From contig NC_135812.1 in assembly GCF_964213995.1 (NCBI RefSeq), positions 81,282,001 through 81,346,000 on the forward strand: DNA of 64,000 nt. The letters are read 5' to 3'. This document shows positions 1-64,000 of the stretch, piece after piece. Every line of letters starts with the position of its first letter. The first letter of the stretch is position 1. A model generated the notes under the pieces. That model ran no database searches. It worked only from the letters and a program-made list of their open reading frames with translations, and was not told where the DNA came from. The translations under genes were made by a program, and so were the position numbers. The DNA comes from Mustelus asterias (lineage: Eukaryota).

Positions 1-223
1 ATGCATTGTGGTATATTTGAAATTTTTAGCAGCTGTTGTATAAAATTAGCCTGGTCTGTCACATTGTCAGTTTTTTATCCCAGGAATTCTGGTTCTCTCA
101 TCCAAGGGTGAATCAGGTTCCACTTCTTCACATTTCCCCTTCCCAGGGCTCATTACCTTGGTTCAGCATGAGGAAGATGAGTAATGTTTGCAAATATATA
201 ATTGGTAAAGGGCCTGGAAAACA

Positions 224-547
224 AGAATCATAGAATCCTTACAGTGCAGAAGAAGGCCATTCAGCCCATCGAGCCTGCAATGACTCTCCGCTAAAGCCTA
301 CCCATGCCTACCCCCCACGTATTTACCCTGCTAGTCCCCCTAACCCTAACCCACCCTATTCCCGTAACCCCATATATTTACCTTGCTAATCCCCCTAACC
401 TACACATCTTTAGACACTTAAGGGGCAATTTAACACAGCCAATCTACCTAGCTTATACATCTTTGGAGTGTGGGAGGAAACTGGAGCACCCAGAGGAAAC
501 CCATGCAGACACAGGGAGAATGTGCAAACTCCACACAGTCACCCGAG
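224..547 (-). mobile_element. HE1-type V-SINE, 5' truncated
   Basis: V-domain (tgtgggaggaaactggagcacccagaggaaacccatgcagac) and CR1-like tail. Confidence 0.9.
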
Positions 548-2199
548 CACTGCTAATTACTGTGCCAATGTGCCACTCAAAATGAGAATTATGTAAGGAG
601 GTGGAGTGGGAAGACCAGTTATTTGCAAATTAATAAAGGAGAAAAGCATTTTGGTTCCTTTAAGTTCAGAATTTAGTTTTGATACATTAGATGAGCTACT
701 CTTGAAGTCATCTACTGATTTGTAAAAGTCAGTAAGGGATTTCCATAGAGGGAATATCATTCCTTTGATGGGATACTGAAGAAAATGACAGAAGTTACCA
801 TATCAATGGTTCACCTGCTACAGTATTGACTTTTGACTGGACCCAAAAGTAGTCTTCCTTGCTGTGATCCCAGCCAGTTGAGATGGATTGGATCAGTTAG
901 CTAGGGTACCAACTTCTTTTCACTCAGATATTTATTCTGATTTTTGTAAAATTGTGACCCACCTCACACAATTTGATAGCTCAGTTACAAATTTTCTGAT
1001 CTATTGTGAGATGTACAGAAGGTCAATACCTGAAGAACATGGGATTTTCACAGTAACTTCATCGCGGTGTTAATGTGACACTAATGAATAAATTGAGAAG
1101 TAAACTTGAACTTCTCTGTAGTGATTTCAAAACGTGAAAACGATGCAAACAATTTCTGATTATTTTTTATGTAATACTTTTCTTCATTTTAACAGCTTAA
1201 GATTTTTTTTGTTTATTGGTTTGCGATTTGAGAATTAACCATTCTGATGCACAATGCATAGGAAATGTACGTGTAATGACTTCAATCAAGCCATTGAGGT
1301 TGGCCTATTCTTAATTAAGGAATTAATTGATGGGCCATTCAGGGAGTCTTTTCCTTGTATTTAACTGGGAGTGTCAGTTCCTTTGGCACTCCTGAAGGTA
1401 GACTGACAGCACTCTGTTGTACAGCTGTTGGAATTGTAAATAAAGGGATTTTGGTGGAGGATTTCTACCTCTGAAGACTTACTACAGTACAATGCAAAAT
1501 AATTTGAATATCAGTGGGAGAATTAATTGGATTTCAAATTTTGATGATAGGCTGGAAGCAAATGGAACAATGTAAGCTGTTTTATGTGGCATCACTTCTT
1601 TAATGTTCAAATCTTTAATGTTATTTCTCAGGTCTCCCTCTTGCAAACATGAGAACGCAGCATTCAATATTCTCCTTTATTGTGCTGACTATGTTTTAAA
1701 ACTACGTGTGTACATTTTCATGAGGCTATTATGATTCAGTAATTTATTACCTCATTGAATTAACATATTCTCCCGCGGATGGCCTATTATTTAACCTTAA
1801 CAGACTGTTAAAGTGCTCTTTATAAAAGTCTCCTCTGTCGCCGACCGCACTGTTGGCTAATTATGAGAATTTCAAATAGTTTCCCAGTCCAATTAACTCT
1901 TCCAATGCTAATTTTTTAAATACGATACAGCACACATTTAAATACATCTCGAGTGCTTTTAAACCAGTTCCTAGCACAAGTATGCCCCACGTTGACGATT
2001 TTTTTTACTTCACTGACCTTCTTTACGTTTGCACGAACTGCAGAGGTTGCTGTCGAAAGCAAAGGCACCCAAGACAGAGAAAATATTATCAATGCACAGT
2101 AAGGTTCTGTAGAGATGCTGGATGTCAAAGCAAGATGGTTGGTCTTTGAATTTCAACTGAATAGTCCTGGTCTTGATGCAGCAAATCAATAAGAAATTT

Positions 2200-2765
2200 A
2201 GAAAGTTTTAAAACGCAAAATTTTAAACCATGAAATGGGCAGATAGATAGCAGATGAGGTTCAATACGGAGTTGTGTGAGGTGATTCATTTTGGTTGGAA
2301 AACATAGAATGCAAGGGCAAGGAGCTTTTACTGGATTATCGTGTCCAGTTCTGGGTAACACTCTATAGGAAGGATGTGACGTATTGGGAAGGATATAGAA
2401 GAGCTTTCCAGTTTGGACATTGTGGAGGGAGTGGGAGTGTGGGGAGTTGGACATTTGCGGGGGTCGGGGGTCGGTAGGGGGATGTTCAGATGTCTGGTAG
2501 GCTGTTGGCCATCGAGGGGGATGTTGGACATCTCTTTCTGGACTATTGCCATGCTCACCCTTACCTGAGAACTTCCGAGAGTGCTTCCGTAGACCATCTT
2601 TCGGGCACTCCCCCAAATCCAACATTGGCTCATAAATCCCTGGCTCCCCAATGTGCATGGCTGCAGGGGAATGACACTAAATCATAACGTTCATTTGGAG
2701 AACTTGTGCAGACTGGGTGAGTTGGATGGCCTTCTTCTGCACCAGAATAATTCTGTGACTCTGTG
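2200..2765 (+). mobile_element. Old CR1 3' remnant with a GC-rich insert
   Basis: Decayed CEVIHFG and LDYRVQFW..YRKD motifs; CR1-like tail. Confidence 0.65.
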
Positions 2766-4339
2766 AACATTATCAGTTGAAGCCTTAAAATATGAAGCTG
2801 CCAGGTACTGGGTCATATCACTGAAATCAATCCTAAAACCTGTACTGAATGTTTCTGAATAAACAATAGAATTATTTATTGATGTTGCAAAACTCCACTC
2901 CTGGCTTGGAGTACCACTCGATGAGAGTAGAGATCGGGGAAATGCCCTGGAGTTCGGCGTGCATAATACATTGGGGGGGGGTGTTGAGACAGGGGTTTGG
3001 GGGGGGGGGGTGAATGGAACCTCATTAGCATTGTAGTACTACGTAGTGGGCTTCCCTGCTCTAATATCTCATATATTAGATATTCCCCCCCCCCCCCACA
3101 CACACCACACACACACACCCATGGCGTTTACAACAGCAAACGAGGTTCTGGCAAGGAGAACCCACCAGAGATGCATTGGTAAGCACCGCCCCCATTGATG
3201 GAGAGGGTCATGCCTGGGCATTGCCCCTGCCGGGGGCAGTGCACAGGGAGAACCACCAGGGGACACTGCCAGGGCATGACCCTTTGTCTTATTTTATTAT
3301 GTTTAGATTTGGGCACCCTTTAAAAATAGCATCTGATCTCTTGAAGGCCAATATTGAAGGTGGTGGTGGAGGGGAGGGGAGGGAGGGGGGTGCTGGACTC
3401 ATTCAGAGCCTGCCCAGCCACTGTGATATCATGAGACCCACATCCAGGATTTATTTTGTAAAGTGTCAAAAGATATAGCGGGAAAAGCTGGCAGTGGAGC
3501 TGGCAGACTACAAATCACCTGAGTAGAGTCGAAGAAATGAAAAATTCCGCCCCCTCATGTACCCAATTCTCCAGCCACTAAAACCAATGGCTGGAAAATT
3601 GGAGCATTACAGATCAGGTGGGTTAATTTCTGTGTTTGATTCTCTGCCTTGCACTCCCATTAAGCAATGTTTTTGGCTGCAAGTGGAGTCTTAGTGTCGG
3701 ACCTTAAAATTAAGGAAACAGTGAAGAAATTGGTCTGTTGGAAGGGGCATAGTGGTCTAACCGAGTGACCTGCAAACCACTTGCTTCCATATTCACCTGA
3801 AAAATGCAGCAATAAACAGTTCAACAAGGAAATGGTACCACTGCTGACCCACACCGAACCCGTTTGTTATTTGTTATTTTGATTGCAGAATGAAGTGTCA
3901 CGTTGATTTTAAAGCTTCTGTCTGCAATTTCCTTTACGGGAGCAGGTAGACACTGGTCTAAAAACATATGTCAGCCGGCATTATATGGACAGTCACTGTG
4001 CATTAGAAGCCCCGATACTGTATCTGTATCATTAAAATGAGACAATAGAAGCTAAGTGCATCTGGAGAGAGACACTACATCAGTTTTTCTAACATAGATG
4101 TAATGTGATGTTACAAAGCATTCACATAAAAATAATGCAGGTAATTTGAAGAATAAGCCAATGTTAAGGTTTCATCTTGTTCATGTTTTCAGTCTGTTAT
4201 TGAAATGGCAATTGCTTTGCTGTGACTCCAAGCACAGCTGCATGTTTTCTGTTTTGCTTTCTGTCTCCAAATTCTTCCAATCTTTTTTGACCATTTTGCT
4301 CTTAGAACTCAATTTCTTCTTGATGTCCACTTGCTTACT

Positions 4340-4760
4340 CTGATATTCGTATCGAGAGTATACTAATGGCTCAGTGAAGTTGACACCTTCTCTCTTGCTA
4401 AAGCCTTCTGCCGCAATTGCCATGGTGACAATGTAGCCTTTACTGCCAAACCTCGCCTTGATCAGTCCACCTTGCCTGACACCTTCCCTGTTTTCAGAAC
4501 AGTTCACCTTGTTCCAACCCTCCCTCCCCATTTCTACTTCCTGAGGAATTTTCATGTCAGGTTTCTCAGCCTCTGCAAGAGAGCTTTCTTATCCTCTGTA
4601 TTTGCAATCCCCGATCTCAACTCACCCTGCACTCTCTCTGGCCTCATTCAACCTCTCAGCCCACATGAACACTTTTGCCCAAATTTACAGCCAATTCCTC
4701 GACCTTGCCACCTTGAGTGACTTTATCCTCATTGTCTCACAGACAAGGTCATATCTGTTT
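4340..4760 (+). mobile_element. Ancient L2-like endonuclease remnant
   Basis: Decayed motifs CRNCHGDNVAFTAK (cf. R.GGGVA), LNSPC and SFNLSAHMN...LDLA (cf. SFNLSLHVNSPTH..GHPLDL). Confidence 0.5.
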
Positions 4761-7385
4761 ATTGATGTCTTTTAGAAATCTGCTAAGTTGGGGGAGGATG
4801 AATATTGAATCAACATTTTTCCATCGTCGAGATGAGGTGCATTGGTATTCCAATATTCTGCAGCAGAATGCATTCTGTCTTCCCCACAACAGTGGTTTAG
4901 CTGAATCCTTCCGCCATATTGCCTGAAATTAAAGGTTACAAATTCCGATTATTGTATATTCCATTGGAAAGAGAAGAAAACAGTGCAAAACTAGAAAGAG
5001 CTGTTAAATTTTTTAAAAATCGTTCTGCAAAATCAAGTTTTATACTTGCAGTGTGATTCCAATAGACTCCCTTCGATTAAACACAACAGGCGGAATTCTG
5101 CCATCCCACTTGGATTTCCCGCCGAGAATCTAGCATGGGCCAAAAGGTCGAAAACACACTGGCATAAAGTCACAGTAATTCTCACACTGGCGGGTTGCTC
5201 TTCCCACTGGCTGGTGGTGTGAATGGCGTTTACATTCATTTGCATCTCGTGAATGCTGATTTAAAACAGCTGCCCGCTGACATCCCATCAATCTTCCAAG
5301 ATTGTGTCATGCCCGCAGGAAACTACGTTGGCGTCAAACCTGATTGCTAACGGGTGGCATGCACAAGGTGATCCTCAGTTTGGCAGAGACCCCAGGGTGA
5401 GGGCACGCTGTTTATATCTCTCTGCCACAGCAGACCAATTCCTGCCCTCCATCTCCACGCTGAGCTGGTCTTCACAGACAGCTATGTGCTGCTGGACCCA
5501 TGGACCCTCCTGTGTCACTGAGTGGCATCATTATTCCGCCTGGGGTTGTGGAGGACAGGGGTCTCCTTCCCCCCACCTCCCCCAAGGTGCCACACTAAAG
5601 TATCTATCTGGACAGGACTGTGCTGTGGACTCATGCAGCCACTGCAACAAAGGTCCAAAGATTGGTCTGAAGTTTGACCGGGTGCAAGATGAGGCCAGTG
5701 GGTGGGTTATGTGGCCGAATGAAGACAAGAGGGGGGAATGTGGAAGGAGGGCTGTGCAAGGAGGGGGTTAAGGACAAGGGATCATGATGGCACACAGAGG
5801 GACAAAGGGGTGGACGAGGATGATGAAAATTGGGAGGTAGAGGAAAGCCCGAGAGGGGGGAAGCTGGACCCCGACAAGGCTGCATGAAAAGCTTACAAAC
5901 GGGGGTCAAAGGAATTCCACATTGTTTACTGGAAGGGGGTGGATGAAGACTCCAGATGCATTGGGTAGAGGTCCAAGTGGGGCATGGGCACCTCACAGGA
6001 AATAGGCTCAGGAGAGAGGGTGCTTGAATCATGGAACAGACTTCTTCTTGAGGCTACTAGCCGTTTCCCTCTGCGTTGCTGACATCCTGCACTATTTGGG
6101 GAAGACAGATGGGCTGGAGAGAGTAATATGAGTGTACTGGACTGCTATTTAAATAGGACGGCCAGAATCTTATCACCATTCACGCCGGCAGGATTTTCCC
6201 ATTGCGCTGCGGTGAATGGAAATTTGGCTACCTACCAAACTGTCCGACCTCGTTGCAGTGGGGCATGAACGGCAGGTAAGAATACACACAGCATCTTCGA
6301 ACCTGCCAGCGGATGACGGATGAATCAGCTGTCGGCCCACCAGGTGACTTGGAGGAGAACCCACTTTTGCATAATTAATGAGGTTCCAGGCGCAGAATCT
6401 AGCGCTTGCATTCTGGTCGGGCATGACAAGTACCACTGAAGCTGCTCGCTACTGCAATTAGTCTCAAAGTGAAGAATTCTGCTCAATTTTTCGGGTAGTT
6501 TCCGATCCAACAGTTTCTAATATGTAAGTGTTATACCAAAGTTTAGAAAAATAGAACATTGGGATTACCAGACCATTCTGTTCACATGCAGAGATTCATT
6601 GCTAGGAAGCCAGAGATTTACTGTTGTACATGGCTACTAAATCATGCAGAGATTTACAATTGTTGATACTGAACGTAATTCAGGAAATTAAATATGACCT
6701 GAAAACCTAAGCAACATTTTATTTGTAATCCGATTAAGGACAAGTGGCCATTTTTGTCATTAAAGAAATATTCAACATAATTGACTGTCATTATGATAAA
6801 GTAGATGGGGAAACAATCTTATTTAAGATAAGGAAAAAGTTGTGATTAAATACGAAGTGACAAAAATCATACCTGACAAGTGAAAATTACACTTGTTTTC
6901 TATCATTTGATGTATTATTAACCACATTCACTCCATTTTCCTTTAGCACCATCAATTCCCTTGGAGAAGAATGTAAACATATGCACATAAATTACAAATT
7001 TGCTTCTCAATGCAGTTTTTTTTTGTCCTGTGTTGTGTCAAAATGAAATATTTAGTATTGCAGAAGTATGAATTATGGACAGGGATCAGAGAGAACTGAA
7101 ACCCCAATCCCCTGCCCTTTAACATCAATAAGGAAGGTGTGCAGGTTTCTCAGCCCCAGGGTGTGCGTGTCAATTGGAATTACCAGCAGCAAGCATTTTT
7201 AGGGTTTAAATAAAGATTATTATTTATTCACGCATTCACCATGAATGTCTAACATTACATTGTTCTCTTACTGTCTTCCACATACACTCTCTCACACAAG
7301 AGAAAATAGAGTGACAGAGGATGGCGCACTTTTACCAATTGCAAACAAATGAACAGTTTGTGGTTCATGTGTTTTTGGCTTGTGT

Positions 7386-7764
7386 TCATAGAATCATAGA
7401 AACCCTACAGTACAGAAAGAGGCCATTTGGCCCATCGAGTCTGCACCGACCACAATCCCACCCAGGCCCTACCCCCATATCCCTACACATTTACCCGCTA
7501 ATCCCTCTAATCTACAGGACACTAAGGGGCAATTTTAGCATTGCCAATCAACCTAACCCGCACATCTTTGGACTGTGGGAGGAAACCGGAGCACCCCCAC
7601 GCAGACACGAGGAGAATGTGCAAACTCCACACAGACAGTGACCCAAGCCGGGAATTGAACCCAGTTCCCTGGAGCTGTGAAGCAGCAGTGCTAACCACTG
7701 TGCTACCGTGCTGCCCCAACCACTGTGCTACCGTGCCGCCCCAACCACTGTGCTACCGTGCCGC
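7386..7764 (-). mobile_element. HE1-type V-SINE with a triplicated 5' end
   Basis: tRNA head, V-domain and tail; 25-nt unit x3 at 7693-7764. Confidence 0.93.
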
Positions 7765-8249
7765 GAAAACATGCATTGCAGAACTGGTGAATAAGGCATT
7801 TCACTCCTGAAATTGGTTTAAGTGGATGCAATAGCTGGATTTTTGTAGGATTGTCTCCAAAGAGATGGGTTATTCATTAAGTCATACAGTTAGTTATTTG
7901 TAGTCTTCTTAGCAGGAGGTCAGGTTTCTGGGTGGATGTCAAAAGGAATAGGCTGGGAGACTTTAAGATATGTAGTCTCCATGTTTGAAAAGGCAAAAGA
8001 TGTTGCTGGCTTATGTGCTGCTATCTCATTAGTTGTTCACAGATTGATTGATTGATTTCCCTCTGATTCTTAGAGTAAAAAAACTCCTGTGCGACAGTTT
8101 TGATCACATGATTTATACTTCTATTGTCCACCCAGATGTGGAAGCCTGAAGCCATTGCTACGCAGTGGGAAAATGGATAGGTTATTCACACCTGCTGATG
8201 ATGGACTGGGTTCTTTGTTCAAGCTTGGAGACAGTGGGTCTGGAAGACC

Positions 8250-9350
8250 ATTCATTTGAAGTTTTGGACAAGTCCAGACAATAAAAGGAGTGAATTCCAC
8301 AGATTTAATCTTGATATGGCCATTCAAAGGAATTCCTGCCCTCGGAATCCCTGCCGAAGGTGCAGGAGCCAGGAAGGGCAGCTCTGAGTTTGGACCCAGT
8401 GGTCTGACAACAGTGCCCAACAAGTCTCTAATGACCTCACAAGGTGATGAATGCCAGTAAATGCATCTTCATATTACATCTCCTACTCACCACATCACCA
8501 ACCTCATATGGTGCTCAAAACTCCACACCTCCTCACACACCTATTAGCACTTCATGGCATTCGGAACTTCTGTCTAACATCTGGATGCTCCACCTCACCC
8601 TCACACACTGCCAATGCTGCCAACCTCACACTGACCTCTCAGTTACTTCCACATACCTCCATCTATTCAGCTACAGCAGGCACACCTTTTGAACACATTT
8701 ACAGATGTTATGCCCTCTCTCTTGAAGTGGCACACAATGGAAGACAGCAAAGCAAGAATTGGTGGGGGCAACATCTCTTGAGCCCTGTAGAGAAGATGGT
8801 TCTCTGCATCATGGGGCTAGGAGTGATGGGATGCAATGCTGCTAAGAACATTGAGATGGATGACATGTTCCCCTGACTTGTGTCCTTCTGAGCTGCAAGC
8901 TCATCCTCATTCTGCTAACTGGCATGATGAGCAAATTGCAGGTTATGTGACAATGGACCTCTTGCTTGCCATTCCATTCCAGTCTTCCCCTTCTGAGTTG
9001 CTGCTTTCAGACACCCAGGAACTGTGAGCTGCCCAGTCCCAGCCCAGGGGGAGGAAAGAGCACAGCACAACACTAATGAAGAGGCTGCATCACTTGATCT
9101 GACACATGCAGCCACCAGATCAGATACTAGCATGCACATACCTTGGAGTCGAGTATGGAATCAGCAACAGATGGGAGAGCACTGAATGGGCACACATATA
9201 TGGAGATGCTGGGTGTATTGGCTGGCCTGTCCGTCTCCTGTCACTCTCAAGGAGCACGAAGGCATCTGGCTCTGACTTGGCAGAAAGTATGAATACAGCT
9301 GCCACAACCTGCTCCATCTCCATTCCCGCAGCACTATTATTCTTGTAGAA
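8250..9350 (+). pseudogene. Decayed Harbinger Myb/SANT-like (MSANTD/NAIF1-type) accessory gene
   Basis: *QQC..(frameshift)NDLTR near 8405-8445, then VAHNGRQQSK..GG..LLSPVEKMVLCIMG. Confidence 0.6.
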
Positions 9351-9404
9351 GTGTTACAGAGATAGAGGTCAACAATGAGGAGGGCACATGAAGAGTAGCA
9401 CAAG

Positions 9405-12011
9405 TTGGTACAAACCATCCTATGTGAGGAATCTCTGTGGGTGGAGGTTCGCAACAGGAAGGGGTCAATAACTTTACTGGGTGTATCCTATAGGCCGCCC
9501 AATAGTAGCAGGGATGTGGAGGAGCAGATTGGGAAGCAGATCCTGGAGAGATGTGATAATAACAGAGTGGTCGTGATGGGAAATTTTAATTTCCCAAATA
9601 TCGATTGGAATATCCCTAGGGTAAGGGGTTTAGATAGGGAGGAGTTTGTTAGGTGTGTTCAGGAGGGCTTCCTGACACAGTATGTGGATAAGCCTACAAG
9701 AGGAGAGGCTGTACTTGATTTGGTATTAGGGAATGAACCTGGGCAGGTGTCAGATCTCAGTGGGAGAGCATTTTGGGGATAGTGATCATAACTCTATCTC
9801 CTTTACATTAGCATTGGAGAGAGATAGGATCAGTCAAGCTAGGAAAGTGTTTATTTGGAGTAAGCACAATTATGAGGCTATTAGGCAAGAAATTAGAGGC
9901 ATAAATTGGAAGAAGGTTTTCTCAGGGAAATGTACAGAAGAAATGTGGCAAATTTTCAAGGAAAATTTGTCTGGAGCTCTGCACAGCAACCTTCCAATGA
10001 GACAGGGGAGTTTTGGTAGGTTACAGGAACCATGGTGCACGAAAGCTGTAATGAATTTAGTCAAGAAGAAAAGAAAAGCCTACAAAAGGTTCAGGGAGCT
10101 AGGTAATGTTAGAAATCTAGAAGAGTATACGACTAGTAGGAAGGAACTTAAGAGGGAAATTAGAAGAGCAAGAAGGGGTCATGAGAAGGCCTTGGCAGAC
10201 AGGATAAAGGAAAACCCCAAGGCATTCTACAAGTATGTTAAGAGCAAGAAGATAAGATGTGAAGGAGTAGGACCTATCAAATGTGATGGTGGGAAAGTCT
10301 GTATAGAACCGGTAGAAATAGCAGAGGTACTCGATGAATACTTTACTTCAGTATTCACAGTGGAAAAGGATCTTGGTAGTTGCAGTGCAGACTTGCAGTG
10401 GACTGAGAAGATTGAGCATGTGGACATTAGGAAAGAGGATGTGTTGGAGCTTTTGAAAAGATAAATCGCCGGGACCGGATGGGATGTACCCCAGGTTACT
10501 GTGGGAGGCAAGGGAAGAGATTGCTGAGCCTCTGGCGATGATCTTTGCGTCATCAATGGAGACGGGAGAGGTTCCGGAAGATTGGAGGATTGCGGATGTG
10601 GTTCCGTTATTCAAGAAAGGGAGAAGAGATAGCCCGGGAAATTATAGACCAATGAGTCTAACCTCAGTGGTTGGTAACTTGATGGAGAAGATCCTGAGAG
10701 GCAGGATTTATGAACATCTGGAGAGGAATAGTATGATCAGAAATAGCCAGCACGGCTTTGTCCCAGGCAGATCATGCCTTGCAAGCCTAATTGAATTTTT
10801 TGAAGATGTAACTAGACACATAGACGAAGAAAGAGCGGTAGATGTAGTTTATATGGATTTCAGCAAGGCGTTTGATAAGGTGCCCCATGCAAGGCTTATT
10901 GAGAAAGTGGAAGGGGCATGGGATACAAGGGGACATTGCCTTGTGGATTCAGAACTGGCTTGCCCACAGAAGGCAAAGAGTGGTTGGAGATGGGTCTTTT
11001 TCAGCATGGAGGTCGGTCACTAGTGGAGTGCCCCAGGGATCTGTTCTGGGACCCTTGCTCTTTGTGATTTTTATAAATGATCTGGATGAGGAAGTGGAAG
11101 GATGGGTTGGCAAGTTTGCTGATGACACAAAGGTTGGTGGTGTTGTGGATAGTGTAGAGGGATGTCAGCAGTTGCAACGAGACATAGATAAGATGCAAGA
11201 CTGGGTGGAGAAGTGGCAGATGGACTTCAACCCAGATAAGTGTGTGGTGGTTAATTTTGGCAGGTCGAATAGGATGAAAGAATATAATGTTAAGGGTAAG
11301 TATTAAGGGCAGTGTGGAAGATCAGAAGGATCTTGGGGTCCGGGTTCAAAGGACGTTCAAAGCAGCGTCGCAGGTAGAGGCTGTGGTTAAGAAGGCGTAT
11401 GGAATACTGGCCTTCATCAATAGAGGAATTGAGTTTAGAAATCGGGAAATAATGCTGCAGCTGTATAGGACCCTGGTCAGACCCCGCTTGGAGTACTGTG
11501 CCCAGTTCTGGTTGCCTCATTACAGAAAGGATGTGGAAGCCATAGAAAGGGTGCAGAGGAGATTTACAAGGATGTTGCCTGGATTAAGTGGTACCCCTTA
11601 TGAGGATAGGTTGAGAGAGCTAGGTCTTTCCTCCTTGGAGAAGCGAAGGATGAGAGGTGACCTGATAGAGGTGTATAAGATGTTGAGAGGTATTGATAGA
11701 GTGGATTCTCAGAGGCTTTTACCCAGGGCTGAAATGGTTGTCACAAGAGGTCACAGGTTTAGGGTGCTGGGGAGTAGGTACAGAGGAGATGATCAGGGTA
11801 AGTTTTTCACTCAGAGGGTGGTGGGTGTGTGAAATCGGCTGCCGGTAGTGGTAGTGGAGGTGGATTCGATAGGGTCTTTTAAGAGACTTTTGAATAAGTT
11901 CATGGAAGTTAGTAAGATAGTGTTATAGGTAAGCCTAGTAGGTACGGACATGTTCGGCACAACTTGTGGGCCGAAGGGCCTGTTTGTGCTGTAGCTTTTC
12001 TATGTTCTATG
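9405..12011 (+). mobile_element. 5'-truncated CR1 LINE with a frameshifted EN-RT
   Basis: Overlapping ORFs carry [20 protein letters not shown] and FADD; tail ttctatgttctatg. Confidence 0.96.
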
Positions 12012-12919
12012 AGGTAATTTTTCATCCTGGACTGCACATGCACAGTGAAACATGGTAACCCAGAAGTTGCTGTCCATGGTTTTAAGCCTCCTTATAGGTG
12101 CATTGCAATCAAATAGAAATGACTGAACTGATGAAGACTTGCCCTTTTGCACCTTTTATATTTGTTGTAAAAACCCTCAAAAAAGTTGCTCCTAATTCAA
12201 TGGGGTTTTGACAACATAAGTTCAGAATTATAACTGAATAGCCTCTCTGGCCCTGAAACACTAACACGTTACATGTTTCCATTTTGATGAATTTATATAT
12301 TTTTGAAGTAAAAAATATTTAAAGAAGTTTGGAGCTGATATTTCATCCTATATATAATCCAATCATTTATTAATGTTATCATTGTTCACGCTGGTGGGAT
12401 TTTCCCATCCTGCTGCAGTGAATGGAGATTTGGCTGGGTGCCAAATTCCCCGACCTCGCTGCAGCGGGAGCGTGGCATGAACGGCCCGTAAGATCATGCC
12501 CAAAGAATTCAGAGCATTTGATTTTGTGGTTTGCTGTCTGTGAGTATGCTTCAATGTAACTGATTGCTTACTCGACTTGACAGTATCCCTGGTGCTGAAT
12601 GGTTGGAGACCATATTCAAACTGAGGTCATGGCCTTACCAATCTATGCTACAGATTGCTAAAAATTTGTGGTCACCTTTCTTCAAGTTCAGCAGAGAGTG
12701 CCTTCAAATGAAAATCTGGCCATTATAGCTTGTCTACTTCTACTTGCTGCAGGAACCAGATTTGTGCACTTATTAAACTCTCACCTATTAGAGTAGATAT
12801 TTTCTGTGCATTCCACTTGAACAGTGTCATCACTTTTGTACTGGAACTTGCACATCCTGGCTTAGGGGAGGGTACATGACCATTTTAATTTTTTTCCTCA
12901 TCCAAATCTGAAAACTCAC

Positions 12920-14160
12920 AAATTTGATTGAGTTTTTTTGAAGGGGTAACCAAGAACGTAGATGAGGCAGTGCAGTTGATGTTGTTTACATGGACTTTGG
13001 CAAGGCCTTTGACAAGGTACCACATGGTAAATTGTTGCATGAGGTTAAATCTTGTGAGATCCAGGGTGAGATAGCTAATTGGAAACAAAATTGGCTTGAT
13101 GATGGACAGAGGGCGTTTGTTGAGGGTTGTTTTTCAAACTGGAGGCCTGTGACCAGTGGTGTGCCTCAGGGATCGGTGCTGGGTCCACTGTTATTTGTTA
13201 TTTATATTAATGATTTGGATGAGAATTTAGGAGGCATGGTTAGTAAGTTTGCAGATTACATCAAGATTGGCAATTATAGTGGACACTGAAAAAGGTTATC
13301 TCAGAGTGCAACGGGACCTTGATTAATTGGGCCAGTGGGTTGATGAATGGCAGATGGAGTTTAATTTAGACAATGCAAAGTGATGCATTTTGGTAAATCG
13401 AACCAGGGCAGGACTTACTCAGCTAATGGTAGGGCATTGGGGAGAGTTATGGAGCAAAGAGATCGAAGGGTTCAGGTTCAGGTTCATAGCTCTTTGAAAA
13501 TGGAGTCACAGGTGGATAGAGTGGTGAAGAAGGCATTCGGCATGCTTGGTTTCATTGGTTAGAACATTAAATACAGGAGTTGGGATGTCTTGTTGAAGTT
13601 GTACAAGACTTTGGTAAGGCCATACTTGGAATACTGTGTACAGTTGTGGTCACCCTATTATAGAATATTAATAAACCAGAAAAAGTGCAGAAAAGATTTA
13701 ATAAGATTATACCAGGACTTGATGATTTGAGTTATAAGGAGAAGCTGGATAGACTGGGACTTTTTTCCCTGGAGTGTAGGAGACTTAGGGGTGATCTTAT
13801 AGATATCAATAAAATTAATGAGGGGCATAAATCAGCTGGATAATCAACATCCTTTCCCAAAGGTAAGTGAGTCTAAAACTAGAGAGCATAGATTAAGGTG
13901 AGAGGACAGAGATACAAAAGGGTTCAGTGGGGCAATTTTTTCACAGAAGGTGGTGAGCATCTGGAACGAGCTGCCAGAGATAGTAATAGAGGCGGGTACA
14001 ATTTTGTCTTTTAAAAAGCATTTAGAAGGTTCCATGGGTATAGAGGGATACGGGCCAAACTCGGGCAATTGGGACTAGCTTAGTGGTTTAAAAAAAAGGT
14101 GGCATGGACGAGTTGGCAGAAGGGCCTGTTTCAATGCTGTAAACCTCTATGACCTCTATA
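12920..14160 (+). mobile_element. CR1 LINE 3' fragment
   Basis: [21 protein letters not shown] and FADY motifs; CR1 3' tail. Confidence 0.93.
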
Positions 14161-14490
14161 ACTAGCATAAAACCTCCCGACGTAGGGAAGGTTTAATTAC
14201 ATTATTTTATTTTGTGATTGGAGCATGAATATTGCTTCTATTTCACTCTGCAGGCAAGATCTTCCAGTGGTTCATGCCATTGGGATCTTCTGCAGGGTTT
14301 CCCAATGCCATGGAATAGATTCTGTCCAAAATCTCATTGACAGCAGTGGAACCAGAAGATCCCGCCAATGGCGGTCCGCCTCCCAGTGCCGAGAAATGTG
14401 CCACAGGGAGGCCCAAGAATCTCGCCCTACATCTCCTCTTTTCACTTTAGGATTTTTCCTTTATTTAAAGCATAGATATAGAAAGTTTTA

Positions 14491-14900
14491 ATAAAAGCAA
14501 AAACAGAAAATGCTAGAAAATCTCAGCGGGTCTTACAGCATCTATGGAGAGAGAACAGAGCTAATGTTTCAAGTCTGGATGACTCTTTGTCAGAGCAGAA
14601 GACAATTGGAAATAGAAGAAGGTTTATACTGGTGTGGAGAAGGTGGGGTGGGCTGTGGGGGCAAAATAGATGGCCAGCAAAAGGTGAAGGCAAAGGAGAG
14701 ATTGACAAAGATGTCATGGACAAAAAGGTGGTGATCATGGATAAGAAGGGTGACGATTGTCCTCCGCTCTGACGAATAGTCATCCAGACTTGAAACATTA
14801 GCTCTATCCTTTCTCCACAGATGCTGTCAGACCTGCTGAGATTTTACAGCATTTTCTGTTTTTGTCTCAGATTCCAGCATTCACAGTATTTTGCTTTTAT
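14491..14900. mobile_element. Penelope-derived inverted-repeat element with hammerhead-like motifs
   Basis: Arms at about 14493-14596 and 14766-14900 are inverted; CTGACGA (14769) and GAAA (14792) core. Confidence 0.75.
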
Positions 14901-15779
14901 ATTGTGGTTAACTTGCATGGTACTTGCCGAAACTCAATTGTAATTTGCAACAGTCTGTATTGTATTATGCCCAAGAGGACTCTGGCTCACTGACGGTTAG
15001 TTAATAAAGATATTATTCGATGTAGAACTGCAGTAAGTTAACTAAATGTGAATTGTCCCAAACATTAAACACTGATCTCTGAGAGGAATTGAAAGAAACT
15101 TTGGCTCTTTAATCCTTGAAAAAAGTTGACTGACTCATTAAAATGTGTGGAGAAGGTGAATCTGCAGCATGCCATCACAACAGGACATAGTACAGTCTCA
15201 AATAAAAGACAGATCCAGAAGTGATGGCAGTCAGAATTTTGTCCTCCATGGCATATTCAACATTGGAACAGACCTACAGTCGGAAGGGGAGAGAGAGGTG
15301 CAGTGAAGATTGTAAGCCTTACAACCTTTTAAGAGTCAATTGGCCTTTGTGAGGATATGTCTGTGGGTTGCACATTTGAGTTAAATTAGGATGGATGTTC
15401 CTTGTTGTGGCATATTCCTTACAATCACATCATGAATTGGGCTAGGAGCCCAACATTTGACCTCTGCAATCTGACTGAGGAAGAATTAATATCGGCCAAT
15501 ATTCTTTTTCCATCACTGACCTTTAATTCCTACAAAAAGGGCAGGACAGACTCAGATTTATTTGCTGTGAACTCCCAACGTGGAATAATCTGTCCTCCAT
15601 GAGCTAAACTCTCAAATGAAAACTGATCACAATGTTAAGGTCCTGGAGGGATGGCTGCCACCCACCTCTGGAACCATGGCGCAGCAGAAATCAACATCTC
15701 AACATGAGGGGTAGGGGGAGAAAACTGGAGGGAAAATAAATAAATTTCCATGGCATTGCATTTTAAATTAAACATTATG

Positions 15780-16100
15780 GAGGTAAACTCCAGTGTCTGT
15801 GAAAGGGAATCAATAGGATAGTTGCAGAGAAACAATTTTCTCGACTGGGAATAAGAGAGCGAGTCAAGTCAGTTAGGAATTAAATCTGGGAGAATTGTTT
15901 CATACAGAGGACTCTCGAAAGGATGTTGGGTCAATTGAACTTTTCAAGACTTGAGATTGATAGATTTTCATGAGGTAATGGTTTCAAAGAACATGAAGAA
16001 AAAAATGAAAATTGAGTTGAGGTACTGATCACATTTGATCTAATAGAATGGCAGAAAAGGCTCAAGGGGCTGAATGACCTACCCCGATGACCCGATGTAG
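15780..16100 (+). mobile_element. Old CR1 3' remnant
   Basis: Decayed FK.EIDRF segment and the ggctcaaggggctgaatgacctac tail. Confidence 0.6.
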
Positions 16101-16387
16101 CTAGTATTGAGAAACAATAGGCACTACCTCGAGATTGACTTTTCAATAGGAACTAAGGTAAAAACATTACTTTGCATAATTATGTTCACAGGCAATTTTG
16201 GCCAATGTTGAAGATATTTTGAACTATTCACTGAGTGATAGGAACCTGGTTCTTCTTAATTGTTCAATAAATTATTGTATTACTCCAAAACTATTTGAAG
16301 ATAATACTGTGTTTTACTTTTCCCCTCTACCCCTGCTTCCTTTGCTTTTGAAATATACTCACGTTTTGACCAATATTAAACATGTAA

Positions 16388-16682
16388 CATGGTGGCACTG
16401 TGGTTAGCACTGCTGCCTTATAGTGCCAGGGATCTGGTTTCAATTCCGACCTCGGGTGACTATGTGTGGAGTTTGCATGTTCTCCCCATATCTGCGTGGG
16501 TTTCCTTCTACACTCCAAAGATGTGTGAATTAGATGGATTGGTCAGGCTAAATTGATCCTTAGTGACAGGGGGTCTAGCTGGGTAAATACGTGGGGTTAT
16601 GGGGATAGGGCCCAGGTGGGATTGTTGTTGGTGCAGACTTGATGGGCTGAATGGGCTCTTTCAGCACTGTAAGGGTTCTATA
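16388..16682 (+). mobile_element. HE1-type V-SINE
   Basis: ggtggcactgtggttagcactgctgcc head and CR1-like tail. Confidence 0.9.
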
Positions 16683-17288
16683 TAAAGATCTTTTCAATGC
16701 CAAATACTGGGATATGAAAGAAAAGAATGCAATTTTGTAATGACTGGTATGCAAGTGCTGCAGCAGTGCAGTTTTGTGCTGTATCAGCTCAAGAGCAGGT
16801 TTTGTAAAGGTACCAAACTCTTGATCTTCATATTATATTATTAATTGCTGTGTTTATAACTATTTCTTATACCACCCAAGTGGAAACTTGCTTAACTGTC
16901 AAAATAGAATGATTTAATGAATTCCATAAAATTGTTTCCCAGTGTGTGGTTTTCTTTTAGCATGTTATTTAATTCATTATTCTGAGTTGCAGATTAAAGT
17001 TGTCTTGCATTCACTGAAGCAATGGTACAAATCAGTCACTTACAATAATAATTAAATGCACTGAAGTGATATCCATATCTTATGGTTTTACAGTGCGAAA
17101 TCTTGCAAATGTATTAGAAACATGAAAGAGTGAAGCACCCACACAGACAAAATCAATAAATTAATATCAGGAATGCTGCAAAAAGTGCCTCATTTTCACA
17201 AGACTACCTGATATCCTCTGGTATTTCTCATATCTGCAGAGCAGAACTGCAATATTGAACAATTAACCTATGTATGCCTGGAAGAGAA

Positions 17289-17499
17289 AGTAAGAAGTTT
17301 AACAACACCAGGTTAAAGTCCAACAGGTTTATTTGGTAGCAAAAGCCACACAAGCTTTCAGAGCTCCAAGCGAAGGGGCTTGGAGCTCCGAAAGCTTGTG
17401 TGGCTTTTGCTACCAAATAAACCTGTTGGACTTTAACCGGGTGTTGTTAAACTTCTTACTGTGTTTACCCCAGTCCAACGCCGGCATCTCCACATCATG
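17289..17499. mobile_element. Penelope-type terminal palindrome with 83-bp arms
   Basis: 17289-17371 and 17378-17460 are reverse complements (81/83). Flanking direct repeat aagagaaag at 17282-17290 and 17501-17509. Confidence 0.8.
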
Positions 17500-17717
17500 T
17501 AAGAGAAAGCTCATATATACCATGAGAGCCCATATAATGGCAACCTATTGCATGATGCAAAGTTAGCAAATTGTCTGCAAATTTCACCAATCTGGTCAGA
17601 AGGACAAATTACTTTCTTTATGATTGTTTTGCATCTGCGATAAATTATAACATCTGACGTGTGATGTCTTCTTGCTCAGACACACTAATTTCAATAATTG
17701 TGGTTCTGCTATGTTTT

Positions 17718-18004
17718 AAAGTTTGAAGTTTATTTATTAATGGCACGGGTAGGCTTACATTAACACTGCAATGAAGTTACTGTGAAAATCCTCTAGTTGC
17801 TACACTCCAGTGCCGGTTCGGGTACACTGAGGGAGAATTTAGCATGGCCAATGCACCTAGCTTGCGCGTCTTTCGGAGAGTGGGAGTATCCGGAGGAAAC
17901 TCACATAGACATGGGGACAACGTGCAAACTCCACACAGACAATGACCCAAGCTGGGTGTCGAACCCAGGTCCCTGGCACTGAGAGGTAGCAATGCCACTG
18001 TGCA
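17718..18004 (-). mobile_element. V-SINE, alternative-tail subfamily
   Basis: HE1 head and V-domain, with a tail of the gattttcacagtaacttcattgcagtgttaatgtaagcctac...aataaa type. Confidence 0.9.
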
Positions 18005-18863
18005 CAAGTTTATTCTCTCCTCATTCTGCCAGTTATTAAAAGAATACAACACATGATAGCGAGCAACCACAACTGGGATGCAACAGAAACAAAAGGTCAA
18101 TGATATTTCCGACGTTGGTTCCACCCAACTGTTGGAGAGGCTGAGAGCACTCCATTGCTAGCAGCACCGCGGGAAGCGGTTGCTACTGCCGGTGAGGCTT
18201 TTAGAAGAGATCATCATGGGAGCTCTGGTGAGAGATGTAAGTGGATAGATTGGGGTTGCAGGAAGGGGGGTCGCCAATGAAGCGGGTTCAGATGCAAGGG
18301 CAGGCGAGTGGCTCTCAGCAGATGCACCCCTTCCCAAACCCAGGTCCCTCGCTGAGGCACTGTGAATGAGGGACCGCCTCTGCCTCACCCCCACCGGGGA
18401 GGCTTCTGGCAAACAAATCAGGTGTTGCTGAACAGCTTTCAGGACACATGGAAAACCCATGCGAGTTCAGGAGATTCCCTGAATCCCGTGGGCTTAGAGT
18501 ATTGATCTTAAAGTGCCTCAATAATGAGCCTAATTAGACAGCAGGTGGGTTCCTTGCATAGGCTCATTCCCTCTGTTGACATAAATGGGAGTCAATTTTT
18601 CCACCGGCAGGAATGTGATGCGTGGCCTCTAACATAGTTACGCAGGCCAGCCAGCCACCTAACCGGTACCAACTGCTTTCATTAAATCCCTGCCCAGGTC
18701 CCTTTGTGGAGCAGAAGGAATTACAAAGGATTCTTCTTTCTCAATCATGTTCTGAACTGCCCAGCTTCTTTGCCAGGCAGCATTCCATTTTAAACATGTG
18801 ACTGGTGATATTTTGACTTATCTTCTGGCTTAACCTTATTCACATAGTATGATAAGCACCAAA

Positions 18864-19675
18864 TTCCAGACAAATGTGAGGTAATGCATTTTGGAAGGTC
18901 TAATACAGATAGGAAATATACAGTAAATGGCAGAACCCTTAAGAGTATTGATAGGCAAAGGGATCTGGATTTACAGGTACACAGGTCACTGAAAGTGGCA
19001 ATGCAGGTGGAGAAGGTAGTCAAGAAGGCATACGGCATGCTTGCCTTCATCGGCCGGGGTATTGAGTTTAACAATTGGCAAGTCATGTTGACGCTTTATA
19101 GAACCTTAGTGAGGCCGCACTTGGAATATAGTGTTCAATTCTGGTCGCCACACTACCAGAAGGATGTGGAGGCTTTGGAGAGGGTACAGAAAAGATTTAC
19201 CAGGATGTTGCCTGGTATGGAGGGCATTAGCTATGAGGAGAGGTTGGAGAAACTTGGTTTGTTCTCACTGGAGCGAAGCAGGTTGAGGGGAGACCTGATA
19301 GAAGTCTACAAGATCATGAGAAGCATGGACAGAGTGGATAGTCAGAAGCTTTTTCCCAGGGTGGAAGAGTCAATTACGAGGGGACATAGGTTTAAGGTGT
19401 GAGGGGCAAGTTTTAAAAGAGATGTACGAGGCCGATTTTTTACACAGAGAGTGGTGGGTGCCTGGAACTCGTTGCCGGGGGGGGGTAGTGGAAGCGGATA
19501 CGGTAGTGACTTTTAAGGGGTGTCTTGACAAGTACATGAATGAGATGGGAATAGAGAGATATGGTCCCCGGAAGCGTAGGGGCTTTTAGTTAAGTCGGGT
19601 AGCATGGTCGGTGCAGGCTTGGAGGGCCGAAGGGCCTGTTCCTGTGCTGTAATTTTCTTTGTCCTTTGTTCTTTG
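18864..19675 (+). mobile_element. CR1 LINE 3' fragment
   Basis: ORF 18884-19402 contains LYRTLVRPHLEYSVQFWSP; CR1 tail. Confidence 0.94.
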
Positions 19676-20282
19676 AATCAGGAAAATAAAACCTCTCCCC
19701 AAAATTCATAACCAATGGTGTGATTTGACTGAAAATATCAGAAGTTGGGTTTGAGAGTTATTGAAAAACATTACTTTCCTTCGCTGGGTTTATATTTCCA
19801 CCTATACTTTAAATATAACAGTATATGGGCCTCACTATAAACGTCTAGGCAAAGCAATAAAATGTACTTTAATAAACAATATAAACCACCTTAAGTATAA
19901 ATCAACCACAGGACAAACTAAAGCAAGTAGCAATTTGTTTTATAGCCTCAGGGGAGTATTTGAGTGCAGCTAGATTTGTAAGGAATAAAACTACCTGCAA
20001 GAAATATTACATATCCAGAAGTAATGTTACGGATGCCACTGTTAAGTGACCTATAAAGGGTATTTGGCATTAAACTGAATTGTTAACATCCTTTGAACAA
20101 TTGTCCGTGAAACGCATTATAAGAATTTTAAGAACTTGTATTCATCGTACTATCCAAGCTTGAATTTGGCAAGTAAACCAAGTTGACTCTATCCAACTGT
20201 CAACAGTTAACACTAAATCTCTTGCAACTTTCAATATAAATATTTTGAAAGCTAGAAAATCCTTATAATAAAATCAGAACCA

Positions 20283-20940
20283 AAACTAGGGGTCATAGTT
20301 TGAGGATAAGGGGTAAACCTTTTGGAACTGAGGTAAGGAGAGATTTCTTCACCCAGAGGGTGTTGAATGTGTGGAATTCACTACCACAGAATGTAGTTGA
20401 GGCCAAAACATTGTCTGATTTCAAAAGTACATTAGATTTGGCTCTTGGTGCTAAAAGGATCAAGGGATATTGAACTCGATGATCAGCCATGATCAAAATG
20501 ATTGGAGGAGCAGGTTCGAAGGGCCGAATGGCCTACTCCTGCTTCTAGTTTCTATGTTTCTTGAATAATCATCATCAGTTACAAAGAGAGATTGGACAAG
20601 TTGGGCATGTTGGAGACACGAAGAAGTTGAGAGGAGATTTGATAGAGATTTTCAAGAGCACAAGGGGGCTGGATAGAATAGATTAAGGAAAACATGTTTT
20701 CACTGATGGAAAGATCGACAACCAGAGAGCAGAAATTTAAAATAGTTAACAAACGAAACAATGGCAAAATAAGGAGAAACACGTCATGCTGCAAATGATT
20801 AGGATCTGGAGTGGTCCAAGAATGTGGAGGAGGCAGTTTCAGTCGAGGCATTGAAGAAGGATTTGTTTTCTGAAAATGAAGAATGTGCAGTGCGCTGGGG
20901 AGAGGCACGAGCTAAATTGTTCCTGAAGAGAGCCAACATC
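20283..20940 (+). mobile_element. Two adjacent CR1 3' fragments (about 20283-20560 and an older one at about 20575-20940)
   Basis: TRGHSLRIRG...FFTQRV motif and the ggccgaatggcctactcctgc tail, followed by a decayed RLRGDLIE segment. Confidence 0.8.
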
Positions 20941-20991
20941 GACTCTCGTGCTATAACTATTATCATAGTTATGACTATGAAAGATGCCATT

Positions 20992-21846
20992 ATAGAGTCA
21001 TAGAGGTTTACAGCATGGAAACGGGCCCTTCGGCCCAACTTATCCATGCCACCCTTTTTTTTTAAAACCCCTAAGCTAATCCCAAATGCCCGCATTTGGC
21101 CCATATCCCTCTATACCCATCTTACCCATGTAATTATCTAAATGCTTTTTAAAAGACAAAATTGTACCCGCCTCTACTACCACCTTTGGCAGCTTGTTCC
21201 AGACACTCACCACCCTGTGTGAAACAATTGCCCCTCTGGACACTTTTGTATCTCTCCCCTCTCACCTTAAACCTATGCCCTCTAGTTTTAGACTCCCCAA
21301 CCTTTGGGAAAAGATATTGACTATCTACCTTTTCTATGCCCCTCATTATTTTATAGACCTCTATAAGGTCACCCCTCAGCCTCCTACGCTCCAGAGGAAA
21401 AAGTCCCAGTCTATCCAGCCTCTCCTTATAACTCAAACCATCAAGTCCCGGCAGCATCCTAGTAAATCTTTTCTGCACTCTTTCTTGTTTAATAATATCC
21501 TTTCTATAATAGGGTGACCAGAACTGCACACAGTATTCCAAGTGTGGCCTTACCAATGTCTTGTACAACTTCAACAAGATGTCCCAACTCCTGTATTCAA
21601 TGTTCTGACCGATGAAGCCAACATGCTGAATGCCTTCTTCACCATTCTGTCCATCTGTGACTCCACTTTCAAGGAGCTATGAACAGGTACCCCTAGATCT
21701 CTTTGTTCTGTAACTCTCCCTAACGCCCTACCATTAACTGAGTAAGTCCTGCCCTGGTTCAATCTACCAAAATGCATCACCTCGCATTTGTCTAAATTAA
21801 ACTCCATTTGCCATTCTTCAGCCCACTGGCCCAATTGATCAAGATC
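20992..21846 (-). mobile_element. CR1 LINE 3' fragment
   Basis: ORFs 21149-21577 and 21571-21906 encode the CR1 RT C-terminus. Confidence 0.94.
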
Positions 21847-22163
21847 ATTCAGCCCATCAAGCCTGCACCAACAACAGTCCCACCCAGGCACTATCCCCGT
21901 AACCATATATTTACCCTGCTAATCCCCCTGACACTAAGCAGCAATTTAGCATGGCCAATCAACTTAACCCGCTCATCTTTGGAGTGTGACGGAAAACTGG
22001 AGCCCCAGAGGAAACCTATGCAGACATGGGGAGAATGCGCAAACTTCGCACACTCACCCAAGGCTGGAATTGAACCCAGGTCCCTGGCGCTGTGAGGCAG
22101 CAGTGCTGACCACTGTGCCACCATGCCACCCATAAAAATGTGCCACCATGCCACCCATAAAAA
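21847..22163 (-). mobile_element. HE1-type V-SINE with a duplicated 5' end
   Basis: Head and V-domain; 25-nt unit x2 at 22114-22163. Confidence 0.9.
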
Positions 22164-22399
22164 TTACTCTTTGTTTCCTGCCACCGAGTCAATTCTGTAA
22201 TCCTTTACTTTTTGAAGGTGTGTATTTTACATGAAAGTAGAAAAAGGAAAGAAAATGGCTGGAATGTCCTGATATTCACCAAATATGCTAATAACTGGGA
22301 ACTTATTACTTCTGTTACAGAAATGTACTAAAGACATCAAATGATTAAAATACTTTGACAATCTGGATTTCCTTTAAAATATAATGAATAAGGTGTGTG

Positions 22400-22900
22400 T
22401 CAGGAGATTTGATAGAGGTGTTTAAAATCAGGACTGGTTTAGGTATAATAAATAAAGGAAAACTTGTTCCAATAACTGAAGGATCAATAACCAATGGGCA
22501 CAGATTTAGGTGAATGGTGAAAGAACCAGGATGAGACATGATTAGGATTTGGAATGCACTGCCTGATAGCAAAGTGGATATCGATTCAATATGGCAGCCA
22601 TCAAAAGAGAACTGGCTAAATACTTGAAGGAGAAAAATTTGCAGAGGCATGGGGAAAGAGCAGTAAGGTAGGGCTAACTGGATTGCTTTTCAATAGAGCA
22701 GATTCAACAGGCCTAATGGTCCCCTTCTCTATGATACCTTGTGCACATGCATTGTCATAATTCAAACATCTTAAGAAATATTGGCACTGGAGGCAGCCCA
22801 GAGAAAGTTTGTAGGTTGATCCCAGGGATGGAGGGATTTTCTTTGAGGAGAGGTCAAGCAGGTTGAGCCTGTCCTCATTAGAGTTTAGAAGAACGAGGTA
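22400..22900 (+). mobile_element. Old CR1 remnants
   Basis: GDLIEVFKI and EERSSRLSLSSLEFRR-like decayed motifs. Confidence 0.7.
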
Positions 22901-23717
22901 GTGCCCTTCTGCAGTCAATAAATCTTTCATAGTTATTCATTGAAAATCACTGATGAAGCCTTGCTTTAACAAGTGTATTTCCAGTTTCAGTGCAGCTGAG
23001 AAACAAGCCAGAAACTGCACCAATCACTTGGACAAGTTGTGCAAATCTGCCAGTGATGGGAATGGCAGTCCTTCTACGAACAGTAAAGCCTGGAAAACGC
23101 AATTACCTGGGCCCCACATTGATAATGTCATGGGAATTTCCTGCTCTGTTCTGCCTATTCATTCTCACCAAACCCCACTGGTTAAAACCGAAGACCTGTG
23201 TGAGAACAATTTTTAAAGTGTTTAATTATTTCTTCAGTTTTCTATAGCTTGTCTTTTACTATAAAACCCATAACGTAACTAGGAGGTGGCTCTGCTTTCC
23301 ATCTGACATGCAGACATCGATTGATGTAAATTTGATATATGAGGGTACAGACCTATTTATTTATCTGCACTTAGTGAGGAAATATTTATGTTCATACTAA
23401 GTTCTAACCATACACCTTCACTGGAGAAATGCATCAACATGCTCATGGACCCAAGCTTTCTTCCTACCCCCAACAACAGTATAACAACCAATTCATTGCA
23501 CAATCCCAAAGGAGAGCTTCTCATTCCCTATTGAAATTGCTTATATAAATCAAATTGGCCATCACTCTATACCACAAGCGTGTAATAAGCTTTGTGCAGC
23601 TGTAAGTGAATTGTTAAATTAACATGATTCAAAGAGGAAGCATGGAATAATTTTAATATTTTTAATCTCGCAGGGAAGCGGAGGCATGTCCTGTCTCCAG
23701 GACAACTGGAGTGTTAC

Positions 23718-24015
23718 AAAAGTTTAGTTAATACTTTCACAAGTTGGCTTATATTAACACTGCAATGAAGTTTCTGTGAAAATCCCCTAGTCGACACAAT
23801 CCGGCACCTGTTCGGGTACACTGAGGGAGAATTTAGCATAGCGATTGCACCTAACCGGCATGTCTTTTGGACTGTGGGAGGAAACCGGAGCACCAGGAGG
23901 AAACCCACAGGGAGAACATGCAGACTCCGCCCAGACAGTGACCCAAGCCGGGAATCAAACCCAGGTCCCTGACATTGTGAGGCAGCAGTGCTACCCATTG
24001 TGCCACTATGATGCC
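23718..24015 (-). mobile_element. V-SINE, alternative-tail subfamily
   Basis: Same head and tail as 17718. Confidence 0.9.
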
Positions 24016-24274
24016 CTGTGCAACATTTCTTTGATCCCTGTTCTTACTTGCCTCCACCCATACAGATTCTGGGCACGAACTTATCAGCCGTTCATACAAC
24101 AGTCCTGCTGCAGCGAGATCTGAGAATTTGGCATTTGTCAAATCTTTCACTCCAGTGGGATGGGAAAATCGTGCCAGGATGAACGATTGTAAGATTCCGA
24201 CCTCGATTTCCTGCTCTTCTGAGCTAGCCACTGTTCCAAGCTAAACCACACCACTCGCAATATTGGCATCCTAT

Positions 24275-25300
24275 GCGGCCTTGAGGTGAATGTCTGACCC
24301 ATAACTTTTCCAGCACCAAGACTGCCTTACTTCCACCTCTATAACATCCCCCTTCTGCTGCTGAAAACCCAAGCGATGCTACTGTTCATTTTAGACTCAA
24401 CTATTCCAGTGCTCTCTTGGCTGGCCTCTTATCCTGTAACCTGTCTAAACCTGAGCTCCACTGCCTGCTCCTGAACTCCGACCTTATCCCATGCGTCCAT
24501 CATGCTGAGCTTTCCGACTTACGGTGGTCCTTGATCCAGCAACACTTTGTTTTCAAATCCTCTCCTGGTCTTCTCTTTCCCAATCTCTGCAAACTCTTCC
24601 AATACTGGATTTTTAAAAAAATTCATTCATAGGATATGAGCGTTGCTGGCTGGCCAGCATTCATTGCCCATCCCTATTTTCCCTTGAGCTTGCTGGGCAT
24701 TTTCACAAGGCAATTGAGAGTCAACCACATTGCTTTGGCCCTGGAGTCACATGTAGGCCAGACCTGGTAAGGACGGCAGATTTCCTTCCCTAAAGGACAT
24801 TAATGAACCAGATTGGTTTTTCCAACAATCACCAATGATTTCATGGTCATCAGTAGATTCTTAATTCCAGATTTTTAAAAAATTGAATTCAAATTCCGCC
24901 ATCTGCCGAAGTGGGATTCAACCTCGGGTCCCCAGAATATTAACTGCGTTTCTGGATTGATTGTCCAGCGATAATACCATAGGCCGCCATCACCTCCCCA
25001 AATCTTGTCTACTTTGTTCATACTTCACCCCTACTTTACATTACTGCACTTATGGCAGATATGGTTTCAACTGCCTATGTTGCTTATTGTTCTTTACAAT
25101 TCCTGGAATTCCCTCCATAAACCTCTTCGCCCCGCAATCTCTTTTTCCTCCTCTCTAATATGAGCCTTAAACCTACCTCTTCCTGTTCTAATGTCTCATG
25201 TGACTCAGTATCAAATCTTGTTTGTTGACACTTGTGTGAAGTGTTAACCTTGGGATATTGCATATCATTAAAGGTGCCATATAAATGCAAGTAGTTGTCA
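24275..25300 (+). mobile_element. L2 3' remnant split by a SINE
   Basis: RLNYSSALLAGL motif; tail aaaggtgccatataaatgcaagt. Confidence 0.75.
24610..24999 (-). mobile_element. Second tRNA-derived SINE family
   Basis: Reverse-complement homologue of 59749-60140. Confidence 0.85.
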
Positions 25301-25595
25301 TTGTTGTTATGTTCCCACTGCTCTTTTCAGCATATAATGGTTGTTCGTTCACTGGGGAATTGATGCAGATGATGGATTTAATGTACGTGTAAGAATCTGT
25401 CAGCATTGCTACAATATGTTACAGCAACTATCTTTCTCTCACAATAGCAATATAACAAAGGTGCATTGAATATCACACAACCCTACCAAGAATCAGCAAA
25501 GTAGCAATACAGCTTTAAAGGCAAGGCCCCTACAGAAAGAAAGAGGCATTCCAAGCACCCTTAGAGATGTTATTCAGGTATTCCAAAAGTATTAT

Positions 25596-25947
25596 GTGAC
25601 GGCACAGTGGTTAGCACTGCTGCCTCATAGCACCAGTGACCCGAGTTCGATTCCAGCCTTGGATAGCTCTCTGTGTGGAATTTATCTGTGTGGAGTTTGT
25701 ACATTCTCCCCATGGCTGCGCGGGTTTCCTCCGGGTGCTCCGGTTTCCTCCCACAATCTAAAGATGTGCAAGTTAGGTGGATTGGCCACACTAAATTGTC
25801 CCCTAGTGTCCAAAGATGTGTAGATTAGTGGTGTAAATACGTTGTGTTACGGGAATAGGGCCTTAGTCATATGCTCTGTATGAGAGTAGGTGCAGACTCG
25901 ATGGGCTGAATGGCCTCCTTCTGCACTGAAGGGATTGTATTCTATGA
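25596..25947 (+). mobile_element. HE1-type V-SINE
   Basis: A and B boxes, V-domain and tail. Confidence 0.93.
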
Positions 25948-27764
25948 TTAATGTTGTTGTGGGATCCTGTGAATGGTTTGCTTCATTTAGGCAAAGACTT
26001 CATTTATGATATTTCTGCCTATGTAAGTAACTTTGCTAAGCTTAAAAAATTAACTTGACTACATTTCAAAACTCAGAAGGCATGCTGGGTTAGGTAGAAA
26101 TTGGCGGCATTTTTGAAGGGTACAATGCAAGCAAAACAGATTTTTCATAAACCAAACAAGCTTTTCATAAACAACATCTGCAAGGTCTGTTTCTCCAAGT
26201 TGGAGACAGCACATGCAAAACAATTTCAATAACAAGATGACGAATGACATATATTGTAGCTTAAGCTTTGTGTTTGCAATTAGGCTTTGTTTTTGAATTC
26301 AGTGTGTTCAAGATCAGTACAGGGGCCTGGCAGTGAAAAAGCCAGTCTCTCTCTCCAGCTTTTCTCTTTCTTTTCACTTTTGTAATGATTTAATTTCAAG
26401 TTCGGTTCAATAAAGGAAATTCATTTCAACATCATACCAGTGCTGTCCTGAATGGACCCTGCAAATATCAAACTGAGGGCCTTGATGAGCTTGATGCACA
26501 GTAGGAGCACAGGCTGTAAGTGTTTGAGTTACAGGCTGCTTACAAGACCTCCATGTCCTATAATGTGGAGAACTGTCACCTGAGGCACAGCAACAATGGG
26601 TGCCAATGTGATACCAATTTGAGCCCCAGTACTCATTTAAGAAAAACTGACTTAACCAAATAAACACTTACTTGACGAACTAAATTCAACTAAATTTGAC
26701 ATTTTCTTCATAAGTAAGCATCGCTCCAGAAATAAGTTCTCCCTCAAAGCGCTGGAGACTTTCATAATGCCAAGCCTGCAAATGGAAACTCCATTATTGC
26801 TTTTCTGAACTGTGGATCTGTCAAAACTCAGGCCAGTCCAATAACTGCTCATGTCAGTTGCTTTCAGAAAGGCCCAGTACAATTCTAATTTGAGGACTGA
26901 TGCAGGGAGGGGGAAAAAAAATTGCAGGCCAGATGATTCATTCACTCTGATCTATTTGGTATTGCTGTCTTATCATCCTGTGCCCTTTCCTGGCAGAATA
27001 TCACCAAACTCTAATATAATGGACTTTTCCTTGTAAGAAATAAGGAAAAATAATATTTGCTAACGGGAGCTTCACCCAGATTAGACTTGAAAGGGCTGCA
27101 AAAACCGCAACGACAAAAGCAATCCACTGCCTTTCTGTGATTGAGAAACTGATGCTTCTGAAATTTCATTCGTCTACTTTTCTTTTTAAAAGCAGCATTA
27201 CTGTATTGTGTATCTTGATGTAATGATATAGCCGAGAGCAGGAAGAAAAAGCCACGAATGCACATTGCCAATGTGCAAATATTGTAACATTTCCTGTGTC
27301 TTTTGTAATATATTTTGAATTCTGAATTGGGTTAAATATTGACGGGGAATTGCGCAAGACCCAACGCCACAGATCAACCAGTCCTTATTGGAAAATTGCA
27401 TAGTTTGGAAGCCCTATTAGCAGTATGCAATCTTGTAAAATGAAATGAAACCAACTCATCAAAATCATTCAATTGGAGCGATGCCGGTACCCGTATGCTC
27501 TCAGGATAATTGCTGTAATCTATTTGTTTTTTGTAGTTGTATAGGTGGTTTGGATTTAGACAAAAGTAGAATGATATTGAAGCTTCCTGCAGCACCAGGG
27601 GAATAGCAAAAATACAGGGAGATTTCAGAATGAATGGTAGAGGAAGGAAATATCAGTTGCTACTGAATGTAGATAAATAAAAAGTGATACATTTCTGGAA
27701 AATGAACAGTGAAGGAGTGAGATTCTTATTTAACAATGTAGAAGCAGGAATATGGGTCCAGAGA

Positions 27765-28485
27765 GATTGCGGACGAACTTGAGCCTGCGATCACCCATCC
27801 GCGGCAGGGGCTCATGATCCGGCGAAACCCAAAAGTTGCCAATCTCGCCAGGGAGATTGCAACTTGTGATTTTTGCCACCCCTTGCCAGCGATGTAATCA
27901 GGTTCACGCCATTGTGGACATGTACCTGATTTAAATACATTTCAATATGTTTGATTAAAGACACCCCCCCTCCCCCCCCGCCCCCACTCCACTATATACT
28001 GAGCCCAAAGTGTATTTTCAAACCACACTAACGTGACGTCACATCGGTGCAGTTTACACCAGGTTCACCCAGGGGTGGTGGCTGCTGGTGTTGACTGTGT
28101 GAGTGGGGGATGGGGGGTCCGATGTTCGGGGGTGAAGTGGGGGATTCCAGCATTGATTGTTGGTGGGAGTGGGGGGTGGGGGGAGGGTGGGAAGATTAGC
28201 GGCTTTGATCACTGCAGAGGCGGGGTAAAGGGAAGCTCCTGAGACCTCCATGGTGTGTTATGGGAGGTTTCTTTCTGGTCCTTTAAACATGCAGCCCTGA
28301 TCTCAGTGCAGCCAGACTTTGCCAGCATGTTGAGGCCCCCCTCCTCAACATGACAGTGTGAAACATGCCCACCTGTTTTTTTTGTGACAGAGTGTGGTAG
28401 AATCTGGAGAGAAAACTGGCAGCGAAACATGCCGTTTTTATGCCAGAACCAACGCTCTGCCAAATTCTGGTAAGATTTCGCCCAT
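27765..28485. mobile_element. Longer GC-rich Harbinger-derived non-autonomous element
   Basis: Ends gtaagatttcgccc. Related blocks at about 43875-44750, 38690-39210, 2880-3600 and 63145-63550. Confidence 0.55.
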
Positions 28486-29149
28486 AGGGTTAAAAATTAT
28501 TCGGGCCTGGTGGTCGTGTATCGCAACATGCCAGTCCCCAGAGAGGCAAATACCATGGAAATTTGGGACTGTTGCATCATTTAGCTGATTGTCGTGCAAG
28601 TTCCGAGCAATACTCTGCTATAAAATTTCAACATCGGAGTCCAGCTGCAATAGTCAAATGCTGTCTTTATTACACATGTGGAGAACCAAGGCTGCATCGT
28701 CCAGATGCTTCTCCACTGAGGTTTATATATGTTTTCATTATCAGTTACAACTTAATGGTATTAAGTAAGCAAAGGCCTTGGTACAATGGCCTCCAGTGGG
28801 CTGATAATAGTATTCCAATACAGTAATTGCAATGCAGAGACAGGGTATTGTCTCTCTGGAGATAGTAAGTAATGTATATTCTACATTGATGTAGTTTATG
28901 ACCATCAGACAATGTCACAATGGCCTTTCCCATTCCTTCATTAAGCTATTACATTGTTCGTTTGTCTTGTGCCTCCTGAGATAGTGGAGAATGGGTGTGC
29001 TTATTGGCACCCCAGCTGCTCGTCCTGACTGACACGCTAAAATGCCTCAAAACTCTGCACGCGCAGCCACATCGGATTGAGTGTCTGCTGGCTGCTTTTG
29101 CTAAGAGCACATGGTGCAGACACCTTCTGTTCTTGAAAGGAAGCTACAC

Positions 29150-30770
29150 TGAATTACTGGAGGCTGTTGCTGAATACTGTTGCTGCAATTATAAACAAGA
29201 AAATCGAACACTGCGGAAGAGAGAGGGCTCCAGGATCACAGAGTCTCTAATAGTAGAGATGGACGCAAGGAAAGATCTTGTAGTTCAAGGAAGAGCCAAA
29301 AGACCCTCAAGGAAAGTCCTTGGGAGCACATGCCAAAGGGAAGCCAATTCCAAGTGTCTGCATCCAAGAATCTGGCAGTAGCGACAGAAGAAGTTTAATG
29401 ACCTTATGTAGGTGGTCAAGGTTAGTGACTGCGTCTTTAGATGACAACTCCTACCCACAGTTCCATGAGCCTGTGATGATATGTGCCTGCATACATTATA
29501 ATGTAAAATGTTCGGCAGAGCAAGGGTTAACATGGGGCTAGAGAGTGGCACCACCCACAATGTGGTATATGTAGTCACATGGTCATATCATGGTCTAGAA
29601 CAGAACTCTGTAAGCAGCATGTCTGCATGATGGAAGCTACACCATATAAGGCCATATTGAAACTATAAATAGTTAAAGCCGACCAATAAATGTGTTTGTA
29701 TTTAAACACACAAGCTCATCAATGAGCCACCACCACTGCAATATAAAGAACCTTATAAAACTTAGAAAATTCTAAAGATTAGACAGAGTGGATTCAGAAA
29801 GAATGTTCCCGATGGTGGTGGAGTCCAGAACAAGGGGTTGTAGTTTGAAGATAAGAGGTAAACCTTTTAAGGCCTACGGCATGGTGGCACAGTGGTTCGC
29901 ACTGCTGCCTCACAGCACCAGGGATCTGGGTTCAATTCCAGCCTTGGGTCACTGTCTGAGCAGAGATTGTATGTTCTCCCCGTGTCTGCATGGATTTCCT
30001 CTGGGTGCTCTAGTTTCCACCCATATTCCAAAGATGTGTGGGTTGGGTTGATTGGCCATGTTAAATTGCCCCTTCGTGTCAGGGAGATTAGCAGGGTAAA
30101 TACATGAGGTTACGGGATGGGGTGGGATTATTGTCAGTGCAGGCCTGATGGGCCAAATAGCCTCTCTCTGCACTGTTTAATTAATTGAAGCCAAAGCATT
30201 ACATGATTCTATTTTATGTTTCTAACCCATATTACGTACATAATATGACACAGCCTCATCTCAATGAACCACACCCGCCATTATGGATCCAGCACTAGTC
30301 CCAGGCACTCTAGACTCGGAATTACCATCCAAGTAATTCATCTCGCCCTCACACACCTACCAACACGGACTACTTTATATCCACCTTGACTATCTCTAGA
30401 TACCTTCAGCTATGGTAGACACATCAGACAAACACAGTACAACACACTAACTGATGTTCTTCCCCCTTTCTTGCAGGACACACAAAAGAGAGGACAAATA
30501 CATTTGCATCTCCTATCCCTGTGAAGGAGATAGTTCTTCACATTGGAGAGCCTGTCAGCCACTACAGAACCTGTGACACCCAGTGTTACTGAGAACATTG
30601 AGGATTATAGTATAAACCTGCTTTACGGCCGACTCACCTTCATCCTGCTATCTGGCATGATGAGCAAGCTGCAGATGCCCATTAACTTTTTACTTCCCAA
30701 CCATCCTCCCTCATACCATTATTCCCCTTTTGATTTTCTGCTTTCAGAAACCCGAGAACTGCCACTTGTT
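29150..30770 (+). pseudogene. Decayed Harbinger Myb/SANT-like gene interrupted by CR1 and HE1
   Basis: LIVEMDARKD...RPSRK...PRIWQ*RQKKFNDLM*VVK|gttagt; a second exon after ttgcag (about 30477) reads GQIHLHLLS/PVKEIVLHIG. Confidence 0.68.
29876..30176 (+). mobile_element. HE1-type V-SINE, preceded by a CR1 fragment at about 29750-29870
   Basis: A and B boxes, V-domain and tail. Confidence 0.9.
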
Positions 30771-32035
30771 CAGTCATAAGGCCATCAGACCATCTAATAC
30801 CAATCAAGATTAATCCCATTTAGCAGCACTTGGATCATAGCCTACTGTGCCTTGACAATTTAAGTGCTTGTCAAGATGCTTCTTCAAAGCTGCAAGAATA
30901 CCTGCCTCCACCACCCTCTCGGGCAGCACATTCCATATTTCCACTGCCCTCTGGGTGAAAAAATCTTTCCTCGGATCCCATCTGACCCTCTCATTCTTCA
31001 GCTTAAAGCTATGTCCTCCGGTCTTAGACACTTTTGCATGGGAAAAAGATTCTTACAATCTACCCTATCTATGCCTCTCATAATTTTGTATACTTCTGTC
31101 AGACCCCCTCTCAGCCTTCTCTGCTCCAGGGAAAACAAACCCAGCTTATCCAGTCACTTCTCATAGCTGAAACTTTCCATCCTAGGCAACATCCTGGTGA
31201 ATTTCCTCTGCACCCTCCACTGCAATCACATCCTTCCAATAGTGTGGCAACCAGAACTACACACAATACTCCATCCATGGCCTAACTAATGTTTTAGAAA
31301 GATTTACCTCTCTGCTCCTATATTTTATGTCCCGGCTAATGAAGACAAGCATTCCGTATGCCTCGTTCATCACCTTATCTCTATGTGCTGCCACCTTCAG
31401 GGATCTATGGACTTGTACACCAAGGTCCCTTTGTTCCTCAATAATCCCTAGGGAACTACCGTTCATGTGTATTTCCTCCCCTTAGTAGACCTTCCAAAAT
31501 GCATCACCTTACACTTATCAGGATTAAATTCCATCTGCCATTACTCTGCCCAATTTACCAGCTGATCAATATCAGTCTGTTGCCTAAGACACTATCAACA
31601 ACACCTCCAATTTTCGTGTCATCTTATTAAATTTACTAATTGTACCTTCTACATTTGCATCCAAGTTGTTAATGTAGATAACAAACAGCAAAGGTCCCAG
31701 CACCGATCCCTGTGGTACACCATTGGTCACAAAAGCAACCCTCCACCCTCACCCTTTCTCTCCTATTAACAAGCCAATTTTGGATCCAATTTGCCATCTT
31801 GCCTTGGATTCCATGGGCTCCAACCTTTTGGACCAGCCTCCCACGTGGACCTTGTTAAAGGCTTTTACTGACGTCCATATAAACAACATCAACTGTGTTA
31901 CCCTCATCAGTATATTCAGTTACCGCTTCAAAAAACTCAATTAAATTAGTTAGTCAGGATTTTCCACCAACAATTCCATCCTTACTATCCCTGATCAATC
32001 CTCGCCTTTGCAGGTGTTGATTAATCCTGTCCCTT
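30770..32035 (-). mobile_element. CR1 LINE RT and 3' fragment
   Basis: Minus-strand [23 protein letters not shown] and FFTQRAVEIWN motifs. Confidence 0.9.
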
Positions 32036-32559
32036 TCCCAATAACACCGCAGCAACACACACTGTGAAATTCAGCAACTCACCACAAAATCATCAAAAAG
32101 AATCCTGAATTTTTCCAAAGACTTTGCAGTAACCAAGGTTATTCAAAATGACCTTGCCTGCAAATCGGTGTCTGGCCTTTTAAATAATCCTTATAGATGA
32201 ATGCTTGAACTTTGGTGAGTGTCAAATGAATTAGTCTAATGAAGCTGCATGGTTCAGATTTGGCACATGGGTGTCACATCAACTGGTAGAGCTGAATGAC
32301 GCCATGATAGCACATGTTTAGAAACATCCAGAGCATACAGCGGCACACCCTTGTCAAGATAGTGTGCTGCATGGGTCACAGTGGAAGCGTGTGATGATGC
32401 AGCATGCACTCCAGGAGGGTTATTCAGCTTGCACAGTGTTGTCTCCAGTGATACTCGGAGTCTTAATTTTGCATCCACAGATGTGTAATGGTGAGAATGC
32501 AAGTACAAAATGCAAATAGGCTTCAGGGTTTAGTACATAAAGACATTGAATGTAAAAGC

Positions 32560-34350
32560 AAGGACATGATGATAGTTATACCATTGGACAGAGTATTAAA
32601 CAAGAAATCATTGGAGCTTGTAACAAAGGCAATGTCACGCTTGTGGGGAAGTTGAATTTTCATCCAGATATGACCTATCAAATTGGCAAAGGTTGTCTGG
32701 AAGATGGGTTTGTAGCATGCTTTTGTGACAATTTCCTGGAGCAATATGTTGTGGAGCCAACGAGGGATATAGTTATTTTTGGTCTAGTATTTTGCAATGA
32801 AGCAGGATAAATTAGTAATGTCATAATAAAAGACCAATTTGGAAACCGTGATCACAATACAACTGCATTCCATATTAAGTTTGAAAATGACATACACCAA
32901 TCAGAAACAAGGGGGGTGATTCTCCCATCGCAACCCGCAACTTTTCTGGCGGGTCGGGCAGGGAGATGTGCATTGCCGGCCTTTTCCCGAGATTTGTGCA
33001 TGCACCGGGAACGCATGCGCATCTCCCAGAGCCGGAGAACAGTCGGAGACCAGACCACGCTGGAAACCGGCGGAAGAGAGGTAAGTCATTCGAATCTTTT
33101 CTTTAATGTAGTTTAAATATGTTCAGCATACGATTATCGGGAACTTGCTGGGCCCGATTGGATCTCCCACCCCACCAGGAGTGCTTCATTCCGGCGGGGT
33201 TTAGAGTAGCTCCCCACATTCGGGGAACTAACAGGGAGACCCCGCCGGAATGAAGGGGAGGTAATCGGGGGCCCCCCAGGGGGTTGGGTGGTGGGGAGAT
33301 GGTGCCCTCTGGGCATGGGCACTCTGGCAGTACCAGCCTGTGCCCCCGGCACTGACCAAGGGGCAAAATGCCCATGTCCAGGGGGCACCTTTTCACTTCC
33401 CATCAGGCATCGGGCAGTACCAAGAGGGTGGGGCTACTGTGGGCAGGGCCTAGGGGTGATCAGTGGGGGTGGGGGTTACTGCTGCCACTCTGCATGGTGA
33501 TCGGTCTGGGCTGGAGAAAGGGCAGCGATTTAGGCGGGCTTGGGGGAGGTGTGTTTGCCGGGGGGGGGGGGGTCTGCCGGGGTGAAGGGGGTGGGAAGAT
33601 TGCCACTGCTGGGGCGGGTGGGCTGGACATGTGGGCGCTCCAGGGCGGGGGGAATCAGGGCTGGCCTGGGAATTGTTGTGAGGGCTGCGATTGGGGTTTG
33701 GTGGGGGGGGGGGGGGGGTGCTGGAGGGGCAGCACTGCTGGGGTCGTGGGCTGGCCAGCGATTGAGCTGGCCAGCAAACGGGGAGACTGACAGACTGGGA
33801 CCGCTGCACATGCGCAGAGTTCCAGAACTGTCAAACTCTGGCGCAAATCGACCTCGCCCCCCTGGGTTTTTAATGAGATTCACGATTGGGACCTCTGCAG
33901 TGCAAAGAATGGGGAGATTCAGGTGTGAACTTGAACTGAGAAAACAATCGTGATCTAGAACAGTTTTCCCACCAATTCAGCACTTTTGGGAGAATCACCT
34001 CCAAGACTGTTAAATGTAAACCGGGCCAATTATATAGGTATCAGAGAAAAGCTGGCTATTGTTGATTGGGCAAATAGAGTAAAGGGCATGACGGTAAATA
34101 AAGAATGCAAAATTTTAAAGGAACAATTCAAAATGTTCAACAAATATGCATTCCATTGAAATACAAAAACACAGTGAGAAAGATCTGTTTGTGTCTTACC
34201 ACAGAGGTTAAGAATCATATTGCATTAAAAGACAAGGCTTATAATGTTGCAAAGAATAATAGTAAGTCTGAGGATTGGAAATGTTTTAGAAACCAGCAAA
34301 GGGCCACAAAAATTGATTGAAAAGGGAAAAAATTGAATATGGGCGTAAGT
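32560..34350 (+). mobile_element. Old CR1 EN/tether fragment split by a MITE
   Basis: FLEQYVVEPTR...DHN motif; the sequence rejoins across the MITE as QSETRLLNVNRANY. Confidence 0.75.
32912..34002. mobile_element. Non-autonomous PIF/Harbinger-type element
   Basis: TIRs gggggtgattctccca / tgggagaatcacctcc; 3-bp TSD AAG; removing it restores the CR1 sequence. Confidence 0.85.
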
Positions 34351-34919
34351 CAGCTCATATTGTGAGAGCTTTTAGCTGTTATGAAAATGTGTTATGTAGA
34401 ATATTAATTTGTAATGTCATTGCTAGATAGATGTATGTATTGACATTGTTTTCTAAATAACATTTTCTCCGAAGCAAAGGCGAGAGGCTTACAGCAGCTG
34501 TTATGTTGCAATTGTGAATAACACAAGCCTCTTATAGAGACACAGAGCCTATGGAACACTCAGAGAAATGTCACGTGATCCAACCCTTGGGTGTAAGTTG
34601 ATTACAGTTGACTGTTAATTTTATTGTTTTACTGCATTGTTTTTGTTTGGTTATGGGTGTGGGGGGAGTTGCGTCATTGCATGGTATTGCACTTTGTTTA
34701 TCTGTTCCTCATCACTTTTGGAAACCAATAAAAATAATTTATTTTAAAAAAACAGATTTATTGTAGTTGCCACAAGGGCAACATCTCTTTCTCCCATCTC
34801 TTGTCTGAAACTCTCTCATCAAAGCTGTTTGTGATTTGGTAAACCCACCTGGAGATCTCATTGCTGCAAAGAAAGAGTTCTTAAAGGAGAACTACAAATC
34901 AACCTGTGTGTGTCTGCGT

Positions 34920-35148
34920 TATCGTGTGTCTTGAAGGCAGCTTTGGAGAACACATACCCGAAGATTGGAGGCTGAATGTCCTTGACTGCTGAAGTGCTCC
35001 CCGACTGGAAGGGAACACTCCTGCCTGGCGATTTGTTGCGCAGTGTCCGTTCATCCATTGTCATAGCGTCTGCATGGTCTCACCGATGTACCACGCCTCG
35101 GGACATCCTTTCCTGCAGCGTATGAGGGAGACAATGTTGGCCAAGTCC
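34920..35148 (-). mobile_element. Penelope-like element GIY-YIG endonuclease fragment
   Basis: Minus strand reads ANIVSLIRCRKGCPEAWYIGETMQTL*QWMNGH...LPVGEHFSSQGHS. Confidence 0.88.
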
Positions 35149-36719
35149 CAACCACATTCTTACCATATTCTCTGGACTTTTGAAGAATGAGAGGTGATCT
35201 CATTGAAACATTCAAGTTGGTGAAGGGGCTGGACAGGACAGATACTGAGAGGTTGTTTCCCTTGGCTGGGGAATCTAGAACAATGGTGCTCAATTTCAGG
35301 ATCGGGGTGAATCATTTGGGACTGAGGTAAGCAGAAATGTCTTCACTCAAAGGGTTGTGAATCTTTGCTGTTCTAGATAGTCATGAAGAAAGAGTGTTCC
35401 AGCCAAAGAAAAAAATGTTTAAAAAATGATGCTTTTGCAATACAAAGGGTCTCAAAAATTCAAGACATTTCTAAGATATTTTTAGGACTGTGAATAGTTT
35501 TAAAGAGAGTTTTTTTAAATTGAGGGAATTGAGTCATTATTATTACCAGAAGAACGACTGAAAATTGGATATTTATTGACAGCTGGTTTTTCGAACCTGC
35601 TTTGCCGCAAATGACTATCAAGATGGTGTAATTACCTTGAGTTGTCACGAAAAAGGAAAGATATATGAATGATAGAAAGGGCATGTAAATGGGATCAGAA
35701 TAGACAGCCCCAGGTGAATAGCTGATAAACCTCTGCTCTAAATTCTGTGATTTTTTTCTGGAGAATATCCTCTGTATATTTTACGATGATGGTAGCAGCT
35801 GTTTTAGGATAGTTTTCAACACCTATCAGAAAATAAAAGTGTAGTCGTAATGGTTCCATTCCTCAGACCAAATTGCCGCTATCAGCTGCACACATAATTG
35901 ACTTTTATGGTAAGTGACATGTTTACCTGCAATTCTAATTAGATGCTAGACTTGAATTTGAATGTTTTAAACCGAACATTGACCCTCAGACAGACAATGC
36001 TGTTTAACGTCAAGCATCCAGGATAAATATAAGGCTGAGACCCAAACGGAAAGCAAAGGAAGTACCATTAAAAGCAGGGTTTTAATATATTTTTGGCAGA
36101 AATGAACACAAAATGACAATATTTCCAAATAATTTCCATTGAAAGGTGGCTTAGTATTTTTATTTTACTATATTAAATATAGGGATTGATTCCTTTTGTG
36201 TGTAACCCCTGCAACATTTGGTTAAGCAAGGTCCAGATATTACAAGAGCCTTGACAATGACACCAGACATTGGCAGAGATTTTAAACTAGTACTAAACTA
36301 ATAGTGGGGATGGGGAAGTGCCATCTACGTGAAACAGTCTTAAGTGTTAACAGAACAGGGCAAGGGAACATGAAAAAGAATAAAGTAAGGGAGAATATTG
36401 ATGGCAAGACAATGTATAGAGTTATGGAACAGGAGTTTAAAAAGATGGTTGCACATAAAAAGTGAGGAAATCCTATTTAAAAATTAGTTAAAATATCTAC
36501 ACTGCAATGCATATACTGACTGCAATAAAACAGAATAACTTCAGGCAATTGTGCATTTTGAGGAACCAGACCTGGCCAGTATTACTGAGTATGGCTACAG
36601 AAAGACTGTAAGATGTAGGAAGGTAAATAGGTCGTTCAGCCCATTGAGTCTGCTCTACCATTCAGTTAGGTCATGGCTGATCTAATATAATCCTCAACTC
36701 CATTTTCCCATTTTATCCC

Positions 36720-37467
36720 TGAAGTCGGTAAAAATACCTCTGAAGTCTGAGTCAAAATACAGTCAGGCTTTATTCTCACAAGCTTGCGGGAGAACTTGAC
36801 CCCTTGAAAGCGGAAGCCAAAGTTCTCTCTGAGCACAGAAAAGTGGGGATATATAAAGCATGGTTTCTAATACTGGTCACGAATTAACTCCAGACCAGTC
36901 ACGACTCCGAAATACAATTTACAACTGCTGGTCACGAAGCAAGCTTCCAGACCAACTACAAAAAATACATTGATAGCTTCTTGACCATAAACCAGTGTAT
37001 CTGGCATCCTCAGCACACGAAGCGCAGGTCTTCTGTTTCCTGTTCTTCTCGCGGTTCCCCTTTGAAGTTCCGACGTTCGTCCAGCTGCCTCAGCGGGAGT
37101 TCCTCTTCAAACGGTTGATATCGCGCTCCACACCATGGAATCGCTTGTCTTCCGCAAACCACACACAAACTTGTAGGAAACGTAAGACTTCACAAACACA
37201 TTCACATTTACATTGACTATCTATTGTTATCACAATAAAAGTTAACTGGTATCAATGTCAGAGGCAGTACAAACAAGAATAACTTTTATTCATGTCAAAA
37301 GCAGTATAAACCTGAGGGAAAGCAGGAGATTAGCCACAATGAAGGGTTATGCTTGTGATACATTCTAAGTACAAAGTTCAACCTTTTGGGTACAAAATAC
37401 ATTAACCCTTTCCCTTCAGATACAAAATACATTAAGTACAAAAAACATTAACCCTTTCCCTTCTTCA
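36720..37467 (-). mobile_element. Solo LTR, 748 bp, possibly retroviral
   Basis: Perfect TGAAG...CTTCA termini and 5-bp TSD ATCCC (36715-36719, 37468-37472). It interrupts a CR1 3' tail. Minus-strand TATA-like site near 36850 and AATAAA near 36770. Confidence 0.85.
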
Positions 37468-38228
37468 ATCCCCATAACCCTTGATTCCCTTACTGATTAA
37501 AAATCTGTCTATCATAGCCTTGGACATACTTAATGATTAATCTTCAACAGCTCTCTGTGGTAAAGAATTCCACAGAATCACTAACCTCTGAGAGAAGAAA
37601 TTCCTCCATCTCTTGTTTTAACTGGACAACCCTTAATCTGAGATTATGCCCTCTGGTCCGAGACTCTTGCACAAGAGGAAATTTCCTCTCAGCATCTACC
37701 CTGTCAAGCCTCCTGAGAATTTCACATATAGCAATAAGGTCACCTCTGATTCTTCTAAACTCCAATGAGTACAGGCCCAATCTACTTAACCTCTCTTCAT
37801 AAGAAAATCCCTCCATTCCCAGGATCAACCCAGTGAACCTTCTATACATTGCCTCCAATGCCAGTATATCTTTTCTTAGGGGACCAAAACTGCTCACAGT
37901 ATTCCCGGTGTGGTTTAACTAGTGCCTTGTGTAGTTTAGCAAGACTTCTCTACTTTAATACTCCATTCCCTTTAAAATAAAGGCCAACATTCCATTTGCC
38001 TTCCCAATTACCTGCTGAATTTGCATGCTAGCTTTTTGTGATTTATGCACAAGGACCTCCAAATCCCACTGTGCCGCAGCTTTCTGCAGTCTTTCTCCAT
38101 TTAAATGCTATGCAGTTCCTTTATTCCTCCTACCACAGTGCATAACTTCACATTTTCCTACATTATGTTCCATCTGCCAAGTTATTGCCCACTCACCTAA
38201 CCTATCTGTATCCCTCTGTAAACTCTTT

Positions 38229-38354
38229 GGGCAGGGTTTTATGGCCTCGGTCAACCAGAGACTGGAAAATCCACCCGAGGTCAACGGACCTTCCCATTGT
38301 CTACCCCTCACCCCCTCCGATTCCCGTGGTGGGCAGGGCGGTAGAATTCCGGCA
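38229..38354. mobile_element. 126-bp Harbinger-type MITE
   Basis: TSD TTT; adds exactly 43 codons in frame to a CR1 RT remnant. Homologues at 48860-48984 and 54006-54128. Confidence 0.85.
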
Positions 38355-39321
38355 TTTGTCTCATCCTCACCACTTGCCTTCCCACCTATTTTTGTGTCAC
38401 TCACAAACCTGGCAATAGTACATTCACTTTCCTCATCGAGGTCATTAACATATATTGTAAATAATTGTGGCTCCAGCACTGATCCTTGTGGCACTAGTTA
38501 CAGGCTCCCATCCTGAAAATGTATCTCTTATTGCAACTCTCTGTCCTCTATCAGTTGTCCAATATTCTATCCATGCTAATATACTACCCCCAACCCCATG
38601 GGTTCTTATGTTATTAAGTTCCCTTTTTGTGCAGTACCTTATCGAACGCTTTTTGGAAATCTAATTGTAATATCAATCCAACAGTGCCAACTTGTGCTGG
38701 GGGAAGTGCCAGGGTCAGGCCCTAGGGGAATCATACATGCGGAATCTCATCTATTTATGGTGGGGCAGAGCAGACACAAGAGAATGATGGTGCTGCCGAC
38801 ACTATGTGGGGAAGGGGTTGGGGGGGCGGGGTTAGGAAGGGGGCAATGCTGATGATGTGGGGGGATTCCAGCGATGATCGCAGGGGTAGAGGATTGGAAG
38901 ACAGTCGATGGTTGATTGGGAGGGTAATGGGGATGCTCTGGATGATCAAGAGTCGGGTATCTGTGACCTCCCCTATGTGGTGGAGGAGGGGAGATTAATT
39001 AATCTTCCTGTGATCAAGGACACCGACCTCAGTGGAGCCGGTTTCCGGCTCTTCAGAGTCCCGCTCCGCCAGAGTGATGGTACAAACCAGGCCCACCCTT
39101 TTTCCTTTGGCAGTAATAGTGACAAGATCTGGAGAGAAAACTGGAGACTTCCACACCCGTTTTCTCACCAGAACTGACACTCTGTCAAATTTTCATAAGT
39201 TTCTGCCCACGGTGTGGGAATTGTACGCTGAACTTTACAACGTATTCAGAAAAGATAGAGAAAGGAAATGGAGAAGTGAAGTAGCCATATTGATTGAGAT
39301 ACATGGCTGTAAAAAAAAAAT

Positions 39322-39457
39322 GGTTGGAATTCTCCAGCCATTCAAGCCCCACTGGCGCTGCAAGCAAGAACAGAGAATTTGCCTCTCAGCCACATCTCTG
39401 TTTACTGCAGCAGGATTGGTGAATACTGTTGGCGTGAACGGCTGGAGAATTCCGGCC
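39322..39457. mobile_element. Harbinger-type MITE
   Basis: 23-bp TIR with 3 mismatches; TSD AAT. Homologues at about 6160-6290, 12380-12501 and 24071-24202. Confidence 0.85.
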
Positions 39458-39849
39458 AATGACTCAGCTATCTTCAAGAGAAAAATGGAATCTATATAGG
39501 TTGAGATAAAGGATCCATCACACTTAAAGGTTTAATTGATAGGCCACCTAATAGTGGAAGGGAGATGGAGGAAGAATGAGTGCAAAAACAGAAAAATAAT
39601 CATACGTGATTTCAGATAGTCTGATATTAATTGGACAGAGGGAATTTATAGGGAAAAGGAATAGAATTGCCTTAGGGATGGGTAATAAATGCTGGCCTAA
39701 GCCAGTGATGCCCACATCCATGAATGAATAAAAGAATGTACATCAATTATATACAGATAGAGGGAATTTATTGGGGTTCCATTGAAACACATGTAAAGAG
39801 ACACTATAGTTGAGAAAAGGGAAAGAATTCTGGTTGAGTTTGAGGTGCA

Positions 39850-40295
39850 TGGTTGTAACATTTCGTTCTGTAATTACGTGCAAGACTGAAAGAAGATTGG
39901 CTCCAAAATCATCCTACAGCATGAGGTAACCATCCACTGCTATCATTGTCATACTCCAGAAAGCTAGTTAGTGAAGGATCATCATCGACAGGGATTCAGT
40001 GAGTGAGTCTGTAAGAGACATTGGCCAATGACAGAGGGAAATGACAACACCACCTGTGTGCCAGAGTCTGCCGCTATAACGATCGATGGCTACACAGATT
40101 AGCAAAAGATGCCATCTTCAAAAACCACAATTCACAATGACACCTGAGAGCCATTTTATTTGCAGCCCGTGTGGTAGAACCTGCCTCTCAAAGGTTGCTC
40201 TCTTCGGCCATCAGTAAAAGTGCACCATGTGAAGCTTTCACATCTCCAGTGGGTTTGATTTACTGCCTCATTTTACATAGATGGAAGGATGCCGA
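39850..40295 (+). mobile_element. RTE-type LINE 3' remnant
   Basis: C-terminal zinc-knuckle FICSPCGRTCLSKVALFGHQ at about 40155-40215. Confidence 0.65.
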
Positions 40296-42312
40296 CAGTG
40301 TCTGTGTGACAGAGATATCTTGCTGTCTCGTTAAGAGACGATTTACAAGCCATGATAATTTTAACATGACAGAGTGTGTGATGAAGAATGTGTATTCTTC
40401 ATGTGGATGTAACCAGAAATGACCAAACTTGCAATTTTCAGTGGTGTCCCCGCATTGTGGAAGTAAACGTTTTGGGATTTATGGCATTCACCAATCCTCC
40501 TTGGATGTGACTTTTTTGTAGCCAAATTTGTTTAGCCAAATCGTTTAACTTCATTAGTTCAGTGCATTTTATGGGAATACAGGGGAAAAAAATGAAAAGC
40601 ATCAAGTAAATGTACAGAAATCAAATGCAGTCTACAAAACACTTGGATCTGAATCTGGAAACACTGCTAATGAAAGTACCAGCCAAAGCTAGTTTACAAT
40701 ACATCCAATGCATCTGATATGCTTAAAGTTTAACACACACAGATAATTGTCTAAACCTTAACATGTAAAATTGTCCCTTCCTCCATATACACACTGCAAA
40801 TAAAGCCAAATTAGTGGCCCACTTTCAGACACAGCTACTCATTTTAAGGAATTGCATATATTCTATTACAAAAAGCACGTCACCATAAATGCATTTTTGA
40901 AATGTGCCACAGAGGAATGCAAATGAAGCACTGGAAGAAATATCTAGCTGTCAATTACTAAGGAAACATTCCTTTTAAAGACCTTTACAATTGAAAGCAT
41001 TTCTGTATTTTGTCACTGATAGTTTTTTACTTGCAGGTATCATATTTGCTGTTGTGATTCGCATCGCAACTAGATTCTAACCTTGCAACCATTATTATTA
41101 TTATACAGTAGCTAATTTAACTGCTGGAATGGTGGCTGATCACGTTAATGAAAACAGATTTAACACCTAGTAACATGAAGCAGACAGTCCAAAATGCAAA
41201 TATGTAAAAACAAAATCATTGGCGTGGCTTCATCTAAGCCTTCAGTAATAAAGCTGGGTGGGAATAAATAACTTTTTTAATTAAATGTACTCTCGACAAA
41301 TACAGTGGAAAATTTTATTCTCCTGGTATCGGCCAGCTGACAGAAGATGTTATTAATAGTCCTGATAAATCTTTGTCTCCAGCCACTTAATCTTTGCAAC
41401 ATTTTCCTGCATGAAAATCTATTGGAAAAGACAGCTTATTTCATTTGGAATGTGGACCAGAATGTTCTACGTTAAAGGTCATATGCAAAGGACATCTTGG
41501 TTTTATAATTCATTTTTTAAAAAGTGAAATATAAAAGTCATTTAATGATTTATCTGCTGCAGGAAGTACGAGTTTTTTTTATTGGAATGACAGTATTACC
41601 AAGTTTGATTTACTGGTGTGGATTCAGAGTTTACCTTGGGGCCCAGTTGTTCACACAGATTTACTCTCATTTTAAATTTGGGCGTATTTTAATAAGAATG
41701 GGAAGATGATCGGACATGATTTAACAACAATAAAATGGGCACAGTTTTGGGGCTGACTTTCAGGTAACGTGCACGGCGTAAACACAAGTTGAAGATTTTT
41801 ATTCTATCCACCTGAGCTGATGTTGAGCAAGAGGAAAAGTCCAATATCAAGCCTAGTTCTCACCTGTTGAATTATTTATATAACCTGTGTATATAAACCC
41901 AACATACAATCTAAAACGCACATAATGCATACTTATCTACTTGCCATCTTTTTCATTATGTACATGTTCTGATCCCAACTTTTAGTACCTCGGGGTATAA
42001 TAGAAATCTAAACAAGTAAGAAAACACCCGCAGGATGTTTCACAGCTTTGCACATTGAACATATTTGAATACAAACAATTGATTGTTAAATATAATAGCA
42101 TGGAAGTTCAAGACAGTTTTCAATGTTGAATAATATTTGCGCCAGAGAAGAATTGGGGCAGAATCACTTTCAGTTTCTCAATGCTAAATTGCAATAATGA
42201 GGGGTGGGATTGGGGTTTCGCTACGTAAATCGCAACAGCAAATATGATGCCTGCGAGTAAAAAAAACTCTAACAAAATACAGAAATGCTTTCTATTATAA
42301 AGGTCTTTAAAA

Positions 42313-42512
42313 NNNNNNNNNNNNNNNNNNNNNNNNNNNNNNNNNNNNNNNNNNNNNNNNNNNNNNNNNNNNNNNNNNNNNNNNNNNNNNNNNNNNNNNN
42401 NNNNNNNNNNNNNNNNNNNNNNNNNNNNNNNNNNNNNNNNNNNNNNNNNNNNNNNNNNNNNNNNNNNNNNNNNNNNNNNNNNNNNNNNNNNNNNNNNNNN
42501 NNNNNNNNNNNN
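42313..42512. other. Assembly gap (200 N)
   Basis: Run of N. Confidence 1.
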
Positions 42513-42729
42513 TGCATGTGCACTGGCCTTCTCAGTAATCAGATGCCGGCTTCTTGGGTGGGATTAGGCCCTACCCCCCCCCCCCCCACCGTTACGGCAT
42601 AAATCCCCTGACGGCCTCTGTAGTGCATGGAGTGCCGGAAATTCATTCAACTAAGCTCACCCAAAAAATGGGCACTTAGTTTTTTTTTGGAAATTGTTTG
42701 AAAGGAAAAAAATGCTGATACGAAAAAGA

Positions 42730-43490
42730 AAATATTGTGGCTGCTGGAAGTCTGAAATAAAAAATCTTAGAAATATTCAACCGGTCAAGTAGCATTTGTG
42801 GAGAGAAACAAAGTTGATGATCATGAAGCTAGAGGTTTATCAGGCTTTAAGCAAATAAAGTGTGAGACAAAATAGCAATTCACTTGCACTTCAGAATGTC
42901 TTATTTGTTACTCATGACACACAACCCTTTAGATTGTGGCGACTAAACTCAGGTTGGGTGATTGTTTTCCTCCATTCAGTCTGCAAGCATTGCCCTGATC
43001 TTCTGGCTGTCCATCAATTTAATTCAGCGTCCCTCACTAATGTCTCTACCCTTGGTTTCCTACATTGATTAATGAAGCTTAACAGATGCTTGAGGAGCTG
43101 TATCTGATTTTTTGATTAGACAATTCTAGAGATGGCATTGAGTTGAACAATTTCAGATCTATCTATCTGTTCTCATTCCTGTGGATGGTAGCTGTCAGCT
43201 GCTGTTGCCATTTCCATCCTCCGGACTCATCCTGTTCTTTCTTTACGTGTCCCATTGCAACTTCTTTTGCCTTGCACTATTGTCCTGTTAGTCATTTCAT
43301 CTTTCCTGCCTTCCCCCATCAGACACCTTCCCTTTTGCTTTTTTTCTCTCCCCCCCCGCCCCCCGCCACCCCTTCTCCCTTTTCGCTGCCTCCATGTTTG
43401 ATTAAAACCGATGATATCTCTAACTGTTTCCAGTTCTGATGAAAGATTATTGATCTTTGCTTCTCCCCAGAATGCTGCCTGGCCTGAAGA
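42730..43490. mobile_element. Older decayed Penelope-type inverted ends
   Basis: Left arm at about 42730-42830; pyrimidine-rich tract followed by cagttctgatgaa near 43431. Confidence 0.45.
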
Positions 43491-45611
43491 CGGCTAGTAG
43501 AAAGGGCATATACTGGTAATGTACAGCTTGGCAGGATTCTCGAGTCCAGGAGCATTCATTACTTGTGTAACCTGCCATCAGGCCTGCTCAAATCCAACAA
43601 TAATGCACACGTGAGCAAAAAATGGCATCACTTCATAACTGTGCAGGGGACAGAAATGTCACCTTGTACATTGTCATTTATCCAAAGGAGAATGATGATG
43701 CCTTCATTCATCAGCACTTCATGCATTTGCATTATTTCAAAGCTGCCGGAAAATGGTCAATGGTTCACGGGTGAGACCAGAGTGACTATTTGCAATAATG
43801 ACTGATGTGTCCAGTTAGAGGAATCCAACAACTCAGCAGAATGCAAACATACCAGCAGTGAGATTAACCTCACCGGCAAAATTTCTACGGTGCACACAAC
43901 ATTAAAACAGATGGCGAAATGTTACCAAAAAATGGCAGTGTTGCTTCCGGTGAGAAAACCAATGTATTTCTCTCTAGAGCTTAAGACACTGCCAAAAAAA
44001 ACAAGGGAGTGTGTTTCATGCCACTATACACGGGGACAGGGCCTCAACAGATTGGCAAAACTTTGCTGCACAGAGATCAGGGGCCATCTTTAATGGGAGC
44101 CCCAATGAGAATCTGAGTAAAGTTCCCTTCAGTCCACCACGGAGGTCTCAGGAGCCCCTCTCCCCACCCCCGATCGGAGTTGCCACTTCTCTACCCCACC
44201 CTCCACCTCAATCATCTGCCCCTTCTCTCACTCCTCCGCGCTGCCCACACAGTCTGAGCCAGCACCCACCCCCACCACACACTACCCCTTCCCCCCCCCT
44301 TCTCACTCTTCCTTCTGGTCCTGGCCACCACCACATCGAAATAAATCCTCCACCCCCATGATAGGGGGCATTGCCAGGCCAATGCCTGATCATGTTCCTC
44401 TCTCCTGGGGGTTATGCTTATCTTTACAACCACAGGGAGACCCTCATGACCGCTTCTCCTCTAGGTGAACCTGTTGTAGGTGGCGCAAATGTAACATCAT
44501 GCTGGTGCCCGCTGAATATCCGATTGGGTCAGCGGGGGGGATCGGGGGTGGTAGCCCCAGAGAGAGTACTCACTCATGTCATGCTAATGTATTAAAATGA
44601 TCTTTTTGCAGTCCCACGGCGTGTTTCACGTCACTCCACTGGCGAGGAGTTGGTAAGATTGGAACTCGGAAACCTGCATGGCACGAATCGCGCTCTCCGG
44701 ATTTTGAGCACCATTCCCACAGACGGAGAGTGCGGGCTCAAAATCGCTCCCACCTTCTGCTCATTTAAGTGGTAGGGATGGATGGTGCTTTACAATTCGG
44801 GCAGAGCATGCTGAGTATCTGCTACAGGCTCTGTAAATTTGGCCATTGACTAGAAGGCAGAGTGTGACAGGCCTGAGGACAGGCACTCTAGCCCCATAGT
44901 AAGATGATGGGATAAAATACAACCTGAATGGAGTTGGCGTACAGGCAGTGGGGTTAGAATGGAACTCTTGTGGGAAACTATTTTCACCAATGGATACCTA
45001 TCATTGACCAATTTTTATTTGATATAAATACTGCATGTTACACCTCGAAGCAAATTGTGCTCATTTCCTGCACACATACAGTCTGCCCTCCTAGATTTCA
45101 CAGCCTCCTCTCAATACTAGTTTCCATTCCAAACTTTAGCAAAGAAAAATCTGTATCAATGTGAAATTTAAAGGTCTCCATTATGTGCTATTTACATCTC
45201 TAATCTTGCATCCTCTCTTTCCATAATCCATGTACTCTTAAAGCAAAGACTGTGTTGAAGTGGTTCTTGAGTGACAAAATAATAGTAATCTGTCATTGTG
45301 AGTAATAGAATCATAGAATTTTACAGCACAGGAAGCCATTCGGCCCATTGTCTTTGCACTGGCTCCCGAAAGAGCTACCAAGCTAGTTCCATTCTCCAGC
45401 CCTATCTCGATGGCCCTCTAAATTCACCACAATCAAATATGCATCCTGCTCTCTTTTGAAACCTCCTGTGGAATCCATCTTCACCATTTTCCCTATTAGA
45501 ACAATTGTGGCCTTGAACCCCTATGTGTACAGTCAAACAATATTCCTGTGAACTGGAGCCATATCTCTTAACCCTGGGAATTCAAATTGCATTATGTCTA
45601 TACTGATGTCA

Positions 45612-45933
45612 GGGCGGCACAGTGGCACAGTGGTTAGCACTGCTGCCTCACAGTGTCAGGGACCCGAGTTCAATTCCAGCCTCTGGTCGCTGTCTGTGTG
45701 GAGTTTGCACTTTTTCCCCGTGTCTGCATAGGTTTCCTCCGGATGCTCTGGTTTCTTCCCACAGTCCAAAGATGTGTGGGTTAGGTTGATTGGCCATGAT
45801 AAACTGCCCCTGATGTCAGGGGGATTAGCAGGGTAAATATGTGGGGTTACGGGAATAAGGGGCTGGGTGGGATTGTGGTCGGTGCAGACTCGATGGGCTG
45901 AATGGCCTTCTTCTGCGCTGTAGGGATTCTATG
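45612..45933 (+). mobile_element. HE1-type V-SINE, full length
   Basis: gggcggcacagtggcacagtggttagc ... gggattctatg. Confidence 0.95.
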
Positions 45934-46857
45934 AAATTAGGTATTTGGCTGCCTGTGGAGGCTGTTGTGCTTTACATGCCTGAATCCTGGGTTGGAATGC
46001 TTAGCAAAGTGAAGAGAACACACTCCCCCTACCCCACCATTTTAATGATCCCATTGATGTTAGCGGCTGGGGTGAGGAGGGTTCCAAAATGTCCTTCCTT
46101 TTTTTACAACATCCATTTTAGGCTGTCAAGAATGCTCTCCTTTTCCCCGCAATGGTTGCTGTCTTAAGTCGAAATGTTTCTCACAGGCTAGCAAAGATAT
46201 CAAAAGATGATGAGTTCGTGACTGTGTGGCCCATGAAAATGTCAGGAGTTGTCTGCTGTGCGAAGCCACTAAACAAACAGAATCCGATTATATGGTGTCA
46301 CTCCATCTGCGTCAATGTGATATCTTTCCAAAAGGATTAAAAATGAAATGTCTTTAAAAAGAGCCTCAATGCACAGCTCAGTATTATGTGAAACCAATGA
46401 TGCTATTCGAGGCCTGAGCTGGAAACTGGACAAAATCCAAACAGTAGCATGCAGCCTGGGTTTCAAGCAGGCTTCAGTCACAACACTGTGTTCATCAAAA
46501 TGGGAGAGGTGCTTCTGTTGTCTGTGGACTGGGTCAGCAAGACTTCTGAGTGACTCGAAGATATGAATTCATTCCACAACCCTAGCAGTACAGAAAATAA
46601 TATATTTACTTTGCCTGTTGGACATGGGCTGAAATCCTGCTGTTCGTCCACCAAAGTGTAGGTATATATGTTTCTGAGTAAGATTTTGAAGAAATTGAGG
46701 CTGGTTAACCTCTAATTCAAAAACATGTCTGTCTGTTATTAGCAAGAATTAGCAATAGAGTGCAAAATAATTGGAAGATTTATGAAGGAAAGTTACGAAA
46801 AGCAGTGTTTCAATATGTTCCTTCATTGCAAAGAGGCAGATAGAGTTTAAGTTTTTT

Positions 46858-47137
46858 AAAAATGTATTTATTAATATCACAAGTAGGCTCACATTAACAC
46901 CGCAATGAAGTTACTGTGAAAATCCCCTAGTCGCCACACTTCAGTGCCTGTTCGGGTACACTGAGGGAGAATTAGCATGGCCAATGCACCTAATCAGCAC
47001 GTCTTTTGGACTGTGGGAGGAAACCGGAGCACCCAGAGGAAACCCACGCAGACACAGGAGAACGTGCAGACTTCGCACAGTCACCCAAGATGGGAATCGA
47101 ACCTGGGTCCCTGGCGCTGTGAGGCAGCAGTGCTAAC
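46858..47137 (-). mobile_element. V-SINE, alternative-tail subfamily
   Basis: Same head and tail as 17718. Confidence 0.9.
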
Positions 47138-47149
47138 AAATGAGAGAGT

Positions 47150-47480
47150 GCAAAATGTAGTGTTATGGTCATAGCTAGGGTGTAGAGAAAGATCAACTTA
47201 GTGTGAGGTAGGTCCATTCAAAAGTCTGATGACAGAGTCAATGGATGGGAGGCTGGTTTGCGTGATGGATTGGGCTACATTCATGACCTTTTGTAGTTTC
47301 TTGCGGTCTTGGGCAGTGCAGGAGCCATACCAAGCTGTGATACAACCAGAAAGAATGCTTTCTATGGTGCATCTGTAAAAGTTGGTGAGAGTCGTAGCTG
47401 ACATGCCAAATTTCCCTAGTCTTCTGAGAAAGTCGAGGCATTGGTGGGCTTTCTCAACTATAGTGTCGGCATAGGGGACA
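47150..47480 (-). mobile_element. Rex1/Babar-type LINE C-terminal fragment
   Basis: KAHQCLDFLRRLGKFGMSATTLTNFYRCTIESILSGCITAWYG. Confidence 0.88.
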
Positions 47481-48808
47481 CCAGGAATGGACACCGGACA
47501 AAGATTGAATATTAATTTGGCAAAGGGAGTCAGATATGTTTTGTTGCTGCTGTAACCTAAAAAGAAAACAATGCAGCACAATGGGGAAAAGACAGGTGAA
47601 TGGGACCAACTGGATAACTTTTTCTAAGAGCTAGCACAGGTACTTTGGGCCAAATGGTCTTATTTTGGGAGCTGTATGATTCTGACTCAGCATGGCCGAT
47701 TATCTAAAGACAGCTTCACGTGGAACTTGATGATGGTCTAATAAACTTTGTAAAATAATCTGCTGCCCTAACTTAATGAGAGTTCCATAGCCTTTTAATA
47801 AAGGCAACACTGGACTAAAAGGTGCTGCTGTGTGTTTCTACTCCTAACTTCCTACACTGCAGGTTCTTCATCGTGGACAGGCGATCAAACTGAAGTGCTG
47901 AGTAGAGGACATACGCTTTCTCACTGGAGAATTAAAAATATATGTTGGTCTTCTCAGCACCTTCCCTCTGCAAGTCCCAATGTGTCACACTTTTAGTGAT
48001 GTTTTAAGTCCATCTGCCTAGGTTCTGGACAAGTGGCTCTGATGTACTGTTCGAAATGGCTTTATGGGAAGTGCGCACATCAAGGAAAAATTGCTTTCAA
48101 ATAAACAACGCAGTACAAAATCAAGCAAGGATATATCAATGCCAATGCTAGCTGTAAAAGTTGCGATCAATCTGCATTTCTGCTCAAATGCCATTCTATT
48201 TGCAAGAATATAACAACCAATAACGTCACTTAGATTCACTAAAATGATAACTGACTGATGGATATTAGCATTACATCCTCTGAATGTTATTTATTGCAAA
48301 GGTGCGATTCCAGCGATTATTCAAGGTGAATATTAACATTGTCAGTACAAAGAGCAGATTTAGTTGCAGCAATTTGCTTATTGATTTTTGATCATGAAAT
48401 AACGTAATTACTGTGGGATGATGAGGTGATTTATTCACTAAGTGCTGTAACAACATGGAGCTTTGTTGTTCCTGCAAGTTAATAAAGAACATATTCCACA
48501 AATCTTGGTATTGGGTGACAATTACCGCACTGAAGTCACTCGCGTTCACATCAGTTCAGAAACCAGCGCAAAAAGAATCAAGACAACGTAGTCATTTGCT
48601 GATAAATAGCAGATTATAAATATTGGCTCTGTTCATGGCTAATAGTGACAAACAACTGCCCCAAGGTTTACAATTGTGATTAAGAATAGCTTGCAGCCAG
48701 ACGATTATATTGTACGCTCAAGGTCATTTCTGCAAACGCGACGATACTAAAATAATGCTGTTGTTTTACTGTATTTTGGTTTAAGTAAATTCAATAGGAA
48801 ATTACTGG

Positions 48809-48859
48809 AGTGACCAGTGAAGCAGACAGAATTACAGTGACCAGTGAAGCAGACAGAAT
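48809..48859 (+). repeat. 24-bp direct duplication
   Basis: agtgaccagtgaagcagacagaat at 48809-48832 and 48836-48859. Confidence 0.9.
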
Positions 48860-48984
48860 GGCCAGAACTCTACCACCTCACCTGCCACGGAATCGGCGTG
48901 GGCGAGTGTCCGACAACGGCAATCTCCATTAACCCTAGGCGGGAATTTCCAGTCTCGCCCAAACAAGACCATAAAATCCCACCC
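48860..48984. mobile_element. Harbinger-type MITE
   Basis: Reverse homologue of the 38229 and 54006 MITEs. Confidence 0.75.
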
Positions 48985-49859
48985 AAAGTGTGATATCAGC
49001 AGGCTGTTTTTGTCCTACAAATACTGTAAGGAATAATCATTAAGACAACATATATTGGAAGGAATAATTATTAGGACAAGTAGGAGATAATAATTAACAT
49101 AGAAGAGATAATCACTACTTAAGAAGTTCTCATATATATCACATATCTTATTAAGCATACACATGGATACTCGCATAAATGAACATAGAAGCTGAAAGTA
49201 ATTTCTTAAATAAACGTGAGAAAGTCAGACAACGGGAAAAAAGACTTGGCATAGATTAGACAATAAACTTCAGATAAGAAGGCAGGATGTAACCACAGTG
49301 ATATCATAGCACATTCATTAGTGAAAAAACAGAAAGAAGGCAGATAACGTAGGTCTAGTAAATCATGGTGGCTAACGAAAAGTGGCCTTGGGGTCTGCAA
49401 CAAAAAAACCTTGACTGTAAGATAAGAATGAAGCTAAATGTGGATAAAAAGGACAGTCAGAGCACTGGTTTTTTGGATTTGCCTGGGAATCCCGGCTTTA
49501 TTGAAATGTACTAGCTAATAAAGCCTTGCTGCCTGAAAGATCAAGACTCAGACTCTCTATTCTGATTGATGAATTCTTCTTGCCGTCCACGGGGAACCAC
49601 GGCAATACTCATTCAGAAATAACAAACAATTTTTGCACTCTTGTTTTTACTCTAATGCTGAGCAAAGTTTATTGTGATTTCTACATAATCTACATAGTCA
49701 GCAGTCTTTACTGCTAATCAGATAAATATTATGTAGCTTTGTTATTTTGACATTGCACAAGACAATTTGATTTTGTTGCTGCTGTAACTTGATTGTATTT
49801 AATTTTTATGCTGTAGAGGGCTCTTGATACAATCCTTCCTGTGGTAAGAAAGATGCTTC

Positions 49860-50110
49860 TTCTATCCAGTCTGCAAGTTCCCCTCCAAATCGCGCACCAT
49901 CCTGACTTGGAACTATACTGCTGTTCCTTCACTGTCACAGGGAAAACTCCAGAACCCCCTTCCTAACAGCACTATGGGTGTACCAATACCACATGGACTG
50001 TGGCAGTTCAAGAAGGCAGCTCATCGATATTTCCTCAAGGGCAGTTAGGGATGGGCAATAAATGCTGGCCTAGCCAATGACACCCATATCCCATGAAAGA
50101 ATAAATTAAA
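49860..50110 (+). mobile_element. 3' end of a CR1-clade LINE that shares its tail with the second SINE family
   Basis: Ends gggatgggcaataaatgctggcctagcc...cccatgaaagaataa, as do the SINEs at 24610 and 59749. Confidence 0.7.
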
Positions 50111-51645
50111 AAATGATTTTCTACTAAATAAGCGTGATAAAGCAGCTTGGAAGCAATTCAGTAACTGGACAAATATTCCCTGTGAGTGGCCACCTTCTTT
50201 AACAGGATCTCCATTAAAGGGTGTATATTTAGAACATACGAGGACAGAGAGAAGAAAAGGCCATGGAAGCTATTGAAGCTCATCTCTTGCCTGCATTAAC
50301 TCATTGTGACATCCAATTTATTTGGAATAACGCTAATGATTTTTCTATTAACTTGATTGATGGATTATTCTAAACGGTGATCAAATTTGTTCAGATATGT
50401 GCATTCAACATTTACTTTTCACTGATTTCCTCATCCATACTTTATGGATTATTTTGTGTACGCACATGGTACAGTGAAGTATGGTGCAAAGCGTAGGCAC
50501 CAGATTAAAAAGAAACGTTTTGATCTAACATATTGATCAATTTTTATATTAATTTAGCTCATGTGCTGCCGACTGACAGACCATATCCAGTTTGAAGTTT
50601 CGATTCTCTTGTGGTAAATCATTTGCAGAGAGAAAGAACTAAAGTCAGCAGATTTTTCTATCATGCACTTTGATTTAACTCTGGCATATAGCAAGTCCAA
50701 ACTGATGTACTCGCAATCTCCTCCATTGTATTCTATTAAATTTTACAAGCAAGCACCAACCCGGGCTGAAATCATGTTGTACAACAGGACTGTACACCAG
50801 TAGCACTTGCAGAACATAGACGAGAAGTGATTTCTGTTTAGCTACTGAGAAGTGAAATTGCTCAAATTTATATAGCAGAGTATTCTTTTTATGCCATATA
50901 TTTGCAACTAAAATATGTTTGGCAACATCCAAAATCATTGTGATTTTTAATTTCATTCCCGAATCTAAAATGATGCTTTATAGAGTGAACATCAATTTTT
51001 TAAAAAACATACGTTTTGTTTCAAGTATTCTCCATTCTATCAGATTCTGAGGCTTGAATTTTGTTGTCAAAGGGATAGAACTGAAGATCACATATTATCT
51101 TGCTTCAGCAGGGCTTAAACTAATCAATATTGCAATACCCTGGTGTCGAGCACATGCATTTGCAAAACTTAGGAAACCAGACCAATTCGGAATTTTAAAG
51201 TGATTTCCTTTTTCAAGGTTATTGGGGTTATGGAATCAGAGACTTGGCTATTAAGAAGGGCATGGTGCACAAGTTGAGGGATGGATTGGGGTGCGGTTCT
51301 GAACTTTGTCCTTGACCAGTTCTCTGCCTGGTGGTCAGCTTGATTCACAGGCTTGGCTTCCAGTCAGATGCTGAGCACTTCAGGGCAGGGTGCAGGACTA
51401 GATAATCCAATCCAGGGCCTCAGAGTGGTGGTGCCTGAACTTCGATCCTTGGGGTATATCTGAGGAGGGAAGGCTAAGCTCAGTGGTGCAGTGGAGGGTT
51501 GCGAGGGGCTAAATAATTAGCCCCTATGTATCGTGAATCCTATTTGCCAGCATTTCCTCACCAATGTTTCTGTATAACATGTCCTTAGCTTTCACTGTAT
51601 AGTTTCATCATTGTACTAATAAAGTGGTTTTTCCTGCATTGATAG

Positions 51646-51784
51646 GAATTGGTTCAGAGTCACGCGTGCTGAGGAAGATGACAGATATGCTGGAAATAAT
51701 AGTGAAGCGGATGGAGCCACTGGCAAAACTGGAAAATGTGAGCGACTTCAGAAAGTTGGAGGAACTCAGCTCTGCTTTAAATCA
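51646..51784 (+). CDS. mgat5b: Internal coding exon of alpha-1,6-mannosylglycoprotein 6-beta-N-acetylglucosaminyltransferase B (GnT-IX/Vb), stem region
   Basis: Acceptor ttttcctgcattgatag| and donor |gtaagt; phase 1 to phase 2. Translation (G)IGSESRVLRKMTDMLEIIVKRMEPLAKLENVSDFRKLEELSSALN aligns with recalled human MGAT5B VMGGPESRGVLRKMSDLLELMVKRMDALARLENSSE. Not in the ORF track. Neighbouring exons were not found in the window. Confidence 0.88.
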
Positions 51785-52689
51785 GTAAGTTCTAACATAA
51801 AGTGAATGATATTGACAGCTTGCATATTTTGATATGACTTCTGGCTCGCTGCTACACACTAACTCACATTCTTAAAACATGCACAACAGCATGCTGTGCA
51901 AAGAGGCAGAAATATGGGCTTATGAAGAAAAATTGCAATTTTTATGAACCAGCCCTTTAACAATGCCCAAACAAATCTGTACAGTTTCCAAATTAATTGT
52001 AACTTATCAATGTTTGTTGCCATTAGGGTAAAACAAGCAATTTCACAGAAATTGAATATTTAGCTTTTGGGTATTTTATAAACATATACAAGAAATAATG
52101 ATCTTGTTTTTATTAAAATTGGATTCCTCTGCAATAAACATTCCCGTCAGAAAATGTTGATGCTTTATAGTTGATTGCATTTCGCTACTACAACATGCCC
52201 TTACCCAACAGGCTCTCGGACTGACAGGTAATGAAGAGCAAAGGTCGTGTATATTTCTCATCTTTATAGTCTCTTTGTCATCTATCGAGCTTTTCCAAGT
52301 AAATTTAATATTGCATTTAACGTAATCTTGGTTTAATTGTTGAAATGTTTGTCTCTGAGTTGGAAAATGATGTGTCTACCCTGTTACAATAGTGTACACA
52401 GTGATGTCTTGGTGAGGAGACCTTGAGATCTGTATATTTAAATGTGAACCCTTTACTGCTAGTCTTTTAACTATTTACAGATCCAAGGTATGGTCGTGCG
52501 TGGTGCTGTTCCATGCTGCTTACTTACAAAGTGTTACTCCAGACTGTTATCTTGGAGTCTGTTACCATGTGACTCTATGCTGCATACCATGAGCAGGGCT
52601 ATGCTCCAATCCCAATTTAACCCTTGATCTGCTGAGCATTTTTACATTACAATGCATACAGTCACACAACAAAGTACACCCCATCCTTT

Positions 52690-53050
52690 TGAACACAATC
52701 TGAATTTACACTCCAGTGCAATACTGAATGAGTGCTGCATTGGCTGCCTCATTGTCCTTCAGATAAGATTTTAAATTGAGTTTCTGGCCGTTTATGTGGA
52801 CATTCAAGACCCCAGGGCAATATTTATAGTGGAGCAGAGAGTTTTTCTAATGTCCTGGATAACAATCATCACTCAACAAGAACTACTATGAAATCAAATT
52901 CATTGTTGGCTGTTGGATTTTCTGTGCAATTTATAACCACTTTTGGCATCAAAGTAGGGATGACACTTGAAGGTAATTTTGTGCAGCAATTTAATATCTT
53001 CTTGAATATAAATGTTTTGAGCTACCTGGATGGTTTGTGTGTGCATGTAT
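52690..53050 (+). mobile_element. Decayed DeuSINE (SacSINE1/AmnSINE1-like)
   Basis: acactccagtgcaatactgaatgagtgctgcatt...tgtcctggataacaat resembles the recalled Deu domain. Confidence 0.6.
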
Positions 53051-53179
53051 GGCTTGGATCAAGGCTGCATTTAGGATGTTCATTTGAATTTGCCATTAAG
53101 CAACCTTACTGATTTTTATGTAATGCGTACTAGGCAGTGAGTGTGTTTGTAATGCACTGTGGGAGGAAACAAAACTGCA

Positions 53180-53903
53180 GATAATGCTGCTTTTCCATGG
53201 AAAGAGTGGGATGATTGACACCTTCATTTCAGCCTTTAACTTTATTTCCTTGAACTGCATCTCCTTGCTGGTACTTGCTCATCCTGAAGCAGGACTTTCA
53301 AAACATTGATATTCTGTTTAACCCAGAGCTGAGTTTCAAATTCCACACCCTGTCCAACTTCTGATTTACACCACCTGCACGATACCATCGTAGGCCATTT
53401 ATACCTCGCCATCCCTGCTTATAACATCTTAATCTATGTCATTCATAATGTTCTCCTGTGCTCTTCCTGTTGACCTCTATTCTGCCATAAACTCTAACTC
53501 AGCTCAAGCACTTGTCTCCTGTCCTGCATTATGTAAGCTTGTCCATCCCCCTTGTTGACATTGGCCTACATTTGCCTCCATTTCCTAATGCATTAAATCT
53601 GAGCTCCTGGTCCTTATATTGAAATCTCTACATGGCCTCACCGACAAAACCTTCACTAACATTGCCTCCTTTCATGCATCTTTTGGTCATCGAACACTGG
53701 CCCGTACATTCTTCCCAAACCTCTCTGCACCATTGGAATTCTAAATTCCTCCGGGTCTTTCTCCACCTCCATCCTTTGGACTAAGCTTCCAATAACGTCT
53801 CTAATTCGACCACCCATGACTTTCTGCATGTCTGAATTGTTCTTATATTTCAGTTAAAATGCCTTGAGGGAGTGTGCTGTGTTAAAAGGTGCTGTTTAAA
53901 TGT
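53180..53903 (+). mobile_element. Old L2 3' remnant
   Basis: Decayed L2 C-terminal region; tail ttaaaaggtgctgtttaaatgtaa. Confidence 0.6.
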
Positions 53904-54230
53904 AAAGGCAAAATACTGCGAATGCTGGAATCGGAAAGAAAAACAGAAAATGCTGGAAAATCTCAGCAGGTCTGACAGCATCTGTGGAGAGAGAATAGAG
54001 CCTATGGACGGGATTTTATGGCCTCGCTCAAGCGAGACCGGAAATTTCCGCCCGAGGTCAATGGAGATTTTCATTGTCGGACCCTCGCCTGCTCCAATTC
54101 CATGGCGGGCAAGGTAGCAGTTCCGGCCAATGTTTCAAATCTGGATGACCTGACTCGAAATGTTGGCCGTACTCTCTCTCCGCAGATGCTGTCAGACCTG
54201 CTGCGATTTTCCAGCATTTTCTGTTTCTGG
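53904..54230. mobile_element. Penelope-derived palindrome with a nested MITE
   Basis: aaatgctggaaaatctcagcaggtctgacagcatctg and its inverse are both present. Confidence 0.72.
54006..54128. mobile_element. Harbinger-type MITE inside a Penelope palindrome
   Basis: Splits the agagctaatgtttc motif; TSD tat/aat. Confidence 0.8.
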
Positions 54231-54329
54231 TTAAATGTAAGTTATTGACCAATGAATACCAGAAAACATTTCTACATCAAAGTTTTCTTTTACTAAGAGC
54301 TATTTATGACATGATGTAATTATTATGAA

Positions 54330-54707
54330 GCCTTGGAGAGACGTAAAATGAGAGGAGACCTAATAGAGGTATATAAAATGTTGAGAGGCATAGATGGACT
54401 CTGAGGCTTTTTCCCAGGGTGGAAATGGCTGCTACGAGAGGACACAGGTTTAAGGTGCTGGGGTGTAGGTACAGGGGAAATGTTAGGGGGACGTTTTTCA
54501 CACAGAGGGTGGTGGGCGAGTGGAATCGGCTGCCGTCAGTGGTGGTGGAGGCAAACTCAATAGGGTCTTTTAAGAGACTCCTGGATGAGTACATGGGACT
54601 TAATAGGATGGAGGGTTATAGGTAGGCCTAAAAGGTAGGGATATGTTCGGCACAACTTGTGGGGCCGAAGGGCCTGTTTTGTGCTGTAGTTTTCTATGTT
54701 CTATGTT
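54330..54707 (+). mobile_element. CR1 3' fragment
   Basis: TRGHRFKVLG...FFTQRVVGEWN; ttctatgttctatg tail. Confidence 0.92.
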
Positions 54708-54714
54708 CACTCAC

Positions 54715-55178
54715 TTTTTTTGTCAATCCATGATGTCATTAGAACTCTTTAATTGAATCACTGCATAGTGACTCATTTCCAGAGATATATCGTCATCCCA
54801 ATCTATGAATTGTTTAATTGTGCTACCTTAGAAGGCTTATTATGTTCATTGTAACTGATACAGAGTATACTGTGTGCATTTGTATTGCAACTGCACACAT
54901 TACTTTTTTATGTTTCAGAGATTCATTTTAATAACTTCCATGCAGGTTAGAACCGACAGAACAGACATTACGGTTTGCCAAATAAAGCAATGTCATTTAC
55001 ATAAAGTTTAAAGTGGCCATTTCCATTGATTGTGAGGGGCTCCTTCTATTAATCGTTCCCAAGGTTTCCACTTGGCCATTTTATACGCCAGAGAAAACTC
55101 ATTCTCAGCCTATGAAATGACTTCCTCTATCTGCCCATGGTTGATTTTTTACGTTCTAGTTTTTAAACATCATGCTCC
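54715..55178 (-). pseudogene. ndufa5: Processed NDUFA5 pseudogene, 3' half with probable 3'UTR and poly(A) remnant
   Basis: Minus strand reads EHDV*KLERK(frameshift)[44 protein letters not shown], with the stop at 55008-55010, matching the NDUFA5 C-terminus (...QWKWPI). ATTAAA at 54748-54753 and an A7 run at 54715-54721. Confidence 0.9.
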
Positions 55179-58100
55179 TGTTGTGAAGTTGGGTAAAGTG
55201 ATTGTAGACTGGGAGGTAGGAAGTTAGAATTTGGTGTTTGTAAAGCTGTTAAATGCTAGGTGGGGAAAGCATTGCATGGTCCCATTAAAAGGTGGTGTGC
55301 TTTTTCTGTGCTTAAAATGCAAGTACATAGAGAGCTCAAACTGAAACATTTGTATCGAAAGGCCAAGCAGCAGTTTTACCAAAACAACAGGCTTTTGAAT
55401 TTAGCCAATCAATTTGAATCAGGCACTTAGATACCAAAAACCTATTACATAGAACATAGAACAGTACAGCACAGAACAGGCCCTTCGGCCCACGATGTTG
55501 TGCTGAGCTTTATCTGAAACCAAGATCAAGCTATCCCACTCCCTATCATCCTGGTGTGCTCCATGTGCCTATCCAATAACCGCTTAAATGTTTCTAAAGT
55601 GTCTGACTCCACTATCACTGCAGGCAGTCCATTCCACACCCCAACCACTCTCTGCGTAAAGAACCTACCTCTGATATCCGTCCTGTATCTCCCACCACGA
55701 ACCCTATAGTTATGCCCCCTTGTAATAGCTCCATCCACCCGAGGAAATAGTCTTTGAACGTTCACTCTATCTATCCCCTTCATCATTTTATACACCTCTA
55801 TTAAGTCTCCCCTCAGCCTCCTCCGCTCCAGAGAGAACAGCCCTAGCTCCCTCAACCTTTCCTCATATGACCTACCCTCCAAACCAGGCAGCATCCTGGT
55901 AAATCTCCTCTGCACTCTTTCCAGCGCTTCCACATCCTTCTTATAGTGAGGTGACCAGAACTGCACACAAGGTCCTGTACAGTTGCAGCATAACCCCACG
56001 GCTCTTAAACTCCAACCCCCTGTTAATAAAAGCTAACACACTATAGGCCTTCTTCACAGCTCTATCCACTTGACTGGCAACCTTTAGAGATCTGTGGATA
56101 TGGACCCCAAGATCTCTCTGTTCCTCCACAGTCTTCAGAACCCTACCTTTGACCCTGTAATCCACATTTAAATTTGTCCTACCAAAATGAATCACCTCAC
56201 ATTTATCAGGGTTAAACTCCATTTGCCATTTTTCAGCCCAGCTTTGCATCCTATCTATGTCTCTTTGCAGCCTACAACAGCCCTCCACCTCATCCACTAC
56301 TCCACCAATCTTGGTGTCATCAGCAAATTTACTGATCCACCCTTCAGCCCCCTCCTCTAAGTCATTAATAAAAATCACAAAGAGCAGAGGACCAAGCACT
56401 GATCCCTGCGGCACACCGCTAGCAACCTGCCTCCAATCCGAAAATTTTCCATCGACCACCACCCTCTGTCTTCGGTCAGACAGCCAGTTACCTATCCAAT
56501 CGGCCAACTTTCCCTCTATCCCACACCTCCTCACTTTCATCATAAGCCGACCATGGGGGACCTTATCAAACGCCTTACTAAAATCCATGTATATGACATC
56601 AACTGCCCTACCTTCATCAACACACTTAGTTACCTCCTCAAAAAATTCTATCAAATTTGTGAGGCACGACTTGCCCTTCACGAATCCGTGCTGACTATCT
56701 CGGATTAATCCGCATCTTTCTAAATGGTCATAAATCCCATCCCTAAGGACCCTTTCCATCAATTTACCAACCTCCGAAGTAAGACTAACCGGTCTATAAT
56801 TACCAGGGTCATTTCTATTCCCTTTCTTAAACAGAGGAACAACATTCGCCATTCTCCAGTCCTCTGGCACCATCCCCGTGGACAGCGAGGACCCAAAGAT
56901 CAACGCCAAAGGCTCTGCAATCTCATCCCTTGCCTCCCACAGAATCCTAGGATACATTTCATCAGGCCCAGGGGACTTATCGACCTTCAGTTTATTCAAA
57001 ACTGCCAAGACATCCTCCCTCCGAACATCTATTTCCTCCAGCCTATTAGCCTGTAACACCTTCTCTTCCTCAAAAACATGGCCCCTCTCCTTGGTGAACA
57101 CTGAAGAAAAGTATTCATTCATCACCTCGCCTATCTCTACTGACTCCATACACAAGTTCCCACTACAGTCCTTGACCGGCCCTAACCTCACCCTGGTCAT
57201 TCTTTTATTCCTCACATAAGAGTAAAAAGCCTTGGGGTTTTCCTTGATCCGACCCGCCAAGGACTTCTCATGTCCCCTCCTAGCTCTCCTAAGCCCCTTT
57301 TTCAGCTCATTCCTTGCTAACTTGTAACCCTCAATCGAGCCATCTGAACCTTGTTTCCTCATCCCTACATAAGCTTCCCTCTTCCTTTTCACAAGACATT
57401 CCACCTCTTTTGTGAACCATGGTTCCCTCACTCGGCCATTTCCTCCCTGCCTGACAGGAACATACCTATCAAGGACATCCAGTATTTGTTCCTTGAAAAA
57501 GTTCCACTTTTCATTCGTTCCTTTCTCTGACAGTTTCTGTTCCCAACTTATGCCCCCTAATTCTTGCCTAATCGCATCATAATTACCCCTCCCCCAATTG
57601 TAAACCTTGCCCTGCCGTACGGCCCTATCCCTCTCCATTGCAATTACAAAAGACACCGAATTGTGGTCACTATCTCCAAATTGCTCTCCCACAACCAAAT
57701 CTAACACTTGGCCCGGTTCATTTCCCAGTACCAAATCCAATGTGGCCTCACCTCTAGTCGGCCCATCCACATATTGTGTCAGGAAACCCTCCCGCACACA
57801 CTGCACAAAAACTGCCCCATCCAAACTATTTGACCTACAAAGGTTCCAATCAATATTTGGAAAGTTAAAGTCCCCCATGACAACTACCCTGTGACCCCAA
57901 CACATATCCATAATCTGCTTAGCAATTTCTTCCTCCACATCTCTATTACTATTTGGGGGCCTATAGTAAACTCCTAGCAACGTGACCGCTCCTTTCCTAT
58001 TTCTAACTTCAGCCCATATTACCTCAGTGTGCAGATCCCCCACGAAGTGCCTTTCCACAGCCGTTAAACTATTTAAATCTGATGGTTTTGACAATCTAGG

Positions 58101-58702
58101 ACCAATCTTATTGTGGGAAATATTGATATGTCATCATGGGTATAAAAGAAGGGAACATGGGGACAAAAAGACGAGAGCATCTGCCAAAGCTAACAGCTCT
58201 CGGCTCTAGAGAGAGAGAGAATTGTTGGCTCTCATAGCTTCATCTATGTCTAGAGAAAGCACCATCTAGATTGCAAAGGTACCAAAGACAAAAGAAGTTC
58301 CAGACAGAAGAATCAACAGAGAAGGCCTAGAATATTCCAGAAGACACCAAACCTAGTTGTAATTTCGAGAATGACTAAATTCTACCTTATTAATGAGTGG
58401 GGATTGTATTTATTTGAACAACATACCATTAGAATCTTGTTTTATTTGGGAATAGTTAATAGTTGGAAGGGACTTATTCGGGAATAGTTCATCATTTAGA
58501 TCATTTGTTCACTGTTAAATAAATTGTTACGCGTTGATTTTAGAGTGAGGGTCAGGGATTTATTTTGTATTTAACCACTAGAAGTTGCTGAAGAGCAGGT
58601 TACACCACTTCACACACTTTTACTGATTATAAAGCAAGGTACTCCTCTTTAGGTGTTTCAGTGTTAGTTCTCAGAGGCGCGATCAATCTCCGCTTTATAA
58701 CA
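55179..58702 (+). mobile_element. Solo LTR (about 0.9 kb after removing the nested CR1), Gypsy- or ERV-like
   Basis: TG...CA termini with imperfect inverted ends (tgttgtgaag / ctttataaca). 4-bp TSD CTCC at 55175-55178 and 58703-58706. TATAAAA at 58141 and AATAAA near 58518. Confidence 0.85.
55447..58072 (-). mobile_element. Young 5'-truncated CR1 (HER1-like) LINE: EN C-terminus, RT and 3' tail
   Basis: 717-aa ORF with [26 protein letters not shown] and FADD motifs. A small deletion near 55970 shifts the frame. (TTCTATG)n tail; ctatt repeated at both junctions. Confidence 0.97.
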
Positions 58703-58888
58703 CTCCAATTTTACCAAGTGAAACCGTTCATTGATGGTCTGCTCAGTATACTTTCTATAGGCTGCATCCTGAGGGATGGATTGCAGGACAGTAAGAATTC
58801 TGGAGTACAAAACTTTCAACATCTCATGAGGATTCTGGGCCATAGCAAAGCCCAGCAACTCAGGCGTTTTCTTCCGGATTCTAGCCAT
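58703..58888 (-). pseudogene. ndufa5: Processed NDUFA5 pseudogene, 5' half
   Basis: ATG at 58888 in good Kozak context. Intronless MARIRKKTPELLGFAMAQNPHEMLKVLYSRILTVLQSIPQDAAYRKYTEQTINERFHLVKLE resembles NDUFA5 (MAGVLKKTTGLVGLAV...AAYRKYTEQ). Ends at the LTR TSD. Confidence 0.93.
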
Positions 58889-59748
58889 TGCCACCACGGT
58901 GCACTGTGGGATCACATTGAGCCCATGAATACAGAAAATAATGTATTTTGCGTTAAGAATAATGGCGAGGCTATCAATGATGGCTATTATACACTAAATC
59001 ATATCACAACTTTCAGTGTCAATACAGGCAAAGTAAATCTGGAAAACTGTTGTCTGATTTGCCCTGCTCCTGAAGCTCCATGGACACCAGTATCTCACCA
59101 ATAGCCTGGGCATTGAAAGAAAATACAAGGGTATCAATTTGGGGCACTTTGTCATGAGATGCTTATGAAACATGCCAGAAAATGTTAAGGCCATTCTATT
59201 TAAGTGTAAGTGAATTTCTAAAAGTATGAGAAGTCACTGTTACTGCCAAACAACCTCTTTTACGCTGACTATTTACATTTGCAATTGTGGGGACTCATTC
59301 CTTCAAATTATAAATTTGTTGAAAATTCTTTCTAAAATTAAAATTTTAAACTTTTTTTATTTCTGTTTTTCTTTTTTTTGTGTCACGCTTATGGCCATCT
59401 TCCTTCATCTTTAATTTTCTGTACATGATTTTATGTTAAATTAAATATATTCACTTACAGTTCCTGCTTTAGACTCCACAGCACGGTAGGAGAGTCTCAG
59501 GATGGAGGTTTGATCCTATCAGAAGTTTACATGCGGACTCTCCTGGATTCTTCTAGGTCTTGTAGCCATTTAATACATTTAATGTGGTGGTACACCAACC
59601 TCTTCCCAAGAGGCCAAATAGTTGGCAGGCTTCACAACCCCTGGGGTGGGGATGGCCTCTCCGACTGTAGAAACTGCCACCATCTTCCAAAAATATAACA
59701 GCAGATGTAGGCCATTTGGCCTGTCGAACTTGTTCTGCCTTTCAAATA

Positions 59749-60140
59749 GGGGAGGCGATGGCCTAGAGGTATTGTTGCTAGACTATTAATCTGGAATCTC
59801 AGCTAATATTTTGGGGACCTGGGTTTGAATCCCACCATGGCAGCTGGTGGAATTTGAATTCAATAAAAGAAAACCTGAAATTAGGAATCTACTGATAACC
59901 ATGAAACCATTGTCAATTGTCGGAAAAACCCATCTGATTCACTAATGTCCTTTAGGAAGGAAATCTGCCATCATTACCTGGTCTGGCCTACATGTGACTC
60001 CAGAGCCACAACAATGTGGTTGACTCTCAACTGCCTTCTGAAATAGCCTAGCAAGCCATTCAGTTTCAAGGGCAACTAGGGGATGGGCAATAAATGCTGG
60101 CCAGCCAGCGATGCCCATGTCCCACAAATGAATTTAAAAA
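59749..60140 (+). mobile_element. Second tRNA-derived SINE family
   Basis: A-box tggcctagaggt and B-box gggtttgaatccc; LINE-shared tail. Confidence 0.85.
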
Positions 60141-60342
60141 AGATTATGGCTGAGTAGCTAATGCTACTCCATTTTTCCCCATTGACCGTATATCATTTGT
60201 GCAGAAACCCATTGAATTCTGTTCAGTGATTGACCTTGCACAGCCCCTTGGGGTAGAGAATTCCAAAGATTCACCACCCTGTGAATCAAGAAATTCCTCC
60301 TCATCTTAGTGTTAAAAGACCTACCCCCTATTCTGCGACTGT

Positions 60343-60510
60343 GGCAGGTTTTCCAGTGGTGCAGGCAGAGAACCATTGGCCGCTGTTGGGATCTTCCTGT
60401 CCTGCTAAATCTACAGGCTTTTGCAGGGATCGCCTGCTCCACCACCGTGCAACCTGCCACAGGGACTCGAGCAGGAAGATCTTGTTGGGAGAGGCTGGAA
60501 AAAACTGCTC
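60343..60510. mobile_element. MITE inside a CR1 tail
   Basis: ggcaggttttccag ... ctggaaaaaactgc ends; related to about 14250-14427. Confidence 0.65.
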
Positions 60511-60554
60511 TATGTCCTCTGATTTTAGAATTAACAGCTGGGGGAAGCGTCTTA

Positions 60555-60960
60555 AAGAATAAAGAAGAACAAAGAACAACACAGCACAGGAACACGCCCT
60601 TCAGCCCACCAGGCCTGCACTGATACACATTTTCTATCCCTCTGTTCACCTCCCATTCATGTGTCTATCAAGATTCACCTTGAACGTTGCTAACCACCGT
60701 GCCACCTCCTCCACTGTCAGTGTGTTCCAGGTACCTACCACCCACTGTGAAAAACTTGCCCCTGACATAATAGCTGTCTAGAATGGTATTAACATTGCCT
60801 GGATATTGCATCACCTCCCCTAAACTTACCGCCTCTCACCTTAAACCTGTGCCGCCTTATAGTCAATCCTTCCACCATGGGGAAAAGCTTTGACTCTTCA
60901 CCCTATCTATGCCTCTCATAATTTTGTAGACCTCTATCAGTTCGGCCTACAGCCTCAGCT
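60555..60960 (-). mobile_element. CR1 3' end with a 52-bp foreign insert
   Basis: aagaacaaagaaca tail and LIEVYKIMRGIDR motif. Confidence 0.8.
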
Positions 60961-61694
60961 ATCCACATCTATCCTGTAAGATGCGATCATCTCATATTCT
61001 CATGGCCCTAATTGACCTAATGGATTGCCCGCCTCTGGGGAGTGAGCTGCTGTACTTAATTCCAGCGAGCTGCTGGGAATTTCCCCAGAAGCTGGAAACA
61101 CAGTTTCCCCTGATTCTTGCATCACCTCCACGTAACCAGGACAATTCCATGCCGCTTGTCTCAATGAGGAGTCTTCAGTCTCATTGGTTGAGCAAACGTG
61201 CATGTTTGCAAATGCCACAGACCCATTGTAATGAGTGTCGCAGTCTAGTAAATGCCAGTGACATTAAGTTGCCATTCAGAGGTTTCGGGGTAGGTCTTAG
61301 TGTAAATGGATGGCAAGTGTTGCTTGTTCATTGCTGATGCAATATCCAGAAAATGTTAATACCATTTCAGCCAGCTATTATGTCAGTGACTACAAGTGAC
61401 AGCCTGACTTATGTAGATAAACCAGTTCTTAGCAACAGAGTGAAGGACTGGCTTATAAATACATAGTCCTGGCTTTCACTTTTCACAAACCAAATGGGAC
61501 ATGAAAAATTCTTATCACCTGTATTTACCCTGTTTTGTCCCATTATTTATTACTGAACCAAATGTTTGTTTTGCTAAAATGCACAAGAAAAAAAATCAAA
61601 TTCTAGAATCCTAAAATCAAAATGGAAAATTCTGCAAACTTTTAGCAGGTGGGAGATGTTTTGTTAGACTGTTGAGATATTATTTTAGACATTA

Positions 61695-61998
61695 GGGTGG
61701 CACGGCAGCACAGTGGTTAGCACTGCTGCCTCACAGCGCCATGGACATGGGTTTGTTTCCCGGCTTGGGTCACTGTTTGTGCGGAGTCTGCACATTCCCC
61801 CATGTCTGCGTGGGTTTCCTCCGGGTGCTCCGATTTCCTCCCACAGTCTGAAAGACATGTTGGTTACGTGCATTGGCCATGTTAAATTATCCCTCAACGT
61901 ATCCGACGAAGCACCGGAGTATGGCGACTAGAGGATTTTCACAGTAACTTAATTGCAGTGTTAATGTAAGCCTACCTGTGACACTAATAAATAAATTT
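61695..61998 (+). mobile_element. V-SINE, alternative-tail subfamily
   Basis: Same head and tail as 17718; ends acactaataaataaa. Confidence 0.9.
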
Positions 61999-62240
61999 AA
62001 ACAGAGGAGAAAATGCTGTAAAATTTCAGCAGGTCTGACAGCATCTGTAAGGAAGAAAAGAGCTGACGTTTCGAGTCCAGATGACCCTTTGTCAAATTGC
62101 TGACAAAGCTTTGACAAAGGGTCATCTGGACTCGAAACATCAGTTCTTTTCTCTCCTTACAAATGCTGTCAGATCTGCTGAGATTTTCCAACATTTTCTC
62201 TTTTGGTTTCAGATTCCAGCATCCACAGTAATTTGCTTTT
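61998..62240. mobile_element. Penelope-derived palindrome with hammerhead-like motifs on both strands
   Basis: Same family as 14491; arms meet at about 62096-62110. Confidence 0.75.
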
Positions 62241-62704
62241 AATAAACTTAAACATTTGGGCAACAATTCATAATGTGAATACTTGTTTCTGGTATGTTAA
62301 CTATCACAATGTACTTTGTTTCTTATTCCTCAAAACATACCCAGTAACACAGCAAATTGCCTTGCAGTTCTAATGTTATCGCACTCCATCATGCTGTGTC
62401 CATTGTACTAATCAAAACTACTTATAATCATTGAACTCATATCAGTGCTTCCTAAGACATAAGAATATTTTACTTTCCATGAAGAGTTACGCTCCCAATT
62501 TAGCTTTTGTTATGCTTCTTCACTAAACTTGTTTTCAGTCCATATGACTCAAAATATTTATGGTTGTTTCTCGTCCGGTCGATATAAACTGCAATACATC
62601 GGAACAAGGAATGTGGCCATAAGGTCACTGTTAAAGAGTTTACCTTGCTAATTTCTCTGAATAATCAGAGTTGGCATGTCACACTAAAAATCTTTCAGCA
62701 ATTT

Positions 62705-62860
62705 CTTTATTTTGACAAACACGTGAATAGGACGGGAATAGAGGGATATGGTCCCCGGAAGGGTAGGGGGTTTTAGTTCATTTGGGCAGCATGGTTGGTG
62801 CAGACTTGGAGGGCCGAAGAACCTGTCCCTGTGCTGTAATTTTCTTTGTTCTTTGTTCAA
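62705..62860 (+). mobile_element. CR1 3' tail
   Basis: Near-identical to the tail at about 19520-19675. Confidence 0.85.
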
Positions 62861-63553
62861 TGGAGTTCACGTAGTATATGTTTCATCCTTCAGAGGTTTG
62901 TTTTTGTACAAGGTCAGAAGTCTGTGTGCATTTCCTATAACAGAATTATGCAGACTGAAATCCAAACTTCTTGTCAAGGTTGCACTCGAGTAAGCTCAAG
63001 CCTTCCAAAAGTTTTATATTTTCTTAAATTTTGAGTTAAAAAACACTGTCCTCCCACACAATAGAATTCTTTGTGTATTTTGACAAGATGACCTTCTTGT
63101 CAAAGTGCATCGATTTGTACTTTTCAGTCAGAAACCATTAGCCTGAATCTTTGGGTGGGATGGCAGGGGCTTGGCTCTGACTGCCACCCACTCCCACACC
63201 CCACCCCACCCACACCCCTGTTATTTTCCACTCTAGTGGGATCTTAAGTGGCAGCAGGTGGGCCTTCTGCCCTCAGCTGGACAGAGGTCCTGCCTTGGAG
63301 AGCTGCTGGCCATTCAGATTTGCTGACACCTCTCCCACCATCCAGGCACAGTGCTGCAGTGGCTGGAAGAGGCACTGCAAGTAAGTGTTGGGGCATGGAG
63401 GCCAGGTACAAGGCAGGAATCTCAGGGAGGTGAGGGGACGGGCCTCTTCATAAAGGGTGGGTGGGGTGCGATTGGGGTATCAGTGGGTAGGCTACAGGGA
63501 GAGGGAGGTTTGCAGGTGTCCAGTCCTTGAGGAGAGGGTGCCCCCAGTTCGAA

Positions 63554-63835
63554 GTGCCACAGTGGCACAGTGGTTAGCACATTCTCCCAATGTCCGAGTG
63601 GGTTTCCTTCGGGTGCTCCGGTTTCCACCCAAACTCCAAAGATATGCAGGTTAGATTGAATGGCCATGCTAAATTTCTCCTTAGTGTCCCAAGATGTGTA
63701 GGTTAGGAGAATCAGTGGAGTAAATGTGTGGGGTTACAGGGATAGGGCCTGAGTAAGGTGCTCTGTCAGAGAGTCAGTGCAGACTCAATGGGCCAAATGG
63801 CCTCCTTTGGCACTTTCAGGAATCTATGATTCTGA
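63554..63835 (+). mobile_element. HE1-type V-SINE with an internal deletion
   Basis: The head is joined directly to the V-domain; tail present. Confidence 0.88.
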
Positions 63836-64000
63836 TGCAGCTCCCCATCCCCCCACTCTCCACCTTCTTGCCCGAGATCTAATATTTAAAATCTTCTTAT
63901 TTCCCACTCTGATCTATCTGACACCCACCAGCCTGAAAGCAAGTGAGCTTCATAGTTTCAACTGTTTCCTTTCTAGGTCTTTGAGGTTGAGTAGCATGAG

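Follow-up and report, generated by a model that had tools for sequence, protein, structure and literature searches.

In the genome of the shark Mustelus asterias, the N-terminal half of an ndufa5 coding sequence breaks off and its C-terminal half resumes about 3.5 kb away, antisense to another gene. What built this locus, in which order, and by which enzyme? In the window (the whole 64,000-nt stretch of DNA that was analyzed), we are confident that the locus is a broken, intron-free copy of ndufa5 that was split by a solo LTR and then by a CR1, the whole likely neutral and the copy likely made by an L1-clade (Tx1-like) enzyme. The parts are arranged as follows.

51646..51784, plus strand: mgat5b coding exon, residues 71-117 of P0001, with AG/GT ends
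54304..54708, plus strand: 3' fragment of a CR1 from a different subfamily, not belonging to the nest
54715..54903, no strand given: flank unrelated to the parent, with a chance ATTAAA at 54748-54753 and A7 at 54715-54721
54904-54909, minus strand: poly(A) remnant A6, directly past the end of parent homology
54910..55178, minus strand: 3' half of the ndufa5 retrocopy (exons 4-5, 3' UTR), carrying two stops and a +2 frameshift
54927-54932, minus strand: polyadenylation signal ATTAAA, common to the parent
55175..55178, plus strand: CTCC target-site duplication, left copy, 4 nt
55179..55447, plus strand: solo LTR, left part, Gmr1-like Ty3/Gypsy
55448..58070, minus strand: CR1-type LINE splitting the LTR, 5'-truncated, with a TTCTATG-repeat tail
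58071..58702, plus strand: solo LTR, right part, Gmr1-like Ty3/Gypsy
58703..58706, plus strand: CTCC target-site duplication, right copy, the last base of exon 3 and the first three of exon 4
58703..58913, minus strand: ndufa5 retrocopy 5' half, 25 nt of UTR, the ATG and exons 1-3

The exon at 51646-51784 is 94% identical to shark MGAT5B proteins and was identified by these homologues; it has no Pfam match. More exons of the MGAT5B family lie downstream on the same strand (G000:C12:81.71-82.10 Mb). The nest sits antisense in the intron that follows the exon, where the earlier note had placed it. The CR1 fragment at 54304-54708 is 68% identical to the nested CR1 over 370 nt.

The parent ndufa5 gene lies elsewhere in the genome (G000:C9) and has five exons separated by GT-AG introns, which answers the concern that it might be intronless. 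With the insert and one CTCC copy removed, as the earlier note had proposed, the spliced parent mRNA aligns colinearly with the locus from 58913 to 54910 at 89% identity, crossing 4 of 4 exon junctions. The 5' half starts with an ATG at 58888-58886 on the minus strand and keeps 62 open codons, as claimed; a profile search matched it to PF04716 (E 8e-17). Its reading frame continues into the LTR for 12 codons and then meets a stop, 74 residues in total. The C-terminal half resumes exactly where it had been said to, across the CTCC duplication, and it carries the two stops (TAA at 55163-55165, TAG at 55110-55112) and the frameshift (+2 nt within 55147-55156) that had been read from it, upstream of the natural stop at 55008-55010. 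The disabling changes number two stops, one frameshift and one insertion.

Parent homology ceases at 54910, the same mRNA position at which sibling copies end, and it is from this common end that we place the poly(A) site. The earlier claim of a rebuilt intronless coding sequence with ATTAAA and an A-run stands for the coding sequence, the signal at 54927-54932 and the A6, but not for the extent to 54715, which falls in nonparental flank. A 3' end at 54715 was rejected since parent homology stops at 54910 and the A6 tail at 54904; compared with the parent's 3' flank, 54715-54903 was unmatched (score 18; shuffled mean 20.7). An intronless copy of an intron-bearing parent, crossing the exon junctions, with an A remnant at the poly(A) site and a disabled frame, is a processed pseudogene, as had been proposed. 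As far as the accessible text of Casola and Betran (2017, PMC5470649) describes LINE-made processed pseudogenes, the window copy resembles them in being intronless, ended at the poly(A) site, disabled and one of several dispersed copies, but differs in its short A tail and the lack of a detectable long target-site duplication.

The element that parts the two halves has the ends TGTTG...TAACA (55179-58702) between the CTCC copies, so the TG...CA element described in the earlier note is indeed there. Its family has 2,833 first-look candidates in the genome, with lengths of 870-946 nt, and among 19 copies examined, 8 of the 16 with both ends called have exact 4-nt duplications. One relative on C13 (L053 plus L071), 82-87% identical to the window's LTR halves, retains two LTRs, with primer-site-like and polypurine-like stretches and domains arranged SCAN, integrase, RT, RNase H; the 4-nt sequences on its two sides disagree at 2 of 4 positions. 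Its primer site and polypurine tract give the strand of the window LTR. In the 132-residue frame between gag and integrase of this decayed relative, no Pfam match to a protease was found. L068, considered as a 3' LTR, was rejected as such, being a solo LTR with a 4-nt duplication.

In endogenous retroviruses, RT-RNase H precedes integrase. The primer-site-like motif had raised the possibility of an endogenous retrovirus LTR, which was rejected because the relative has integrase before RT. With its TG...CA ends, 4-nt duplication and homology to both ends of a full element, the window element is a solo LTR. Judged by sequence, it belongs to a Gmr1-like Ty3/Gypsy family, with SCAN gag and integrase before RT in one relative; we make this assignment because that domain order matches the Gmr1-like order in bioRxiv 10.1101/2025.03.03.638093. 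As such elements are described in the accessible parts of that preprint and of PMC4131045, the likeness comprises the TG...CA ends, the 4-nt duplications and, in the relative, a SCAN gag and integrase before RT-RNase H, whereas the window holds only a solo LTR and no protease was detected in the decayed relative.

The LTR is split in turn by a LINE, which entered with no duplication and the loss of one LTR base. We take it to be a CR1 from its architecture and its CR1-like tail: it has an endonuclease-RT ORF2, a tandem-repeat tail and a truncated 5' end, and an esterase ORF1 occurs only in fuller copies such as L097. The absence of a duplication here is also CR1-like; among young 5'-truncated CR1 copies, one of two has a short one. 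The earlier note was right that a CR1 splits the LTR (55448-58070), but not that it is near-intact. It spans 2,623 nt, against at least 4,147 nt for its family; ORF1 and about the first 119 residues of the ORF2 frame are missing, and the frame is shifted by a 23-nt deletion at about 55970, which 0 of 11 compared copies have. Joints of 55447 to 58071, sought as signs of an empty site or of a polymorphic CR1, occur in three runs, where they are indistinguishable from the thousands of unbroken LTR copies.

The junctions and divergences bear on the order of events. The LTR duplication spans the exon 3/4 junction, and the retrocopy is therefore older than the LTR. The retrocopy differs from the majority of its sibling copies at 37 of 437 positions (8.5%). 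The right half of the LTR diverges by 11.0% from its nearest copy and by 12.1% on average from the 19 best copies, about 6% per lineage. The CR1 is very young, with 8-11 mismatches in 2.6 kb against 11 family copies, or 0.3-0.4%. Dating each layer, a check that had been suggested, returned the proposed order, and the succession of retrocopy, LTR element and CR1 is supported by these sequence comparisons. In a contig from a second organism, this retrocopy, its flank and 30 nt of the LTR are present with roughly 95% identity; the fit ends at 54708.

We propose that spliced ndufa5 mRNA was first reverse-transcribed from its poly(A) tail, by an enzyme considered below, and inserted antisense in the mgat5b intron. 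A Gmr1-like Ty3/Gypsy element then integrated at the exon 3/4 junction, where it left its 4-nt duplication. Recombination between its LTRs would have reduced it to a solo LTR, a step we infer because a two-LTR relative and many solo copies exist; it likely preceded the CR1 insertion. Much later, to go by divergence, the 5'-truncated CR1 entered the LTR without a duplication.

Which enzyme copied the mRNA? The window yielded no Tx1-like body, in keeping with the earlier report of no L1 there, but the genome as a whole is rich in L1-clade elements. The puzzle of the missing L1 is weaker than posed because numerous Tx1-like LINEs of this clade are young and poly(A)-tailed and have long ORF2s. Among zf-RVT candidates, which number 1,389 in the genome, 150 of 150 scored over the cut-off. 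The Tx1-like LINE has an ORF1 with RNA-binding and CCHC domains and an ORF2 of 1,144 aa that scores 287 bits against human L1 ORF2p, compared with 81 for the CR1. Its 3' ends carry AATAAA and short A tails, and 7-17-nt duplications flank 5 of 8 young copies tested. The mammal-type L1 ORF1 family PF02994 gave 0 matches, and the control likewise had none. The CCHC ORF1, L1-like ORF2, poly(A) tail, duplications and target preference are features of the Tx1 clade, a label that we assume from them. Most copies of the family examined share 94-99% identity, which makes it younger than the ndufa5 copies.

Set beside the Tx1 clade as the accessible text of Kojima (2015, PMC4494074) and Ohshima (2013, PMC3747384) presents it, including U2-targeting Keno and its SINEU partners, the element shares the L1-clade ORF2, poly(A) and U2-derived neighboring sequence, but is absent from the window, and its target choice looks relaxed, with a U2-headed repeat flanking 4 of 9 3' ends. 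No ndufa5 copy abuts that repeat, the nearest lying 170 nt away. One young RPL21 retrocopy (1 of 4 copies) lies inside it, in the repeat tail and not the U2 head, a post hoc observation.

About 24 independent ndufa5 retrocopies, the window copy included, exist in the genome, 8 of them interrupted. They are mostly near full length, with ages of 4-15% in all but one, and none is young. Retrocopies made by L1-clade enzymes have target-site duplications of about 7-20 nt. Of 19 ndufa5 copies of independent origin, 0 reached a duplication score of at least 9, whereas duplications of 12-15 nt simulated with 8-12% decay did so in 36-70% of cases. The candidate duplication of the window copy measures 6 nt, the same as the null mean, in a test of low power for duplications of 8 nt or less (5-17%). 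A junction-anchored test for short duplications, which gave no excess (permutation p 0.29), is weak because automatic 5' ends were over-extended in at least 3 of the 19 copies, the window's included. Comparison of the ndufa5 3' end with LINE tails gave no significant likeness to two CR1 tails (p 0.09 and 0.82) or to the Tx1-like tail (p 0.41). The enzyme is slightly more likely than not of the L1 clade, probably Tx1-like, with the absence of long target-site duplications in 19 of 19 copies weighing against it.

The same nest could instead have begun with ndufa5 mRNA copied by an enzyme of the CR1/L2/RTE group or inserted at a pre-existing break, a possibility that we take seriously without favoring it. 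Either route would be expected to leave short or no duplications, as in the 19 copies without excess, in the nested CR1, in one of the two young truncated CR1 copies, where the duplication is short, and in three young RPL21 retrocopies with none or 5-6 nt by eye. The accessible text of preprint 10.64898/2026.06.26.734816 also names CR1 or Tx1 as sustaining retroduplication outside mammals. However, duplications of 8 nt or less are compatible with the data, and the ndufa5 copies that retain a 3' end stop at the mRNA poly(A) site, in most cases followed by a few A residues, and no CR1 tail repeat was seen there; CR1, according to the accessible text of PMC5470649, needs its own 3' end. A bolder and doubtful reading is that sharks once had a non-L1 retroposition machinery, since fallen silent, for which ndufa5 mRNA was an unusually favored substrate. 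Under it, the roughly 24 copies, with their short A tails and no long target-site duplications, would be the trace of a burst of poly(A) mRNA copying by a CR1/L2/RTE-type enzyme, an activity that such enzymes are not known to have.

Whichever enzyme acted, the open 5' half looks neutral by its sequence, and selection is not needed to explain it. It has 14 nonsynonymous and 5 synonymous changes (pN/pS 0.88, a small sample of 62 codons); its chance of staying stop-free is 0.53, counting substitutions only, and 3 of 16 sibling copies are stop-free there as well. A truncated retrogene that has been retained, or a regulator antisense to mgat5b, perhaps LTR-driven, is very unlikely: 62 codons are open and read on into the LTR as a 74-residue frame, but the pN/pS is 0.88, the frame is likely open by chance, and the LTR lies downstream of the 5' half in the opposite orientation. 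The halves are still less plausibly a partly processed or segmental copy keeping a derivative of intron 3, for while the break lies within 3 nt of the exon 3/4 junction and the duplication together with the LTR end resembles the parent's splice acceptor by coincidence, an intron 3 remnant was ruled out by the lack of any BLAST match of the insert to parent intron 3 (1,220 nt), exon 3 is already followed on the 5' side by three bases of exon 4, its first, and the insert belongs in full to a large LTR family whose ends match its own. We conclude that the nest reflects ordinary decay and that nothing indicates function.

The accessible text of two VGP preprints (PMC13320880, 10.64898/2026.06.26.734816) reports 14,081 retrocopies in cartilaginous fishes, does not name ndufa5 among their top parents, and describes a method that routinely joins retrocopy pieces split by insertions up to 6 kb; in the latter, the link between shark retrocopies and CR1/Tx1 is published as a correlation only. 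Among the papers listed in searches by title and for the word NDUFA5, none on shark ndufa5 retrocopies was found. As a single locus, the nest makes a clean teaching case, offers a relative clock for three families of elements and, given the second organism's matching contig, is a possible presence/absence marker. One locus is insufficient to tell which LINE makes shark retrocopies, but the set of 24 ndufa5 copies lends itself readily to testing that question.

The minus strand carries an N-terminal NDUFA5 frame of 62 codons (ATG at 58888; PF04716, E 8e-17), and the remainder of the protein, broken by two stops and one frameshift, picks up at 55178. Between the halves, two copies of CTCC bracket an element with a TGTTG start and a TAACA end, a Gmr1-like solo LTR that is itself split by a CR1:

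42313-42512: assembly gap of 200 N
51646-51784, plus strand: exon of mgat5b
54304-54708, opposed to the nested CR1: second CR1 3′ fragment
54910-58913, minus strand: ndufa5 retrocopy, with ATTAAA at 54927-54932
55175-55178 and 58703-58706: CTCC copies
55179-58702: LTR, interrupted
55448-58070, minus strand: nested CR1

With the insert and one CTCC removed by script, the retrocopy aligns to the spliced parent mRNA from 58913 to 54910 and crosses all four junctions; window copy and mRNA differ at 43 of 438 columns. The parent is a five-exon gene on contig C9 with GT-AG introns and an intact product of 116 residues (four exon-sized matches on C9, the first exon being located in a separate search). 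The earlier note had staked its reading on colinearity with the spliced mRNA and on a parent with introns, and both hold. The duplicated CTCC comprises the last base of exon 3 together with the three bases that open exon 4, and parent intron 3 has no match to the insert, indicating that the copy was already spliced when the element inserted.

Homology to the parent runs past the ATTAAA to 54910, followed by A6. The 3′ ends of most siblings fall at mRNA positions 557-571 and so mark the same poly(A) site. The extension of the copy to 54715 in the earlier note has to be withdrawn: across the 189 nt down to that point there is no match to the 3′ flank of the parent (score 18, against a mean of 20.7 and a maximum of 27 in 100 shuffles).

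Because later MGAT5-family exons follow the mgat5b exon about 370 kb downstream, the retrocopy is intronic and antisense. Changes in its 5′ half number 14 non-synonymous against 5 synonymous (pN/pS 0.88). In simulations limited to substitutions, chance alone would leave this half free of stops 53% of the time, and it is likewise open in 3 of 16 siblings. The genome has three MGAT5-family genes, on C2, C12 (the window's contig) and C14; mgat5b on C12 covers more than 760 kb from the window exon to the last exon match. It is the MGAT5B homologues that mark the organism as a shark.

Searching the genome with each retrocopy half gave 38 and 35 matches, and 35 further loci were fetched. A single duplicated clade with common flanks accounts for eleven of them, and flanks are also shared within two more pairs, so that the independent insertions, the window's included, number 24. 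Twenty-two cross at least one exon junction; the other two contain the last exon only and terminate in runs of A. In a star-like tree of the 27 rows above 300 nt (bootstrap not settled) the parent sits on a short branch, and copies lie 4-15% from their majority, except one at 27%. Interruption is common, inserts above 150 nt being present in seven other independent copies. One profile method applied to both genes gave 13 matches among 70 candidates for NDUFA5 and 6 among 13 for RPL21, the one comparison gene, a hint that ndufa5 has been copied unusually often. The flank-sharing clade of eleven (L020-L023, L027, L029, L046-L050) stems from one retrocopy multiplied along with its flanks; it falls into three or four subgroups and is spread over C71 and small contigs.

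A search with the right half of the LTR returned 2,833 first-look candidates, and 40 of them were scored. Across 19 examined copies the left and right halves adjoin in a unit of about 900-930 nt, which places the CR1 within an unbroken LTR unit; one LTR base was lost at the CR1 site, and the same extra base is present in contigs. An exact 4-nt duplication flanks 8 of the 16 copies with both ends called (three lacking an end call were left out). These duplications are often GTAC, GTAT, ATAG or AGCT (L052-L070), which suggests a target preference. A two-LTR element on C13 (LTRs identical at 842/927), whose 5′ LTR is one of these copies, has a primer-site-like motif, a purine tract and decayed frames in the order SCAN, integrase zinc finger, integrase core, RT and RNase H, the Gmr1-like order set out in bioRxiv 10.1101/2025.03.03.638093. 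Over half of frog Gmr elements are reported to have SCAN (PMC4131045).

Against 11 other copies, the nested CR1 shows 8-11 mismatches and a 23-nt deletion found in none of them. Fuller copies reach at least 4,147 nt with an esterase-type ORF1, and the window's ORF2 frame begins near residue 120. The CR1 described earlier as near-intact is therefore young but not near-intact. Its tail and that of the 54304-54708 fragment form a 60-nt inverted repeat (87%, 740 nt apart).

The junctions give the order retrocopy, LTR, CR1. The retrocopy diverges 8.5% from the sibling majority, the LTR 11-12% pairwise (about 6% per lineage) and the CR1 0.3-0.4% pairwise; from this large age gap we infer that solo-LTR recombination preceded the CR1. 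A 619-nt contig from a second organism, E (one sample, two runs), spans 54708-55208 with 24 differences and enters the LTR by 30 nt, 1 nt under the bridging rule. Judged from this contig, the retrocopy is older than the split from organism E, and the LTR probably is too. The 54304-54708 fragment is apparently absent at the same place in organism E.

Which enzyme made the copies is a separate matter. The earlier statement that no L1 was seen stands for the window, where no Tx1-like body was found, but fails for the genome, which has L1-clade LINEs and 1,389 zf-RVT candidates. The Tx1-like elements have ORF2s of 1,144 residues, RNA-binding and CCHC domains in ORF1, and 3′ ends with AATAAA and short A tails; against human L1 ORF2p they score 287 bits versus 81 for the CR1. 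Ohshima 2013 assigns Tx1 to the L1 clade (PMC3747384), and Kojima 2015 describes Tx1 target preferences and U2 as the target of Keno (PMC4494074). On C24 (44.82-44.93 Mb), fifteen zf-RVT matches spaced 8,035 nt form a tandem array whose unit holds an L1-clade LINE; it could be real or an assembly effect.

We lean slightly towards an L1-clade enzyme for the ndufa5 copies. A U2-headed repeat matches 4 of 9 Tx1-like 3′ flanks, and one of its units is split by a young RPL21 retrocopy (L113; C11, ~111.428 Mb; A9 tail; by eye, no more than 5 nt of duplication). This repeat (L118-L124), at least about 290 nt long, is dispersed and often tandem; its heads derive from U2 snRNA and its A tail is similar to that of the Tx1-like elements. 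Candidates number at least 2,150, with 97-100% for the best 40. Two of seven copies have duplications (12 and 8 nt), and the repeat looks like a shark SINEU-type element. However, 7-17-nt duplications flank 5 of 8 young Tx1-like copies tested, out of nine (in one of the three negatives the boundary fell on an internal break), whereas none of 19 ndufa5 copies rises above the null (mean 6.13 versus 6.08; the 19 are those of the 24 with a usable end), in a test that duplications of 8 nt or less may escape. Copying by a CR1, L2 or RTE enzyme, or break repair, keeps a real if lesser chance. L2, CR1 and SINEs are listed as prevalent in elephant shark (PMC5381603), and PMC5470649 gives retrocopy hallmarks and CR1's need for its own 3′ end. 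For cartilaginous fishes a VGP preprint gives a total of 14,081 retrocopies (PMC13320880), and its companion credits CR1 or Tx1, on correlational grounds, with sustaining retroduplication outside mammals (10.64898/2026.06.26.734816).

Leaving the enzyme aside, we are highly confident in the nest and its order. It is a real and neatly legible case of known elements inside a neutral processed pseudogene.
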